In this document: positions 1-64,000 of the stretch, piece by piece
Position numbering within the stretch: the stretch's first letter is position 1
How the letters are laid out: the number at the start of each line of letters is the position of its first letter
Source of the DNA: Hamiltosporidium tvaerminnensis FI-OER-3-3
Taxonomy: Eukaryota > Fungi > Microsporidia
Assembly: GCA_022605425.2 (NCBI GenBank)
Contig: CM061255.1
Coordinates: 62,001 to 126,000, forward strand
Direction of reading: 5' to 3'
Length of the DNA stretch: 64,000 nucleotides
Translations under genes and position numbers: made by a program
The notes under the pieces: model-generated
What the model saw: the letters and a program-made list of their open reading frames with translations, nothing else
What the model was told of the DNA's origin: nothing
The model's database searches: none

Positions 1-610
1 AATCATTTTGATGTTCTGAGTTGTGTGCTCGTGCATAAATTACATTTTCCAAGGCTTGTTCTGGGTTTAAATCGTATCTAATTGCTATTTCTTTAAGTCT
101 TTCTGGTCTGAAAGTTCCTTCTGTGTCTATGAATGCAGCTTTGTATGTGGAATTGAGTAGTTGTACGGTTACACAGAGTGTGTGAGAAAGTTGTGTTTTT
201 CCTGTTCTAAATTCTCCAAATACTTCTGTTATAGCCATAGTTTGTATACCGCCGTTTAAAAGGGTGTCAAAATCTGACGATCCGGTGGATATTTTAAGGA
301 CTTGTTCTCTTCGACAGTTAAATTGAGAGGCTGTCATAAATGAGGTGGTAGGTGTTAAAGAAGAGTCAAAGAATTTATGGACCGCTTCTTTCATTTTATC
401 TACTTTTGTTTCACTCATACCTTTGATTTTTATAAGATTACGACGAGTGTGCATTGTTAGTCCTTTCAGTGTACAGATGCCTGCTTGTTTTAGTTTAAGG
501 ATGTCTTGACTTGCAATACCAAAGTTTGACAGGTCATCGATTGGGTGTAAGGTTTCTTCTTCTGAGTCTTTCATCTGCTCTGAAAGAATTGTTTGTTCTG
601 TTTCAATCAT
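1..610 (-). CDS. DMC1: Meiotic recombinase DMC1 (5' 203 codons; continues beyond the left edge)
   Basis: Manual translation from the ATG at 610 gives [12 protein letters not shown]...[46 protein letters not shown]...[45 protein letters not shown]...[13 protein letters not shown]...[10 protein letters not shown], with no stops. Walker A is GEFRTGKT. GICTxKG, TRRxL, KVDK, MAITE and LSHTLCVT are DMC1-type rather than RAD51-type residues. It is absent from the ORF track because the stop lies outside the window. Confidence 0.93.
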
Positions 611-689
611 GCGAATTTAAATTTTACATTTATTTATACTTTTATGCATAAACGCATAAATAAATATTTTGCTAAAAAAAAAGTGTTAT

Positions 690-776
690 TAGGTAGTGAA
701 GAGTTGATGTGGGTAATTCTAGGGATTTAAGGGTTGTATTGGGTAATTCTAGGGAGTGAAGGGTGTATTGGTATTA
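690..776. repeat. Short ~30-bp tandem repeat upstream of DMC1
   Basis: GGGTAATTCTAGGGA-TTTAAGGGTTGTATT followed by GGGTAATTCTAGGGA-GTGAAGGGTGTATT, plus a degenerate preceding unit. Confidence 0.6.
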
Positions 777-1103
777 GGATTGTTAAGTTATAGTCTTTAT
801 ATATTGTATTAGAAACATAAGCATTTATTAGAAATATAAGTATTTAGATTTATGTTTTTAATAAATATTAGAATCTAGATATTTAATTTTAAGTTAATTA
901 TAAGGTTTGGATTATAAGTAATTTATAGGTATTTAATTATAAGGTTTCGACTATAAATATTTAAATATAAAACGTTATTATATGTTAGGTTAGGTTAGAG
1001 TATATAATATGATTTATAATTAATTTAATAAAAAACCTTAAATCTTAAACCTTAAAATTTAAAATTTAAAAATAAATTATTTTAGCCCTTGTATTTGCAT
1101 AAA

Positions 1104-1465
1104 GGAAATTATTGAGAATGAGTATGCAGAGATAAGAGTGGACACCAGAATAAAAACTCATGTTAAAATTTGGAATAATAGACCCGATATATTTATTTTA
1201 GATAGGAAGATTAGTAAGATTATACTTATTGACTTTCTAATTTGTAAGGTTGTATTTGAATTTTAAAAATACACGAATTAAGAAATATTTAGCTAATGAG
1301 TTAGCTCTTATTTATAAAAGTAGTATTAATTTAATTCTTGTATGCGATAGGTTCGTAACTTATTGATTTATTATGTACCCTGATATACTCTTTATACGGT
1401 AAAAAAATATAGAAATGAGTATTCATTTCAGATAATATTTTTTAATCTAAAAAGAGGATTTGGTT
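1104..1465 (+). mobile_element. Decayed fragment of a restriction-like-endonuclease (R4/Dong-type) non-LTR retrotransposon
   Basis: Translates as EIIENEYAEIRVDTRIKTHVKIWNNRPDIFILDRKISKIILID, then after a disruption KKY-LANELALIYKSSINLI. This is the RPD...(D/E)...KxxKY restriction-like endonuclease signature of R2/R4-group LINEs. No intact ORF. The right boundary is approximate. Confidence 0.8.
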
Positions 1466-1745
1466 AAGATTAATGATTAGATTAGATAAATGCATAAAAT
1501 TATTGATGCTTAATGTGGAAAATACATCGTATTTTCCATTTATTAAGTCTTTATTTAATTAGGAAGAAGGTGCAACCAAAAAAATATTTTTAGACTTTAA
1601 TTGTTAAGGAAATAACCAAAATCAAAGCAAGGACTCAAAATATAAAAAATTCAAAAAAAAGAGAAAATATAAAATAAACTTAAGAGGTATAAAGCTTTAA
1701 TTTATTTTTAATTGAGGGCTTATTACTAATATATGCTAGACATAA

Positions 1746-1905
1746 GTTTATTCCTTGTAGGTATATTTACATTTAAAATATATTCATTACTACCTTGTAT
1801 TTTATTTAAAATATATTTATTTTTAGTTTGTATTTTATTTGAAAGATATTCATTATTAGTTTGTATTTTATTTGAACGATTTTCATTATTACTTTGTATT
1901 TTATT
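1746..1905. repeat. 33-bp tandem minisatellite (~5 units)
   Basis: Unit approximately ATATTCATTATTAGTTTGTATTTTATTTGAAAG. It explains the spurious ORF 1733..1942. Confidence 0.75.
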
Positions 1906-2100
1906 AATTTCTGACTTGTCAATACTAGTTTTTCTGGTCTAATCTCTTTGTTTTAAAGTTTTACTTTTAAAATAAACCAATTATAATTACATGTAATTAC
2001 CACCAAGTAACCATTGTATTACTGACAATTTTTAATTATATCACTACCTCTTACCACGTCTCTCACTATACTTCTATCACATCGCTACTCTTACAATCTT

Positions 2101-2976
2101 TTACCACTTCTCTACTACTACGCTTATTATTAATAACCACATTATTTTCATAAACGTAAAATAGACCACTGACCCTTTATTCCCACTACAGTGCCCCTCC
2201 CACCTACCTAATAGTCCAAACAAAGCAGCAAATAAATAACACCTTAAAATACACATAAGATAACAACAATAAGAAGCCAATTCAAATAACTGTAAATTAA
2301 CAAGAATATTAAAAGTAACCGCATATTTAACAATAGAAGAAGTATTTATAAGCAAAAGGGGTGTTAACAAGTAGAAAAAAGATAAAGTAACATTAAAAGG
2401 TATTTCTTGTTTTCTATTATAATAAAAATCTAAAACTGTTTTATATTCCTCAGTAATTAAATTGTACGAATTTTTACCATACAACATACAAAGTGTAATA
2501 TAAAGTCTTTCTATAGCTACAGTATTATGATAGGATATGACAGGTGGAAAGGTTAAATTTTTTATATTTAAATATTGTATGAAAATATAAACTATAAATA
2601 TCGTTTTGTTGTTGTATGGAAGTATTAGAGACATTAAAATGGTTATTGTTTCTATTCTTGTTAATAAATTGATGTTTTCTTTTCTAAGTGTTGTTATACT
2701 TAGATTGGTTACTGTTAGGTAAGTCAAGGATAAAGTATAACCGTATGTTAAATATAAGAGAGGGGTGTTATCTATAAGAGTACTAACAAGTAAAAGGGTG
2801 TTAACTATGAGGAAGGAAATAAAGGGGGTTAAAGGTAAAAATAGCAATAATGTTCCTAAAAGGGAATAAAATAAGAAGAACGGATGAAATTGTTTTGATA
2901 TTTTGAAAGTTACAAGAGAGAGTTGCATGGAATGTTTTAAAATATTTCTAATCAATTCCTTTGGTTGTTTTATCAT
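2101..2976 (-). CDS. Hypothetical multi-pass membrane protein (291 aa)
   Basis: An 876-bp ORF in very AT-rich DNA with several long hydrophobic segments. An in-frame stop upstream at 3034-3036 bounds the 5' end. No family recognised. Confidence 0.75.
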   Translation of the reverse strand: MIKQPKELIRNILKHSMQLSLVTFKISKQFHPFFLFYSLLGTLLLFLPLTPFISFLIVNTLLLVSTLIDNTPLLYLTYGYTLSLTYLTVTNLSITTLRKENINLLTRIETITILMSLILPYNNKTIFIVYIFIQYLNIKNLTFPPVISYHNTVAIERLYITLCMLYGKNSYNLITEEYKTVLDFYYNRKQEIPFNVTLSFFYLLTPLLLINTSSIVKYAVTFNILVNLQLFELASYCCYLMCILRCYLFAALFGLLGRWEGHCSGNKGSVVYFTFMKIMWLLIISVVVEKW

Positions 2977-3018
2977 TTGTTTGTTTACAAAATATTTTAC
3001 AATAAATAAAAGAGAATA

Positions 3019-3380
3019 GGAATAAAGGGGGTGTTAATAATATAGAAGAGTATTATGGAAATAAAGGGGTGTTAATGATATAGAAGAGTTATAGTGAATA
3101 AAGGGGGTGTTAATAATATAGAAGAGTATGATGGAAATAAAGGGGGTGTTAATAATATAGAAGAGTATGATGGAAATAAAGGGGGTGTTAAGAATATAGA
3201 AGAGTTATAGTGAATAAAGGGGTGTAAAGAATAATGAAGAGTGTAATCGAAATAAAGAGGTGTTAATAATATAGAAGAATTAGAGGGAATAAATGGGTGT
3301 TAAGAATAGAGAAGAGGATCGAGTGAATAAAGGGGTGTTAACACACTAAAGAAGTGTTATAAATAAAGAAGGGGTGTCAA
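3019..3380. repeat. ~38-40-bp tandem minisatellite with GGGTGTTAA core (~9 units)
   Basis: Repeated GAAATAAAGGGGGTGTTAATAATATAGAAGAGT(A/T)-like units directly upstream of the membrane-protein gene. Confidence 0.85.
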
Positions 3381-3677
3381 AACCCATAAAAGTTTGCTCA
3401 AAACTTCTTTTACTACTCGGATAGTCTTTGAAGAAATATTTTATTATTTTTCAGGTAAGAGAACAACAAAATATATAGTTTCTAAGGAATAAAATTATTG
3501 GAATATACCTTTTAGTTAGCATATAAAAATACTGACTCTAATAAGATTCTAATAAGTAGTTTTGACATAAAAGTTGGAAGAAATACAGAGAATAAATACT
3601 AACAACATTTTATTTCAATATTTATATTGAAATACAGTTTATAAGAATAAAAAAGTGTATTTCTCATAGAGTTAAAG

Positions 3678-4404
3678 TTTAATCAAAAATATCACATATT
3701 TTTAAAACAGTGGCAAGTGTTAGATTTGTTTTCATGACATTAACGCAGTTCTAGGTTTAGAATAAATGACTGCTACTCCAACACTCCATCGGTAACCCCT
3801 GCGATATCTACGTCCCAAAGCCTTTCATCTAACAGGTGTGTAGAACCTAATTAATTGGCAAAACAGTTGCCCGAAGTTCGATAATGTCCGTTGCATGGAG
3901 TGTGATCGAAGGCCGAAGCCCCCCCTGGGCTCCCCCAAGACTATGCAGCATTCCCACTTACTCTACACTTTCTGAACCCAATAAAATTCTAGCTAAGATA
4001 TATTTCAGAGACTTACATGGGGTCCACCTAGACAGTGCAATGTCATACCACAGGTATAACCTGCTACTTAGCTTTCCTGGCTTTATATGGTTTTTATTTT
4101 TATATCTCTCAGGCACTAAGTCTTCTAACCCGAGTGATCAAGGCTATGTTTCCATGCTTTTACATGACAATTACCTACATGTTCAGCTGCGGTCTCCGAT
4201 CTAGTTACATAAAAAACTACAAATAAATTTGTAGAAAAAGTTTCTCCATTTCTCAGACCTCTCCCCCTCATAACAATTCCCATGGAAGAACCAAAGATGT
4301 AGTGTGCTTATATTCCCGTTAAAAATCCAAAAATTTATCTTAACACCAGTTTACCATACTCATTGCCAAGCAGAAGGTTTTTTATGTGGTTATCCACCTT
4401 CCAG
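3678..4404 (-). mobile_element. Family L structured non-coding retroposon, copy 1
   Basis: Aligns by eye over its full length with 8509-9235 and with the reverse complement of 43535-44265. It lies between two divergent genes. No clear TSD. Confidence 0.85.
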
Positions 4405-4610
4405 CCTAACGCTTCCTAGAAATACAAATATATTTTAGATAACTTTACCATGTTACACATTTAGAACAAAATACGTTTATATTTCACTCAAAGTATAAAA
4501 ATCAAATATTTTTTTAAAATAAAATTTCTTTAAATAATTTAACTCAAATATTTGACAAAAAAACCAATAAAAATATTAAAAATATTTTTTTTCTTTAAAA
4601 AGATGAAATA

Positions 4611-4630
4611 CAACGCCACCCCCCTCCCTT
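4611..4630 (+). promoter_or_regulatory. Microsporidian-type CCC motif immediately upstream of a start codon
   Basis: An AT-rich tract, then CAACGCCACCCCCCTCCCTT, directly before ATG 4631. CCC motifs just upstream of the ATG are an established feature of microsporidian genes. Confidence 0.6.
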
Positions 4631-6472
4631 ATGAATACCAGTGATAGAAGTATTTCTCATTTAAATAGAATTTTATCGCTTACAAAATGTAAAAACTGTT
4701 TCAAATATAAAATTACAAAAATGAAAATACAATGTCGACATCTTTTATGTTCTGAATGTGATACACTAAGTTGTAAAATATGTTCTAAACATAGTATAGG
4801 TATTGATATACATGTATATACATTTCTTCATGACTTACTTAGTCGTAATTGTAATGAATTAAATGAATTTAAAATTTATCGTAAAAAAGAAGATATTTGG
4901 GTGGAAAGTCAGGAAGTTTTTGAGGAAAATATTTGTGTGAAGAATAATCTTTATAAATATAAGTACGAATCTGAAAAAGAAGGCAAACAGGAATTTTCTG
5001 ATTTGAAAGGAGAAATTATGAATTTAAAAAATATGTTTTTTGGTGAAGAAAAAAATGCGGTGGAAAATAAAAAAAATAATGAAAATGAACCGATTTCTAC
5101 TTTGGCTGAATCTTCATTTGCTATTCCGTTTACAAGTCCCGTTTCAACACAGAAAAGTAATAACGAAAGTAAATTCACTCAATCTGTATCTTCTGATATT
5201 CCAAAAGAAAAGGAAATTAAAAATAAAGAAACCTTATGTGTTACAGGTTTTGATAAAAATATGAATTTAAGAGATAAAGAGAGAACATCTAGACTTATAA
5301 AGGAATCGAAATACGATATAACTGGGAAGAAAATTTCAAATAAAAATAACGAGAATATTGATAAAATTAGTACAAATTTTACAGAAATTTTAAATAAAAA
5401 TAATGAAAATATTGATAAAGTAGGAACAAATTGTACAGAAATTATAAAAAAAGAGAAGCAAATTTTAAATAAAAATAATCAAATTGTTGATATAATGAGT
5501 AAAAATGGTAGAGAAATTATAGAAAAAAATGAGAAGCAAATTTCTAAAAACCGTTTCGATGGTATAAAAATTACCGAAAATGAAACCAACCCCATCATTA
5601 CAACAGAAGATCATCCAAATTCCGAATCAAAAATTTTAAAAAACATTAAAAACTCAATCGAAGATAAAAATATCGATTCTCACAAAAAAACCAAACACGA
5701 AATTTCACCTGAAAAATCTTCTAAAAACCCAATTATTTCACTGACAACAAAATCATGGAAAAATAAAATCACAAAAAACGAAAACTCAACAGAAAATCAA
5801 AACAACTTCTTGCCAAATTTAAAATCCGAACCCCCAAAAAATATAAAAATTTCTCTCCAAAATTCTCCAAATCAGGTAATTCAACCCGAAATACAAAATC
5901 AAACAAATTTAGATGCCTTCGTATTTCTAACCAGTGGACTGTCTTCAGAAGAAAATATTTTTATTTCAAAAACCTTCTGGTCGCTACAAAATAAATTAAA
6001 CATTCCAATCGAAATAAAATCCGAATATTCCTCTTCAATTACACATCTGATTGTAAATATCGATAAAAATGGTTGTTGTTTACGAACATTAAAATATTTA
6101 TTGTGTATTTTGAACGGAGTTAAAGTTGTGTCTTATTCTTGGTATAAAAAACTAATTAAAGTACCTTCAGTAGAAGAAAAGGATTATTTTATAAAAGGTG
6201 ACAATATTTCCGGGGGAAATAACGTTCCTTATCAAATTTATAAAAATGCTCAAAATGGTATTTTTTATTTCAATAAAATTAATTTTTTAATTGAAAAAAA
6301 ATTTATTACAAAAGATTTAAGAAAAGTCATTAAAAATGGAAAAGGAAAAATAAATGAAAATAATTTTGAATTTACCAATTTAAAAGTTCAAAATGAAAAA
6401 GAAATTTATAATTTTATTTCAAATGGAACTTTTCTTAATTATAAAGCGATAAAAAAAGGTAATTTATTGTAA
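4631..6472 (+). CDS. BRCA1/BARD1-like protein (N-terminal C3HC4 RING, low-complexity linker, C-terminal BRCT)
   Basis: RING: CKNC-x12-CRH-x2-CSEC-x4-CKIC. BRCT: FLTSGLSSEE...ITHLIVNIDKNGCCLRTLKYLLCILNGVKVVSYSW...EEKDYFIKGD, matching the BRCA1 BRCT1 pattern (VSGLTPEE...THVV...[22 protein letters not shown]...DFEVRGD). The second BRCT looks truncated. AATAAA overlaps the stop (6472-6477). Confidence 0.85.
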   Translation: MNTSDRSISHLNRILSLTKCKNCFKYKITKMKIQCRHLLCSECDTLSCKICSKHSIGIDIHVYTFLHDLLSRNCNELNEFKIYRKKEDIWVESQEVFEENICVKNNLYKYKYESEKEGKQEFSDLKGEIMNLKNMFFGEEKNAVENKKNNENEPISTLAESSFAIPFTSPVSTQKSNNESKFTQSVSSDIPKEKEIKNKETLCVTGFDKNMNLRDKERTSRLIKESKYDITGKKISNKNNENIDKISTNFTEILNKNNENIDKVGTNCTEIIKKEKQILNKNNQIVDIMSKNGREIIEKNEKQISKNRFDGIKITENETNPIITTEDHPNSESKILKNIKNSIEDKNIDSHKKTKHEISPEKSSKNPIISLTTKSWKNKITKNENSTENQNNFLPNLKSEPPKNIKISLQNSPNQVIQPEIQNQTNLDAFVFLTSGLSSEENIFISKTFWSLQNKLNIPIEIKSEYSSSITHLIVNIDKNGCCLRTLKYLLCILNGVKVVSYSWYKKLIKVPSVEEKDYFIKGDNISGGNNVPYQIYKNAQNGIFYFNKINFLIEKKFITKDLRKVIKNGKGKINENNFEFTNLKVQNEKEIYNFISNGTFLNYKAIKKGNLL

Positions 6473-8508
6473 ATAAAAAATTATAAATTTAATTTTTAGT
6501 ACTATTTTATATTATATGAATGAGTAAGGGAATTGGATGGAGATATTAATGAGATGTATATGCTTTTGTTAAGATTTTATACTTTATTTAAATTTATCTC
6601 TGTTGATTTTATTATCAACAATAAATCAGTATAATTATAATAAAATTAACTTATCTTAATTAATGTGTCAATTTTCAAATATATTTTAAGTAATTAAAGA
6701 TTGTAATAAATTATTAACGCTATAATATTTCCTTATTTTATAAATTATTGCTATATTTAAAAATTAAACATTAATTAATTTAATCAATATTTGCTTTACT
6801 AATTTTTAAAATAAAATGATTTCCAAGAAGGAAATATTATAAGCTAAAAAAAATAAGAGTTTAAATATACATAAGCAATCTTACTTTCCCAGTTCTCAAT
6901 AATCTGATGTAACTACAGATTTAGGTGAATTGCCTTATAAATAGTATAGTCTTATTTCATCAAAATTTCAACATTTATTCCCAAACTAATCTTAGATTTA
7001 AGATAAGCAAATGATTTTTAATGTTGGTATCTTTACATTACAAATTGCTTTTTAAAAAGGGAAATTTATTGCTTTTACATAATATTAATAGGAAAATTGT
7101 TTTTTAAAGAAAAATTCGTTAAAATTCAAATTCACAACTCTTTTAAATAATTCTTAAATTATAGACTGTTAAACCTAAAAATGTAAATTTATTTTTTTAA
7201 TTTAAGAATCTTCCTAATTATTAATTTTTAATTTTTAATTTAAAATCTTATAAATTGTTCAATATCAAAATATTTAAAATCGCGATATCGAAATATTTAA
7301 AAATGTTTAATATGTCTCTAAGTTAAGAATTGTTTTTAAATGGCTTTCATAGTCTAAATACACATAGAAAAGAGGCGGTATTACATTTTATTAAACTTAG
7401 AACGCGTTTCTAATTTTATAAGTCATATGAATAACAATTTAAAAGTCGAAAGCAATTAAATTCAATGAAAAACCGATTATATAAATATAATTCCTAGAAA
7501 CATTAAGCTTCATTCATTCAAAAGAAATTTATTCCCAGCGCTATTTAAGTTCTTAGTAGATTATATTTGAAAACTATCAATTCTTCAAAAGACTTGTGGT
7601 TCATTCGTAATTTATTTTTTGTTTTTTAAATTAAACATTCAAATTTTATTTTATATTTGAATTTATTTCTATCGAGCTAAAAAATTTGACGATCTATCGT
7701 TTGTGTATTTTTTTCTTAACACTTTCTTGGCTGTTGATTGTGATAGATGTACGCTGCTATTCATTTCTGAACCTTTTTAAGATTTTTATGTGGTTTTTTC
7801 GTTCATAAAGAGATTTCTTTAGGTTGCGTATGAGGGAATGTAAGTCTGTTATGTTGTTTAAATTATCCGAAGAATTGAGAAATAGCTGTTTATAGGTAAA
7901 ATATCGTATAAATGAATCGGATGTGCTCCAAAGACCTAAGAATGCTTACATAAGACGTTTTACGAATCTTGCAATATAATAATAGAAAAAGCGAAATATG
8001 TTACATAGTATTCTTTAGATATAGAAAAATGCGTGAATCTATGATTTACAGATAAATCTTGACATTTTTATGGCTTTTTTTTAGAAAATACAAAGAATTG
8101 ACAATTATTACCTTAAATTTAGTTTATTAGCAGTTTCGAAAAAAATGTTTTTAGTTGCAATTTCGACGATCTTGGAGTTTCAATATAATTGTAAATATAT
8201 TCTTAATTCTGAATCGAGACGTTTAATTTATTATTTTTAAGAAACCGACTTTAATTAGAAATTCTCAAGTGTAAAGTTATATGGAAAAACCGTTTTTTTT
8301 CAAATTTCAAAAATTTTATTGGTATATGTGACCATAAAAGATTTGATTTGGCCATTAAAACAGAACTAAAATGTTGCATATTATGAAGTTTATTTGTATA
8401 AAATATATTGTTATATATAATAAATATAAAAACAATAATTAGAAAATAGTTTAATGGAAAAAAATATATTTATATTTTAAAACCAAAGGTACTAAATAAT
8501 TATAAAAT

Positions 8509-9235
8509 CTTTATTTAAAATATCACATCTTTTATAAAACAGGGGCAAGTGTTATATTTGTTTTCATGACATTAACCCAGTTCTAGGTTTAGAATAAATA
8601 ACTGCTACCTCAAAACTCTATCAGTAACACCTGCGATACCTACGTCCCAAAGCCTTTCATTTACCAGGTGTGTAGAACCTAATTACTAGGCGAGGCAGTT
8701 GCCCGGAGTTCGTTAATGTCCGTTGCATGGAGTGTGATCGAAGGCCGAAGCCCCCCCTGGGCTCCCCCAAGACTATGCAGCATTCCCACTTACTCTACAC
8801 TTTCTGAACCCAATAAACTTCTAGCTAAGATATATTTCAGAGAATTACATGGGGTCCACCTAGATAGTGCAATGTCATACCAACAGGTATAACCTGCTAC
8901 TTAGCTCTCCTGGCTTTAAATGGTTTTTTGTTTTATATCTCCCAGGCGCTAAGTCTTCTAACCCGAGTGAGCAAGGCTAGGTTTCCATGCTTTTACATGG
9001 CAATTACCTACATGTTCAGCTGCGGTCTGCAATCTGGTTACATAAAAAACTACAAATATTTTTTTGAAAAAGTTTCGTTATTTCGTAGACTTTCCTCCTC
9101 ATAACAACTCCTATAAAAAACCGAAGATGTAGTGTGGTTTTATTCCCACCAAAAATCCAAACAATGATCTCACACCAGTTTCACACACTCATTGCCAAGC
9201 AGAAAGTTTTTTATGTGGTTATCCTCCCTCCACTG
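8509..9235 (-). mobile_element. Family L structured non-coding retroposon, copy 2 (22-bp TSD)
   Basis: Full-length copy flanked by the perfect direct repeat CTAAATAATTATAAAATCTTTA at 8492-8513 and 9236-9257. The element's terminal TAAAG overlaps the TSD. Confidence 0.92.
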
Positions 9236-12200
9236 CTAAATAATTATAAAATCTTTAAAAACAAATAAAAAAATATTTACTAATTTAATAAGATTAGAAT
9301 CAGCTTTCAAAAAAAATTTTTTTACTGATAGATATAAAATAATTTAAATTAGTTTGATGTGAATAATATATGAAAAATCATAAGATTTCATAAGAACCTT
9401 TAAAATATTGTGAATTCTAATTTTGAACAGCAAATAATTATAATATTTAGCTTCCAATATGATTTACACATATATATACATTTGCTTTATTTTGCATGCA
9501 CCATGCTCTAATTCAAATAACCTTCAAATTTTTAACTTTTAGAAACCAAACTTTATTCTGCTGGCATTATGCCAACGAACGAAAATGGTGAGTTTTTCGA
9601 GCAATAAAGTTTTCGGAAAAGAACAAAAGAATTTTAAAACGTAAATGTTCGCCATATATGATATTTATAAACGGAAGAAAACGACTAATAAAGAATCATT
9701 AATCTATTAACAAAGAGTACAATGTACTTTAAAATTAAATATTTTTTTTATTAAAATAATTTTTAAAAAATTTTTGTAAAAAAAATTACAAACGAAAACG
9801 TACTATGGATATTAGTGTTAGCAAGTATATTTTTTGAAACTGTGTATTAAGCAATTTCAAGTTCTCAAATCTTATATTAGAAACTCAATGTGAAATTCTT
9901 GACAATTTTTTTCGTAAAAAGGAATGAAAACAAAAACTTACAAAAATATTTAAATATGTAAACATTATTCTATTAAATTTGATTATACTAAAAAATACTC
10001 GTATTAATGAAATTTATGAAGTTGCAATACCTATGAAAAAGTTATTTTAATTAGATTGTTTTCAAAACAAATGAACCAATTTGTTTTAGAAAAGCCTTTT
10101 TTTTCATCTAAGATATATTATCAATCTCAACATTAACAGCTGGATTTATTTTAACCTTAAAAAAAATTAAAATCCTTAGACAATAAATGATCTAAATTGA
10201 TATGGGCTCAGCTACTTTATTCTTTGACAATGATATCAGTATTTTAAAATTAGAAATTAGCTTTTATTTTAAGTCTATTGTAACGTCAAGAATTAAAATT
10301 AGAAACAGTCGAGTTTTCTTTAAAACAAGATTTACAAAAATAAACGCTAATAGTTAGTTTACTAGAATATGATTAAGCAAATAATCTTAAAAGACTGAAA
10401 ATAATTAGCAATTTGACAATTTGCTTATAAAGACAAGTCATTCTAATGCGTTCCCAGGAAAACCATTGCTAAAAAGCGGTTTTAAAATATTTAAGGCAAA
10501 CAAAGATATTTATCGAATTTGAATTAAATTAAAAAATTTCATGATACATTTATCCCATTAATTTTTTAGAAATAAGCCTATCAACTTAGCCGTTAAGCAC
10601 GTTTATAATCACCATATCGATACTAAAAATATGACCAGTTAGAATATACTAAAATTATCCAAAAAACACATATCTATAACAGTTTTTCCGAAGAATAAAT
10701 TTAAGAAACATGCTTTAAATGTATTTAAGGTGTATTTTAGATGTAAAGCAATAAATCATCATTTATACTCTGAAATTATTTTTGCTAAGATTCTCAAACA
10801 AATCACCTAAAAACCTTAGCCATAAATCTGACAAGTACAAAAATACTATCTTTAATATTAACTTATTCAATTAAAATATTTACAAACTGAGATATTTTAT
10901 ATCAAACAAATATGCATGATGTTAAGAAAGCATATTTAAAATTTGATGAAAAAATTTAAATCACTTCAGACGGAACTAAAAAAGCACAATAATCATAGCA
11001 ATAATGAAATATTAGCATCATTTAACATAATAAATAACATAGATATTTTAATATGAAATTTTACCAGCCGAATTTCTGAGAACCATCTAATCTAAATAAT
11101 TTGTAAATACGCAGTGAATATACAAACTGTCTATTAAACACAATCTACAAATACACCTATTTATAAAATATTTAACATGCCGCTTTTATAGAAATAATAA
11201 TTTATAATAGATAAGCATTGAAATATTAAGCAAATATTCAATTTTATAAATATTATTACAAATAATTCTATTTCTTCTCACACAATATATATTATTGCTC
11301 TATCAAACATAATTGAGATTAGAGACACTTTAGCATCTTAACAGTGGACTAAAATAAAATTATATTCATTTGTCATACAATAGAAAAATTCAGTGTATCT
11401 TCCAAGACTGTTCTGAAATATCAAAAGAAAATATATATGCAGAAAATAAAATCCTAGATATTAAAATTTAAATCTAGAATTATAAAATCGATCTATTAAA
11501 AAAATTTGAGCCGAATGTAGCTAAAAATCGACTATTTGCGACTTGATAAAAGACAAATAGGTTATGTACATTTTTATTTCTAATTGACTATATAATTAAA
11601 AATTAAGTATTTATTTAAATGTATTTTACTAATCTAATTATAATAGCAATAAAGATCGGAATCTGACATATTCCTTCTATAATTTTTACACAGTAATCGA
11701 GATTTTATAATACAATTCCAAATCATTTTGAAACGACAAAATTATTATATTATGATAATATTATTTTAAATATAAGCTGTTCTGCAATTTAAGCCAATTT
11801 ATATCCTGTAAACCTAACATTGGTAACCAAAATATATCCTTCAAATGGAAGCAAAAAGGTTTGATACTAGGTATAGTAGGTATAAAAAAATTAGGGTTAT
11901 GCTTAAATAAAAAGGCATATATTATAATTAAGACTGCTAGCAATTGTTTTATAACATTAATGGGTTAAGTTAAGCTTTCTTTAGACGCATCATTACTTTC
12001 GAAACTCTCTTCTTAATGCGGGATTTTCGGCTTTAGTGTAACATTAAAGCACTTCATTCAATTGATTAAATATTTTACGTTCGACATTTAAAGCAGTTTT
12101 TAACTTATTTCTTAAATTTTTATATGATACTCAGATGTAAGCCTCCCTAAAATTTTGCATATGAAAAATGTGGATAAATTACGAAGCATTTATTTATATA

Positions 12201-15200
12201 TACACTGTTTTTTTCATCAAGTAAACATTTCGATTCCATATACATGCCATCATATTTATTTCGCTGGCATGCAACTTTATACTTTTACTTCATATGAAAA
12301 TTTAGAATCCTTTTCTATAAATATGCGTTTGAGAGCGCTTATTAGTCTTGAAGATAACACTAAACTAAACGAACTAACTTTATACAGAAATTTCTTTAGA
12401 GTCTAAATTGTTTCTAAAGATTTAACAAGGATTAAATCCAGTATTGCACAAATTTATATATTACTTTCAGCAATGCTTAAAAATTGAGATTATTTGAGTC
12501 ATTTACCTCAATCAAATTTTTAAAATTATCTCTAAAAACAAACAGTTAAACATATTTTAAAAACTTTTTTTACGAAAATATTATTTTTATTAGTTTATTA
12601 AATCTTTCATACTTGAAATACATTTATTATTTATACATTCCCATATAATATGAAGAAATTATTCTCTGCAGATTGAATATTTGAAAATTTTTACAAGAAA
12701 AACTTTAGATGTATTTAAATAGGAAAATTAAGTTTGAAAAACAAATAGTGGCTTTAAAAAGGAAAACCAAAAGATTTTGTTATATTACGCAATTATTTAT
12801 TTATTAGCCAACTTCTTAGCATTGCATTTTTTGAAATAAATTTAATTCCAGACCTTTTTTTAAAAAACTTGATAACTTTTATAGTATTCGGTGACATTAA
12901 CGTTTATAAAAAAAAATCTTTTTTGTAATCGTAAAGAGATTTTATCAAAATTTTTGATTTTTTACTAGTTTGATATAGAGCTCGATTATAATATTCCCAA
13001 ACTTAAGTTAGAACCCATCTTACTGTCAATATATTTGTACTAAAATGCAAGATATAAAAAAATGCACAAGTAAATAAAGCATACATAATTAATTAACAAG
13101 TAAATTTAATCAATATAATATCCAATTACTTCTATAATAGCACCAAGAATAATATAATTCAAGAGATATAGTATTATAAGACAATTACGTATTAAATTTT
13201 TCATATTTGGGAGCGTATGCAAATATAAATAGTTTATTTTATAAATTCTCAAATCTTCTATCATGAAAATATACTGTATCATGTATTTCACTTCAAATTT
13301 GACAATTAAAAAAGAGTTTCATTTCATAATATAATGAATTAAATTAATACAAAAATTAACAGTTTTAATAATAATTAAATGTATGTTGTGGTTACCGCAT
13401 AAAGACAAAAGTATCAATTTATTCCACATGTGAATGTTTTTATAAAAGTAGCACAATTATTTTATGATTACAAAACGATACTTCCTTCTTTTAGTTTTAG
13501 AAATTTTACAGTACAAACTTAGTACCTATTGAGAAAAATCAAACCGTATAAAAATTATATTCTGCAAAAAATGTGTTTAATGAAATATATCGAAAAACTT
13601 TTAATTCCGATTGGCAAGAATTTAATGATGTGCGTTTTTTACCATTTTTATATTATTTAATAAGAAAACATCTTTCTATCATAAAAACTTAGATATTACA
13701 AAAGTAGAGTTCTTAATGTTGTATACATTTTCTGTTGTTTTAGACTATAAAACATTATATTAAGTTTTATAGAAAGAGTATTGACAAACTTCTTTTATTT
13801 TTAAGTTTCATAAAGCAGTTATAAAAATTTTAAAATTACTGCAAACCTGCAATTAGTAAATATCTGATTATGTTTACAGATTTTAAAGATATGAACGGAA
13901 CAAGTATGATAAAACACAAACATAATATTAAAAGTAATCTGTTAGATATATGCCAATAGCTTTCACACCAATATGGATTCATGGGCTTGCATTTTATGAT
14001 TCTAGTTTTGCGGATAAACTTTTCGTTTTGTATTATGGGTAAGAACACAATGCATGAGTTCAATATTTTTAAAATTTTTATTTGTGCGTTCTTAGAATCT
14101 TTCAAAGAAAGATCAGGCTATCATCTTAGCCCTGAACTAAATCTGAATTCGAAAGATAATGTGCGAATCGACCAGAGTGCAAACCATTCATTCAAATTTA
14201 TCTCGTAATATATAGCACATAAAAGTAAACCATTGCAGCTCGCGCTTATATTTGAAATTACAAGCTTACCTTTATTATGAAGAAATTTATAATAAAACGA
14301 CTATTAAATGCACAAATTTATTTTTAACGATTTTATACAAGCATTTATTTTTATTATAATTGGCAAATTTCTAAAATAAAATAAAATCTTCGGATAAAAT
14401 ATTAATAGAATCTTTTTTTTATTAACGAACCAAGGAACAAAATAAAATAAATATAAAAATTTTACTTATCTATTAATTAAAACAATACTATCAAAATTAA
14501 CATATCATTATTATATTACTTATGGTTAAGTTTATTTGTGAATTTCTTCGCTTCTATAATATGCCTAAAAGGAACGGATTAGATGAGGTATCCAATATAA
14601 TTCTTTTGAAAAACATTTCTGATGATAATAAAAATTTCTAGATTGATAAAGTTAAAATACTAACATTAGAAGCCACATATTTTATATAATACACTGTATA
14701 ACAACACAAATTATGGTTTGAATTCCATTGTATCAGATTATTCTTGACGCTAAACAAATATCACACTTAAGCTTAAATATAGGTTGCATAATAAACGCTT
14801 ATTTGTGATGCAAAAAAACTACTTTCAAAATATTTATCAAAAATCTGCAAAAGGTGTAAAAAGTTGAGAAAAAACATTCGAAAATATTTGAGACTTACGA
14901 TATTTGTTTATATATCTTTTAAAAACACAAAGGATATGTTTAAAATTAAACGCCTAGCCATTTATAATATCAAAAATAATTTTTACTAGATCCTATTATG
15001 AATTAAGAAATAAAAAAAGTCTATATAACTAGCAGCTTAAGATCATTATTTCTCTATTATTTTAGAATAGCCGCTAGGTGTTTCATTAAAATTATGTATT
15101 TTTATGGTAACATTCATAAAAACTATTTGTAAAGCGCCACCGAAGAATATTTTGCATATGCGCAGGGTAAAAGCTATACAATTCTATGTAGATGTGACAA

Positions 15201-15976
15201 GACACACTTTTATGAAGTTGTCCTTAATTAGCTTGATACCAATCGGCAGATATCCGTGATATGACTTCTCAGATATGACAGCGTCAGATCTTCCTTACTA
15301 AAATATGTCTATGAAAAAAATATTATGTTAGTAAAGTAATTTGTAAAATCTAAAGTATATTTAAAATTTCTTTTTTAAAGCATTAATAGTATTTGAGTAG
15401 TAACACAGTCTATTGTTCGTATAGAAACTTAGTTCGGTTACATTAATTTCTACAGGTTTATGGTTTATTTGAACCTTTGGTCACATACTATATCCTTTTT
15501 TTTCTATTACAAAACTTTATTACGAATAAACTCGCAAACATTATATACTATCTTAAGTTTTCCTATCCGCAAGAACTTTTTGGTGTTGAAGATGAAAATA
15601 TGGAATGACTACGTATTCTTTCAGTGGCCAAACCTAAGAATTTTCTTGGTTTTATAATTTATAATAGATGAAAATTTTTATTAAAATAACAACTTTTTGT
15701 ATCCCATACAATTTTATTGTTTCAAAAACAAATTTTACATTTCAAAAATAATTTATTTTTTAATATTCGTGTTTCTTTAAATTTTAGATTTTCTTGAACC
15801 AATCAATCTCGTTTTATATAAAACAATTTTTTTTGATTTTGTCTAACAGAGCGAGTATACCATCTCATAATAGTCTATATAAAAATATGCTTCTTGAATT
15901 TAATTCCAAAACATACATTCGATCTGGGAAATTTGCAGTATAATTTTTTTTATAATATTTCATATTTAAAATAATA

Positions 15977-16697
15977 GTGGAGGGAGGATAACCACATAAA
16001 AAACTTTCTCTTGGCAATGAGTGTCTGAAACTGGTATAAGGATCATTGCTCATTTTTTTGGTAAGGCTCAAATCACACTACATCTTCGGTTGTTCCATGA
16101 TAATTGTTATAAGGAAGAAAGGTCTAAGAAATAGCGAAACTTTTTTACAAATTTATTGTGAGTTTTATGTAACTGGATCAAAGGCCGCAGCCAAACACAT
16201 ATGTAATGGCCATGTATAAGCATGAAAACCTAGCCTTGTTCATTCGGGCTAGAAGACTTAGTGCCCGGGAGATATAAAAATATAAACCATTAAAAGCCGG
16301 GAGAGCTAAGTAGCAGGTTATACTTGTTGGTATAACATTGCACTGTCTAGGTGGAACTCATTTAATTCTCCGAAATATATCTTAGCTAGAACTTCATTGG
16401 GTTCAGGAAGTGTAGAGTAAGGGGGAAGGCTGCATAGTCTTAGTGGAGCTTAGGGTAAGTTCCGCCTTCGATTACAATCCATGCAACCGACATTAACGAA
16501 CTCCGGTCAACTGTCTCGCCTATAAATTAGGTTTTACATACCTGGTAGATGAAAGGCTTCGAGACATAGGTATCGCAGTAGGTACTGATAAAGTGTTGGG
16601 TAGCAGTTATTTATGCTAACCTAGAACTTCGTTAATGTCATGAAAACAAATATAAAACTTGCCACTGTTTTAAAAGATGTGATACTTTACAATAAAG
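15977..16697 (+). mobile_element. Family L structured non-coding retroposon, copy 3
   Basis: Begins GTGGAGGGAGGATAACCACATAAAAAACTTTC and ends GATGTGATACTTTACAATAAAG. Collinear with copy 5. No clear TSD. Confidence 0.9.
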
Positions 16698-17011
16698 GCT
16701 GATATGGAGCAAAAAATGAGTTCAATATAAATACTGAAAGCTTATGGCATCAGATTCAAGAAGAAAAATATATATTACAAAAAAACGTGTAATAAATATC
16801 CGTCCATAATAATATTGATACGAGGTTAAAATATAAAAACATTGCCCTGAATGTTCGAAAAAGAAAAGCTCCTATAAAATATGGTTAGATAGAATTAAAA
16901 TACAGATATCTACAAGATTTTAAATATAACTTTAATAGTTATATGAATCGTAAAAAGCAATAATCAGAGCAACAAAACGTTTTTGCAGACTATACAGGAA
17001 ATTGAAATTAC

Positions 17012-17240
17012 CTCACTCACTTACTTACTTATTCCATTCCGATTTTACTTTTAAGTGTCGATGGAACAATTAAAGTTTAATATTTGTTTTTGTTAATCGG
17101 TTGTAACTCGGAGTTATAGGGATTGGCCAATAGATCAAGTGTGGTCTATATCCCTCAAAAAAGGCAATAATGAATCACAAGCCAACTCTACGTACTTATT
17201 GCCAACTAGCTGATTTTTAATTGAGCTATCCTCTCTCCAC
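17012..17240 (-). mobile_element. Family S short SINE-like element, copy 1
   Basis: The minus strand reads GTGGAGAGAGGATAG...TTGGCAATAAG (family-L-type head)...CCCTATAACTCCGAGTTACAACCGA...TGTTCC...GGAATGGAATAAGTAAGTAAGTGAGTGAG. Collinear with 59956-60180. Confidence 0.8.
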
Positions 17241-20200
17241 TAGACTAAAGTTTACTACTTTAATTCATGAATCAAAAATGAATGCTAGAGTAACCTTAGA
17301 AAATTAACATCTTTTTTAAATTCAAAATTATAGAATATAATGCATGGTTTTCTATTATTAGGTTTAGTAAATAAATAAATTTATGATCTATTTACATATT
17401 GTTTTTATCTATACAAACAATACCCATGATTCAAGTTTCGATCAAATCAATTGTTTTTCATTAAAATGCTGTAAGAAATTTTGTTAGATAACCAGATTTA
17501 ATATTCGCAATTTATTTTGCTCGTATCGGTTAACATATCAAATAAATTTCCGGAATTATCCTACATTTTTTTTTGCCAAGAATACTATAGATTAGCATGT
17601 GTCTATCAATATACGATGATATTTTTCTATATTCACAGTAAAACCTTAAAATTTTTTTTGAAAATTTGTATAGTTATTATAAAAAACAAAAGATATCCAA
17701 AAGACTCAATAAGTAACTACTTAGATATAGTTAAGTCATGTATTGATTACTTTGAGCTAAAACCATTGGATACAGTAGCTAACTAGCCTAAATTATGCCA
17801 TATACAAAATTTTCATATTTGTTCACAAATTATTTCTTTTTAAAAGAAAAAAAAAGAATAATTTGTCTCAATATTATTCGCTTAAGATGTAATATAAACA
17901 AAATATTAAATTTTATAATCAGAAAATAAGACTTATAGATTAATTTTTATCAAAGGTGTGTCCTAAGACAAGTTTAACTTCTCGTTTACCCTTGCTTAAA
18001 CATATTAATTACTTATGTTATAATTATGAGATCTGCATTCTTCTTAATTAATATATATTCGAACATACATTTTGTATTTTCATAAATTATTCAACTTAAA
18101 ATAAGCGGCATACTAAATTGCTATGCCTATTCTCAATTTACTTGCAATCATATATTTTAGCCATCTTAGTTTTGTTAAGTTCTAACGAAAAGTCTTTTTA
18201 CAATTATTAAGTTTGTGCATTAAATATGTACCATAGAATATATTTTTTGATTTTTTGCATAATTTTTTTCTTATGATTTCAAACTAAACTTGCGTTTAAT
18301 TTTTATAAAATCTAATAATAGACTCCTATTTTTCTAAAAACTTTAATATTTATTATTGAATTCATATGGTTAATCCAATTATAATCGATCTCTATTTACA
18401 AAAAACATTCTTAGAAGGCCTCGTATAAAAACATTAAATTAAAGATCTGAATATTTAAAACTTATTGGTTCACAAATGGTTTTTTAATTAAGCCCATGAA
18501 GAATTTCATACATTTATATTTCAATTTAGTCAAAACACTAAACTTTTTATGAGAAATAAATTATGGTCTAGTCATCAATATCATGATTAAAGATTCCATT
18601 TAGTAACGCTCAAAAAAAGCATAATAGAACCGAATATTTATTTTCATAAAGCGTTTAGTCGCTTCTTTTTTTGTGGATTATGTTTATATTGTGTTTCCTA
18701 TAGTGAAATTCCAAGACGAAAGTATTAATCGTATATTTGTATACAGTTAGAAGAAAATGGTTTGTTTAGTATATTTAATCCATTTCTTAATAAAATACAA
18801 GTTTTACGACTAGAAGATATATGGGTTTTTCAAAATTAGATAAAATTTTGTATTTTATAGAAAATTTATAGATTTAAAAAAGTAATATTCGACTTCGCTT
18901 ACGAATTTTATATGAAGTAAATCTCTCTAATCTATTCAATTTTATGTCTTTTAAAATTCCAAAAATCTTAGTTTCAATAGAATCAAAATGTATGTACCAT
19001 GAAGGCTTGATATAGCAATTTCAAGTCAGATTGGACCCTCCAGTATTGTTTCACGAAGTCTAAATACAGATATACCTTTCTTTGTACAAAAAACTCTTTC
19101 TTGTTATGAGGATCTATTATTATTCAAGATATATTTAAAAGTATCTTTGACTTTTTTAGCAATATAAATTCAATTTTGTTATGAATTTTTATCTATGGAT
19201 ATTAATTGACTTTATAACAGCAAAAATGCTTACAAATTGTATTCAAAAAATATATGCATATTTAACTCATATATTTCTTTGAAAATAGAAATATATTTAG
19301 TTTTAGCTATAGAAGAATAAATCAAAAAACTTAGATTATTGTTTAATCATAAAATCAACTAAAAATTTTTTTTTATATTATAAATTAATAATACGCTTTG
19401 TTCTGATAAGGTTTAAATTTTTATAGCCCATTGTTTCTCCTTTTCAAAATAAACGATATGTATTCAAAAATTATAGTTTCATTCTAACACACTAAAACTG
19501 TTAGTTTTTGTTTTTATTTATAAATTATTAAATATATTAGTTTTTCTATATATTTTTTAATAAGATGCAATTTAAATTTAAAATAGATGAGGTTTATAAC
19601 GATGAATAAAATTCTCTTAGGCTAACTGCTCTTATAATTATGAATTCTATAAAAGTACTGTACCCTAATAGGCTTTAAAAGCAACATATTATAAATGTTA
19701 CCTATCAATTTAAACCTTTAATTAAAAAAGTTCTACCTAAAAATACTCGATTTTCTCTACAGAGCCAATCATTGATTTAAGATCTAGTTAGATATATAAA
19801 TAAGTACCAATATATATTTTTGTACAAAAAAACTTGAGGAATTTTTTTATAATTAGAAAATTAATACATTTGCTTAGACGTATATTACAGCATGCTCAAC
19901 TATAAATAGAGTAATAAAATATAATCTGAAGAAGAGTAAACAAGAGAATTTTTAAGCCTATAGTGCATTTCTTAAAATATTGACGGCCACTAAAAAATTG
20001 TGTAAACTTTTTAAGTTTAGTTTTTGTTAATTTAAGCATATTTTTAAGTCAAGCATATTTATAAATATTTGTTAGAAATTACCTGATTGTCACACAATAA
20101 TCATTGATATTTCGGGTATTAAAAACATGCGCAGATAAACACAAAGATTTTACATTTGAATAGAACATCCGACTATGCGATTGGTTGAATACAGTAACAT

Positions 20201-23200
20201 AGATTTAGAAGTTTTAAACAAAAGGCAATGGCAAACCGCACATAAATAGAACTATATATTCCCTATCAGTTTCTTATCTAGTATAATCGATAAATAACGT
20301 TTTAATTTAATGTAAGTAAAGACATTCAAAAATATAAATGTAAGCGTAAATTTTAATCTTATATTGAGTAGAACATTAAACGTTCAAATAAAGAAAACAT
20401 TTCATTGTCCTCAGTTCAACCACGTATATATGAAATGCAGTAAAAATCCCTCTCAGAAATTGGTTTTTTTAAAAAATTGAAATTTACTCCAAAATTTTAA
20501 ACCTATCTTTTTAGCCAGTCATTTTTAGAATTGTGGAAATTATTTTCATACAACAGGCTAAGTATGCCAAAAATTAGAAAATAAGATTGAAAAAAAAAAT
20601 AGTGTACTGAGATAATAAAAATCCCAAAATAAAATTCTTTATATAAGAACTAATAGCTCAAAAGCCTGATATTTTTCTATGTCCTATATCTGACTAAGTA
20701 ACAAAGTTTGGCATATTTTTTAGTAGGAGTATAATTTCGTTGTGAGCAATTGCATTTATAAATAATTGCAAATATGTTTTTAGATAGAAAAGACATGAAA
20801 TTTTATTTATTTTACAATTTGATATATATCGAATAAAATATAAAACTATTAATTTCGATAAGTAATGCTCACAGCTTGATTCTGAAAACAAATATATTGT
20901 TAATTAAGAAAAATTTGTAAGGTTTTGCTTTCAAATGTTTTTCTAAAACTTATTTTCTTCTTACTATATGAAAGAATAAGTAATATTCATCGCATTTCAA
21001 AGAATTAAAACTAGCTATTTTTTTCTATTTTTAAAGACGGTTTAAAAAAATTACTAAAACCTCTAAATATTTGAATAACTTGTTTAAATTTAGTTAAAAC
21101 GCTCGAAATCAGTCATTATCTAAGTATTTTTTGAATAATTCCAAGATTCATGCGTCTTTTAAAAATGTGTCAACTAATTTAAAAATCTAATATAAAATCT
21201 CGACCTTTTAATTTTTCAGATAAAGCGAATTTCAATTCGTAAATCAATCATATCAAAATGTTGACAAAAATATAAGTCCTACCCGTTTATCGAACACATA
21301 TACTATGGAGATTTATATTGTAAACCAATCATTCTTAGAAAATATAATTGAATATTTTGTAAACTGGTTTTGTTTCAATTTGCAAAAAATTATTGAAGTG
21401 CAAATTTTCTATATACTATATTAATAGTCTTTGTTTTAAACGTACAAAAAAAAGTATAATTTAGTGATATTTAATTCTTTACTGCAGATGCATACTAAAA
21501 TACAATAATCAAAATCCAAATTTAAAACGAAAATTAAATAAATTTTGTAGTATATAACTAGCCTATTTAGAAAAGTTTTTATGTATAAACTTTAAGCGCA
21601 AACCAAAAACAAAGACTTTCAATTTAGCTTATAAATTTCTTATCTTATAAAATTAAAGTCAACATATTTACGCAAATATCCTTACAATGAATATTTTTCT
21701 CTAAGATATAGGCAGAAAATTAAGTATATTAAAATAAATTCACAATAAGCAATAAAAATGTTATAATAAACATATATAATGTGACATTATACAAATTTAT
21801 TTGTATGATATTCATAACCTCTTATCAGAGCAACGAGTTGTTTATTTAATGTTCATGGAATCAATAAAAGACTTTTAAAACACAGATCTAGAATGCCCCA
21901 AACATACCATATCCTATTTTTATCCAGAAAAAAAACTTTCAAATAAATAATAAGAGTAGAAAAAACCAAATATATTCTTAATATGTATTCGAATTACAAA
22001 AAACATAGCTTTTAGTATTCTTTAAATAGCTATTTTTTTCAATCTTAATCAAAGCATTCAAACGTAGCCATGTTCTTGAAATGAATGCGAAATACAGAAT
22101 ATATCTTCCGATTAGATTCAAAAAAAATTTTCGATATTAAACTAGATTTGTATAATAACTAAATATATTTTAAGATAAACCATGATACCAGATTACAAAA
22201 AAAAACATGTAAATAGTTTATAATCTATACTCATGCTCAAATTATTAGAATTATAATAACTCCATATATGTTCCATTTTGCTGCCCCTTAATGGAAAAAA
22301 AGCCTTTTTTTTTCGATTTAGTAAACGCTTTCTTTTGCAGGACAAGCAGAACAATCTTAAGTAAGTATAAAAATATTATCTAAGCCTTTTTATTTACATC
22401 TGGATTTGTAACAGAACGAAATATGTCCGAAAATTTTCTAAATATACAGAAATTCTATAAATCAAAATAACATAAAATACCGCAACCCAATATATTTACT
22501 ATAAGCATATAAAACTGCAGTTTTATATAAAATATATCGGAAATTATTGTATACTTTTCTCTTATGATAGATCACACAAAGAATATAATTATCAAAAAAT
22601 CTCGATGATATATTAAATGCTTCGGAATCTTATTTTAACTAAACCGATTCTGATAAAACAATTTGAAAATTTTTTAATATTCTACAATATGAGTTTTTTT
22701 ATTTAGTACTGCAAAAGTTCAAAAAGATTGGTTTAAGTAACCCAAATTTCCGTTTTAATGCGATTTTTAATAGAAAGATTGTATGTATTTACTAATTCTA
22801 TTGGTAACGATCCATAAAACATATATCTTGCTTTTATCAGGCATTATAAAAGCTTAAAAAACTAAATTAAAACTGATTTTTATCATTATTTTAGAGAAAC
22901 TTAAAATTCAGATCGTAGCGTATCAGTATCTATTTTAACTATATTTTTTTGTAAAGGCATAAATCTTGAAAGAATTACTTGAGATCTGTAATACTTAAAA
23001 ATAGTTGATAATTAATAAAAAAAATGTCTTAAAAGTTCTTACAAATGATTATAAGATAAATGTAAAAAAGTTACAAAAAAATTATTGGTAAATCAAAAAT
23101 TATATAATTGCGTATATAAATGAATACTTTTTTGTCTTATAAAGCGTAAGCCTTTTTGAAGTTCACGATTTTCAATTTTGCGTGATAACAGCAACTAAGA

Positions 23201-26200
23201 TTCGAAGATCTAACATTAATACTTTAAAAAGACAAGGAGAAGCGGTATAGATGAAAAATACAACACCTAAGCATATAAAGTTATTTCACAGAAGTAATAG
23301 AATAAGACCATATCATATAAACCAAAACTTTGCAAATATCATAATTTTAATAAATTGTAATAGTACAATAAAAATACCTTAAAGCTGAGAATATTTCAAC
23401 GTAAAAATAAGCAAATGCATTAATGCTCGAATAAAATGATTTTTTTAGACTAGCAAGCTATTAATAATCTAAATACGCTCTAATTTTGGTAGTATAATAT
23501 TTAATCTATAAAGTCAGCCCTCTAGCAATAACTTAAGGTTATAGAGGATTTTATAGAGCCTACATATTTTTGTTAACCTTGAAAATTATATAAGATATTG
23601 TTTTAATACGTATAAGATGCTTATTAGATATATTTTAGAATATTACTTTGTTTTTCAATATTCATAGAAACCCAAATGAAAAAGTCTTTTCTTTTTGACA
23701 AAGAATATACTTATTAAACGAAACAGCTCATACTATTTATGGTTGACAAAGGATAAATTACTATTCTATAATATTAATAAATAAGTCAATCTATTAACTA
23801 CATAACATATTTAAAAATGTAGAAATATAATTTAGAAAAAGTCCAGAAAAACCAGCATTTAATTAAAAACTTATGGTATGAACTGTACGATTTTTAATTG
23901 ATTATTTATTTTTTTTTGTATAAAAGTAACTTTATTTTCGTTTTTAAAAAATTATTATTTTATAATGGTATAGATGTCGATTCCCTCTGCAGAATATCAA
24001 CGAACAAAGTTATTACATAAGATTTCACAGTTTCATTTTTTTAATCTTAACAAGTATTCGAAAAGTAAAATGTACCAAATACATAAAGATAGCTACAATC
24101 CAAAATTTTTCTTATAATTATTAACGCTTTTATTTATATATTAATTAGTTATCGATACACAAGAAACCACTACTTAAAAAGTATTTTAGAGTGTGATATA
24201 TTAAGCAAATGCTCTTTTCTGATATATTTATTTAACTATTTCATGCTGCGTATAAAAGTCAGAAATCTATAACAATACTGGCTTTTTGTAAAGAAATTTA
24301 TTTTCGTTTTTAATTCACTTCATTGGAGTCTAAGGAAATCATCTAGTAAAAGTATATAATTTTTTTGCTACACGTTTGTGCAACCAGGATAGTAATTCTA
24401 AAGAAAAACAATATAGACTTGTTAAACTGTGCTAATTCTATAAGCTAAGAAAGATTCAATATGTTTAATTTCAATACATTTTATGTTTACATATTAAAAT
24501 CTTATTATGGTTTTTTGTATGACATAGATGTTAAGCAATCAATTTCTTGTATCCAAGAGTATTTCAGAATTTTAAAATGAGAATATTGTGTTTTAATTTT
24601 ATGTAGTTTTTTTATAATAAATTCCGATTGTAAATAAAGCGGAATTCAATCTTAATAAAGCGAATAAAAGTTAAAAAATTACCAGGCTAAATATAAATCA
24701 AATAAAAGGTATATTTTCTACAGAAATACATGTGTTTAGTTTATTCTTACTTTTAACCAACAAAATTTCTCTCATTAAATCTAATATAATTGTATTTAAA
24801 TCTAGGTAAACAGTTTGAATTTAATAACGCCCTTTGAACAATCCCTAAATCCTTAAAAACCAATTGTTTACTCAAATTTAATCGTTAATTATTTTCTAGA
24901 CGTTCAATACCGTATAGAGGAATGTTAAAACCATTTTATAAAAAATGTTAATTGCTCATTTTTTGTATTTGTGGTGTTAAAGACTGTATATTATGGTAAT
25001 ATCATGAATTTTAGACATTTCAGATGCATAAAAAAAATATTATAACAATTAAAAAAAGAAAAAGAAACATAATAAAAAATACTTTTTAGGTTTCACAGCT
25101 TTTTCTTATATTATGTGCATAAATTACTGTTAAGCTTATAAACATTTAAACTTTGGTATAATATAATATGACAAATATTTTAAGAGATAAACTTCGTCAA
25201 TCAACATCTAGGTATAGACTTATATAGAGCCATCGCTCTCATATATTATAAAATAAAATAAAGGCTTACACTCTAGACTTAACAGATATAATAGCCAAAT
25301 TTATAGAAAAAGATATTGATGAAAGACTATAAACGTTCATTGAAACACTTTTTTACATATCTAACTACCACTTTCTACCCAAAAATAAGCATAAATCTTA
25401 TAATTATGGCAATGGCAATCTCTAGACAAGTGAAGTTTTGCCTTTCTCTATTTTTTTATAGAAAGGTTTTTCATTAGTAATATGAAATATCTATGGACAA
25501 TGATAATATGCTGGATTCTGTGCTAATTAATATCCGATGAATCACCTTGCTGCAGGAGATGTAAATATTATTTTTTAATACGAAAAGAAAGCTTTAAGGT
25601 TTACTATTTAAGACATTTTAACACCATGTTTTAGATTATATAATAGAATATGTTTTCATCGTAAGGTAAATACATGCTTTTTGATAATAAAAACATCTCA
25701 GTTACTAGTAATGTATTTACTATTCAAAATGAAACAAAAATTCTAAAAGAGATGCTAGAATTTTATGATTCGTTTTGTTAACCATACTAAAAGATATTGG
25801 GAAAAGTAGAAGCCTTTCTTCCATCACATAGTAAACAAAAACCAAAATGCTCTTTTTATAAATATCGCAATGTATTGAACTTTCTGTAATATTCGAATCT
25901 TAAGCTTAAGCTTGTATTTCGAACCGAAAATTAAAACGCGAAGATATATATAAAGTTGTGTATTTTTTTGAAGGTTAAAATTAAAAGTGAAAACTACAAG
26001 CCAATTCTAGACTAAGGCTTTTTTTAGAAATATTATATCACATTGAGAAACTTTTAAATTTTACACACAAACAAAAATCATTACTGTTAGTATACATAAA
26101 TTGACAAAAACTTATGATACATTTTATATTACAATTATTTTATAATTATATTCGTCTAAATAGCTTTATAAAAACCACACTGATATTTAACATTCAAGTC

Positions 26201-28410
26201 ACATTGTTGAATTTGTTTGTATACCTATATATCCTTTAGAACATATCATAATGAAAGAGATTAAGTTCAGCATTTTAATTTACTTGCATGTATATTTTAC
26301 ACTAAGAAAATGACAAAAAAAATCATTTTTTTAATTGCAATTGGAACTTGAAAAAATTCATTACGATTAGTACAAAAATAATTCTATCCCTATGACTGCA
26401 AACTATATGTATACACCGTTCAGTTTTTTACGTTCAAAACGACCTATATTTTTTTATACAAATTAACTTTTCAACTTAGTTTGTAAAATTTTCACATTTT
26501 ATCCCATATATCTAGAGATTTCTGATGAATGTAACAAAATATGCATAGTAAACACTAGCATTACCTCTTAAAAAATTTTAAACAGGATTATATTCTAAAA
26601 AATTAAAAAATATGGTTTATACAATCTATCTTAGATTGTTTAACAAGAACAGGCTTAATCAAATTTATTGAAATGCAAATATTTTCGAAATTATAACATT
26701 AAATATATTTATATCTATGTATACGACAATTTTCAGAATTGCTCTTGCGTTTTTTTTCGGAATTTTATTGTTTTTTTTGCAATAACTATTCATCAGAGAG
26801 CTGTATAAATTGTGGTCAATATATAATAATTATTTCTTGTTGAATAATGTTATCTATTTTTGCTATTTTTTTTAGATTAAAGGCATTCGAAGAATATTAT
26901 TCTGCTGGCAGTATTTCCAGCGAATATATTTCAAAGCCTTGTAGAAGCTCTGTGCCGTCTAAAACCTATTTTAAACTTCAGAAGAGATACCTTTTTTTAC
27001 CAAGAAGAGAAATTTGTATCGTTAGTTTTGAAATGATAAAACGATATTATATACTCTTTTAAATTATAAACAATATAAATTAAGAAAATATTTCAATAAA
27101 AAAAGTACTTATTTTTTAGATAACTATTGTATTAAATTTATCACATATTGTTGCAAACTGCTGTAAGATTTATATTTTTATATTTTTTTGTAAAAATCAT
27201 TCTTCAAATAGCTCTTATCTACACAGCTTAAAAGAATAAAATCTATGCAATGGAATATTGAATGATTTTATTAGAGAAAAATCATAAAGTGTGTTCTATT
27301 CGTGATTTGAAAATACAATATTCCTTTACAACCTTCAGATCTCCAATAGTAAATAAAAAGAAGAAAATTTTATACGTGTCGTTTTACTTTTTGTTAGACG
27401 CTTCATATAAATGAAGAAATAATAAAAAGGGCAATTACTTTGGTCAGATGTAAAAAAAACAATTAAAATTGTATCTATGCTTAGTCGGTCATGTGATACG
27501 AAACATTTTTAACATATAAAAAATCCTAGAAAAAAAATGTAAGTAAAAATATTTCAGAAATAAGATTTCCTGTAGATAATTTTTAAAAAAAGCGCTTTTT
27601 GATAAACATTTTGAAAGTTATTAAAGTCTTAAAATAAAAATATTTGGTTCTAAACTCATCCACCCTGATTTATTTTCTTAAGAATTCTGGAAAAAACCTC
27701 CCAGATGAACCAAAATTCATAAATTCATTTGTAAATATAAAAAAGGTTCTCATTTAAAATCGCAAATTCAATTTACAGAGCCTTTAAAAAATGATAATTT
27801 GGCGATTTAAAGTAAATTTGATGGCAAAATCTATTTAATTGCAAAATCAATGACTTTGATTTACAACAACTACAATATTTTTTATTTAAAGTCATAGTGC
27901 GGTTTTTAATTTATTTTATCAGCAGTGATTTATAAGAAAATAAAGTTTATCGGCTAAATATTATACGATGGTTTCGTTTTTTTAAAATTTTGTATATTTA
28001 GCAAATATATTTTATTTTTGTTCTGTGTTATAATAACATGCTAAATTTGCATCGCTAAAATTATGTTCTGTAAGCGACACTTAAATTGCCATATTTATAT
28101 ATTCATGTCTTGCAAACTTTTTATTATTTTCTTACGTAAGGTTATATTTCTTGCTTTAAAAATCAAAAAAGATATGGTCACAAGAATGATAACCCCAATC
28201 TCAAATTACAATATAGACGAACAATATACTTAATTTCTATAATGCTTTATAGAAAGACATTTTCCTTCAGGTCAATTTCTAATGGCACCCTTTGAAATTT
28301 TTATGCTAATTCTTTAAATGTTAAAAGCCAAGCATAGAAAATTGCCTCTTGAGGCAATTTCATAAATACCTTCCCAACAATCATATTATGTTTACTATTA
28401 CCAAAGACAT

Positions 28411-28648
28411 TCCCCAACATTCCGGAAGCAGAAATGGCTTGGTGTATTCTCTGCTTGTCGTAAGAGGCGACTAAAACGGACTGATCCTCCGTGTTGGGAT
28501 TGAAGGTAGGGCTAACAACCCACCTTTTAAAACCACCTTGTTACAGAACCCGAAAGCAAACAAACCCACTAGAAAAAGATCGGCGGGCGATATTACTAAG
28601 AGAGGCCAAGGTTCGACACGGCTGTATTGCCGAGAATGAATGAATTTT
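28411..28648 (+). mobile_element. Family R bipartite non-autonomous RTE derivative, copy 1 (9-bp TSD)
   Basis: RTE-type 5' part (CTGCTTGTCGTAAGAGGCGACTAAAA...GGGCTAACAACCC) fused to an RTE-type 3' end (GAGGCCAAGG...GGCTGTATTGCC) and a (GAAT)n tail. TSD CAAAGACAT at 28402-28410 and 28649-28657. Confidence 0.9.
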
Positions 28649-31600
28649 CAAAGACATATTCTTAAAAAGCAAAATTAGGCTTATCATTTTTATACAATAT
28701 GTTTCAGCATTTTTAAAAAAGTATTTTATATCCCGTTTTTAGAAGTAGGTTTTATTAAACCTAAAAAAATATAACCAAAATCCAATATTTAAAAAAAGCT
28801 TTTGAATCCTATTTCACAGTTATATAATGAAATATTTTTTTTAGAATTATAAAAGTCTCGAACTAGGTTCTGACTAGAAACTATAATAATTTACTTTACA
28901 AACGCTTAACTAGAAAAAAATTTTATATCAAGTATATATTTTATATGGCTAACAAATAAACAATGTTAGAATTTAAAAGGCATTAAAGCATTATCTTACC
29001 AAAATAGTAAAGTAAATTTTAAAGTTTAATTATCAATATATCTTGCTATTTCATCGTTAGCCACCCGAAAGCTGATCTAATATAACCAATCACACCCTAA
29101 TTCATTTTAATCTCATACAATATACGTTTTTCGCTAAAAATTTAAGCAAAAAAAAGGCTACGAAAATGTCATAAGATAGTATAATATCAAAAGAGATGCA
29201 AATATTTTAATTAACGAATCTTATTGAATTCTTAGGACAAATATTTAAATTTAATTTATTATAAAGTTATCAAATTTTTATAAATTGAAATATAGTTCGA
29301 TCATATGTTTTTTTACGCTATATTTATAATAATTTTTAATTTAGTGCGTTCTTAGATAGAAAAAAAGTCCTTTGTTATCAAATATATTCCCGACTTTTAA
29401 ATATTTTTTATATGCAAACGACTTAAATCAAAAAACTACTATAATTTATGGACGCGATTTAAAGATAATAATCATACTAAAAAGGTTTTCTACCAAAATT
29501 TCATTAAAATGATAAAGAACGTGTAAATTCCTTGCGAAATGAAAACCACACGACATTTTCGTTTTTTCATTACAATTTACACAGGGAAGAGATAGTATGC
29601 AAAATTAAAAAAATACCAAGCTTTATTTTGTGTTTTCTGCAATTAGAAACGAACTTCGACCAAGAAGTTAGGAAATGTGATCTTAAAGCATATTTCCTTG
29701 TTCTTCGATTACAAGACCATGACTTAGGATATATATTTCATATAATGTAAAGCCATGGATTGCTATATTTCAAAGCGTCTTTTTGGCATGGCTTTGCAAC
29801 GTATAAGTGCCCAAATAAAAGTCGTCAAGCTATATCTTAGCAGAAAGTCTATTTGGTTCAATAAGAGTAGTTTATATTGCAAACAGTCGGGTTTAGGAGC
29901 AAGCCTAAATCAAGAGTCGTTTCTTTACTTTTGGTTCAGGCAAACAAGATTTAAGACATCGGAAAGATCCAGCCTATTTAAAAGTTATAAGCATGCTGAA
30001 TCAAAATTAACCCGATAAGGTTTCGTATTGGAGACCAATCTAGTATAAGAACCAGAATTTCGCAAAGAAATATTCTGCTGCTGTGCGCGTAACCGATAGT
30101 ACTTGTAGCCTTGTCTTTTAAGATTTAAGTATTACAAAACAGCCAAATTTGAAAATACTGACAATTTTTCTTAGAACGTAGAACTATTATAATTATTTGA
30201 GTAAATTTATAAATATATTTTGCTTTAGTATACAAAATGAATTGCATTTTTCTTAATATTTACACACTAAAACAATTTTACCTAGAATTAATAATCATTC
30301 TTTTGTTCGGATTAAGTTTTGATGAAATTATATTGATCTAAATCTTTTTACACATAACACAGCGGGTAGTGCGATCGTTATTATAGGCTTTTGAGCAGAA
30401 TTTTTTTATTCATAGTTAACTGTATAATTTCGGTAACGATCTATATAAAATATTTTTTATTATATCAGAATTTCACATTTAATATCTTGTTTGTTAGGAC
30501 CTTTTTTAATTTCTAACAAACTTAAGAATGCATATTTGGCAACAATTATGGAATTTACAATAAAAAACAGGATATTTGGGAAAATAAATGGGTCTACAAT
30601 GTATTAATAAATCATAATCTTTAAAATAATATATTATTAAAAGAGCCAACTCCTTATTATATACACATTTTCGATTTTTAAATCTTTTAGAAAGTTAGTT
30701 GATTAGAAAAACAGGTATTTATAAATAGCCCAAAAATTTATAAAAGAACGATTGATTCTATAATAAATATTGATATCCGGAATAACAAAACAACTACCTT
30801 AGGCTAATAGATCGTTTATTTTAGATTCTGCAGTTAAGAAGTATGGGTGATAAAAATTAATATAAAACACATAATATGTTATTCAAATTGCGTAATTTTT
30901 TATACGAACTATATAGTATTTGCTGACTATGAAAGCCTAAACATTTCAAAAAAGAAATAGTTAGATTTGACAAATGAGCTATCTGCATACTAAAGAGCTG
31001 TTTTATAATTTAAAATTTTAGAAGCTACATATGAAATTTTTAAAAATATGTAAAATGCATATTCAAGTAAAAATAGTTTGATTCTTATATTGCAGAAAAA
31101 TGTTTTTTTGTTCGGGTAAAAAAGTTTTGATTTTTAAAAAGCAGTCTTCTATCTCATTTTTCATCCATGATGGCCTTTAATGATTTAATACCCGGATAAA
31201 CCTCGAAAATATTTTTTCATCTTTTGACTAACATTATAGAGAATTCCAATTTAGGCTTATTGACAGATTTGCTCATATGTAAAGCTTGATTTTTCATGCT
31301 CTGTTTAACCATAGAATCAACTGATGCGTATTTAACACACTAATTTATATTGTGCTTAATTTATTCTATCTCATAAAAACGTATTGGGAACAATGACAAC
31401 AGTTGCGTTCTAAAAAAGCTACGTTTTTTGGTTTTAAGAATTTACCTTAATCATAAAAGCAGAAAATTTAGAATTTTAACATTTACAAAAAACAATATTT
31501 ATTTTAAATTGATTTGACTTAGAATATATTAAATATGTGTCTCTTCTAATCTATGCTTAAAAATAAAAAAATAGTGATCATGTGTCTATTCTATCGGAGG

Positions 31601-34600
31601 CTCAATCTTTTCAAGGTAAAATTTAGTTTATAAAATCATTTTATTTAAATTTGGATTTTTGGAAACCACTTATAAGTTACAGATTTTTTTTGTAGCAGGA
31701 CGGTATGTTGCTGGCTTTTCATTAACATAAATTTTATCAAGATTATAAAGTATAGAGAACTAAAATTTCCCCATATTTTAAATGTTTTGTTAGAAGGGTC
31801 TTTTTAACTATTAAATAATGTAACATTCATTTTAAAAAAGAATTTTTTATTGATATACTTTTCCCTAAAAACTTTATCATTAAAATAAATATTGAAGCCT
31901 AGTTTTTTATACGAAAATAACACGATGTAAATGTACAATTTAACGGATTGTAGCAAAAACAGAAGTGAATCGGGTTACTTTATGCTTTAAACTATTTTAC
32001 TCTCAATATTTCAATATTTATTTAAATTACATCGAAATAATTTTATAGCTTCATAAAATTTTATTAGCACATAGCTTAAAGAAAGAAATTTGCGTAGTTT
32101 TACTAAGACTTCAAAAATACAGATTTGGATGTTTTAATAAGATTTGCGTTTTACATAGAGATGTCATGGATTAAATAATACAAATATAATCTAAGATTCT
32201 TTTAAAAGAATAAAAAAAATAATTTCTTGTTTGTCTAGACATACTACTGAGTTAATACTTCTAATTTTTTATTGCTACTTTAGGTCTCTTCATAGGAAAC
32301 TTTCTTGCTTTTTGCAATCTTGAAAATTTTTAAAAAAGTTTCCGAGTAAGTCGACTGCTCAAAAAAACATGATCAAATCTAATCGTGTAGGTTTTGCTTG
32401 TTAAAATCTAATCGCTCGTCTCCTTTCCGTAATTATTGATTCTATTTAGAAAGTTCTTTCTAGCCAAAACAAAAAAGTAAATTATATTAAAATCTTAAAT
32501 ACATAGTTTTTTTGTAACTTAAACGGATGGAATTTGTCAAAAGACTCAATCGGGCTTTGCAAGCTGCCATTCCTAGAATTTTTATTCTTTGCTATAATAG
32601 AACAAATGTTAGCCTTTTAATTCGAAATATTATTTTAATAAAAAAAAAACTTTAAAAATTTTAAAGTTTTCGAACATAAATAGGTTGTAAAAAAATCTGA
32701 ATTTCATCTCAAGACATTATTTAATATTTGTAATTCCTAGATTTCATATTTTTTTTACTTTAATAAAGGTTCAATTATGCATTTTATGAAAAATATAGCT
32801 ATATTCCAATTAGCACTTTAAATAAAATACACACGTTCTTGGAAAACTAAACCAGATGGTATATATTTAGCTCGCTGTATAACAAAAAATTTAAAAAAAC
32901 GTTTCTTTAATTTAATACTTGTGAGAACAGTACCTAAAATAATCAACCCATAATATATTAATATATCAATATGTCATAATGTTTCTACTAAATGTAAATA
33001 TCTTAAAGTGATCGTGATCTAAATATGATTCAAAAACATTATTAAAATCGGCTTTAATAAATTTCCACCATAAATCGAATCGCATCTTTTTGTATTATTT
33101 TATTTTTAAATGATTTAAATACAAAAGAATAGTAATACTTTAATTTATGTAATATTGCTTTTGTTTAAACTTAATTATATATCTCTGAGTACAACTTTTT
33201 TTTTTACAATTATAGAAATAAATCTTGCGGACTAGGTTTTTCATGGTATAAAGCATCTTGAAAATATACTATGACATACTTTCTTAAAAAATGTATGTTG
33301 CATAATAGTTTATTAAATCCAAAAAAGATATGTTAAAATAAATAGTAGATCGTATTAAATCGAGGACTATTATTATTCAAGTAATTTATAACTATAAGGT
33401 TTGGTATTTATTATAATCATATATTATATTATAAGATAATCACATTAGCTTTCCTATATATTGCTGCTATACTAAGATAAAATGAAGAAGTAAACGAAAA
33501 TTTATCATAAATTTTATTGAATCGGTAGAAAGCTATTTATTGTCGATGATTAAGGCGATAAATTAAATATGTCAAAATTAAAACTCTTTTGGCAGATTTA
33601 GAAAATAAAAATTCTCTTCTGTCATATCTAACTACCAATATAAGTTATATTCTGATACATATGTAATTTTTTGCCTGTTTAACCACTGGAATCTGAAATA
33701 TCAGATTATTACCTTTTGTATAATAAAAAAAATCAATTGATGCGTTACGGGCCTTCCATTTGATTTTGGCTTTATATGTTTCTTGAAATTTTGTAAACTT
33801 ACTAATACAAGTGATCTTCTGATTTATTTGTATGCTGATTGGTTTAATTCTATTGTAGATTTAAATATATTTTAAAGTATTAAAGAAGAGTAAATTGCTG
33901 AAAAAAATACTATCTTTAAAAACATTTTGAAAATATTTCACACATTGCTTTCAATGTGATTCAAGCAATTGGTTTCTAAAAACACAAATATACAATCAAA
34001 ATCCAATTTCGGATTGTAGAGAAAAAAATTTATACAATATTTCAAATTTATTTTCCAAAAAGCTAAACGATTAAATATTGGATTTTTTACTACACGCATT
34101 TCTAGATCTTTCTTTGATATTATTATGATGGCTTTCTGATATGATAAATCAAATAAAGCTATGATTAAAATATAATATTTAGGAGATTTGTCTTTTAACT
34201 TTAACAATTAATAAAATCAATAAAACCTGTCGATTAAGAACTTTTAAATATTTAATACACGTAGTTACGTAGAATAGGTCTACATAATAAAGCGAAAAAA
34301 AATATAGCATGAGTTACTATTTAAATTTCATAGAATGCGTTATATTACATTATTAAAACCCAAAACATAAAAAAATAATTCTGATCTCAACACATACTAA
34401 AAGAACTACAAAAAATTTGTATTACATATATATTTTGCCTAAATCGCACAACCCATGGTTCTAAAATGCATATATTATCAAATTGTTTGATATTTATTTA
34501 GGAAGGCTTTTATATATATATTCTAAACAACTATGAATTGTTTTTTCTATTTCTGTTTTAAATATCCGAAAACTTAAATTGAGAGTTTAAAGCATTACAT

Positions 34601-35049
34601 TGTTTAGAAATACGATCTATATAATTCTAAAATCAGAAATAAATCAAATTGGTAACAATTAGGTCAAAATAATTACAAAATATGTATGCAAAAAGAAAAA
34701 TAATAAATTATTCGATGATACATGCAAATGTTAAACGAGCTTACAATAGAAATGAAAACACCTTCTGTACTACAAAATAAAACACATGTAAATCATACAT
34801 ACCATGGCGGTTAATAATGTTAATATTTTCCGACAACTTTCGATTTTACAAATATCTGACATCATGAAATGAATACCGCGAAGTAGACTTGCATAGTTTT
34901 TATTGTGAAAATAGTATTAGTCAATAGTTCGAGGCCCAGAAATTGTTTTTAGACGGCTAGGGATTAAAATATGTTTTTATACGCAACATCAGCGACTTTT
35001 ATTAAAGCCAAAAATATATAATTATATATTTTAGTATATTTATTACTTA

Positions 35050-35761
35050 GAGAATGGATAACCTCATAAAAAACTATCTGCCTGGCAACGAGTTTGGGAA
35101 ATAGTGTGAAGATGATTGTTTAGATTTTTGCTGGGAATAAAACCACACTAGATCTTCGGTTGTTCTATGGCTGTTTTTATGAAGAGTAGAAATCTAAAAA
35201 ATGGCGAAACTTTTTTTACAAATATATTTGCGTTTTTTATGTAACCGGATCAAAGGCCGAGACACACGTAGGATATTTCCATGTAAAAACATAAAGTTAG
35301 CCTTGCTCCCTCGAATTATAAGACTAAATACCTGTGAGATATGAAAATAATCACCAATTAAATCCGGGAGAGCTAAGTAGTAGGTTATACCTGTTGGTAT
35401 GGCATTGCACTTTCCAAGTGGACATCGTGTAAGTCTTGGAATATATCTTAGCATAAAGTAAAATGAGTTTAGAAAGTGTAGAACAGGTAAGAATACTGCA
35501 TAGTCTTTGAGCGCGAGGGGGGTTTCGGCCTGCATAACACGTAATGCAACAGACATTAACATACTCCGGGCGACTGTCTCGCCTATTAATTAAATTTTAA
35601 ATGTCTGTTCGATGAAAGCCTTTGGGACGTAGGAATCGAAAAAGGTACTGATGGTGTGTTGAGATAGCAGTTATTTATGTCAAACCTAGAATCGAGTTGA
35701 TGTCTAGGAAACAAATATAACACTTGCCACAGATTTAAATGATGTAATAATGTAATCAAAG
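35050..35761 (+). mobile_element. Family L structured non-coding retroposon, copy 4 (more diverged)
   Basis: GGATAACCTCATAAAAAACTATCTGCCTGGCAACGAG...GCTAAGTAGTAGGTTATACCTGTTGGTAT...CAAATATAACACTTGCCAC. Full length and collinear with copy 5. Confidence 0.88.
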
Positions 35762-38700
35762 GTCTACTTTTATATTTTAATTATTTTTGCAATATCTATG
35801 CAAAAACTAAAACCAAAACTTTCTAAAAGGTTTCTGTACCTATATCAAATTTTAAAAGCCTAAACAAATATTTAAGAATTATGCAAGCGTGTATATAATT
35901 TACTACAAATGTATGAATATACTGGACAAAATAACTAAAAATCCAGAAGTCTCCTAGATGTAAATAACATACTTGGAAAGATAATGTTTTTTTATGTAGG
36001 AAAGATTTGAATATTATCTAAAACGTGTCTTTGGTAAGAGTAAATATAAAGTCAGTATTAGTATATGTATCGATTTCGTATATTTAATGAGAAAAAAATA
36101 TTATATTCGGATATTGTAGAATTGAACCGCGTCAAATATCTATATAAATATATTTTAAGTAAATTTCTCGAGGATTGTATATTTTGATACGGGATAAATT
36201 ATAGTTGTGGTGTCACCTGTAAAACAGTTTCTTAAACTTTTTAACAATGTATATCGAGTATATTTTATTTATTTACTTTTTATTTAGTCTCCTGCTTTTA
36301 CATTGTGATAACTTACAATATTTTAATTATTGCCTAATTAACTATATAGAAGCCGCTACTCAACCATTTTTTATACGAAATTCCAAAACGCTAAACGTTA
36401 CAAATTTTCTATATTCATACCCCTTTTCTTTTTTTACACAGCTCTTATAGAATTTTCTACATTATGATCTATGATAAAGAAACATAAGGCCATCGATATT
36501 TATTTACAATTAATGTTTCGATAAAACTTAAAATTATTTTATTATTATGGCAGGTAAATTTTTGAAGATCAAATCAATTATGTGTTATGCATCATATACT
36601 AAAAGCAATGATAAAGTTCGAAGTGTATACAATATAGACCCACAAAAAATAAAAGAATATTGTTTGCTCAACATATGTATTTAATACCAAAAAACTTAAA
36701 TAAGAATGATCGTCAAATATAACGACAAAAAAAGCTAGAACATAGCACAAAATCATAGATAGAAAATTTTAATCTCAAAAGTAGAAACTTTAAAATCTTT
36801 AATGTAAAAAGGATCCGATTAAACCCTTTAGCTATTAGAGAATATGTCAAATCAATTCTGTCATATTAATAAATGTTTTAATAAATTTTAAACAGATATA
36901 AATAATCATATTTATTGTTCAATGAGTAGTTGTATTAAGAAAGCAATAATGAGTACATATTTAAACAAAAAAAATATAGAATATAGGAATAGATGGAAGT
37001 CTGATCTTAATTAATTTGTAATGAAAAATTACATTTCAAAACGGCATTTGTATTTGCTATATAGAACATAGATTTCTTAACTTAAAAATCAAATTGCCTA
37101 ATATTATTTACATTATAAATGAAAATGTGTCAAGATCGTAAAATAGAATTACGAAGTTAAATGTCATATAAAATAATTAGCCATTTCGTTTAATGCCGTC
37201 GCGAATTTTCTAATTTAGGTAATAAAATAAAATTACAATTTCTTAAATAATCTAAGCGTTTATTATATAAATTTAAAAAAATATAAAAGTCAAGTTCAAA
37301 ATACAATATTGGAATTTCGTTTTACGTAGAAATGTTATTTCTTCGGGTTTAAATGTTTCTAAATTATTGAGTTTAAATTGTATGGATTTATTACAAAAAT
37401 ACCAATTCTTTTCTCAATATTTTACTATGTACCCTTATTTTCTATTTTAAATGATCTCAGACTATTGAAATCATTCGCTTTCATGTGCTCTTTTATTTAC
37501 AGCATCATATAGGTTTGTTGTTCCTGTTTGGAAGATGAGTCTAAATTAAGCTTAAACTGTTATTATATTAAGATTTTGGTGTATATACTTCTTAAAATAC
37601 TAGAAATGTATTTTCGCTCATATGAATAAATCTATAAATTATTAGAATGGTCTTTTTCTCACATTAAATTTAATGGATACCTTTGCTTTCTTCAATAAAT
37701 TACAATCAATATATTCTGTAGCAAAAAAATTTTAGATTCATTTGAAAGAAATAAAAGGTTTCCAATTCTTGGTAGCAGTTCATCTTCTAAATTACCCGGT
37801 GTCTATTTGAACATCAAAATATATCATTGTTTAGAAATTGATTTGATTTTGAACTTGTAAATAAATCATCTATTATATATACATAATATTTGCCTTTTTT
37901 ATACTATTTAGAGCATTTTCGATGCAAAGTAATTGTTAAATACACATATAATTATACTAGAAACAGATATTTAGAAAGTATTTTTAGACTGACTAAGTTG
38001 ATTTACTAAAATATTTGTATCATGAAAAGTGGGGCAGATTCAATCAGGGCTATTATCGAAAACTCAAAATTTTTTTCCTCATTGAAATCATATAAATCGG
38101 CTATCATAGAGGAAAATAGCACCAAAATATTAATTATGAAACCCTTAAAAATCTTTGATGTTCTATATATATATAAGATCTATTGAAAAAAAGTACGTAT
38201 TACGTCGCTTCATTTTTTTCTGTTTTTTGAGGTTTATTCCTCAAAAGAAACGTAAATTTTCTATTTACGAAAATGAGATTCACATACAGCAAAATATTTT
38301 GAATTTCAAAGGTGTATACTAGTTATAAATTTAGACTTTGGTAATAAAAAATATCTATCCTAGGAATTCATTTCAAATTGCAATCGCTTTTTTTTAAGAA
38401 TAAGAACGAACGCATAGATTATGTAACTTAAAACTATACGTATATATTTTTTCTGAATCTATATTTATTTCTTTTGCTTTCTTGGCGTAATAATGTTTTA
38501 CAATTGATTTTATTAAAGGTTCACATTTTATAAGATTTTAGGCAAAGAGACAGTGAATGTTAAATAAAACAGTTATTAGATATAATTGTGTGAAACAGCT
38601 ATATACATCTGGATTCGATTTAACGAAGATTAAAAAGTCGGCTTTGAACCAAATAACCACAAATCGAGATAAACTAATAACGAGATCAGCCTTGCTGAAA

Positions 38701-41700
38701 ACTTGTGTTTTTTATGCATTAAAACCTAGGTGAAATATTGCATAATGAATTGATGTAGTTTACTGAAAAATAATCTTAGTCTATAAAAGTACGTTTATTT
38801 TTCTTTAGTATGCCGGAATAGCTATATTAACAATGGTACTAGTAAAGTTTCAAATAATATTCAAAATCTTAAAGAATATATATTAGAGTGAAAAAATATT
38901 CAAATATTGAATCTTTTAGAATAGCAACAATTAATTAGAAGAATATAAGATTTTTTCAAGGTTTTTTAAAGATTTATCTTTAATTTTTGCAATAATCTAC
39001 TCGCAATCAGATATATTATGGAATTTTTCTGAAGATATTAAAGCGATTTTCATGCAAGCCCAAAACATTGTTTTTACAAAAAAACCATTTGATATTTTGT
39101 GATTTATCTATTATGTGCTGTGTGTGGTTTATGATATTTAAGCCCTCTTTCGAGCCAAAAGAAATTTAACTATGAAATGTGACCATCGGGTAATATCTAC
39201 TTCCATATAATGTTATTACAGTAAATAGCCATATTAAAATACCAAGGTCTTGGTTTGATCATAAATGATTTCTTTGCATTAGTTGAGCTGTAAAAAGCAT
39301 TTTAAAAACCCTGAAATGAATTAAAACATTATTTACGTCCATTAAATTGACATTTTTGCTGAACCAAAAAATTATGGAAATTTTGCTTTCATTATTTCTG
39401 AGATATTTTGTATACTGATTTAGAAACAATTTAATTAGAATTATACATTATACTGAAAAAAAATGTATAGTTTATACATTTTTTAAAATTTGTTATTTAC
39501 AGAAGTAATGATGTGGTATATCTGTTTTTTAAAAATTTTTTTTATCATTGGTGTACTTCTTCAGAGAAAAAAATGTTTTTCAAGCATTTAGATTTATTAA
39601 AGTACTGTTTCGACCGAGATTTTTTCGTTTGTAGATTTGAGTCGGTTTGAGGTGACAATACAAATAAATTCCAATATATATATTCGTTTAATTTATTAGT
39701 TAAAAAATACTTTTAATCGTATTTTAATACTTGTGTCGCTTTCTAATTCGAATTTTTATATTTAAAAACATTTCCACTGTATTTTATATTTTTAACCAGT
39801 TGGATGATATATAGTGAATTTAAATTAATATATAAATAATTAAGTATATTTTAGCTAATCATAAGAATGCTTTTTATTATTCTCGGCTATTATATTTGCT
39901 CACGAAAAATGTTTATAAAAACTACAATTATGCCGAATAGATATTGTTTTCTATTTGCTACGAAAATATTCTATTGCTATTATTTTTTTGTATGATACAT
40001 TCCGACTTAAAAAACGACTTGGATTTTCTATACAAACATATTTGCTTATAATTTTATTTATAAAATCCTACATTGATTTTTTAGTGTCTTATATTTAAAA
40101 CCAATGCAAAAGCTTCTGAGAACCAAGAAAGTTAAGAAATTAGTTATAATTAAAATTTCTAGTTCTACAATAAGGATCTAATAAAAATTTTGTTAGAAAT
40201 GTTCTCGTGTTAGGGGAAAATTCGAAATTTAATCGGATGGTTTCTCTAGTTAGTTCTATCCGAAGCATATCAAACAAATTCAATGTATAGTTTTTTAAAA
40301 ACACTACATACGGAAACAAATTGTATGATGCCCAATAAAAACTTGATTTAAAAACCGATCGATTCGTTTCTCTTACGACTGAAATATTCTTTAAATTTTT
40401 CCATGTCATAATTTTCAAAAATTAGAAATCTTATGTTATTTATTGATTTATTCTAGACTGTTATTAAGAGCCCGGATGGTTTAAATATTAAGAATCTAAC
40501 CTGTTGAGATAGCCTTTATGTAAGAAATAAATCTATGCTGTTATTTTTGTATTCTATGTATATGCCAACAGTAAAAACAACGAAACGAGTATTTTAATCA
40601 TCTGAATGTTTCTTGTGATGGGTTTTTATAGGTTTGATAATTATAAGAAATTATAAAATATGATCGAATTTGATACCTTTAAGTTTAGAAAACTTGACTT
40701 TTGCCTTAATTTTAAGAATTATATGCCTTATTTATTGAGTTAACCTAGGCATCTAGCCATTAAAAATAAATTTATTTATTGCCTTGAAATTTCTTTAATT
40801 ATTGTAATCAAATATATATTATATGATAAATGGGGCTCCGAATATCTTTATAAGTCGATATAATGTTGTTTTGAGGCTTTAATTTCTTTTTTGTTTAATT
40901 TAAACTGCATGTTTCAAAAATAAAAATAACACTACAAATTCTGATGTAACACTAATGCTTATAAAATATATAGACTAAAAAAATGTTCGCAAACACACAC
41001 TTTTTTGGCAAAAAAACTCAAATAGCATAAAAATAAATATTTCTAAGTATAAGCAAATCAATGACACAATTTTGAACATATATTTGAATGTTAAATTTTT
41101 AGAAATTATTATTCTATGGAGTTATAATAAAATGTTCGTTAGATGAAGAAAATACACTCATTTGTGTTTTGAATCAATTGTTTCGGTAATTAATGATGTA
41201 GACATATTTATATAAACTTTTATAAAAAATGTGGTTTTAATTAAAGCCTCGGATTTTGGTGAGTATAAAAAATTTAAAATTACTCCTATACGCAGCATTT
41301 TACAAAATATATTTACAATGGAATATAAACAAACAAATAAAAAAATTGAACCATATAGATAATAGATAATTCGGACAAAATTTTCTAAATCAAACTTGAA
41401 ACTCTCATTTAATATAGTTTAAATATTGAATCAAAAAATTCTTACAAGTAATATAATAGCTGATGAAGGTAACATATATGCTTAGACTAATTTCTTTATC
41501 TTAAGGTTCTCATGAAATCTTGGCACTTTTAACAATATTTGATATGTTTTTTATTTTGGTTTCTATAGTTTATTATAAATAGGAATTGATTTAGTATGAA
41601 ATTTTTCTATTTATAGCGCTATGCATAAAAGAAATTCATTATGAATTTGAACCTTCCGTAATCATAATTCCATAACTATTACCTTAAATTTAGATCGTAA

Positions 41701-42407
41701 GAATGGGCAAAGTATCAAATTTTAGACATTAACTCAATATTTAATTGTCTAGTTAAATATATAAAATAAAAATCGTAATTTTAGAGAAAAAAGAAAAGTG
41801 GTTTAAATTAATATGTTCATGCTTTATATTGTATATATTTTTTTGAAAATAATCTTTGCAGCCTAATATTTTATACATCTAGTGTTTCATATATAAATAA
41901 TTTTCTCAATGATATTTTTGTAATAGCATGAGTGAAATTGACTGTTTAAAATACCTAATAAAATTTGGCTTGTTACGAAAATAAATTCGATATCAGGCAT
42001 TATTTTCGAACCCAGGAATATAAATTATACGATGAGTCTGATATAATAATTTTTTAAAACATGATAGTAGGTTTGTGATTGTTTAAACACTCAGATATCC
42101 ACTAGTATTCGGCGCCCTTTAAAATTTTATTATTTTATGAGAGTAATTTAAATGAGAAAAATGTACAATATAAACCTAGGGGAAATAATTAATATGTATT
42201 TTGAATTACTGCGTTTTTTAAATACGTCTATTATTCTTTTATAAGATAAATATTGTTACAATTATCTAAAAATAAAAAAATGTATGGCCATATATATTAT
42301 ATGTGAGGAATTAAAATGAATAAACTTTTTTTTTCCCAAAAATTGAACATATAAAAAAGTTGCGGTAAGCTTTTTTTTTCTTCTTAAAATTAAAAAGTGT
42401 GTTTGCG

Positions 42408-42626
42408 GCGGAGGAAGAATACCACACATAATACTATCTATGTGGCAACGAATGTGTAAATTTTTTTGAGAATTATTTTTGCATTTTACTTGAATAAAAC
42501 CCATATTTAAACTATATGTCAATCTCATGTAATCTTGAGTAACAAATTAAGGAAACAATTGGAAAACTTATATTTGTTCATCCACAACAGTAGGAGAAAA
42601 AACAACTGAAATTGTAAGCAAAAGTA
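42408..42626 (+). mobile_element. Family S short SINE-like element, copy 2 (degenerate)
   Basis: Head GCGGAGGAAGAATACCACACATAATACTATCTATGTGGCAACGAATGTGT, then GAATAAAACCC, TGTAATCTTGAGTAACA and AAAACTT..TTGTTC in the same order as in the other S copies. Confidence 0.6.
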
Positions 42627-43534
42627 TGTTTTTCGAGTTTTTCAATCGTCAAATTAATTCTAAGGTATCTATGTATAAAAAATGATAAATTTTAATCTTT
42701 CTATAGTGAACCCGTCGACTCGGCCATAAATATTAAAAAAAAGAGAGCTTTTTGCATTTTGTAATTAATTTACTTTATTCAATAGCGAAAAATGGTAACA
42801 AATATATTAATTTTATACTTTTTTAAATGTATCAAAGAAAAAAGAATTCTTTTAAACTATTATCTTATAAAAACTCTAAGCAAATTATATTGACAAAATA
42901 AAATTTGCAAAACGTTTTATGAATTACATTATAAAAGGAACCAAAAATCTATATTATGTTCTGAGAATTTTAAAAATTATTATTTATTTTCGTGGCAGTA
43001 TAGCTGCTTGTAAATGGTAATTTCTTTTAAATTTTTGTTTATAACCTTATAGTTTATATCTTTATCTATAAATATAATGAATTATTGTATATGTCTTACT
43101 CTATTATTTATAATCTTCATAATCTTTAATAATGTTTGTTCATTTTTATAGATTTGGAACTTTCAAAATTTAATTTATGCTATTGTTTTACCCGTGGACT
43201 CTAAAAACAATAAAATAGTTTATTGGTAGGTATTTCAAAAAATTCTGTTATAAAAAAACATATCTAATTTCCAATATGTCTTTTACTTTTATTTCGACAA
43301 AATTTATACAATATATTCTAGTTCGTATATTTGCTCATATTGTACACCGCATGTAATACGATTTAGCAATAAATTTTTAGTTTTTCTGTGATTTTTTCAA
43401 TTTTTACGATACAAATCTTTTTTTGTTGATAAACTAAAAATAATTTACAAACACAAGTAAATAGTATTAATTGAATAGATATCAAAGAAATTTTCGAGGT
43501 ATTTTAACAAAATATAAGAATTTTGTAATGTAAT

Positions 43535-44265
43535 TGGTGGAGGGAGGATAACCACATAAAAAACTTTCTGCTTGGCAATGAGTGTGTGAAACTGGTGTGA
43601 GATCATTGTTTGGATTTTTAGTGAGAATACAACCACACTACATCTTCGGTTGTTCCATGGGAGTTGTTATGAGGAGGAGAGGTCTAAGAAATGGAGAAAC
43701 TTTTTCTACGAATTTATTTGTAGTTTTTTATGTAACCAGATTGCAGACCGCAGCTGAACATGTAGGTAATTGCCATGTAAAAGCATGGAAACCTAGCCTT
43801 GCTCACTCGGGTTAGAAGACTTAGCGCCTGGGAGATATAAAAATAAAACCCATTAAAAGCCAGGAAAGCTAAGTAGCAGGTTATACCTGTTGGTATGACA
43901 TTGCACTGTCTAGGTGGACCCCATGTAAATCTCTGAAATATATCTTAGCTAGAAGTTTATTGGGTTCAGAAAGTGTAGAGTAAGTGGGAATGCTGCATAG
44001 TCTTGGGGGAGCCCAGGGGGGGCTTCGGCCTTCGATCACACTCCATGCAACGGACATTAACGAACTCCGGGCAACTGCCTCGCCTATTAATTAGGTTCTA
44101 CACACCTGGTAGATGAAAGGCTTTGGGACGTAGGTATCGCAGGGGTTACCGATGGAGTGTTGGGGTAGCAGTCATTTATGTTAAACCTAGAACTGCGTTA
44201 ATGTCATAAAAACAAATATAACACTTGCCACTATTTTAAAAAAGATGTGATACTTTTAAATAAAG
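43535..44265 (+). mobile_element. Family L structured non-coding retroposon, copy 5 (12-bp TSD; best-preserved copy)
   Basis: 731 bp from TGGTGGAGGGAGGATAACCAC to GTGATACTTTTAAATAAAG, flanked by TTGTAATGTAAT at 43523-43534 and 44266-44277. Confidence 0.93.
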
Positions 44266-45744
44266 TTGTAATGTAATAATATAGGGAAATATTACATTTT
44301 TTCTCTAAATGACGAACTTAAGAAAAGTTATATCCTTAAAAACTAAGTAAAAAAGATGTTATATAGGTTACTGGTAATTTGATTAAAAGAAAGCAATAAA
44401 TTGGTAAAATTTGTCTTATTAGTGTTAATTAGTAGAAATCACTACAAAAAATTCATTTATTAGTCTTTACTATATAATTCTTACTTATTTTATAAATGTG
44501 TTCTAAAATTTAATTCCCATATTGGTTTTTGAGAAATGCATTGCTACAATAATAAGAAAGGAACGCTAATAAAACCTAATGCAACTTCAAAAATTATTGT
44601 TCTTTATCCATTTAAAAATAATATTGATATTTAAAAATCCGGTATTGGATAAAGATTCAAATCCTATTATAGCTTATATTTAAAATGAAGTTCTAAAAAA
44701 AACATTTTTACTTTATTTAAAATTTTTCCCGAGGAATTTATAAAATTTAAAACTGTGTGTTATCGGATTTATATATAAGGAAATAATGTTTTGTTACAAA
44801 TGCAAAAAAAGTATATTTTAACTTTTAGCTAAATATGCACTTTATTAGAACCAGATTTTAGAATACAAGTTTCTGTATCATATACGCCATATAATTATCC
44901 ATAAAATTTCGAGGAATTACAAATTAACAGCCAAATTGATTCATATTAGTGTTTAATTAAGCCAACAATAAAACTTTGACCGGTGTTTGTAATCTCATTC
45001 TAAATAAAAAGTATTCATTTCAAAAATATTCCGTTAATTTGAATCTGTTGATAAAAAAAGTATTAAAGACTCACAAGAGCGTATTTGCCTATTTTCATAA
45101 TTTTGCAGACCAAAGTATGCTAACTATTTTAATTCTAATGGCAATGGGTTTCTTCTTTTATCAGTTTTCTTGACTTTTAATTATCTTATATAGTCTTTTG
45201 TAGCATATTTGGGCTCCGAATTAAAACATGGTCTTGATTTTAGTTTTATAATTTAGCTTAGATTTAGTGAATATATAAAAGTCAAGATAGATTATTTTCC
45301 AAAAAAAATCAATGCTATCTGTTACAAATATAAATTCTGTAATAAAAGCTATCGGTTGGAATTTGTTTGATGTTTTTCAGATTGTTAAAAAACTATAAGT
45401 TAGAATCGAACTTTATTTCTAGCGTATATTGTTTGCAGTGTCATTATTATTTTTTCTATCTTAATTTTTTTGTAACTTGTAGGAATTTGAAGCGAAGACT
45501 ATGTATGTGACGCACTTGGCTATACACTAGGTTTAAATGCAAATTTTGTGCTATATTTTTTAAAAAAATATGATGCATAAGGCAATAAGTTCATCATGTA
45601 TCTTGATAATACAGTTTTGTCTATATAAAAATAACAAAAGAATACTAATCAAACATCTGATATTTTTTAGATATTCAAAATATCTGTAAAAATATATATA
45701 CTAAGATTTGGAAATCTTTTAGCTTTATTTCTTTCATAATAAAC

Positions 45745-45915
45745 TTGAGGAAGGATAAACCCATAAAAAACTGTCGACTTGATAATTAGTGTGTGAAATT
45801 TATAACCAGATTCTAGTTAACATTCTGGTGGGATATAAATCACAATTGATTTTTATGCGAATTTCCTAAAATCCTGAGTTACAGCGCTTTAAAGAGACAA
45901 AACCAATATTTAAAG
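45745..45915 (+). mobile_element. Family S short SINE-like element, copy 3 (degenerate; 3' part not recognisable)
   Basis: GAGGAAGGATAAACCCATAAAAAACTGTC...AGTGTGTGAAA...GGTGGGATATAAATCACA...CCTAAAATCCTGAGTTACA. Confidence 0.65.
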
Positions 45916-47519
45916 ACATTTCAAAAGCTAATCATTGACATGAAATTTAGCTAGATTTATTAAACCTTAAAGTAATAACTTTGAAGAAACATTTGAAGAA
46001 CGTGTGAAATATATACTCATTTACATTGGAAATATGCTTTTATTATTCAGCAAACGCTGTAGGACACGTAACGACATTGTGGTCTGCGGCAGAATGTATT
46101 GGTGTCTATTTGTTCTTCTTTTACTTTGAGCGGTACGAGAAGACGTTAATCAAAAATCTGGAAAGTCATTATTTAACTAATTAAACTTGTGTGTAAGTTC
46201 AATTATATTTTAGTCATTTTAGAATTGCGAATTCGTAGATCGAAATAGATTTTGTATAATCCTACTACCTTGAAATTTTTTTTAATTCTATCTTTTTTTA
46301 TTCGTAGGTTTTCTAATCCATGGATATTTTTAGCAAATAGAATAGAGCAAAAATTGGAGTAAAATGATAAAAACATAATACATGCATTTTTAGAATATGT
46401 AAGCAATGTTTTTGAATTTTAAAAAATTAACGGCAAATGTGTATACTTCATTATGCTTTAGCTTGATTTGATTGATATTCTTTGTATCATCTACTTAGAT
46501 ATAACTCGTAGGCAGAGAGCTCAGTTTAAATGATTTCTTAACTTGTGCTTTTTTATTGTTATATTTTAATTTAAGTAATCTAAAGCACCAAATATTGGCT
46601 AGAAGCCCAAAAATGCGATTAAATCATATTATCTGGTCATTTGGTACTGTAGTGGTTTTTTTATTTGTATAGACTCTTTATGAATACGAAAAAATTTGAT
46701 CTTTATTGCAGAAACTAAATATAAACGAGCAGATTTTTGCGTACTTAGGCTACAATATTTATTCTTTTTTTTAAAAGAAAGTTAATATTAGTAAACAAAG
46801 CTTACAATATAAAATGGGTTTATTTGCTAAGAATCCAAGTATATTAAATATTTACTCAATAATGCAAAAAAATACTCAAAATTAAATAAATTCAATCTTA
46901 GAGTAAGCCTTTCTTATGGTTTTTTTACTTATAATTAAAATAGTATAAACTTTTTGTTACTTTTATATCAGTTTTTAACCTAAAACAGGTGTTCAAGTAT
47001 AGTTCAGTTGTAACTTCGTTTTATACAAACAAATGACTTTAGCTAAATTTGTTTTATTATAAATTTACAAATAATTAAATTTCGTAAGATTCTGAATTAT
47101 AATTTATTATAATTAACTATTTGTTTAAATAATACTAAATGTGTTATTATATTTTTCTACGAATTTTTGCGATTATTTGGACTATTAATTCTTGCAACCT
47201 ATATGCTATGTTATAAGTTGTTATATTAAAGTAATTAAATCGAGTCTAATTTATTCAGAGAACATTACTTTATACTATTAAGCTGTTTTTACAGAACAGA
47301 TTCATACATACCTATATCAGCGAATATTGTTGGTTTAGAAACACTTTTCTTGTTTTCGCTAACATGCTAGCATGGTTTTAAGCAATCTATTTTGCAATTT
47401 AGGTTAATCCAAATTTTTATCTCTAAAATATATAATATTATACAATAAATGGAACTATTAAAAAATGAAGTTTAGTATATAAGGTAGTTTAAATTTAGGT
47501 CTACTAATTTAATATATGA

Positions 47520-47751
47520 AGCCCACCATGCCGGGCAGAAATGTTTGGAGTATTCTCTGATTGTCGTAAGAGGCGACTAAAAGGGACCGGTCCTTCATTT
47601 CGGGGTTAGGCGTTGGGCTAACAACCCTTTAAAACTACCTTGTTATTAAACCCGAAAAGGTAAGCAAATCCACTGGAAAAAAACCAAGGGGTGGTATTAC
47701 TGAGGGGGGCCAAGGCTCTTATAGGGCTGTAGTGCCAAGGATTAATCAATA
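47520..47751 (+). mobile_element. Family R bipartite non-autonomous RTE derivative, copy 2 (14-bp TSD)
   Basis: Collinear with 28411-28648. TSD AATTTAATATATGA at 47506-47519 and 47752-47765. Confidence 0.92.
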
Positions 47752-50700
47752 AATTTAATATATGATGTGTATATTAAATTAAATAATGAATTTAAAAAAT
47801 TCATATGATTTTTAAAAAAAAAGAAATTTTTATAGAAAATGATAGAAAACAATAATTTTGAAATAATATATTATTTTCAAAGTAAACATCGAAAAGTTCT
47901 TTGAATAAATCGAAAGTTTTTTATCTCTGTTTAGGCGCTTTGAAAAAATTTCTGCGTCCAAACATATTTCTCAAATGCTAAGACACATACGTATACAGTT
48001 TTTAATACTTTAACAATCTCAACAAGATAAAATACAATGTTTTTTCTAAGTCGTGCTTTGAAAAATAAGTGTTTTAATTTTTATAATAAAACATACTATC
48101 TAAATAGAATGAAAAAAATGAAAATTTTATAAGATTTAGACTTACTGATGTGTTTTCAGAACGCTTAATTGTATTTAAGATGTCGATTCTATCAGCCAAA
48201 GTACATTGGCTATTAAAATTTAAATTCTATAATATTGTATGCTAAAAATTTGCTCGAAAATTGTAATATTAAAGATGCAAAGATAAAAAAATCAATCTTT
48301 ATCTTTACTAAAAATCTACGCGTTCGTGAATATATATTTGGCTTAAAATCATTGTCTTAAACAATTTATGGTTAACCAAAAAATTTCGTTTGTGTTTTTT
48401 AATCAAGAAAATACGTATTATTTAATAATATTATACAATTGAATTCATATGGTTTTAATAGTTATTTGCTAATTGTAAAAATCTCAGGTGGTAATAAATA
48501 TATGTGTCATATTTCGAAAACTGTTCATTTAATTTTAATATAAAGTTTTAATATCTATATCTATTTCATAGACAAACTTTATCTAAACAGGTAGAATTTT
48601 TCGCAATGCAAACATTGCGAGATGTTCAAAATCTTCTTAAAATATTTTTTTTTCTCAAAAACGTTTTCAGATCAAATATTAGTCTTTCATTTTCTCGTTT
48701 AATATAATTAAATCAAAATATATTTGAATAGTTGACATAGTATGAGCTTGCACATTGCAAAATTAAAACTTTAAGATTTCTTTTAAAAATTAAACATATA
48801 TTCTTAAAAAAACATCTCGACGTATAATTTTTGATTGAAGTTTATGTGTCTGTTTTTTTGAAATAAAGTATTCGCTATTTGGTATGAAGTCTAAAGCACA
48901 TTTCATCGATTTATTGATATATTTTTGGTTCATTTTTCTTTTTTTAAGAGAGATTTTAGTGAAAAGAAACTTAATATATGTTTGTATCGATACAGAAAGA
49001 GGATAGCACGAGCTTATTTTCTTTTTGAAATTTTAGCTCATAGGTCTTTCTATTCTATGAATAATTATTTAGATATTCTTGAAATTGCTTACGAGAACGC
49101 ACCGATGCTTGTAAATATTTTATAATAAAATGTTTGAAGCATTATTTAGTCATGGCTATAATGTAAGATTTATGAAACAGAAAAGCCATACTAAATATAG
49201 GAATATTTTGGAAATAAGAAATGATACGAGGCTTATAAAGAGTAAAATTTACTTAATCTGTAATGTAAAGTCTTTTTAAATCTCGAGATTTTTTTGCTAA
49301 TATTCCTTCTTTTGTTCCAAATTTTGCTTTACACTTGCAAAATTTTATTTTTTGGATCTGTAATGAGCATCATATTCCTATAAACTTGTTTTTAGGAATA
49401 AGTTCTTTGGCCCGATGTCCGACTTTTCTTTTTGTTCAAGATACAATTAGCAGCTGATAATATCTGTAGAATATATTTTTGTGTGATTTCGATTTAGAGT
49501 TTACTGGTTTCTCGATTTTCGATACAATACTAATGAAGAGGAAAATATATTGTTTTAATTCTAGGCTTAAATATCCTAAATTCGGGTACTTTTTTGTATT
49601 CAAATGGATTTGATGAATATTATAAGAAATTATTGAAGTAAAAAAATGTTTATTTACATTCCAAAATCGGGGATACTTGAAATTTATTGCTATAAATTAA
49701 TTTTGCTAAATTAAACACAACAAATAAATCATATATAGCAGACCAAATCCTATATATTCCAATAACGATCGTTTCGGTTATAGTTTACCTTTGGTTCTGT
49801 TAAGACAAATACATTTTGTTTCGTCCAGAGGAATTTTGTGTCTTTTTTTGTGTTGTAATATGTATAGGATTTTTATAGTAAATTTATACGGTTCGATTAA
49901 AATAAATTTCGTTATTTTTTGGCTTAAGTTATGAAACTAGTAAGTATGAAAATCTATGGTTCTATCTTTACCTCGTTTAATTTGTTAAGTAGATACGATT
50001 CCTGAATATATATAAATAATTACTGAAAAATAAATATATTTATATAACTTTTATGTTTTCTTATTCTAAGAAAATTTCATAAATTTTGAAAATAGGCTTA
50101 TTATATAATAAATGAATCTTTTGCATCTTAAAAGCATGTTTTTCTTTACTTTTTTAGCATTTATCATATTTTTATTTCAATGTTATATATGTTTGTGTTT
50201 TGAAAGAGAAGTATTTGTGAATTTAGAATGTAAATACTACATAGAAATGAATTTAGATGGTTTATTTTCTAAGTTTAAAAGGCTATTAACAATAACTTAA
50301 GTTCATAAATGTATTTTGATTAGAATATTCTGTGTATCTTGTTTTTTGGCGTTAACTTCGAATAACGACTCTTCTTAGTTGTAAAAATAAGTTTAATAAC
50401 ATATTTTTGAAAATGGCACTTTGTATCTTAAAATAATTTCTAACCAGATATTTCCCAGAGATTGGAAAGTTTTTATGTTCTTCTTAAATTTGTACTATAA
50501 AAATATTTCTTTCAATCCTTATATATTGTTTTTTAAAATAGATTCAGTTGTGTATAAAATTTTCATATGTATTTGGAAAATCAAAATATGTACAATATTT
50601 CATCTATTGGTTTTATAAGGCGACGGTGAGTCAAATATTTGCTCAATAATTTAGTCGTTTTTTTAAAAAAATAGGTTTTAACATAGATTCCTTATTGTTG

Positions 50701-53471
50701 CATATTTTTTTGTTTAAAAAAATATGAAACTCATACTAAGAAACGTTTACCAAGAAAACTTTTATTGTCTAGTTTGACCACAATTTGCAAATTCTCAAAT
50801 ATAAATAGTTCCTGGTTTTGATCGCCAAACTGATATAAGTACTGAAATAATTTTAGTTGGTTATATATCTATAGAAAAACACTCTGGATTTACCGACAGA
50901 ACCATAAAGATAAGTATAATTGATTCTTTTTTAGAAACTATATATCGAAACATTTTGTTCAAATATTTTTATGAGGTTATTGACGCGTAAATACGTTGTT
51001 TTTGAATTTTTTTTCTTGAATTAGTCCCTGATTGAAATTGGCTATATTCGTTGAAAAGGTTGACAAATCCCCAAAAATATACTAATATGTGCTTTTATGT
51101 TCAATGCGCTTATTTTAGACTCGATTTTTTAATTATTTCAAAAATATTTTCTATATTTCTATAGTTTAACGGTTTGGAGTCAATAAATTAATCCCAAGTA
51201 ATTTCATTTAGCTTTTTCAAGATCAAACTTTTGTTATAATTTTTTACAATCGAATTTAAGCATTTTTAGTAGAAATTGTAGGTAGTCTTTTCGTTTGGCC
51301 TCTATAGTTTTACGTAAAATACTTATTTTCTTAATTTTTCTTTAAAAAATACTTGCAGATCTATTCTACTGTGCAATAATACTAACAATCGATACGTTTT
51401 TTTACGTTTAAATAAACAAAATGAACTATAAAATTAATAAAAGAATATTTTATACATTAGCTATGTCTTATAAATTTTATATAAAAGAAACTTAAGTTAA
51501 TATGCATTTGAGGAAAATATTGCTGAGTTTGAATATGGAATATCAAATTACATAGGTTTATTGATTTTGTTCAAACCTAAAAACAGTTTGCCATGTCTCT
51601 TTCTATATTTTGCAATTTAAATGCTAATAATACTTTCGCATTATTGTATTATAAATCTAATCGTAAACATCATAAGTCTAAAGTCAATTTCTTTCGTATT
51701 TCTTTGCATGAAAAAAATTTTGCAAGTTTAGTAACCTTTAATTATTTTTTAGAGCTCAATAGACTTTCTGTTTTATGCTTATAGAAACGATCGAATCTTC
51801 TGTCTTTTAATAATCAAATATATTCATAATACGTAACATTTATTTTTAGTTAGTTTTTAAGCAATCGTATCTATATTTAATCTTAAATACGTGAAATTTT
51901 TCGATGCATTTTTAGATGTGAATTTACATATTTATAAATATCAAACAAATCTTTAAAATTTATCATTATAAAAAATTTCATTTTGATCTTACGCTTTTAT
52001 TTAAAAATTTTATGTATCGGTAGTCCTAGAAGAATTAAACTTGAAATCTTGACTCATAAATATATCTTAGCTTTTCAGAATTGGAAGATAGCAGACAACT
52101 TAAATATTATTTTAAATCACAGGTTTAAATATTAATGATATTCATATAACACTTTAAAGAAAATGCATAAAATTTATTAAGATAATGTTTCTTTTTGAAA
52201 TTATTTTTATTTATAATGATAGTATTCGTGTTCTCAATTCATAATAAATAATTTGCAAAAAGGATAATATTTTTTACAATATTTGATTTCGTATTTTTTT
52301 GCGATGAATCTTACAAATTAAATAAATATTTTATAAGTCCATTAAATATTTTAGTTTGTGATTAAGTCATAAATTTTATATTGAAACGTAAATACATTTT
52401 ACCTTATTATTTTACAACTACTTGTATTTTTAGTAAATTTACTATTTTATTTCTATAGATTCGAATTTATGAAGTAAAAAAAAGTTCAGGTCAAAGATAC
52501 ACCAATTATTTTATAAAGAATTATCATCATTTGAAATAACTGAATCAAAATATTTTTTTTTGGTAGATTCTTACTCAATTCGTAAATTGTTTTACAAATT
52601 AAAAGAAATAACTTAAATATAAATACTGTTAGCTAGGATTGTATAAATTCTATCTTAGGTAAATCTCTGGTTGTTTTTATAACCTAATTGTGTGGTTTTT
52701 TTATATTGCGGATCAAATTAAAGAAAACTATAGTGTTTTTTATATCTTTATTTTAGTAAATATTTCTTAAAAAAGGCAAATGTAATGCTAATCTGGTATT
52801 AAAGCAAGCCATTTTATATTCTGAAAATATATATCATGAATTTTTGTTTTTTAAAAAAGTTATTTTGCTTCTTTTGCAATAAGAATTCTAAATTTTAAGC
52901 TTAACATTATATTTGATGCATGCAAAAATTTAATTCGAAGTATAATTTAAAATACACAAGAAAGTATATGATTTTGAGTGGATTTTGTCGTTCCTATGTT
53001 TAAGAAATTTTATATATTATTGTTTGAATACGAAATATTGCTTAAAATGTCTGTACTTTATTCTATAAAAATGATCATTTGTCTCATACCCTAAAATTTA
53101 TTGTTTAAAAGTTTTTTCCCGCAGCAATAATCTAATTTAAAAAGTAATAATCTTTGATTTTTTTATGGATTCTTCCGGTTAATTTATGAAACACTTAAGA
53201 TCGGTTGTGCTTCTGGTGTGTTAGATCACTCGGATAAGAAGCTTAATATGTTTATAACACTTATTTGCAAAAACATTTATTGAATTTATTTGTGGTTTTT
53301 CTTTAAGAATTTTTTTGCATGGAAAAACAAGGATTAAACTTCCTTAAAAAAATCATCTTGTTATTGTTCAATTCAATTTTATTAAATATTAAATTATCTA
53401 AAGCCTGCAAAATCTCATTTATTCAGATATAAAAAACATTTTTTGCGAAGTAAATTAAAATCGGTATAGTT

Positions 53472-56400
53472 TAATAACTAAATCTACAGCGTTACAGCCT
53501 TTGGAGAGCTCGGGCCTTCTTAACAATTCTTATCCGTTCTTCTCTATTATGCACCAAGTTTTTCCATTGCAAGACATTGAGTTTTCTTAGATCATTTTAC
53601 GCCTCATCTAGTCATCTTTTTCTCGGTCATTCTCGTTTTCTCTTACCTTCGTGTGCAGATATAAGAATTTTGCCAACAGCTTTTTTCGTCGACATTCTTT
53701 CTACCTGCTTTAGCTATCAAAGTCTTCTCTGTCTTAAAGGGTAATCAAATTTGTTTTCTCATAGAGCTCGTAACTTTCTAGATTTGTTCTAATTCCCTAC
53801 TTGTCATTTTGAAATATGAGGCTGTATATTCTTCTTGGTATCATTCTTTCACATATGTCTAGCAGGGCCTAGTCTCTTTTTGTCATCACCAGAGTTTTGA
53901 AGGCATACAATACAACCTATCTTATAATCGCCTATAAATTTGCCTTTTCATACTTCGATTCAACAGGTTTAACCTTAGTAATCGTTGCAGAGCAAAGTAG
54001 GTCTTGTTACCTGCTTTTATCCTTTCTCAAATCTCAAAAGTATTTATGTTATTCTCGTTCAGAAGGGATCCCAGGTATTCGAAGCTTGATACTCCGTCAA
54101 ATATATATTAATCAATTTTTAAAGAGATCTTCGTGTATTCATGGATTAAGGACATGACCATATATTTTATTTTGCTTTGATTATTTTAAGTCTAGCTTAT
54201 CCTAATTCCAACGCTAATGTTCGCAAAATTAATTCTATATCTTCCTGTTTTCTTCCCAAGATGACCAGATCATCTGTATATGCTTATATGGTGTGATTCC
54301 ATTAAATATTGTAAAATCAGTTTATTTTGCCAACTTTCGCATTATTCCTTCTAGCATGAAATTGAACATTTCGCAAGATAATGTATTGCCTTGTCTTGAT
54401 TCTATATTAATGCTAAAATCACTAAATTTTTACGTTTTAACAATACCTTTCTTTTTGTTTGCATTTGTGTCATTTGGATTAAACAAATAATTTTCATAGG
54501 AATTTAAAAATTTCTAAGTGTTCTATACAGAAATACTGAATCCATACTGTCATAAGCTTAGTGTTGGCCTACAAAAAGATTATAAGCTGTATTTTGTATG
54601 CATAGCCTATTTAAAGCATCATTCTTATAGCAAAGATTTTATCCTTTGTTGATCGATCACTTTTGAATCTATATTGATAATCCCGAAGAGCCCTTCCTGC
54701 GTATGGCTCTGATCTTTTTCAAGTTAGTTTCGTGAAAATTTTGTATTATATAATCAGAAGAGATGCGGCCCTGTGTTGGATCCTCGTCTTTTTAATCCTT
54801 TTTTATGAATAGAAAGTATTAGACCAATATTCTTTTCAATAGGTAGATATCCCTGAATCCATATTTCTTTGATTAAGTTATGAAGGGTGAAATAAAGAAT
54901 TCTCCTTCATATTTGAAAAGTTTGGCTGTGAGCTTGTCTTCATCAGGCGCCTTATTATAGCATCTTTTGCCGCAGCCAGTGTTGGCTCTAGAACAATTGT
55001 TTTTTATTCTTCGATAAGATCATTATTTTCTTTCATAAATTTCTCTTTTATTATGTTTTCGCTTCACGTTTAATGTTAGAATATAGATCCTTTCTAAAAT
55101 ATTTTCCCCACTCGTTATAATTTTTTTTGGATCCGTAAGTAAAAATCCTTCGGTACTTTCTACAATATATTTAGTGGTAGACATCTTTCCTGGTTCCTTA
55201 TATTTAAGATATTTTTACGAATCGCTTTGTTTAAAGCCAATTTTTGTTATCATTCGGATCTTATGTGCTTCTCTTAGGCTTTTCTGCTTTCCTAGAATAT
55301 GTGATGCGTTCTTCCTTTTTCGGCTGAACTCTTGCGAGGTGTTTCCAATTTTTTCTTGTAGCGTTTTTAATCTAGCCAATTTTTGATCCTCGATTACATC
55401 AACGCTTTCTTAATCATACCAGGTGTCTTGCTATTCGTATTCCTTATATTCCAGTAGTACATCCGCTGCTTGTTTAATTGATTCTTTAACGCGAATCCAA
55501 TGTATATTTCCCTCATCTTGTAATTCCTATGTATCTTCGCTCAAGCATTTATTCATTTTATTGGCAGATTTTTCCTATGAGTGAATGTCTTGCAATTTTT
55601 CGCAATCGTATCTTTAAGATTTTGGATTCTTTGTTGTTTTGATTTTCACTATGCGCTGTTATATTGTAACCTTAGTAGGAAATGATCGCTATCTATGTCG
55701 ATCTCTCTATAATTGCGTACATCAAAAACACTTGATACATGTCTATAATCTAAAAGTATGCGGTAAACTTGGTTATGCTTCTCTCCATCCGGTGAACGCC
55801 AAGTATATTTATGTATTCTCCTATGCGGAAAAAAGCCGCTGGAAACAGGCATATTTTTGCATACTGCGAAATCATCAAAGCCTATACCATTATTTTTAGA
55901 TTCTAAGTGAATGCTATTTCATATTATTCTGGTTTGTTTATTGTTTCTGTGCCTATTTTGGCATTAAGGTCTCCTATAACAATTTTTATGTCATATCGAA
56001 AAGATTTTCATGTATATCTTCTAATCCATCATAAATTCTGTCATTTTCATCTTCGTTTGCATCACATTCTGGTACATGTACACATATCAAGTTAGTGTTA
56101 AAGAATCGACCTTTTATCCTAATTGAACATAGATATTCGTCTATAGGCTTTTAATCCAAAATCCTATTTAATAAATTGTTTTCCACCGCAAAGGCAGTTC
56201 CAGATGTATGATTTGTATTTACACTGTAAAATTCAGTCTATTTTTTTGTTTTTTAAGTGTCAGTTCCTTTCGATGTACTTATTGCAGAGCCACGTTATCC
56301 ATATTATATTTCTCCAGTTTCTACGTAAGATTAGCTAATGCTCCTACACGCAAAAGGCTGCCTACCTTCCACGTTCCAATATTTTCTTATATATTTTTTC

Positions 56401-56570
56401 TTGTGCTTATGTTTCTTGTAAGAATTTTTTTTATTTATTCCTCGTTTAATTTTGGTTTCGAAGCATAATGATTTCCCGAGATAGAGTCGTTGACCTTTTG
56501 CTCCAACCCTCCTTCTTTATCTGGGCTTGAAACCGGCAGATTGTGACATAGCATAGGCTTTGGCGGAGTT
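53472..56570 (-). mobile_element. Full-length but decayed RTE-clade LINE (APE endonuclease + reverse transcriptase, many stops and frameshifts)
   Basis: Minus-strand remnants. Endonuclease: IGTWKVGSL...KLEKYNMDNVALQ, GDLNAKIG, KYTWRSPDG...NQV...DIDSDHFLL. Reverse transcriptase: APDEDKLTAKLFK, AYDS, RQGNTLSCEMFNFMLE, AYTDDLVILG. RTE-type 3' end AGGCCCGAGCTCTCCAAAGGCTGTAACGC. Degenerate 13-bp TSD AATCGGTATAGTT (53459-53471) / AATTGGTATTGTT (56571-56583). Confidence 0.93.
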
Positions 56571-56576
56571 AATTGG
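56503..56576 (-). ncRNA. Twister ribozyme (type P1) at the 5' end of the RTE LINE, partly decayed
   Basis: Minus strand: CCAAU-UAA-CUCC-GCC-[insert]-GCCGG-UUUC-AAGC-CCAG-AUAAA-GAAG-GAGGG-UUGG, against the canonical eukaryotic twister UAA-P2-GCC...GCCGG-UCCC-AAGC-CCGG-AUAAA-P2'-GAGGG-P1'. There are four C>U or G>A departures. Confidence 0.82.
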
Positions 56577-57639
56577 TATTGTTGGAGTTCCTAAAATTCA
56601 CTGTATAGCCTATTGTTCAATTTAAGAGCTTCGATTTTAGCATTACTCAGGCCATTTGGGCTAAACCTAATATAAATAATACATTTGGATTATTTCTCAA
56701 AAGAAAAAATATTTCTAAACAACTGAAATTCAAAACGCTTCAGTTGCAATTCTCGCAAATTCTAAATTACAGTTTATTTATTCTACACTTTTTAGTTAAT
56801 ATTTGTATTTTTTTCGGAATTAAAACAATTATTCGAATTATTATCAAAATTTTTCTATATTTAATTTGTATTCTTAACTAAAAATATTTGTAAATAAATA
56901 TCCTACAATTTATTTTCTCTTAAATATTTGCATTTCTCTTGCAGTATGTTTTTATATTTTGACTTCTCAAATATTGAAATACGCACGTCATTATTTGCAT
57001 ATTAAAAATCGTTATCTACAATTTAATTTTGTCATCATAAAAATCGCTAATTTTATATTCAGAAAACCATGTTTTGGGTTCAAATTGCATTTAACTGTTT
57101 TTATTTGCCCTTATTGGCTTTTTTTAGAGTTAATTTTTATGAAATGAACAATTTTGCAATCTATATGTTATCATATTGGTTTGCTTATATTAAAACTCAT
57201 TTAATTCGAAAACATTTTCAAAAAGGCGATATTTCATTAAAGAGATTGGTTATTGAAATACTTTTTGGTTTTTTATGAAATTGGCTCTTAAAACTATAAA
57301 AAAAACGTAGTTAAGATATCTTTGGAGATTTATATCATTGTTTTAAAAAAATTGCTTGGATTATAATGGGACCGCCTGTATAAAGTCTTGGTTAATTTGT
57401 TTTTTTAAATATATAATTTCAACTCTTATATAAACATAACTTAGATGTTATTCCGAGAATTTTCGAATGATTTAAGCGAGTTTATCAATAAAATAGCAAA
57501 TGAATGCACATTTTTTTTGTTCCGGTAACAAACCATAAAATTAATTTAACAAAATTTAATAAATATTTTAGTATTTTTCAATAGTTAAGCAAATAATTCA
57601 AAAAAATGAAAAAGAATTTTAATATAATTTTAACCAGTT

Positions 57640-58336
57640 TTACTTGATAAATATCACATTATTTTTGAAGAAGCAGCTGTTATGTCTTTTTCATGAAATA
57701 AATACGGTTTTTGGTCCTAAATAAATGCCTGCTATCTCACACTCCATCTCTATATATACCTAAATCAAAAATATTTTATATAAAAGATGAGCAGATTTGA
57801 TTTTATTGGCAAAGCAATTGCTCTAAATGTGTCAATTTTTGTTTTCTGATATATATAAACGCGAGCCAAACCCAACTCTGGTCTGTCCAAAGACCTGCAG
57901 CATCATCTCTCACTTTGCACTTACCGACTTAATAAACTCTTCGCTAAAATATTATCTTTTGATCATATTGAATCATCTTAGACTGTTCAATTGCATATAA
58001 ACGTACCTAGCCTGGTGCCGGTTTGCGGCATTTTAATGGAATTTTTTTTCTTCCAGGCGCCATGCCCCCAGACGCGTAAGCCTGAATTTCTATACCTTTA
58101 CATGGTATTTACTCACAGGTTAAATGTGATATGTAATTTTCTAGAGTTAGAACTACAACCAAGTTAATATAAAACGTATACTTTTTTGCAGACCTCTCTT
58201 TCTTATGGGAAATAAGATAGGCGATTATAAAGTTAGCAAGATTTTTATTCTATCAAAATTGCAAAAAAATATTTTTCTACCTATTTTACATTAAATTTAC
58301 GAAGCAGATGATTTATAAGTTTTTATCACCCGCCAT
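57640..58336 (-). mobile_element. Family L structured non-coding retroposon, copy 6 (old, highly degenerate)
   Basis: Collinear anchors on the plus strand: AAATATCACAT, TTTTCATGA, ATAAATGCCTGCTA, CACTCCATC, CAAAGACCTGCAGCAT, AATAAACT, CCAGGCGC, TTTACATGG, AGACCTCTC, AAGCAGA, TTATCACCCGCCA. Confidence 0.75.
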
Positions 58337-59494
58337 CATATGATTTAAAACTGTATTTAACGAAATATTCAATATAGAATAGTTTTTTACGATCAAAGCT
58401 TAAAATTTTAGCAAATAAATACATCTTTCACTTTTTAATTTACAATTATTTAATATAGTTTATATAAAGTAAATAAATCATTAAAACCATAAATAAAAAA
58501 TGAAATGATTAAGTGTATTTAAAATCCGTAATAATACTTTTTAGGAAAAACGATCTGAAGACTGTTATTAAAAAATAATTTATATTTATTCTTATTTTGG
58601 TAATATCACAATATATAAGGCTATATCGGAACGTATTTTACGAAAATAACGATTATTTTTATTTTTTTTACACTTGATTCGATATTCTTTGCTCGTATTT
58701 TTTGAATCGTATTTCTAAGAATTACATTTTATATATTTAAACACTTCTAGCTAACATCTCTATTATTTAACGATATCTTTTACTTGCCGTTAAGTATCAA
58801 AATTTTTTTAATAGATTATATTGTATTTTCTTTAATTCGGCCAGAATGTAAAGTCTTATTGGAATAAACCGTGAAAAATGGTTTTTTTATTTACAAAAAT
58901 TCAGATGTAAAAAAACGTATGAAATTACAGTTCATTATTAAATTGATTGTCTATATTTGAGCTACAAAGATAATTTTATTTAGTAACAATGTTCGTTTAA
59001 ATAGCCAGAGATCATCAGAATCAATTTCTAAGTTTTAAAAAGCATTTTTATATAATTTCTTTCCTTAAAACAAAACTATGTGCATGGCTTTGCCTATTTA
59101 TCGTCCCGTAATTGTTGAAAAAGGTGAATCTAAATTCTTTTTGAAGGTCTATTTAATTTTTTATAGAGAAATACAGATAACTTTGTATTTCATTGAACAA
59201 TGCTACAGTCTTCTTAATATATTTAAAGATTAATACTCCAAAATGATTTATTTTTTATAATACATGCAATCTTTCTTTATATAAATATATAGCTTAGACA
59301 ATAAAAAATATCTGTTCGTGCCTGAAATTTTAGTTATAAATAAGTTTTACTCGAGATAATAATATATTTCTAAATTTATATAAATTGATTGTAATTTGCT
59401 TTTTCTCATCGTAAATACGAATCTAAAACTAGATTTTAATGGTTTATATTTCCAACGCAGTCCAAAACCAAATTTAACTAGTTAGATATCCGAT

Positions 59495-59725
59495 TTCCCA
59501 ATCATTCTGGGTGCAGAATTGGCTTGGTGTATGCTTTGCTTGACGTAAGAAGAGACTAAAAGTAACTGGTCTTCAAAGTAGGGAAGGGTGTAAATCTAAC
59601 AACTCCCTTTATCCCATTTGTTACGAAACCCAAAAAAGTAAACAAACCCGGTGGAAAAAGACCGGTGGAAGTATTACTGAGGATATATGGCTCTTGCAGA
59701 GCCGTAGTGCCGAGAATGAATGAAT
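59495..59725 (+). mobile_element. Family R bipartite non-autonomous RTE derivative, copy 3 (10-bp TSD)
   Basis: Collinear with the other R copies and ends GCCGTAGTGCCGAGAATGAATGAAT. TSD GATATCCGAT at 59485-59494 and 59726-59735. Confidence 0.9.
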
Positions 59726-59955
59726 GATATCCGATATCAAGTCAAGACGTTTTTATTATACTCTTCCATTTGTAAAATTCTAAGTTTTAATTTTCATCTT
59801 TTTTTTATTCATAACTTTTATTTACAGAATAATTATTTTACTCATTAAATTGTAGGTTAAAAAAATTTCCCTTGCTTTACTGTACTTTCCTCCCCACACT
59901 ATATTTTTTTTTCCAAAACTTACTCTTCATTTTTAATTAAAGTCAATTTTTCTAA

Positions 59956-60180
59956 GTGAAGAGAGAATAGTCACATGCAAAACTATCTGCTTGGCAATGA
60001 GTCAATAACATTTGTATTTAAATCATTTCTACCATTTTTTGGATATAAACTACAATGAATTTATAGGGGATCCCCTATAATCTAAAATTACAACCGAGTA
60101 AAAAAAAATATGTAAAACTTTCAGTTGTTCCTCCTCGATATCAAAAGATAAAAGAGGAATGGAATAGGAAAGTAACTAAG
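59956..60180 (+). mobile_element. Family S short SINE-like element, copy 4
   Basis: Head GTGAAGAGAGAATAGTCACATGCAAAACTATCTGCTTGGCAATGAG, body CCCTATAATCTAAAATTACAACCGA, and 3' end TGTTCCTC...GAGGAATGGAATAGGAAAGTAACTAAG. Confidence 0.8.
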
Positions 60181-60643
60181 TATATTTTCGTATCTAAAAT
60201 AGAGAGTATCTTATTTCATGTATTTAATGCCATCTTATTCGATAGTACATGTTTTAAAACAAGTATTGGTTGTTTATACATCTCAACCCCTTCAATAACA
60301 CTAAATGAATGTCTATTCGGAATTCAGTCCTGACTTAAGTCTTCTCCGTTCAACAAAAAAAATTGTCTCGGTTGTCTTCTTAATTACAATCTATTGTAAA
60401 TATGCCTTTACATTCATGAGTATTTGCAGTCTTTTAAGATACTTTTATTTTATTTTGTCACAATACCGTCTCAGGTTATCACATAAGGAATTATCTCTAC
60501 ACTAAACTTGCAAATAAGCACAAGCCATTTGCAAATAAGCCATATATTCTTAGCTTTTCAGTTTCAACCATTTAAAGTGAGTCTTGAGAAAGTAATTCCT
60601 ATTTCAATGAGTGTTATCTTATTTTTCCTCTTATCTAAAATAA

Positions 60644-60769
60644 ATATTCCTATTCTATTATCCTTATTCTATTATTTCTATTCTATTATTCCTATTCTAG
60701 TATCCTTATTCTATTATTCTTATTCTATTATTTCTATTCTATTATCCTTATTCTATTATTCCTATTCTT
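60644..60769. repeat. Low-complexity tandem repeat (TATTC-based, ~39-bp higher-order unit)
   Basis: About three units of TATTCCTATTCTATTATCCTTATTCTATTATT(T)C. Confidence 0.7.
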
Positions 60770-61079
60770 AAAAATTAATAATAAAAATCCTCAATTCTGT
60801 TTATAAGGGTAAGATTTGGTAAGAAAAAAATACTTTAAACTCAATAACTACTAATAGTAACTCATCCTATCAACTTAAACCTTTGACACTGCTTTAACGC
60901 ACTTTTATTCTACTTTTTAATTAAATACTTCAAAACCTAAAAATAACAAAAAATATCCATTTATGCTCTAAAAACTTTAAATTTTATTAATTTTTTACTT
61001 TGAAAAGTAAAATTGTATTTTATGCTTTAAAACTATAAAATTACATTTGTACGAATTACACCTCCTAGTATTTCTAATT

Positions 61080-61548
61080 GTTTAACACCCCTTTAGTTGC
61101 TATTATTTCTTAATACTTAACACCCCTTTACTTCCTAGTATTCCATAATACTTCACACCCCTATATCCATACTATCAACTACTGTTACCTAAAACCCGTT
61201 TACCACCTATTAATATTTCTTAATATTTAACACCCTCTTAGTTACTAAATGTATTTCATGTTATTTAACACCCATTTATCTCCTAATAATATTCCTTATT
61301 CATTAACACCTTCTTAGTTACTACATGTATTTCATGTTATTTAACACCCATTTATCTCCTAATAATATTCCTTATATCATTAACACCCCTTTATCTCCTA
61401 TTAATATTCCTTATTCATTAACACCCCTTTATCTCCTATTAATATTCCTTATTCATTAACACCCCTTTATCTCCTATTAATATTCCTTATTCATTAACAC
61501 CCTCTTACTTCCTATATGTATTTCTTATTATTTAACACCCCTATATCC
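61080..61548. repeat. Minisatellite array with TTAACACCC core downstream of the HEAT-like gene
   Basis: About 12 units of roughly 38-40 bp, e.g. TTAACACCCCTTTATCTCCTATTAATATTCCTTATTCA. The core is the reverse complement of that in the 3019-3380 array. Confidence 0.85.
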
Positions 61549-61551
61549 CTA

Positions 61552-63762
61552 CTACCCTTTACCTATATACTTCTCTTTAATCTCTTCATAGACTTTCCTT
61601 ACATAAAACACTTTATCTTTTTCTAACTTACTTACTAAACTAAGACCCTTTATTCCCATAGTCTCTATAACCTTTAACATTAGAATAACCCTATATCTCC
61701 AATCATTACTGTTATTTAACATATTCTCAATAATTATTACTTTAAATTCTTCTTCATAGTAATTTAACACCTCCATCATACAACCTATAAAATTCTTTCT
61801 TATATTATCATTACTAACACTTACATCTGTTATTATTCTTTTTAAAGATAAAGAGGTACATTCAAAGACACTTAAACCACTTAATAACTCTGAAATTAAA
61901 TAAGGATAATTAGTACTATTGTTTAAAGGGGTGTTAATATCAATAGAGGGGGTGTTATTACTACTACTGTTGTTTAATAGGGTGTTACTATTGCCTAACA
62001 GGTTGCTATTACTGTCTAACAGTGTGTTATTACTACTGTTATCTAACAGGTTATTACTACTACTGTCTAACAGGGTGTTAATACTATTGTCTAACAGGGT
62101 GTTATCATTACTGTTGTCTAACAGGTTATTACTACTACTGTCTAACAGGGTGTTATTACTACTGTTGTCTAATAACCTATTATCATTACTACTAGTACCT
62201 GTGTTATATGTCTCATCATTAAAGGGTGTTATATTACCTAATATATCATTACTATTATAACACCCTTTATTATCTTCTCCTTCTATAACAGTAATATCAT
62301 CTACCTTTAATTCATTTAACCCTTTATCTTTAGATTTATTTCCTAAAGCCTCTTTAATAGAGGGTAATGAACAAAGGGTGTTAATAATAGGAACAGTAGA
62401 GGTATTATTAAAAGTGTTATCACCAAAGGGTATTTCCTCAGTAGTGTTATTAAAGGGTATTTCCTCAGTAGTGTTATTATTAAAGGGTACTTCCTTATCA
62501 CTAAAGGGTACTTCCTTATTAACACCCTCTATTTCCTTTATAACCTCTTCATCCTTATTAACACCCTCTAATCCCTTTATACCCTCTAATTCCTTTATAC
62601 CCTCTTCATCCTTATTAACACCCTCTAATCCCTTTATACCCTCTTCTTCCTTATTAACACCCTCTAATCCCTTTATACCCTCGTCATCCTTATTAACACC
62701 CTCTATTTCCATTATACCCTCTTCTTCCTTATTAACACCCTCTTCATCCTTATTAACTCCCTCTAATTCCTTATTAACACCCCCCTCTCCTATATCACTA
62801 TACTTACTTTCCTTCCCTTTAAATTTACTGTTATTTTCACTTTCCTTAATAACACGTACAACATTAACAAGCCATTTACATAAAACACTTCTTATTTTAT
62901 CACCCCACATCCAATACATACAAACATAAAGCATAACCATTTCTTTTATATTATAATACTTTATAAAGTAACCATAACACCCTGCTAATGGTATACATTC
63001 ATTTACAGATGAACTTGGTGAATTAAGAAGATTAACAGTTGTTTTTACATAATTTATAAGTAAATTAACAGGTATATCTATAGAGGGTGTTATTATACTG
63101 TAAATACTTTTTAAGTATTCTTTAGAAATATAACTAGTAACAGGGTGATAGGTAGTAAGGGGGTGATAATTATTAGGTGTGTTAGTAAGAGGGTGTTGGT
63201 TGGATGGTGTGTTAATAAGGGGGTGATAATTATTAGTACTGTTGTTATCACCCTGTTGTTTAGTAGTACTATGACTAACACCCTCTAATACACTATCCTT
63301 ATCACTAACACCCTCCATCATATCCCTACTATTGCTAACACCCTCTAATACACTATCCTTGTCATTAACACCCTCTAATACACTACTACTGTTACTAACA
63401 CCCTCTAATACAGTATCCTTATCACTAACACCCTCTAATACACTACTACTGTTATTAACACCCTCTAATACACTATCCTTGTTATTAACACCCTCTAATA
63501 CACTACTACTGTTATTAACACCCTCCAATCTACTACTATCATTATCACCCCCTAATATACCCTTGTTATTAATACACCTATTCCATATAGATTTATAAAC
63601 ATAAAGACATATTTCAATATCAGATTCTATAAGACTATTAACACCCTTTAATACCTCTTTACAATATATTCTATCTAAATATTTAGCACATATTATCTTA
63701 TTAGAGGTGTTAGCATTACAATAATTATTATATATATTATAAAGGGTGTTATCCTTAAACAT
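61552..63762 (-). CDS. Repeat-expanded protein with HEAT-like C-terminus (weak PP2A-A/PP4R1-like motifs); probably the 3' part of a longer gene
   Basis: 736-aa ORF. Helical segments end ...NDWRYRVILM...LVSKLEKDKVFYVRKV, which are HEAT-type WRxR and LxxDxVxxVR motifs. They are interrupted by (LEGVNNSSSV)n, (HPLTNTP)n, (EGVNKEE)n and (NTLLDSS)n arrays. The frame stays open upstream to 63864. Confidence 0.75.
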   Translation of the reverse strand: MFKDNTLYNIYNNYCNANTSNKIICAKYLDRIYCKEVLKGVNSLIESDIEICLYVYKSIWNRCINNKGILGGDNDSSRLEGVNNSSSVLEGVNNKDSVLEGVNNSSSVLEGVSDKDTVLEGVSNSSSVLEGVNDKDSVLEGVSNSRDMMEGVSDKDSVLEGVSHSTTKQQGDNNSTNNYHPLINTPSNQHPLTNTPNNYHPLTTYHPVTSYISKEYLKSIYSIITPSIDIPVNLLINYVKTTVNLLNSPSSSVNECIPLAGCYGYFIKYYNIKEMVMLYVCMYWMWGDKIRSVLCKWLVNVVRVIKESENNSKFKGKESKYSDIGEGGVNKELEGVNKDEEGVNKEEEGIMEIEGVNKDDEGIKGLEGVNKEEEGIKGLEGVNKDEEGIKELEGIKGLEGVNKDEEVIKEIEGVNKEVPFSDKEVPFNNNTTEEIPFNNTTEEIPFGDNTFNNTSTVPIINTLCSLPSIKEALGNKSKDKGLNELKVDDITVIEGEDNKGCYNSNDILGNITPFNDETYNTGTSSNDNRLLDNSSNNTLLDSSSNNLLDNSNDNTLLDNSINTLLDSSSNNLLDNSSNNTLLDSNSNLLGNSNTLLNNSSSNNTPSIDINTPLNNSTNYPYLISELLSGLSVFECTSLSLKRIITDVSVSNDNIRKNFIGCMMEVLNYYEEEFKVIIIENMLNNSNDWRYRVILMLKVIETMGIKGLSLVSKLEKDKVFYVRKVYEEIKEKYIGKG
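63273..63535 (-). repeat. 30-bp coding minisatellite (LEGVNNSSSV / LEGVSDKDSV alternating)
   Basis: About nine in-frame units of TTAGAGGGTGTTA(A/G)T..., alternating between two variants. Confidence 0.85.
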
Positions 63763-64000
63763 AGATAGATAAGTTGTTATTTTATCTAAGAGTTGTCTAA
63801 CACATGTTAAGTTATTAGCAATATTAGTATTATTGTTGTTATGAGTATTAATAAGGTTGTATGGTTAGTATGATTGTTATTATAACCACCATCATTATCA
63901 TTATTATAACCATTATCCTTACTATTGTCAACACCCTTATTATTGTTATCTCTTGGATTACCGTTAGAATCTATATCTACTGTGTTATATTCTAAATCTA

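Follow-up and report, generated by a model that had tools for sequence, protein, structure and literature searches.

A recently active ~730-nt SINE-like element from the genome of the microsporidian Hamiltosporidium tvaerminnensis

A sequence of about 730 nt lies at positions 43535–44265 (+ strand) of a 64,000-nt stretch of the genome of Hamiltosporidium tvaerminnensis FI-OER-3-3 (hereafter the window), and further copies of it are scattered through the same window. It was originally predicted to be a non-coding, heavily structured RNA-like element that spreads by retrotransposition. The locus raises the question of whether the repeated sequence is a retroposon in its own right or the trace of a structured cellular RNA and, if it is a retroposon, which enzyme copies it.

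Copies in the window and in the genome

We found six full-length copies of the element within 54.6 kb of the window, in both orientations and in very unequal states of decay, as predicted. BLASTN recovered five of them, and a profile search added the sixth together with a partial copy and head-only matches. Relative to the copy at 43535–44265 (the focal copy), the identity is 92% for copy 1 (3678–4403, − strand), 94% for copy 2 (8509–9233, −), 86% for copy 3 (15977–16697, +) and 79% for copy 4 (35054–35752, +). Copy 6 (57645–58326, −) is full length and very decayed, matching model positions 14–724 with an nhmmer E-value of 3e-38, and the partial copy (29527–29871, +), which is also decayed, covers model positions 80–445. 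The ends of the element are fixed, running from GTGGAGGGAGG... to ...TTAAATAAAG across copies, and they contain no terminal inverted repeats. No ORF is conserved: the majority-rule sequence of the copies, which we computed for the statistics on ORFs and variants, holds at most 77 codons on either strand, and a 122-codon minus-strand ORF occurs in copy 4 alone. The window as a whole has about 25% GC and very few long ORFs. ARAGORN found no tRNA in the window, and no Pfam family was found in its four longest ORFs.

We then searched the whole genome (21,638,905 bases in 17 contigs), whose SSU rRNA fits the microsporidian SSU model of Rfam along the full length with 1,208 bits. The search gave 1,461 first-look candidates, and the 40 that were scored are all full length with 98–100% identity. 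The focal copy is 98–99% identical to at least 40 further genomic copies. A 21-mer from the body of the element has 514 matches with at most two mismatches on many contigs (251 forward and 263 reverse), and the reversed control has none. Since this 21-mer is present in only three of the six window copies, the 514 matches indicate a total of about 1,000 copies or more. We count no fewer than 514 well-preserved copies in the genome and estimate a probable total of 1,000–1,500, or ~3–5% of the genome length. Contig depths summed over the element are ~3,000 times those of unique flanks in run X1 (DNA); such a depth ratio is not a copy number, and its order of magnitude agrees with the copy estimate. 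A single 189-nt contig, of uncertain molecule type, was obtained from run X20, and the raw RNA run X24 contains no reads of the parasite at all. Of the 31-mers of the family, 89–93% are present in runs X16 and X18.

The copies span a range from ~99% to ~70% identity. When we searched with copy 4, no older subfamily was found and the best matches were young copies with 80% identity, indicating that the old copies have decayed individually. Variants carried by many copies occur at ~20–30 positions, which shows that there are several young master lineages. The insertion of the focal copy can be seen by comparison with a 5,462-nt contig of run X17, which joins position 43522 directly to 44266. The flanks of this contig differ by ~1.2%, and the sequence missing from it is exactly the element with one of the two TSD copies. 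Such a precise empty site in another isolate indicates that the focal copy inserted recently and is absent from some lineages. The ~730-nt element is real, abundant and recently active.

Integration signatures and modular anatomy

The boundaries of the focal copy are given by the empty-site contig and by its TSD, an identical 12-mer (TTGTAATGTAAT) found upstream at 43523–43534 and downstream at 44266–44277; the upstream 12-mer is the single copy kept in the empty allele. TSDs of 12 and 22 bp had been reported. A length of 12 bp is confirmed for the focal copy, and the TSD of copy 2 (core ATTTTATAATTATTTAG) has 17–21 bp, the length being ambiguous because the AAAG end of the element also matches the target. 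Variable TSD lengths had been taken as the mark of target-primed reverse transcription, and the TSDs are indeed not of fixed length: automatic detection found them in 25 of 31 copies, with lengths of 10–20 bp (mode 12–15), and those of the copies L008, L010 and L019 were added by manual inspection.

Both junctions carry additional signatures. At the 3' junction, the terminal AAATAAA(G) is separated from the TSD by 0–11 filler bases, often beginning with G or GT. At the 5' junction, GTGGAGG is preceded by 1–3 extra bases, which vary and usually have G as the last base. In the focal copy, the templated start (GTGGAGG) is at ~43537, and 43535–43536 are such extra bases. L010 and L019 have three and one extra tandem copies, respectively, of the first 21 nt, which form a GUGG...CCAC hairpin. 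These extra copies are located inside the TSDs, indicating that they were made during integration, and they fit template jumping or re-copying at the 5' end of the RNA. In L008, the element is followed by a 10-nt extension, then by A15 and then by the TSD. This A15 is what a polyadenylated template would leave behind and is indirect evidence of one, and L008 is the only one of the 31 copies with a poly(A) tail. Together with the variable TSDs, the empty site in another isolate and a terminus in common with LINEs, these junction signatures strongly support the prediction that the element spreads by retrotransposition.

The same features bear on the alternative of a solo LTR, a DNA transposon (for example a MITE) or a piece of a Helitron, all of which could be short, non-coding and present in high copy number. 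However, the element has neither TG...CA ends nor terminal inverted repeats, and its TSDs vary between 10 and 20 bp, whereas a solo LTR would have a fixed TSD of 4–6 bp. The fillers, the extra 5' bases, the re-copied 5' hairpins and the A15 tail are all signs of an RNA intermediate. At the sampled loci, no internal coding element lies between paired copies. We assign hardly any probability to this alternative, which is effectively refuted by the ends, the TSDs and the junction signatures.

The target sites are AT-rich, and the start of the TSD is T-rich. Targeting of sites just upstream of start codons was considered and rejected, as an ORF of ≥100 aa starts ≤50 nt downstream in only two of 30 copies. 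Two of 30 young copies (L023 and L028) adjoin the ends of LINE-A/B elements, which shows only that the elements cluster.

The element has a modular anatomy. Its 5' head of ~105–125 nt (43537–43650, + strand, in the focal copy), which contains two GGUGG...CCAC hairpins, is common to a separate ~220-nt retroposon family, here named the S family, with 72–85% identity. The S family has its own TSDs of 8–13 bp and a different, (TAAG)n-like tail, and one of its copies is found in the window at 59956–60180 (+). The head also occurs in a distinct element at 45747–45900 (+), which has only the 5' head region in common, and as a head-only match at 17132–17240 (−; nhmmer, model positions 3–111), which is either an S-type or a truncated element. 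The remaining ~600 nt, the body, are specific to the ~730-nt family. In blastn and tblastx comparisons of the element with 24 LINE and rRNA loci, only other copies of the element in the flanks of these loci matched, indicating that the body is neither a deleted LINE nor a piece of rRNA. The terminal 9–10 nt, TTAAATAAA(G), recur at the termini of resident LINEs. The 3' terminal motif of the focal copy, TTAAATAAAG (44256–44265, +), contains an AAUAAA/UAAA poly(A)-signal motif.

No tRNA, 5S or 7SL head had been recognised in the element, and ARAGORN and Rfam likewise gave no match. The Rfam search returned nothing at the gathering score for the whole window, nothing at E ≤ 10 for the element, including a 5' HDV-like ribozyme, and nothing at E ≤ 10 for the S-family loci. 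Scans of metagenomes with a head motif and with a body motif gave 0 matches each.

The absence of coding capacity, the variable TSDs, the high copy number, the subfamilies and the insertion polymorphism agree with the SINE-like non-coding element of the original prediction. In the strict sense, a SINE has a tRNA, 7SL or 5S head with an internal Pol III promoter; the ~730-nt element has no such Pol III-type head and thus falls outside this narrow textbook definition. We conclude that it is very probably a non-autonomous, non-coding, SINE-like non-LTR retroposon of ~730 nt, the RNA of which is copied by a LINE RT by target priming. A more specific reading would make the head a novel SINE 5' module, namely a microsporidian promoter (for Pol II or of an unusual Pol III type), a 5'-end element, or a derivative of a microsporidian small RNA. 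This module would have acquired different bodies and tails that match LINEs, and a central hairpin (described below) and the body would be needed for recognition by the RT. We regard this more specific reading as rather unlikely.

RNA folding and copy variation

The fold of the element and the variation among its copies bear on another explanation, namely that a highly structured, functional ncRNA of the cell gave rise to the copies as retro-pseudogenes and that their mobility is a by-product. The element is GC-richer than its flanks (42% versus ~25%), as had been noted, which would suit such an RNA. The stems listed in the original prediction could each be located where it had placed them. 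However, the element as a whole has an MFE of −203 kcal/mol, and its z-score relative to dinucleotide shuffles is only −1.53 (+ strand) or −1.27 (− strand), which does not bear out a heavily structured RNA. In sliding windows, only element positions ~181–400 reach z-scores of about −2.7 to −2.95, a point in favour of the ncRNA. This region includes the central hairpin, ACTTAGC-G-CCTGG / CCAGG-AAA-GCTAAGT, at 43819–43874 (+), which is predicted with pair probabilities of 0.93–1.0. A second hairpin, GGGGGC-UUCG-GCCUUC at 44018–44033 (+), is predicted with pair probabilities of 0.93–0.97, and the stability of these two hairpins would also suit a structured RNA. The domain surrounding the UUCG hairpin has a z-score of ~0, as does the GC-rich 3' domain that had been thought to be structured. 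The 10-bp stem 44053–44062/44196–44205, which had been proposed to close a domain, has an ensemble probability of about zero, and a perfect inverted repeat of ≥10 nt arises in 16% of mononucleotide shuffles.

The copies were also compared for changes that preserve pairing. The change in copy 3 that had been claimed as compensatory is not compensatory. The family majority has CCTGG/CCGGG with a U·G pair at this site, from which the CCCGG of copy 3 is a one-sided change to C-G, and the CCAGG of the focal copy is the other one-sided change, to U-A. Among the copies compared, no pair has changes on both sides, and the decayed copy 4 (79%) breaks the stem of the central hairpin. Shared variants are found in predicted stems less often than singletons (Fisher p = 0.004, raw), as would be expected if a functional RNA were behind the copies. 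However, this depletion disappears after matching for base identity: unpaired sites then have no excess of shared variants (p = 0.36). Inserted copies decay neutrally and thus cannot reveal selection on structure, for which a comparison of master lineages or of species is needed. Apart from one or two local hairpins, RNA structure is therefore neither proven nor disproven.

Neither the fold, nor the copy variation, nor Rfam lends support to the proposal of retrocopies of a structured ncRNA. Moreover, a head in common with another mobile family and a terminus in common with LINEs are the architecture of a dedicated retroposon, and about 1,000 near-full-length copies with subfamilies indicate amplification from master copies rather than the occasional formation of pseudogenes. 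We therefore consider the ncRNA origin improbable, and the ~730-nt element gives no grounds for proposing a new class of structured RNA.

Candidate partner LINEs and proposed mechanism

We then investigated the RT-coding loci of the genome, of which there are hundreds (466 candidates). The dominant group, LINE-A/B/C, has members that are 83–85% identical in DNA and 3.8 kb in length, with a single ORF of ~1,255 aa that is intact in dozens of copies. The LINE-A/B/C copies terminate with ...TTATTAAATAAA, directly abutting the TSD. Four LINE-B/C copies (L046–L049) are 3.79 kb long, start 0–9 nt before the ATG, have TSDs of 11–15 bp and end exactly at ...TTAAATAAA. The RT domain (residues 507–746) resembles L1 ORF2p (6.5e-18) and R2 proteins (5e-13). 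In the C-terminal part, a strongly conserved CCHC motif (residue 979) is followed by RPD...IEV, and by these motifs the domain resembles a restriction-like endonuclease. Pfam and a PDB profile search gave no support for a restriction-like endonuclease in this C-terminal domain, and the structure model of the domain (pLDDT 38.7) was too poor for a fold search.

The terminus and the TSD range that LINE-A/B/C and the ~730-nt element have in common suggest that LINE-A/B/C is the mobilising partner, and it is our leading candidate, with modest confidence. A local alignment between the tails of the element and LINE-A is not significant (p = 0.25), the identity comprising only 9 A/T-rich nt. Alternatively, the same kind of element might be mobilised by LINE-D, a putative APE-type LINE with an ORF of ~850–915 aa, the N-terminus of which gives a weak hint of an APE domain (Exo_endo_phos, E = 0.029). 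The 3' UTR of LINE-D extends to ...TTATTAAATAAAG. It runs to ...GTGAATTACATGTTATTAAATAAAG and the element ends with ...GATGTGATACTTTTAAATAAAG, the last 10 nt being identical, including the final G, and the local alignment of the two tails is modestly significant (p ~0.01–0.02) against shuffles and genomic segments. The identity between LINE-D copies falls just past AAAG, suggesting that the LINE ends there. However, all five sampled LINE-D copies lie inside shared, duplicated blocks near contig ends, so that the 3' end and the dispersal of LINE-D are putative. LINE-A/B/C is far more abundant than LINE-D, is dispersed like the element and has many intact ORFs, and its TSDs match the range of the element and directly abut TTAAATAAA. 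LINE-D is a possible partner, of clearly lower probability than LINE-A/B/C.

We propose that a source copy of the element would be transcribed, probably by RNA polymerase II, into an RNA that ends at or just past the terminal UUAAAUAAAG, a sequence that would double as the poly(A) signal of the species. The RT of a resident LINE, most likely the abundant single-ORF 3.8-kb LINE-A/B/C, would then prime on a nicked AT-rich target and copy the RNA from its terminal motif. The outcome would be TSDs of 10–20 bp, a few 3' fillers and, at the 5' junction, either additional bases or repeated copies of the 5' hairpins. The element itself would be built from the head in common with the S family, presumably a transcription or 5'-end module, the GC-richer body and the LINE-like terminus.

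The choice of polymerase can be judged from the sequence of the element. As the original prediction pointed out, internal T runs (T5, T5 and T6) speak against ordinary Pol III transcription. These runs, the terminal AAUAAA, the A15 tail of L008 and the frequent extra 5' G lead us to favour Pol II. An extra 5' G is known for capped templates. UAAA/AAUAAA motifs are enriched upstream of the 3' ends of mRNAs in this species (PMC10542269).

The closest known system is that of EhSINE1 and EhSINE2 with EhLINE1/2 in Entamoeba histolytica. The EhSINEs are not known to have a tRNA, 7SL or 5S head; they give rise to polyadenylated transcripts and have a 3' end in common with their LINE, and the EhLINEs carry a restriction-like endonuclease. 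EhSINEs are non-coding and present in hundreds of copies, with TSDs of 8–20 bp, T-rich targets and strain polymorphism, and they already reach 0.5–0.7 kb, so that the ~730-nt element is not the unusually long SINE that it had seemed (PMC3716655). Both systems comprise a long non-coding retroposon with variable TSDs and insertion polymorphism in an AT-rich parasite genome of ~20 Mb. On the other hand, the two have no detectable sequence relationship and belong to hosts of different phyla. The ~730-nt element differs further in having no internal tandem repeats, in having only the 9–10-nt terminus in common with a LINE, and in having a 5' head that also occurs in another, shorter family.

Classical Pol III SINEs derived from tRNA, 7SL or 5S RNA (Alu, B2, SINE3 and others) resemble the ~730-nt element in their head-body-tail modules, LINE dependence, high copy number, subfamilies and TSDs. 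In contrast, the head of the ~730-nt element matches no tRNA and no Rfam family, its sequence contains T5–T6 runs and a terminal AAUAAA, and it is longer than most SINEs. R2-type RTs leave 3' fillers and additional 5' bases, and they can jump from the end of one template to another, copying the 5' end of the RNA again. The junctions of the ~730-nt element have the same features, and in its candidate partner an RT is followed by CCHC and RPD..E motifs, as in R2/R4-type elements with their restriction-like endonuclease, the type of endonuclease in the candidate partner being suggested by these motifs. Unlike R2/R4-type insertions, those of the ~730-nt element are dispersed and not site-specific. 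Pol II composite retroposons, such as the hominid SVA and the trypanosome RIME/ingi, are also non-autonomous, longer than a typical SINE and mobilised by LINEs in trans. The ~730-nt element differs from them in that its body has no similarity to the sampled LINEs, and is thus not an internally deleted LINE, and in that it usually has no poly(A) tail.

The published H. tvaerminnensis assembly comprises 21.64 Mb in 17 contigs with 26.6% GC, and 39.56% of it consists of interspersed repeats, with 25.45% classed as 'other' (PMC10542269; PMC12449221). No SINE is reported among its repeats (PMC10542269; PMC12449221; PMC7313128). In full-text literature searches, we found no described SINE family in Hamiltosporidium and no characterised one in microsporidia. 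Papers based on RepeatModeler class such sequence as unknown or other. The mechanism, that of a LINE-dependent non-autonomous retroposon, is already known, and the family itself is new.

Microsporidia with large genomes are a model for the re-expansion of reduced parasite genomes, and the ~730-nt family would reassign a sizeable share of the unclassified repeats to LINE-driven retroposition. Its insertions may serve as presence/absence markers for population work on this parasite of Daphnia, and the LINE/SINE pair, with its very short UTRs, may help us study how an RT chooses its template. If the head proves to be a novel SINE 5' module, this would become the first SINE system to be dissected in a microsporidian, and one of the main forces behind the expansion of microsporidian genomes.

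Arrangement of the element copies

We placed reads on window positions 42800-45000, a region spanning the 730-nt element (43535-44265, +). In several of the read contigs, two element copies are joined 3' end to 5' end with just 14-29 nt separating them, and many contigs of single-copy depth show internal deletions 68-367 nt long. It follows that adjacent copies in head-to-tail order and copies missing internal sequence are both common. LINE-A or LINE-B, members of the abundant 3.8-kb LINE, lies downstream of the element copy at two sampled loci, L023 and L028. In this pair, one element copy and a LINE-A copy directly adjoin each other tail to tail, at the 3' end of the LINE, and the ATG of a LINE-B copy lies ~55 nt downstream of another element copy. 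The retroelements are clustered.

The 730-nt element has its 5' head in common with another retroposon family, ~220 nt in length, whose body is distinct from that of the 730-nt element. This family or its head is found in the window at 45747-45900, 59956-60180 and 17132-17240, and the family recurs at loci L056-L064 (around position 1500-1720). Its copies end in a (TAAG)n-like tail (…GTAAGTAAG) and are flanked by TSDs of 8-13 bp; none of the sampled loci yielded a LINE bearing this tail. Around 60.6-60.8 kb, the window contains a short tandem repeat (ATTCTATTATTCCT-like). The three longest window ORFs, at 4631-6472 (+), 61552-63762 (-) and 2101-2976 (-), encode 613, 736 and 291 aa, respectively, and have no Pfam match.

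The dominant LINE and LINE-D

The dominant LINE (L043-L049; for example, L046:4560-8420 (-) and L047:4540-8319 (+)) is 3.8 kb long with a single ORF of ~1,255 aa. Its 5' UTR is essentially absent, as copies start 0-9 nt before the ATG, immediately past the TSD. The 3' UTR is just ~45 nt and terminates in TTAAATAAA. Copies of LINE-D, the second candidate partner, are found on five contigs, ~50-185 kb from the contig ends (L036, L037, L038, L040 and L042 on C13, C16, C2, C14 and C3), and their downstream flanks are shared over more than 700 nt and occur in two variants. These copies sit either within duplicated blocks near contig ends or within a repeated target sequence.

Other features of the LINE families

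Several LINE families (L031, L034-L040 and L050) have a stem-loop directly 3' of the ORF2 stop codon. The loop TTGGCC is constant and the stem sequences vary, as in TTAGCTA-TTGGCC-TAGCTAA and GTTAGTA-CTTGGCC-ATACTAAC, which looks like covariation in a candidate 3' UTR recognition hairpin.

At L051 (C1:615500-625499), a LINE with two ORFs has an APE domain (Exo_endo_phos, 4.6e-11) and ends in an (ATTTT)n tail. It lies a few kb away from an rRNA unit whose SSU rRNA is at C1:628303-629605. This position agrees with the published location of specific LINEs between tail-to-tail rRNA operons (PMC12449221).
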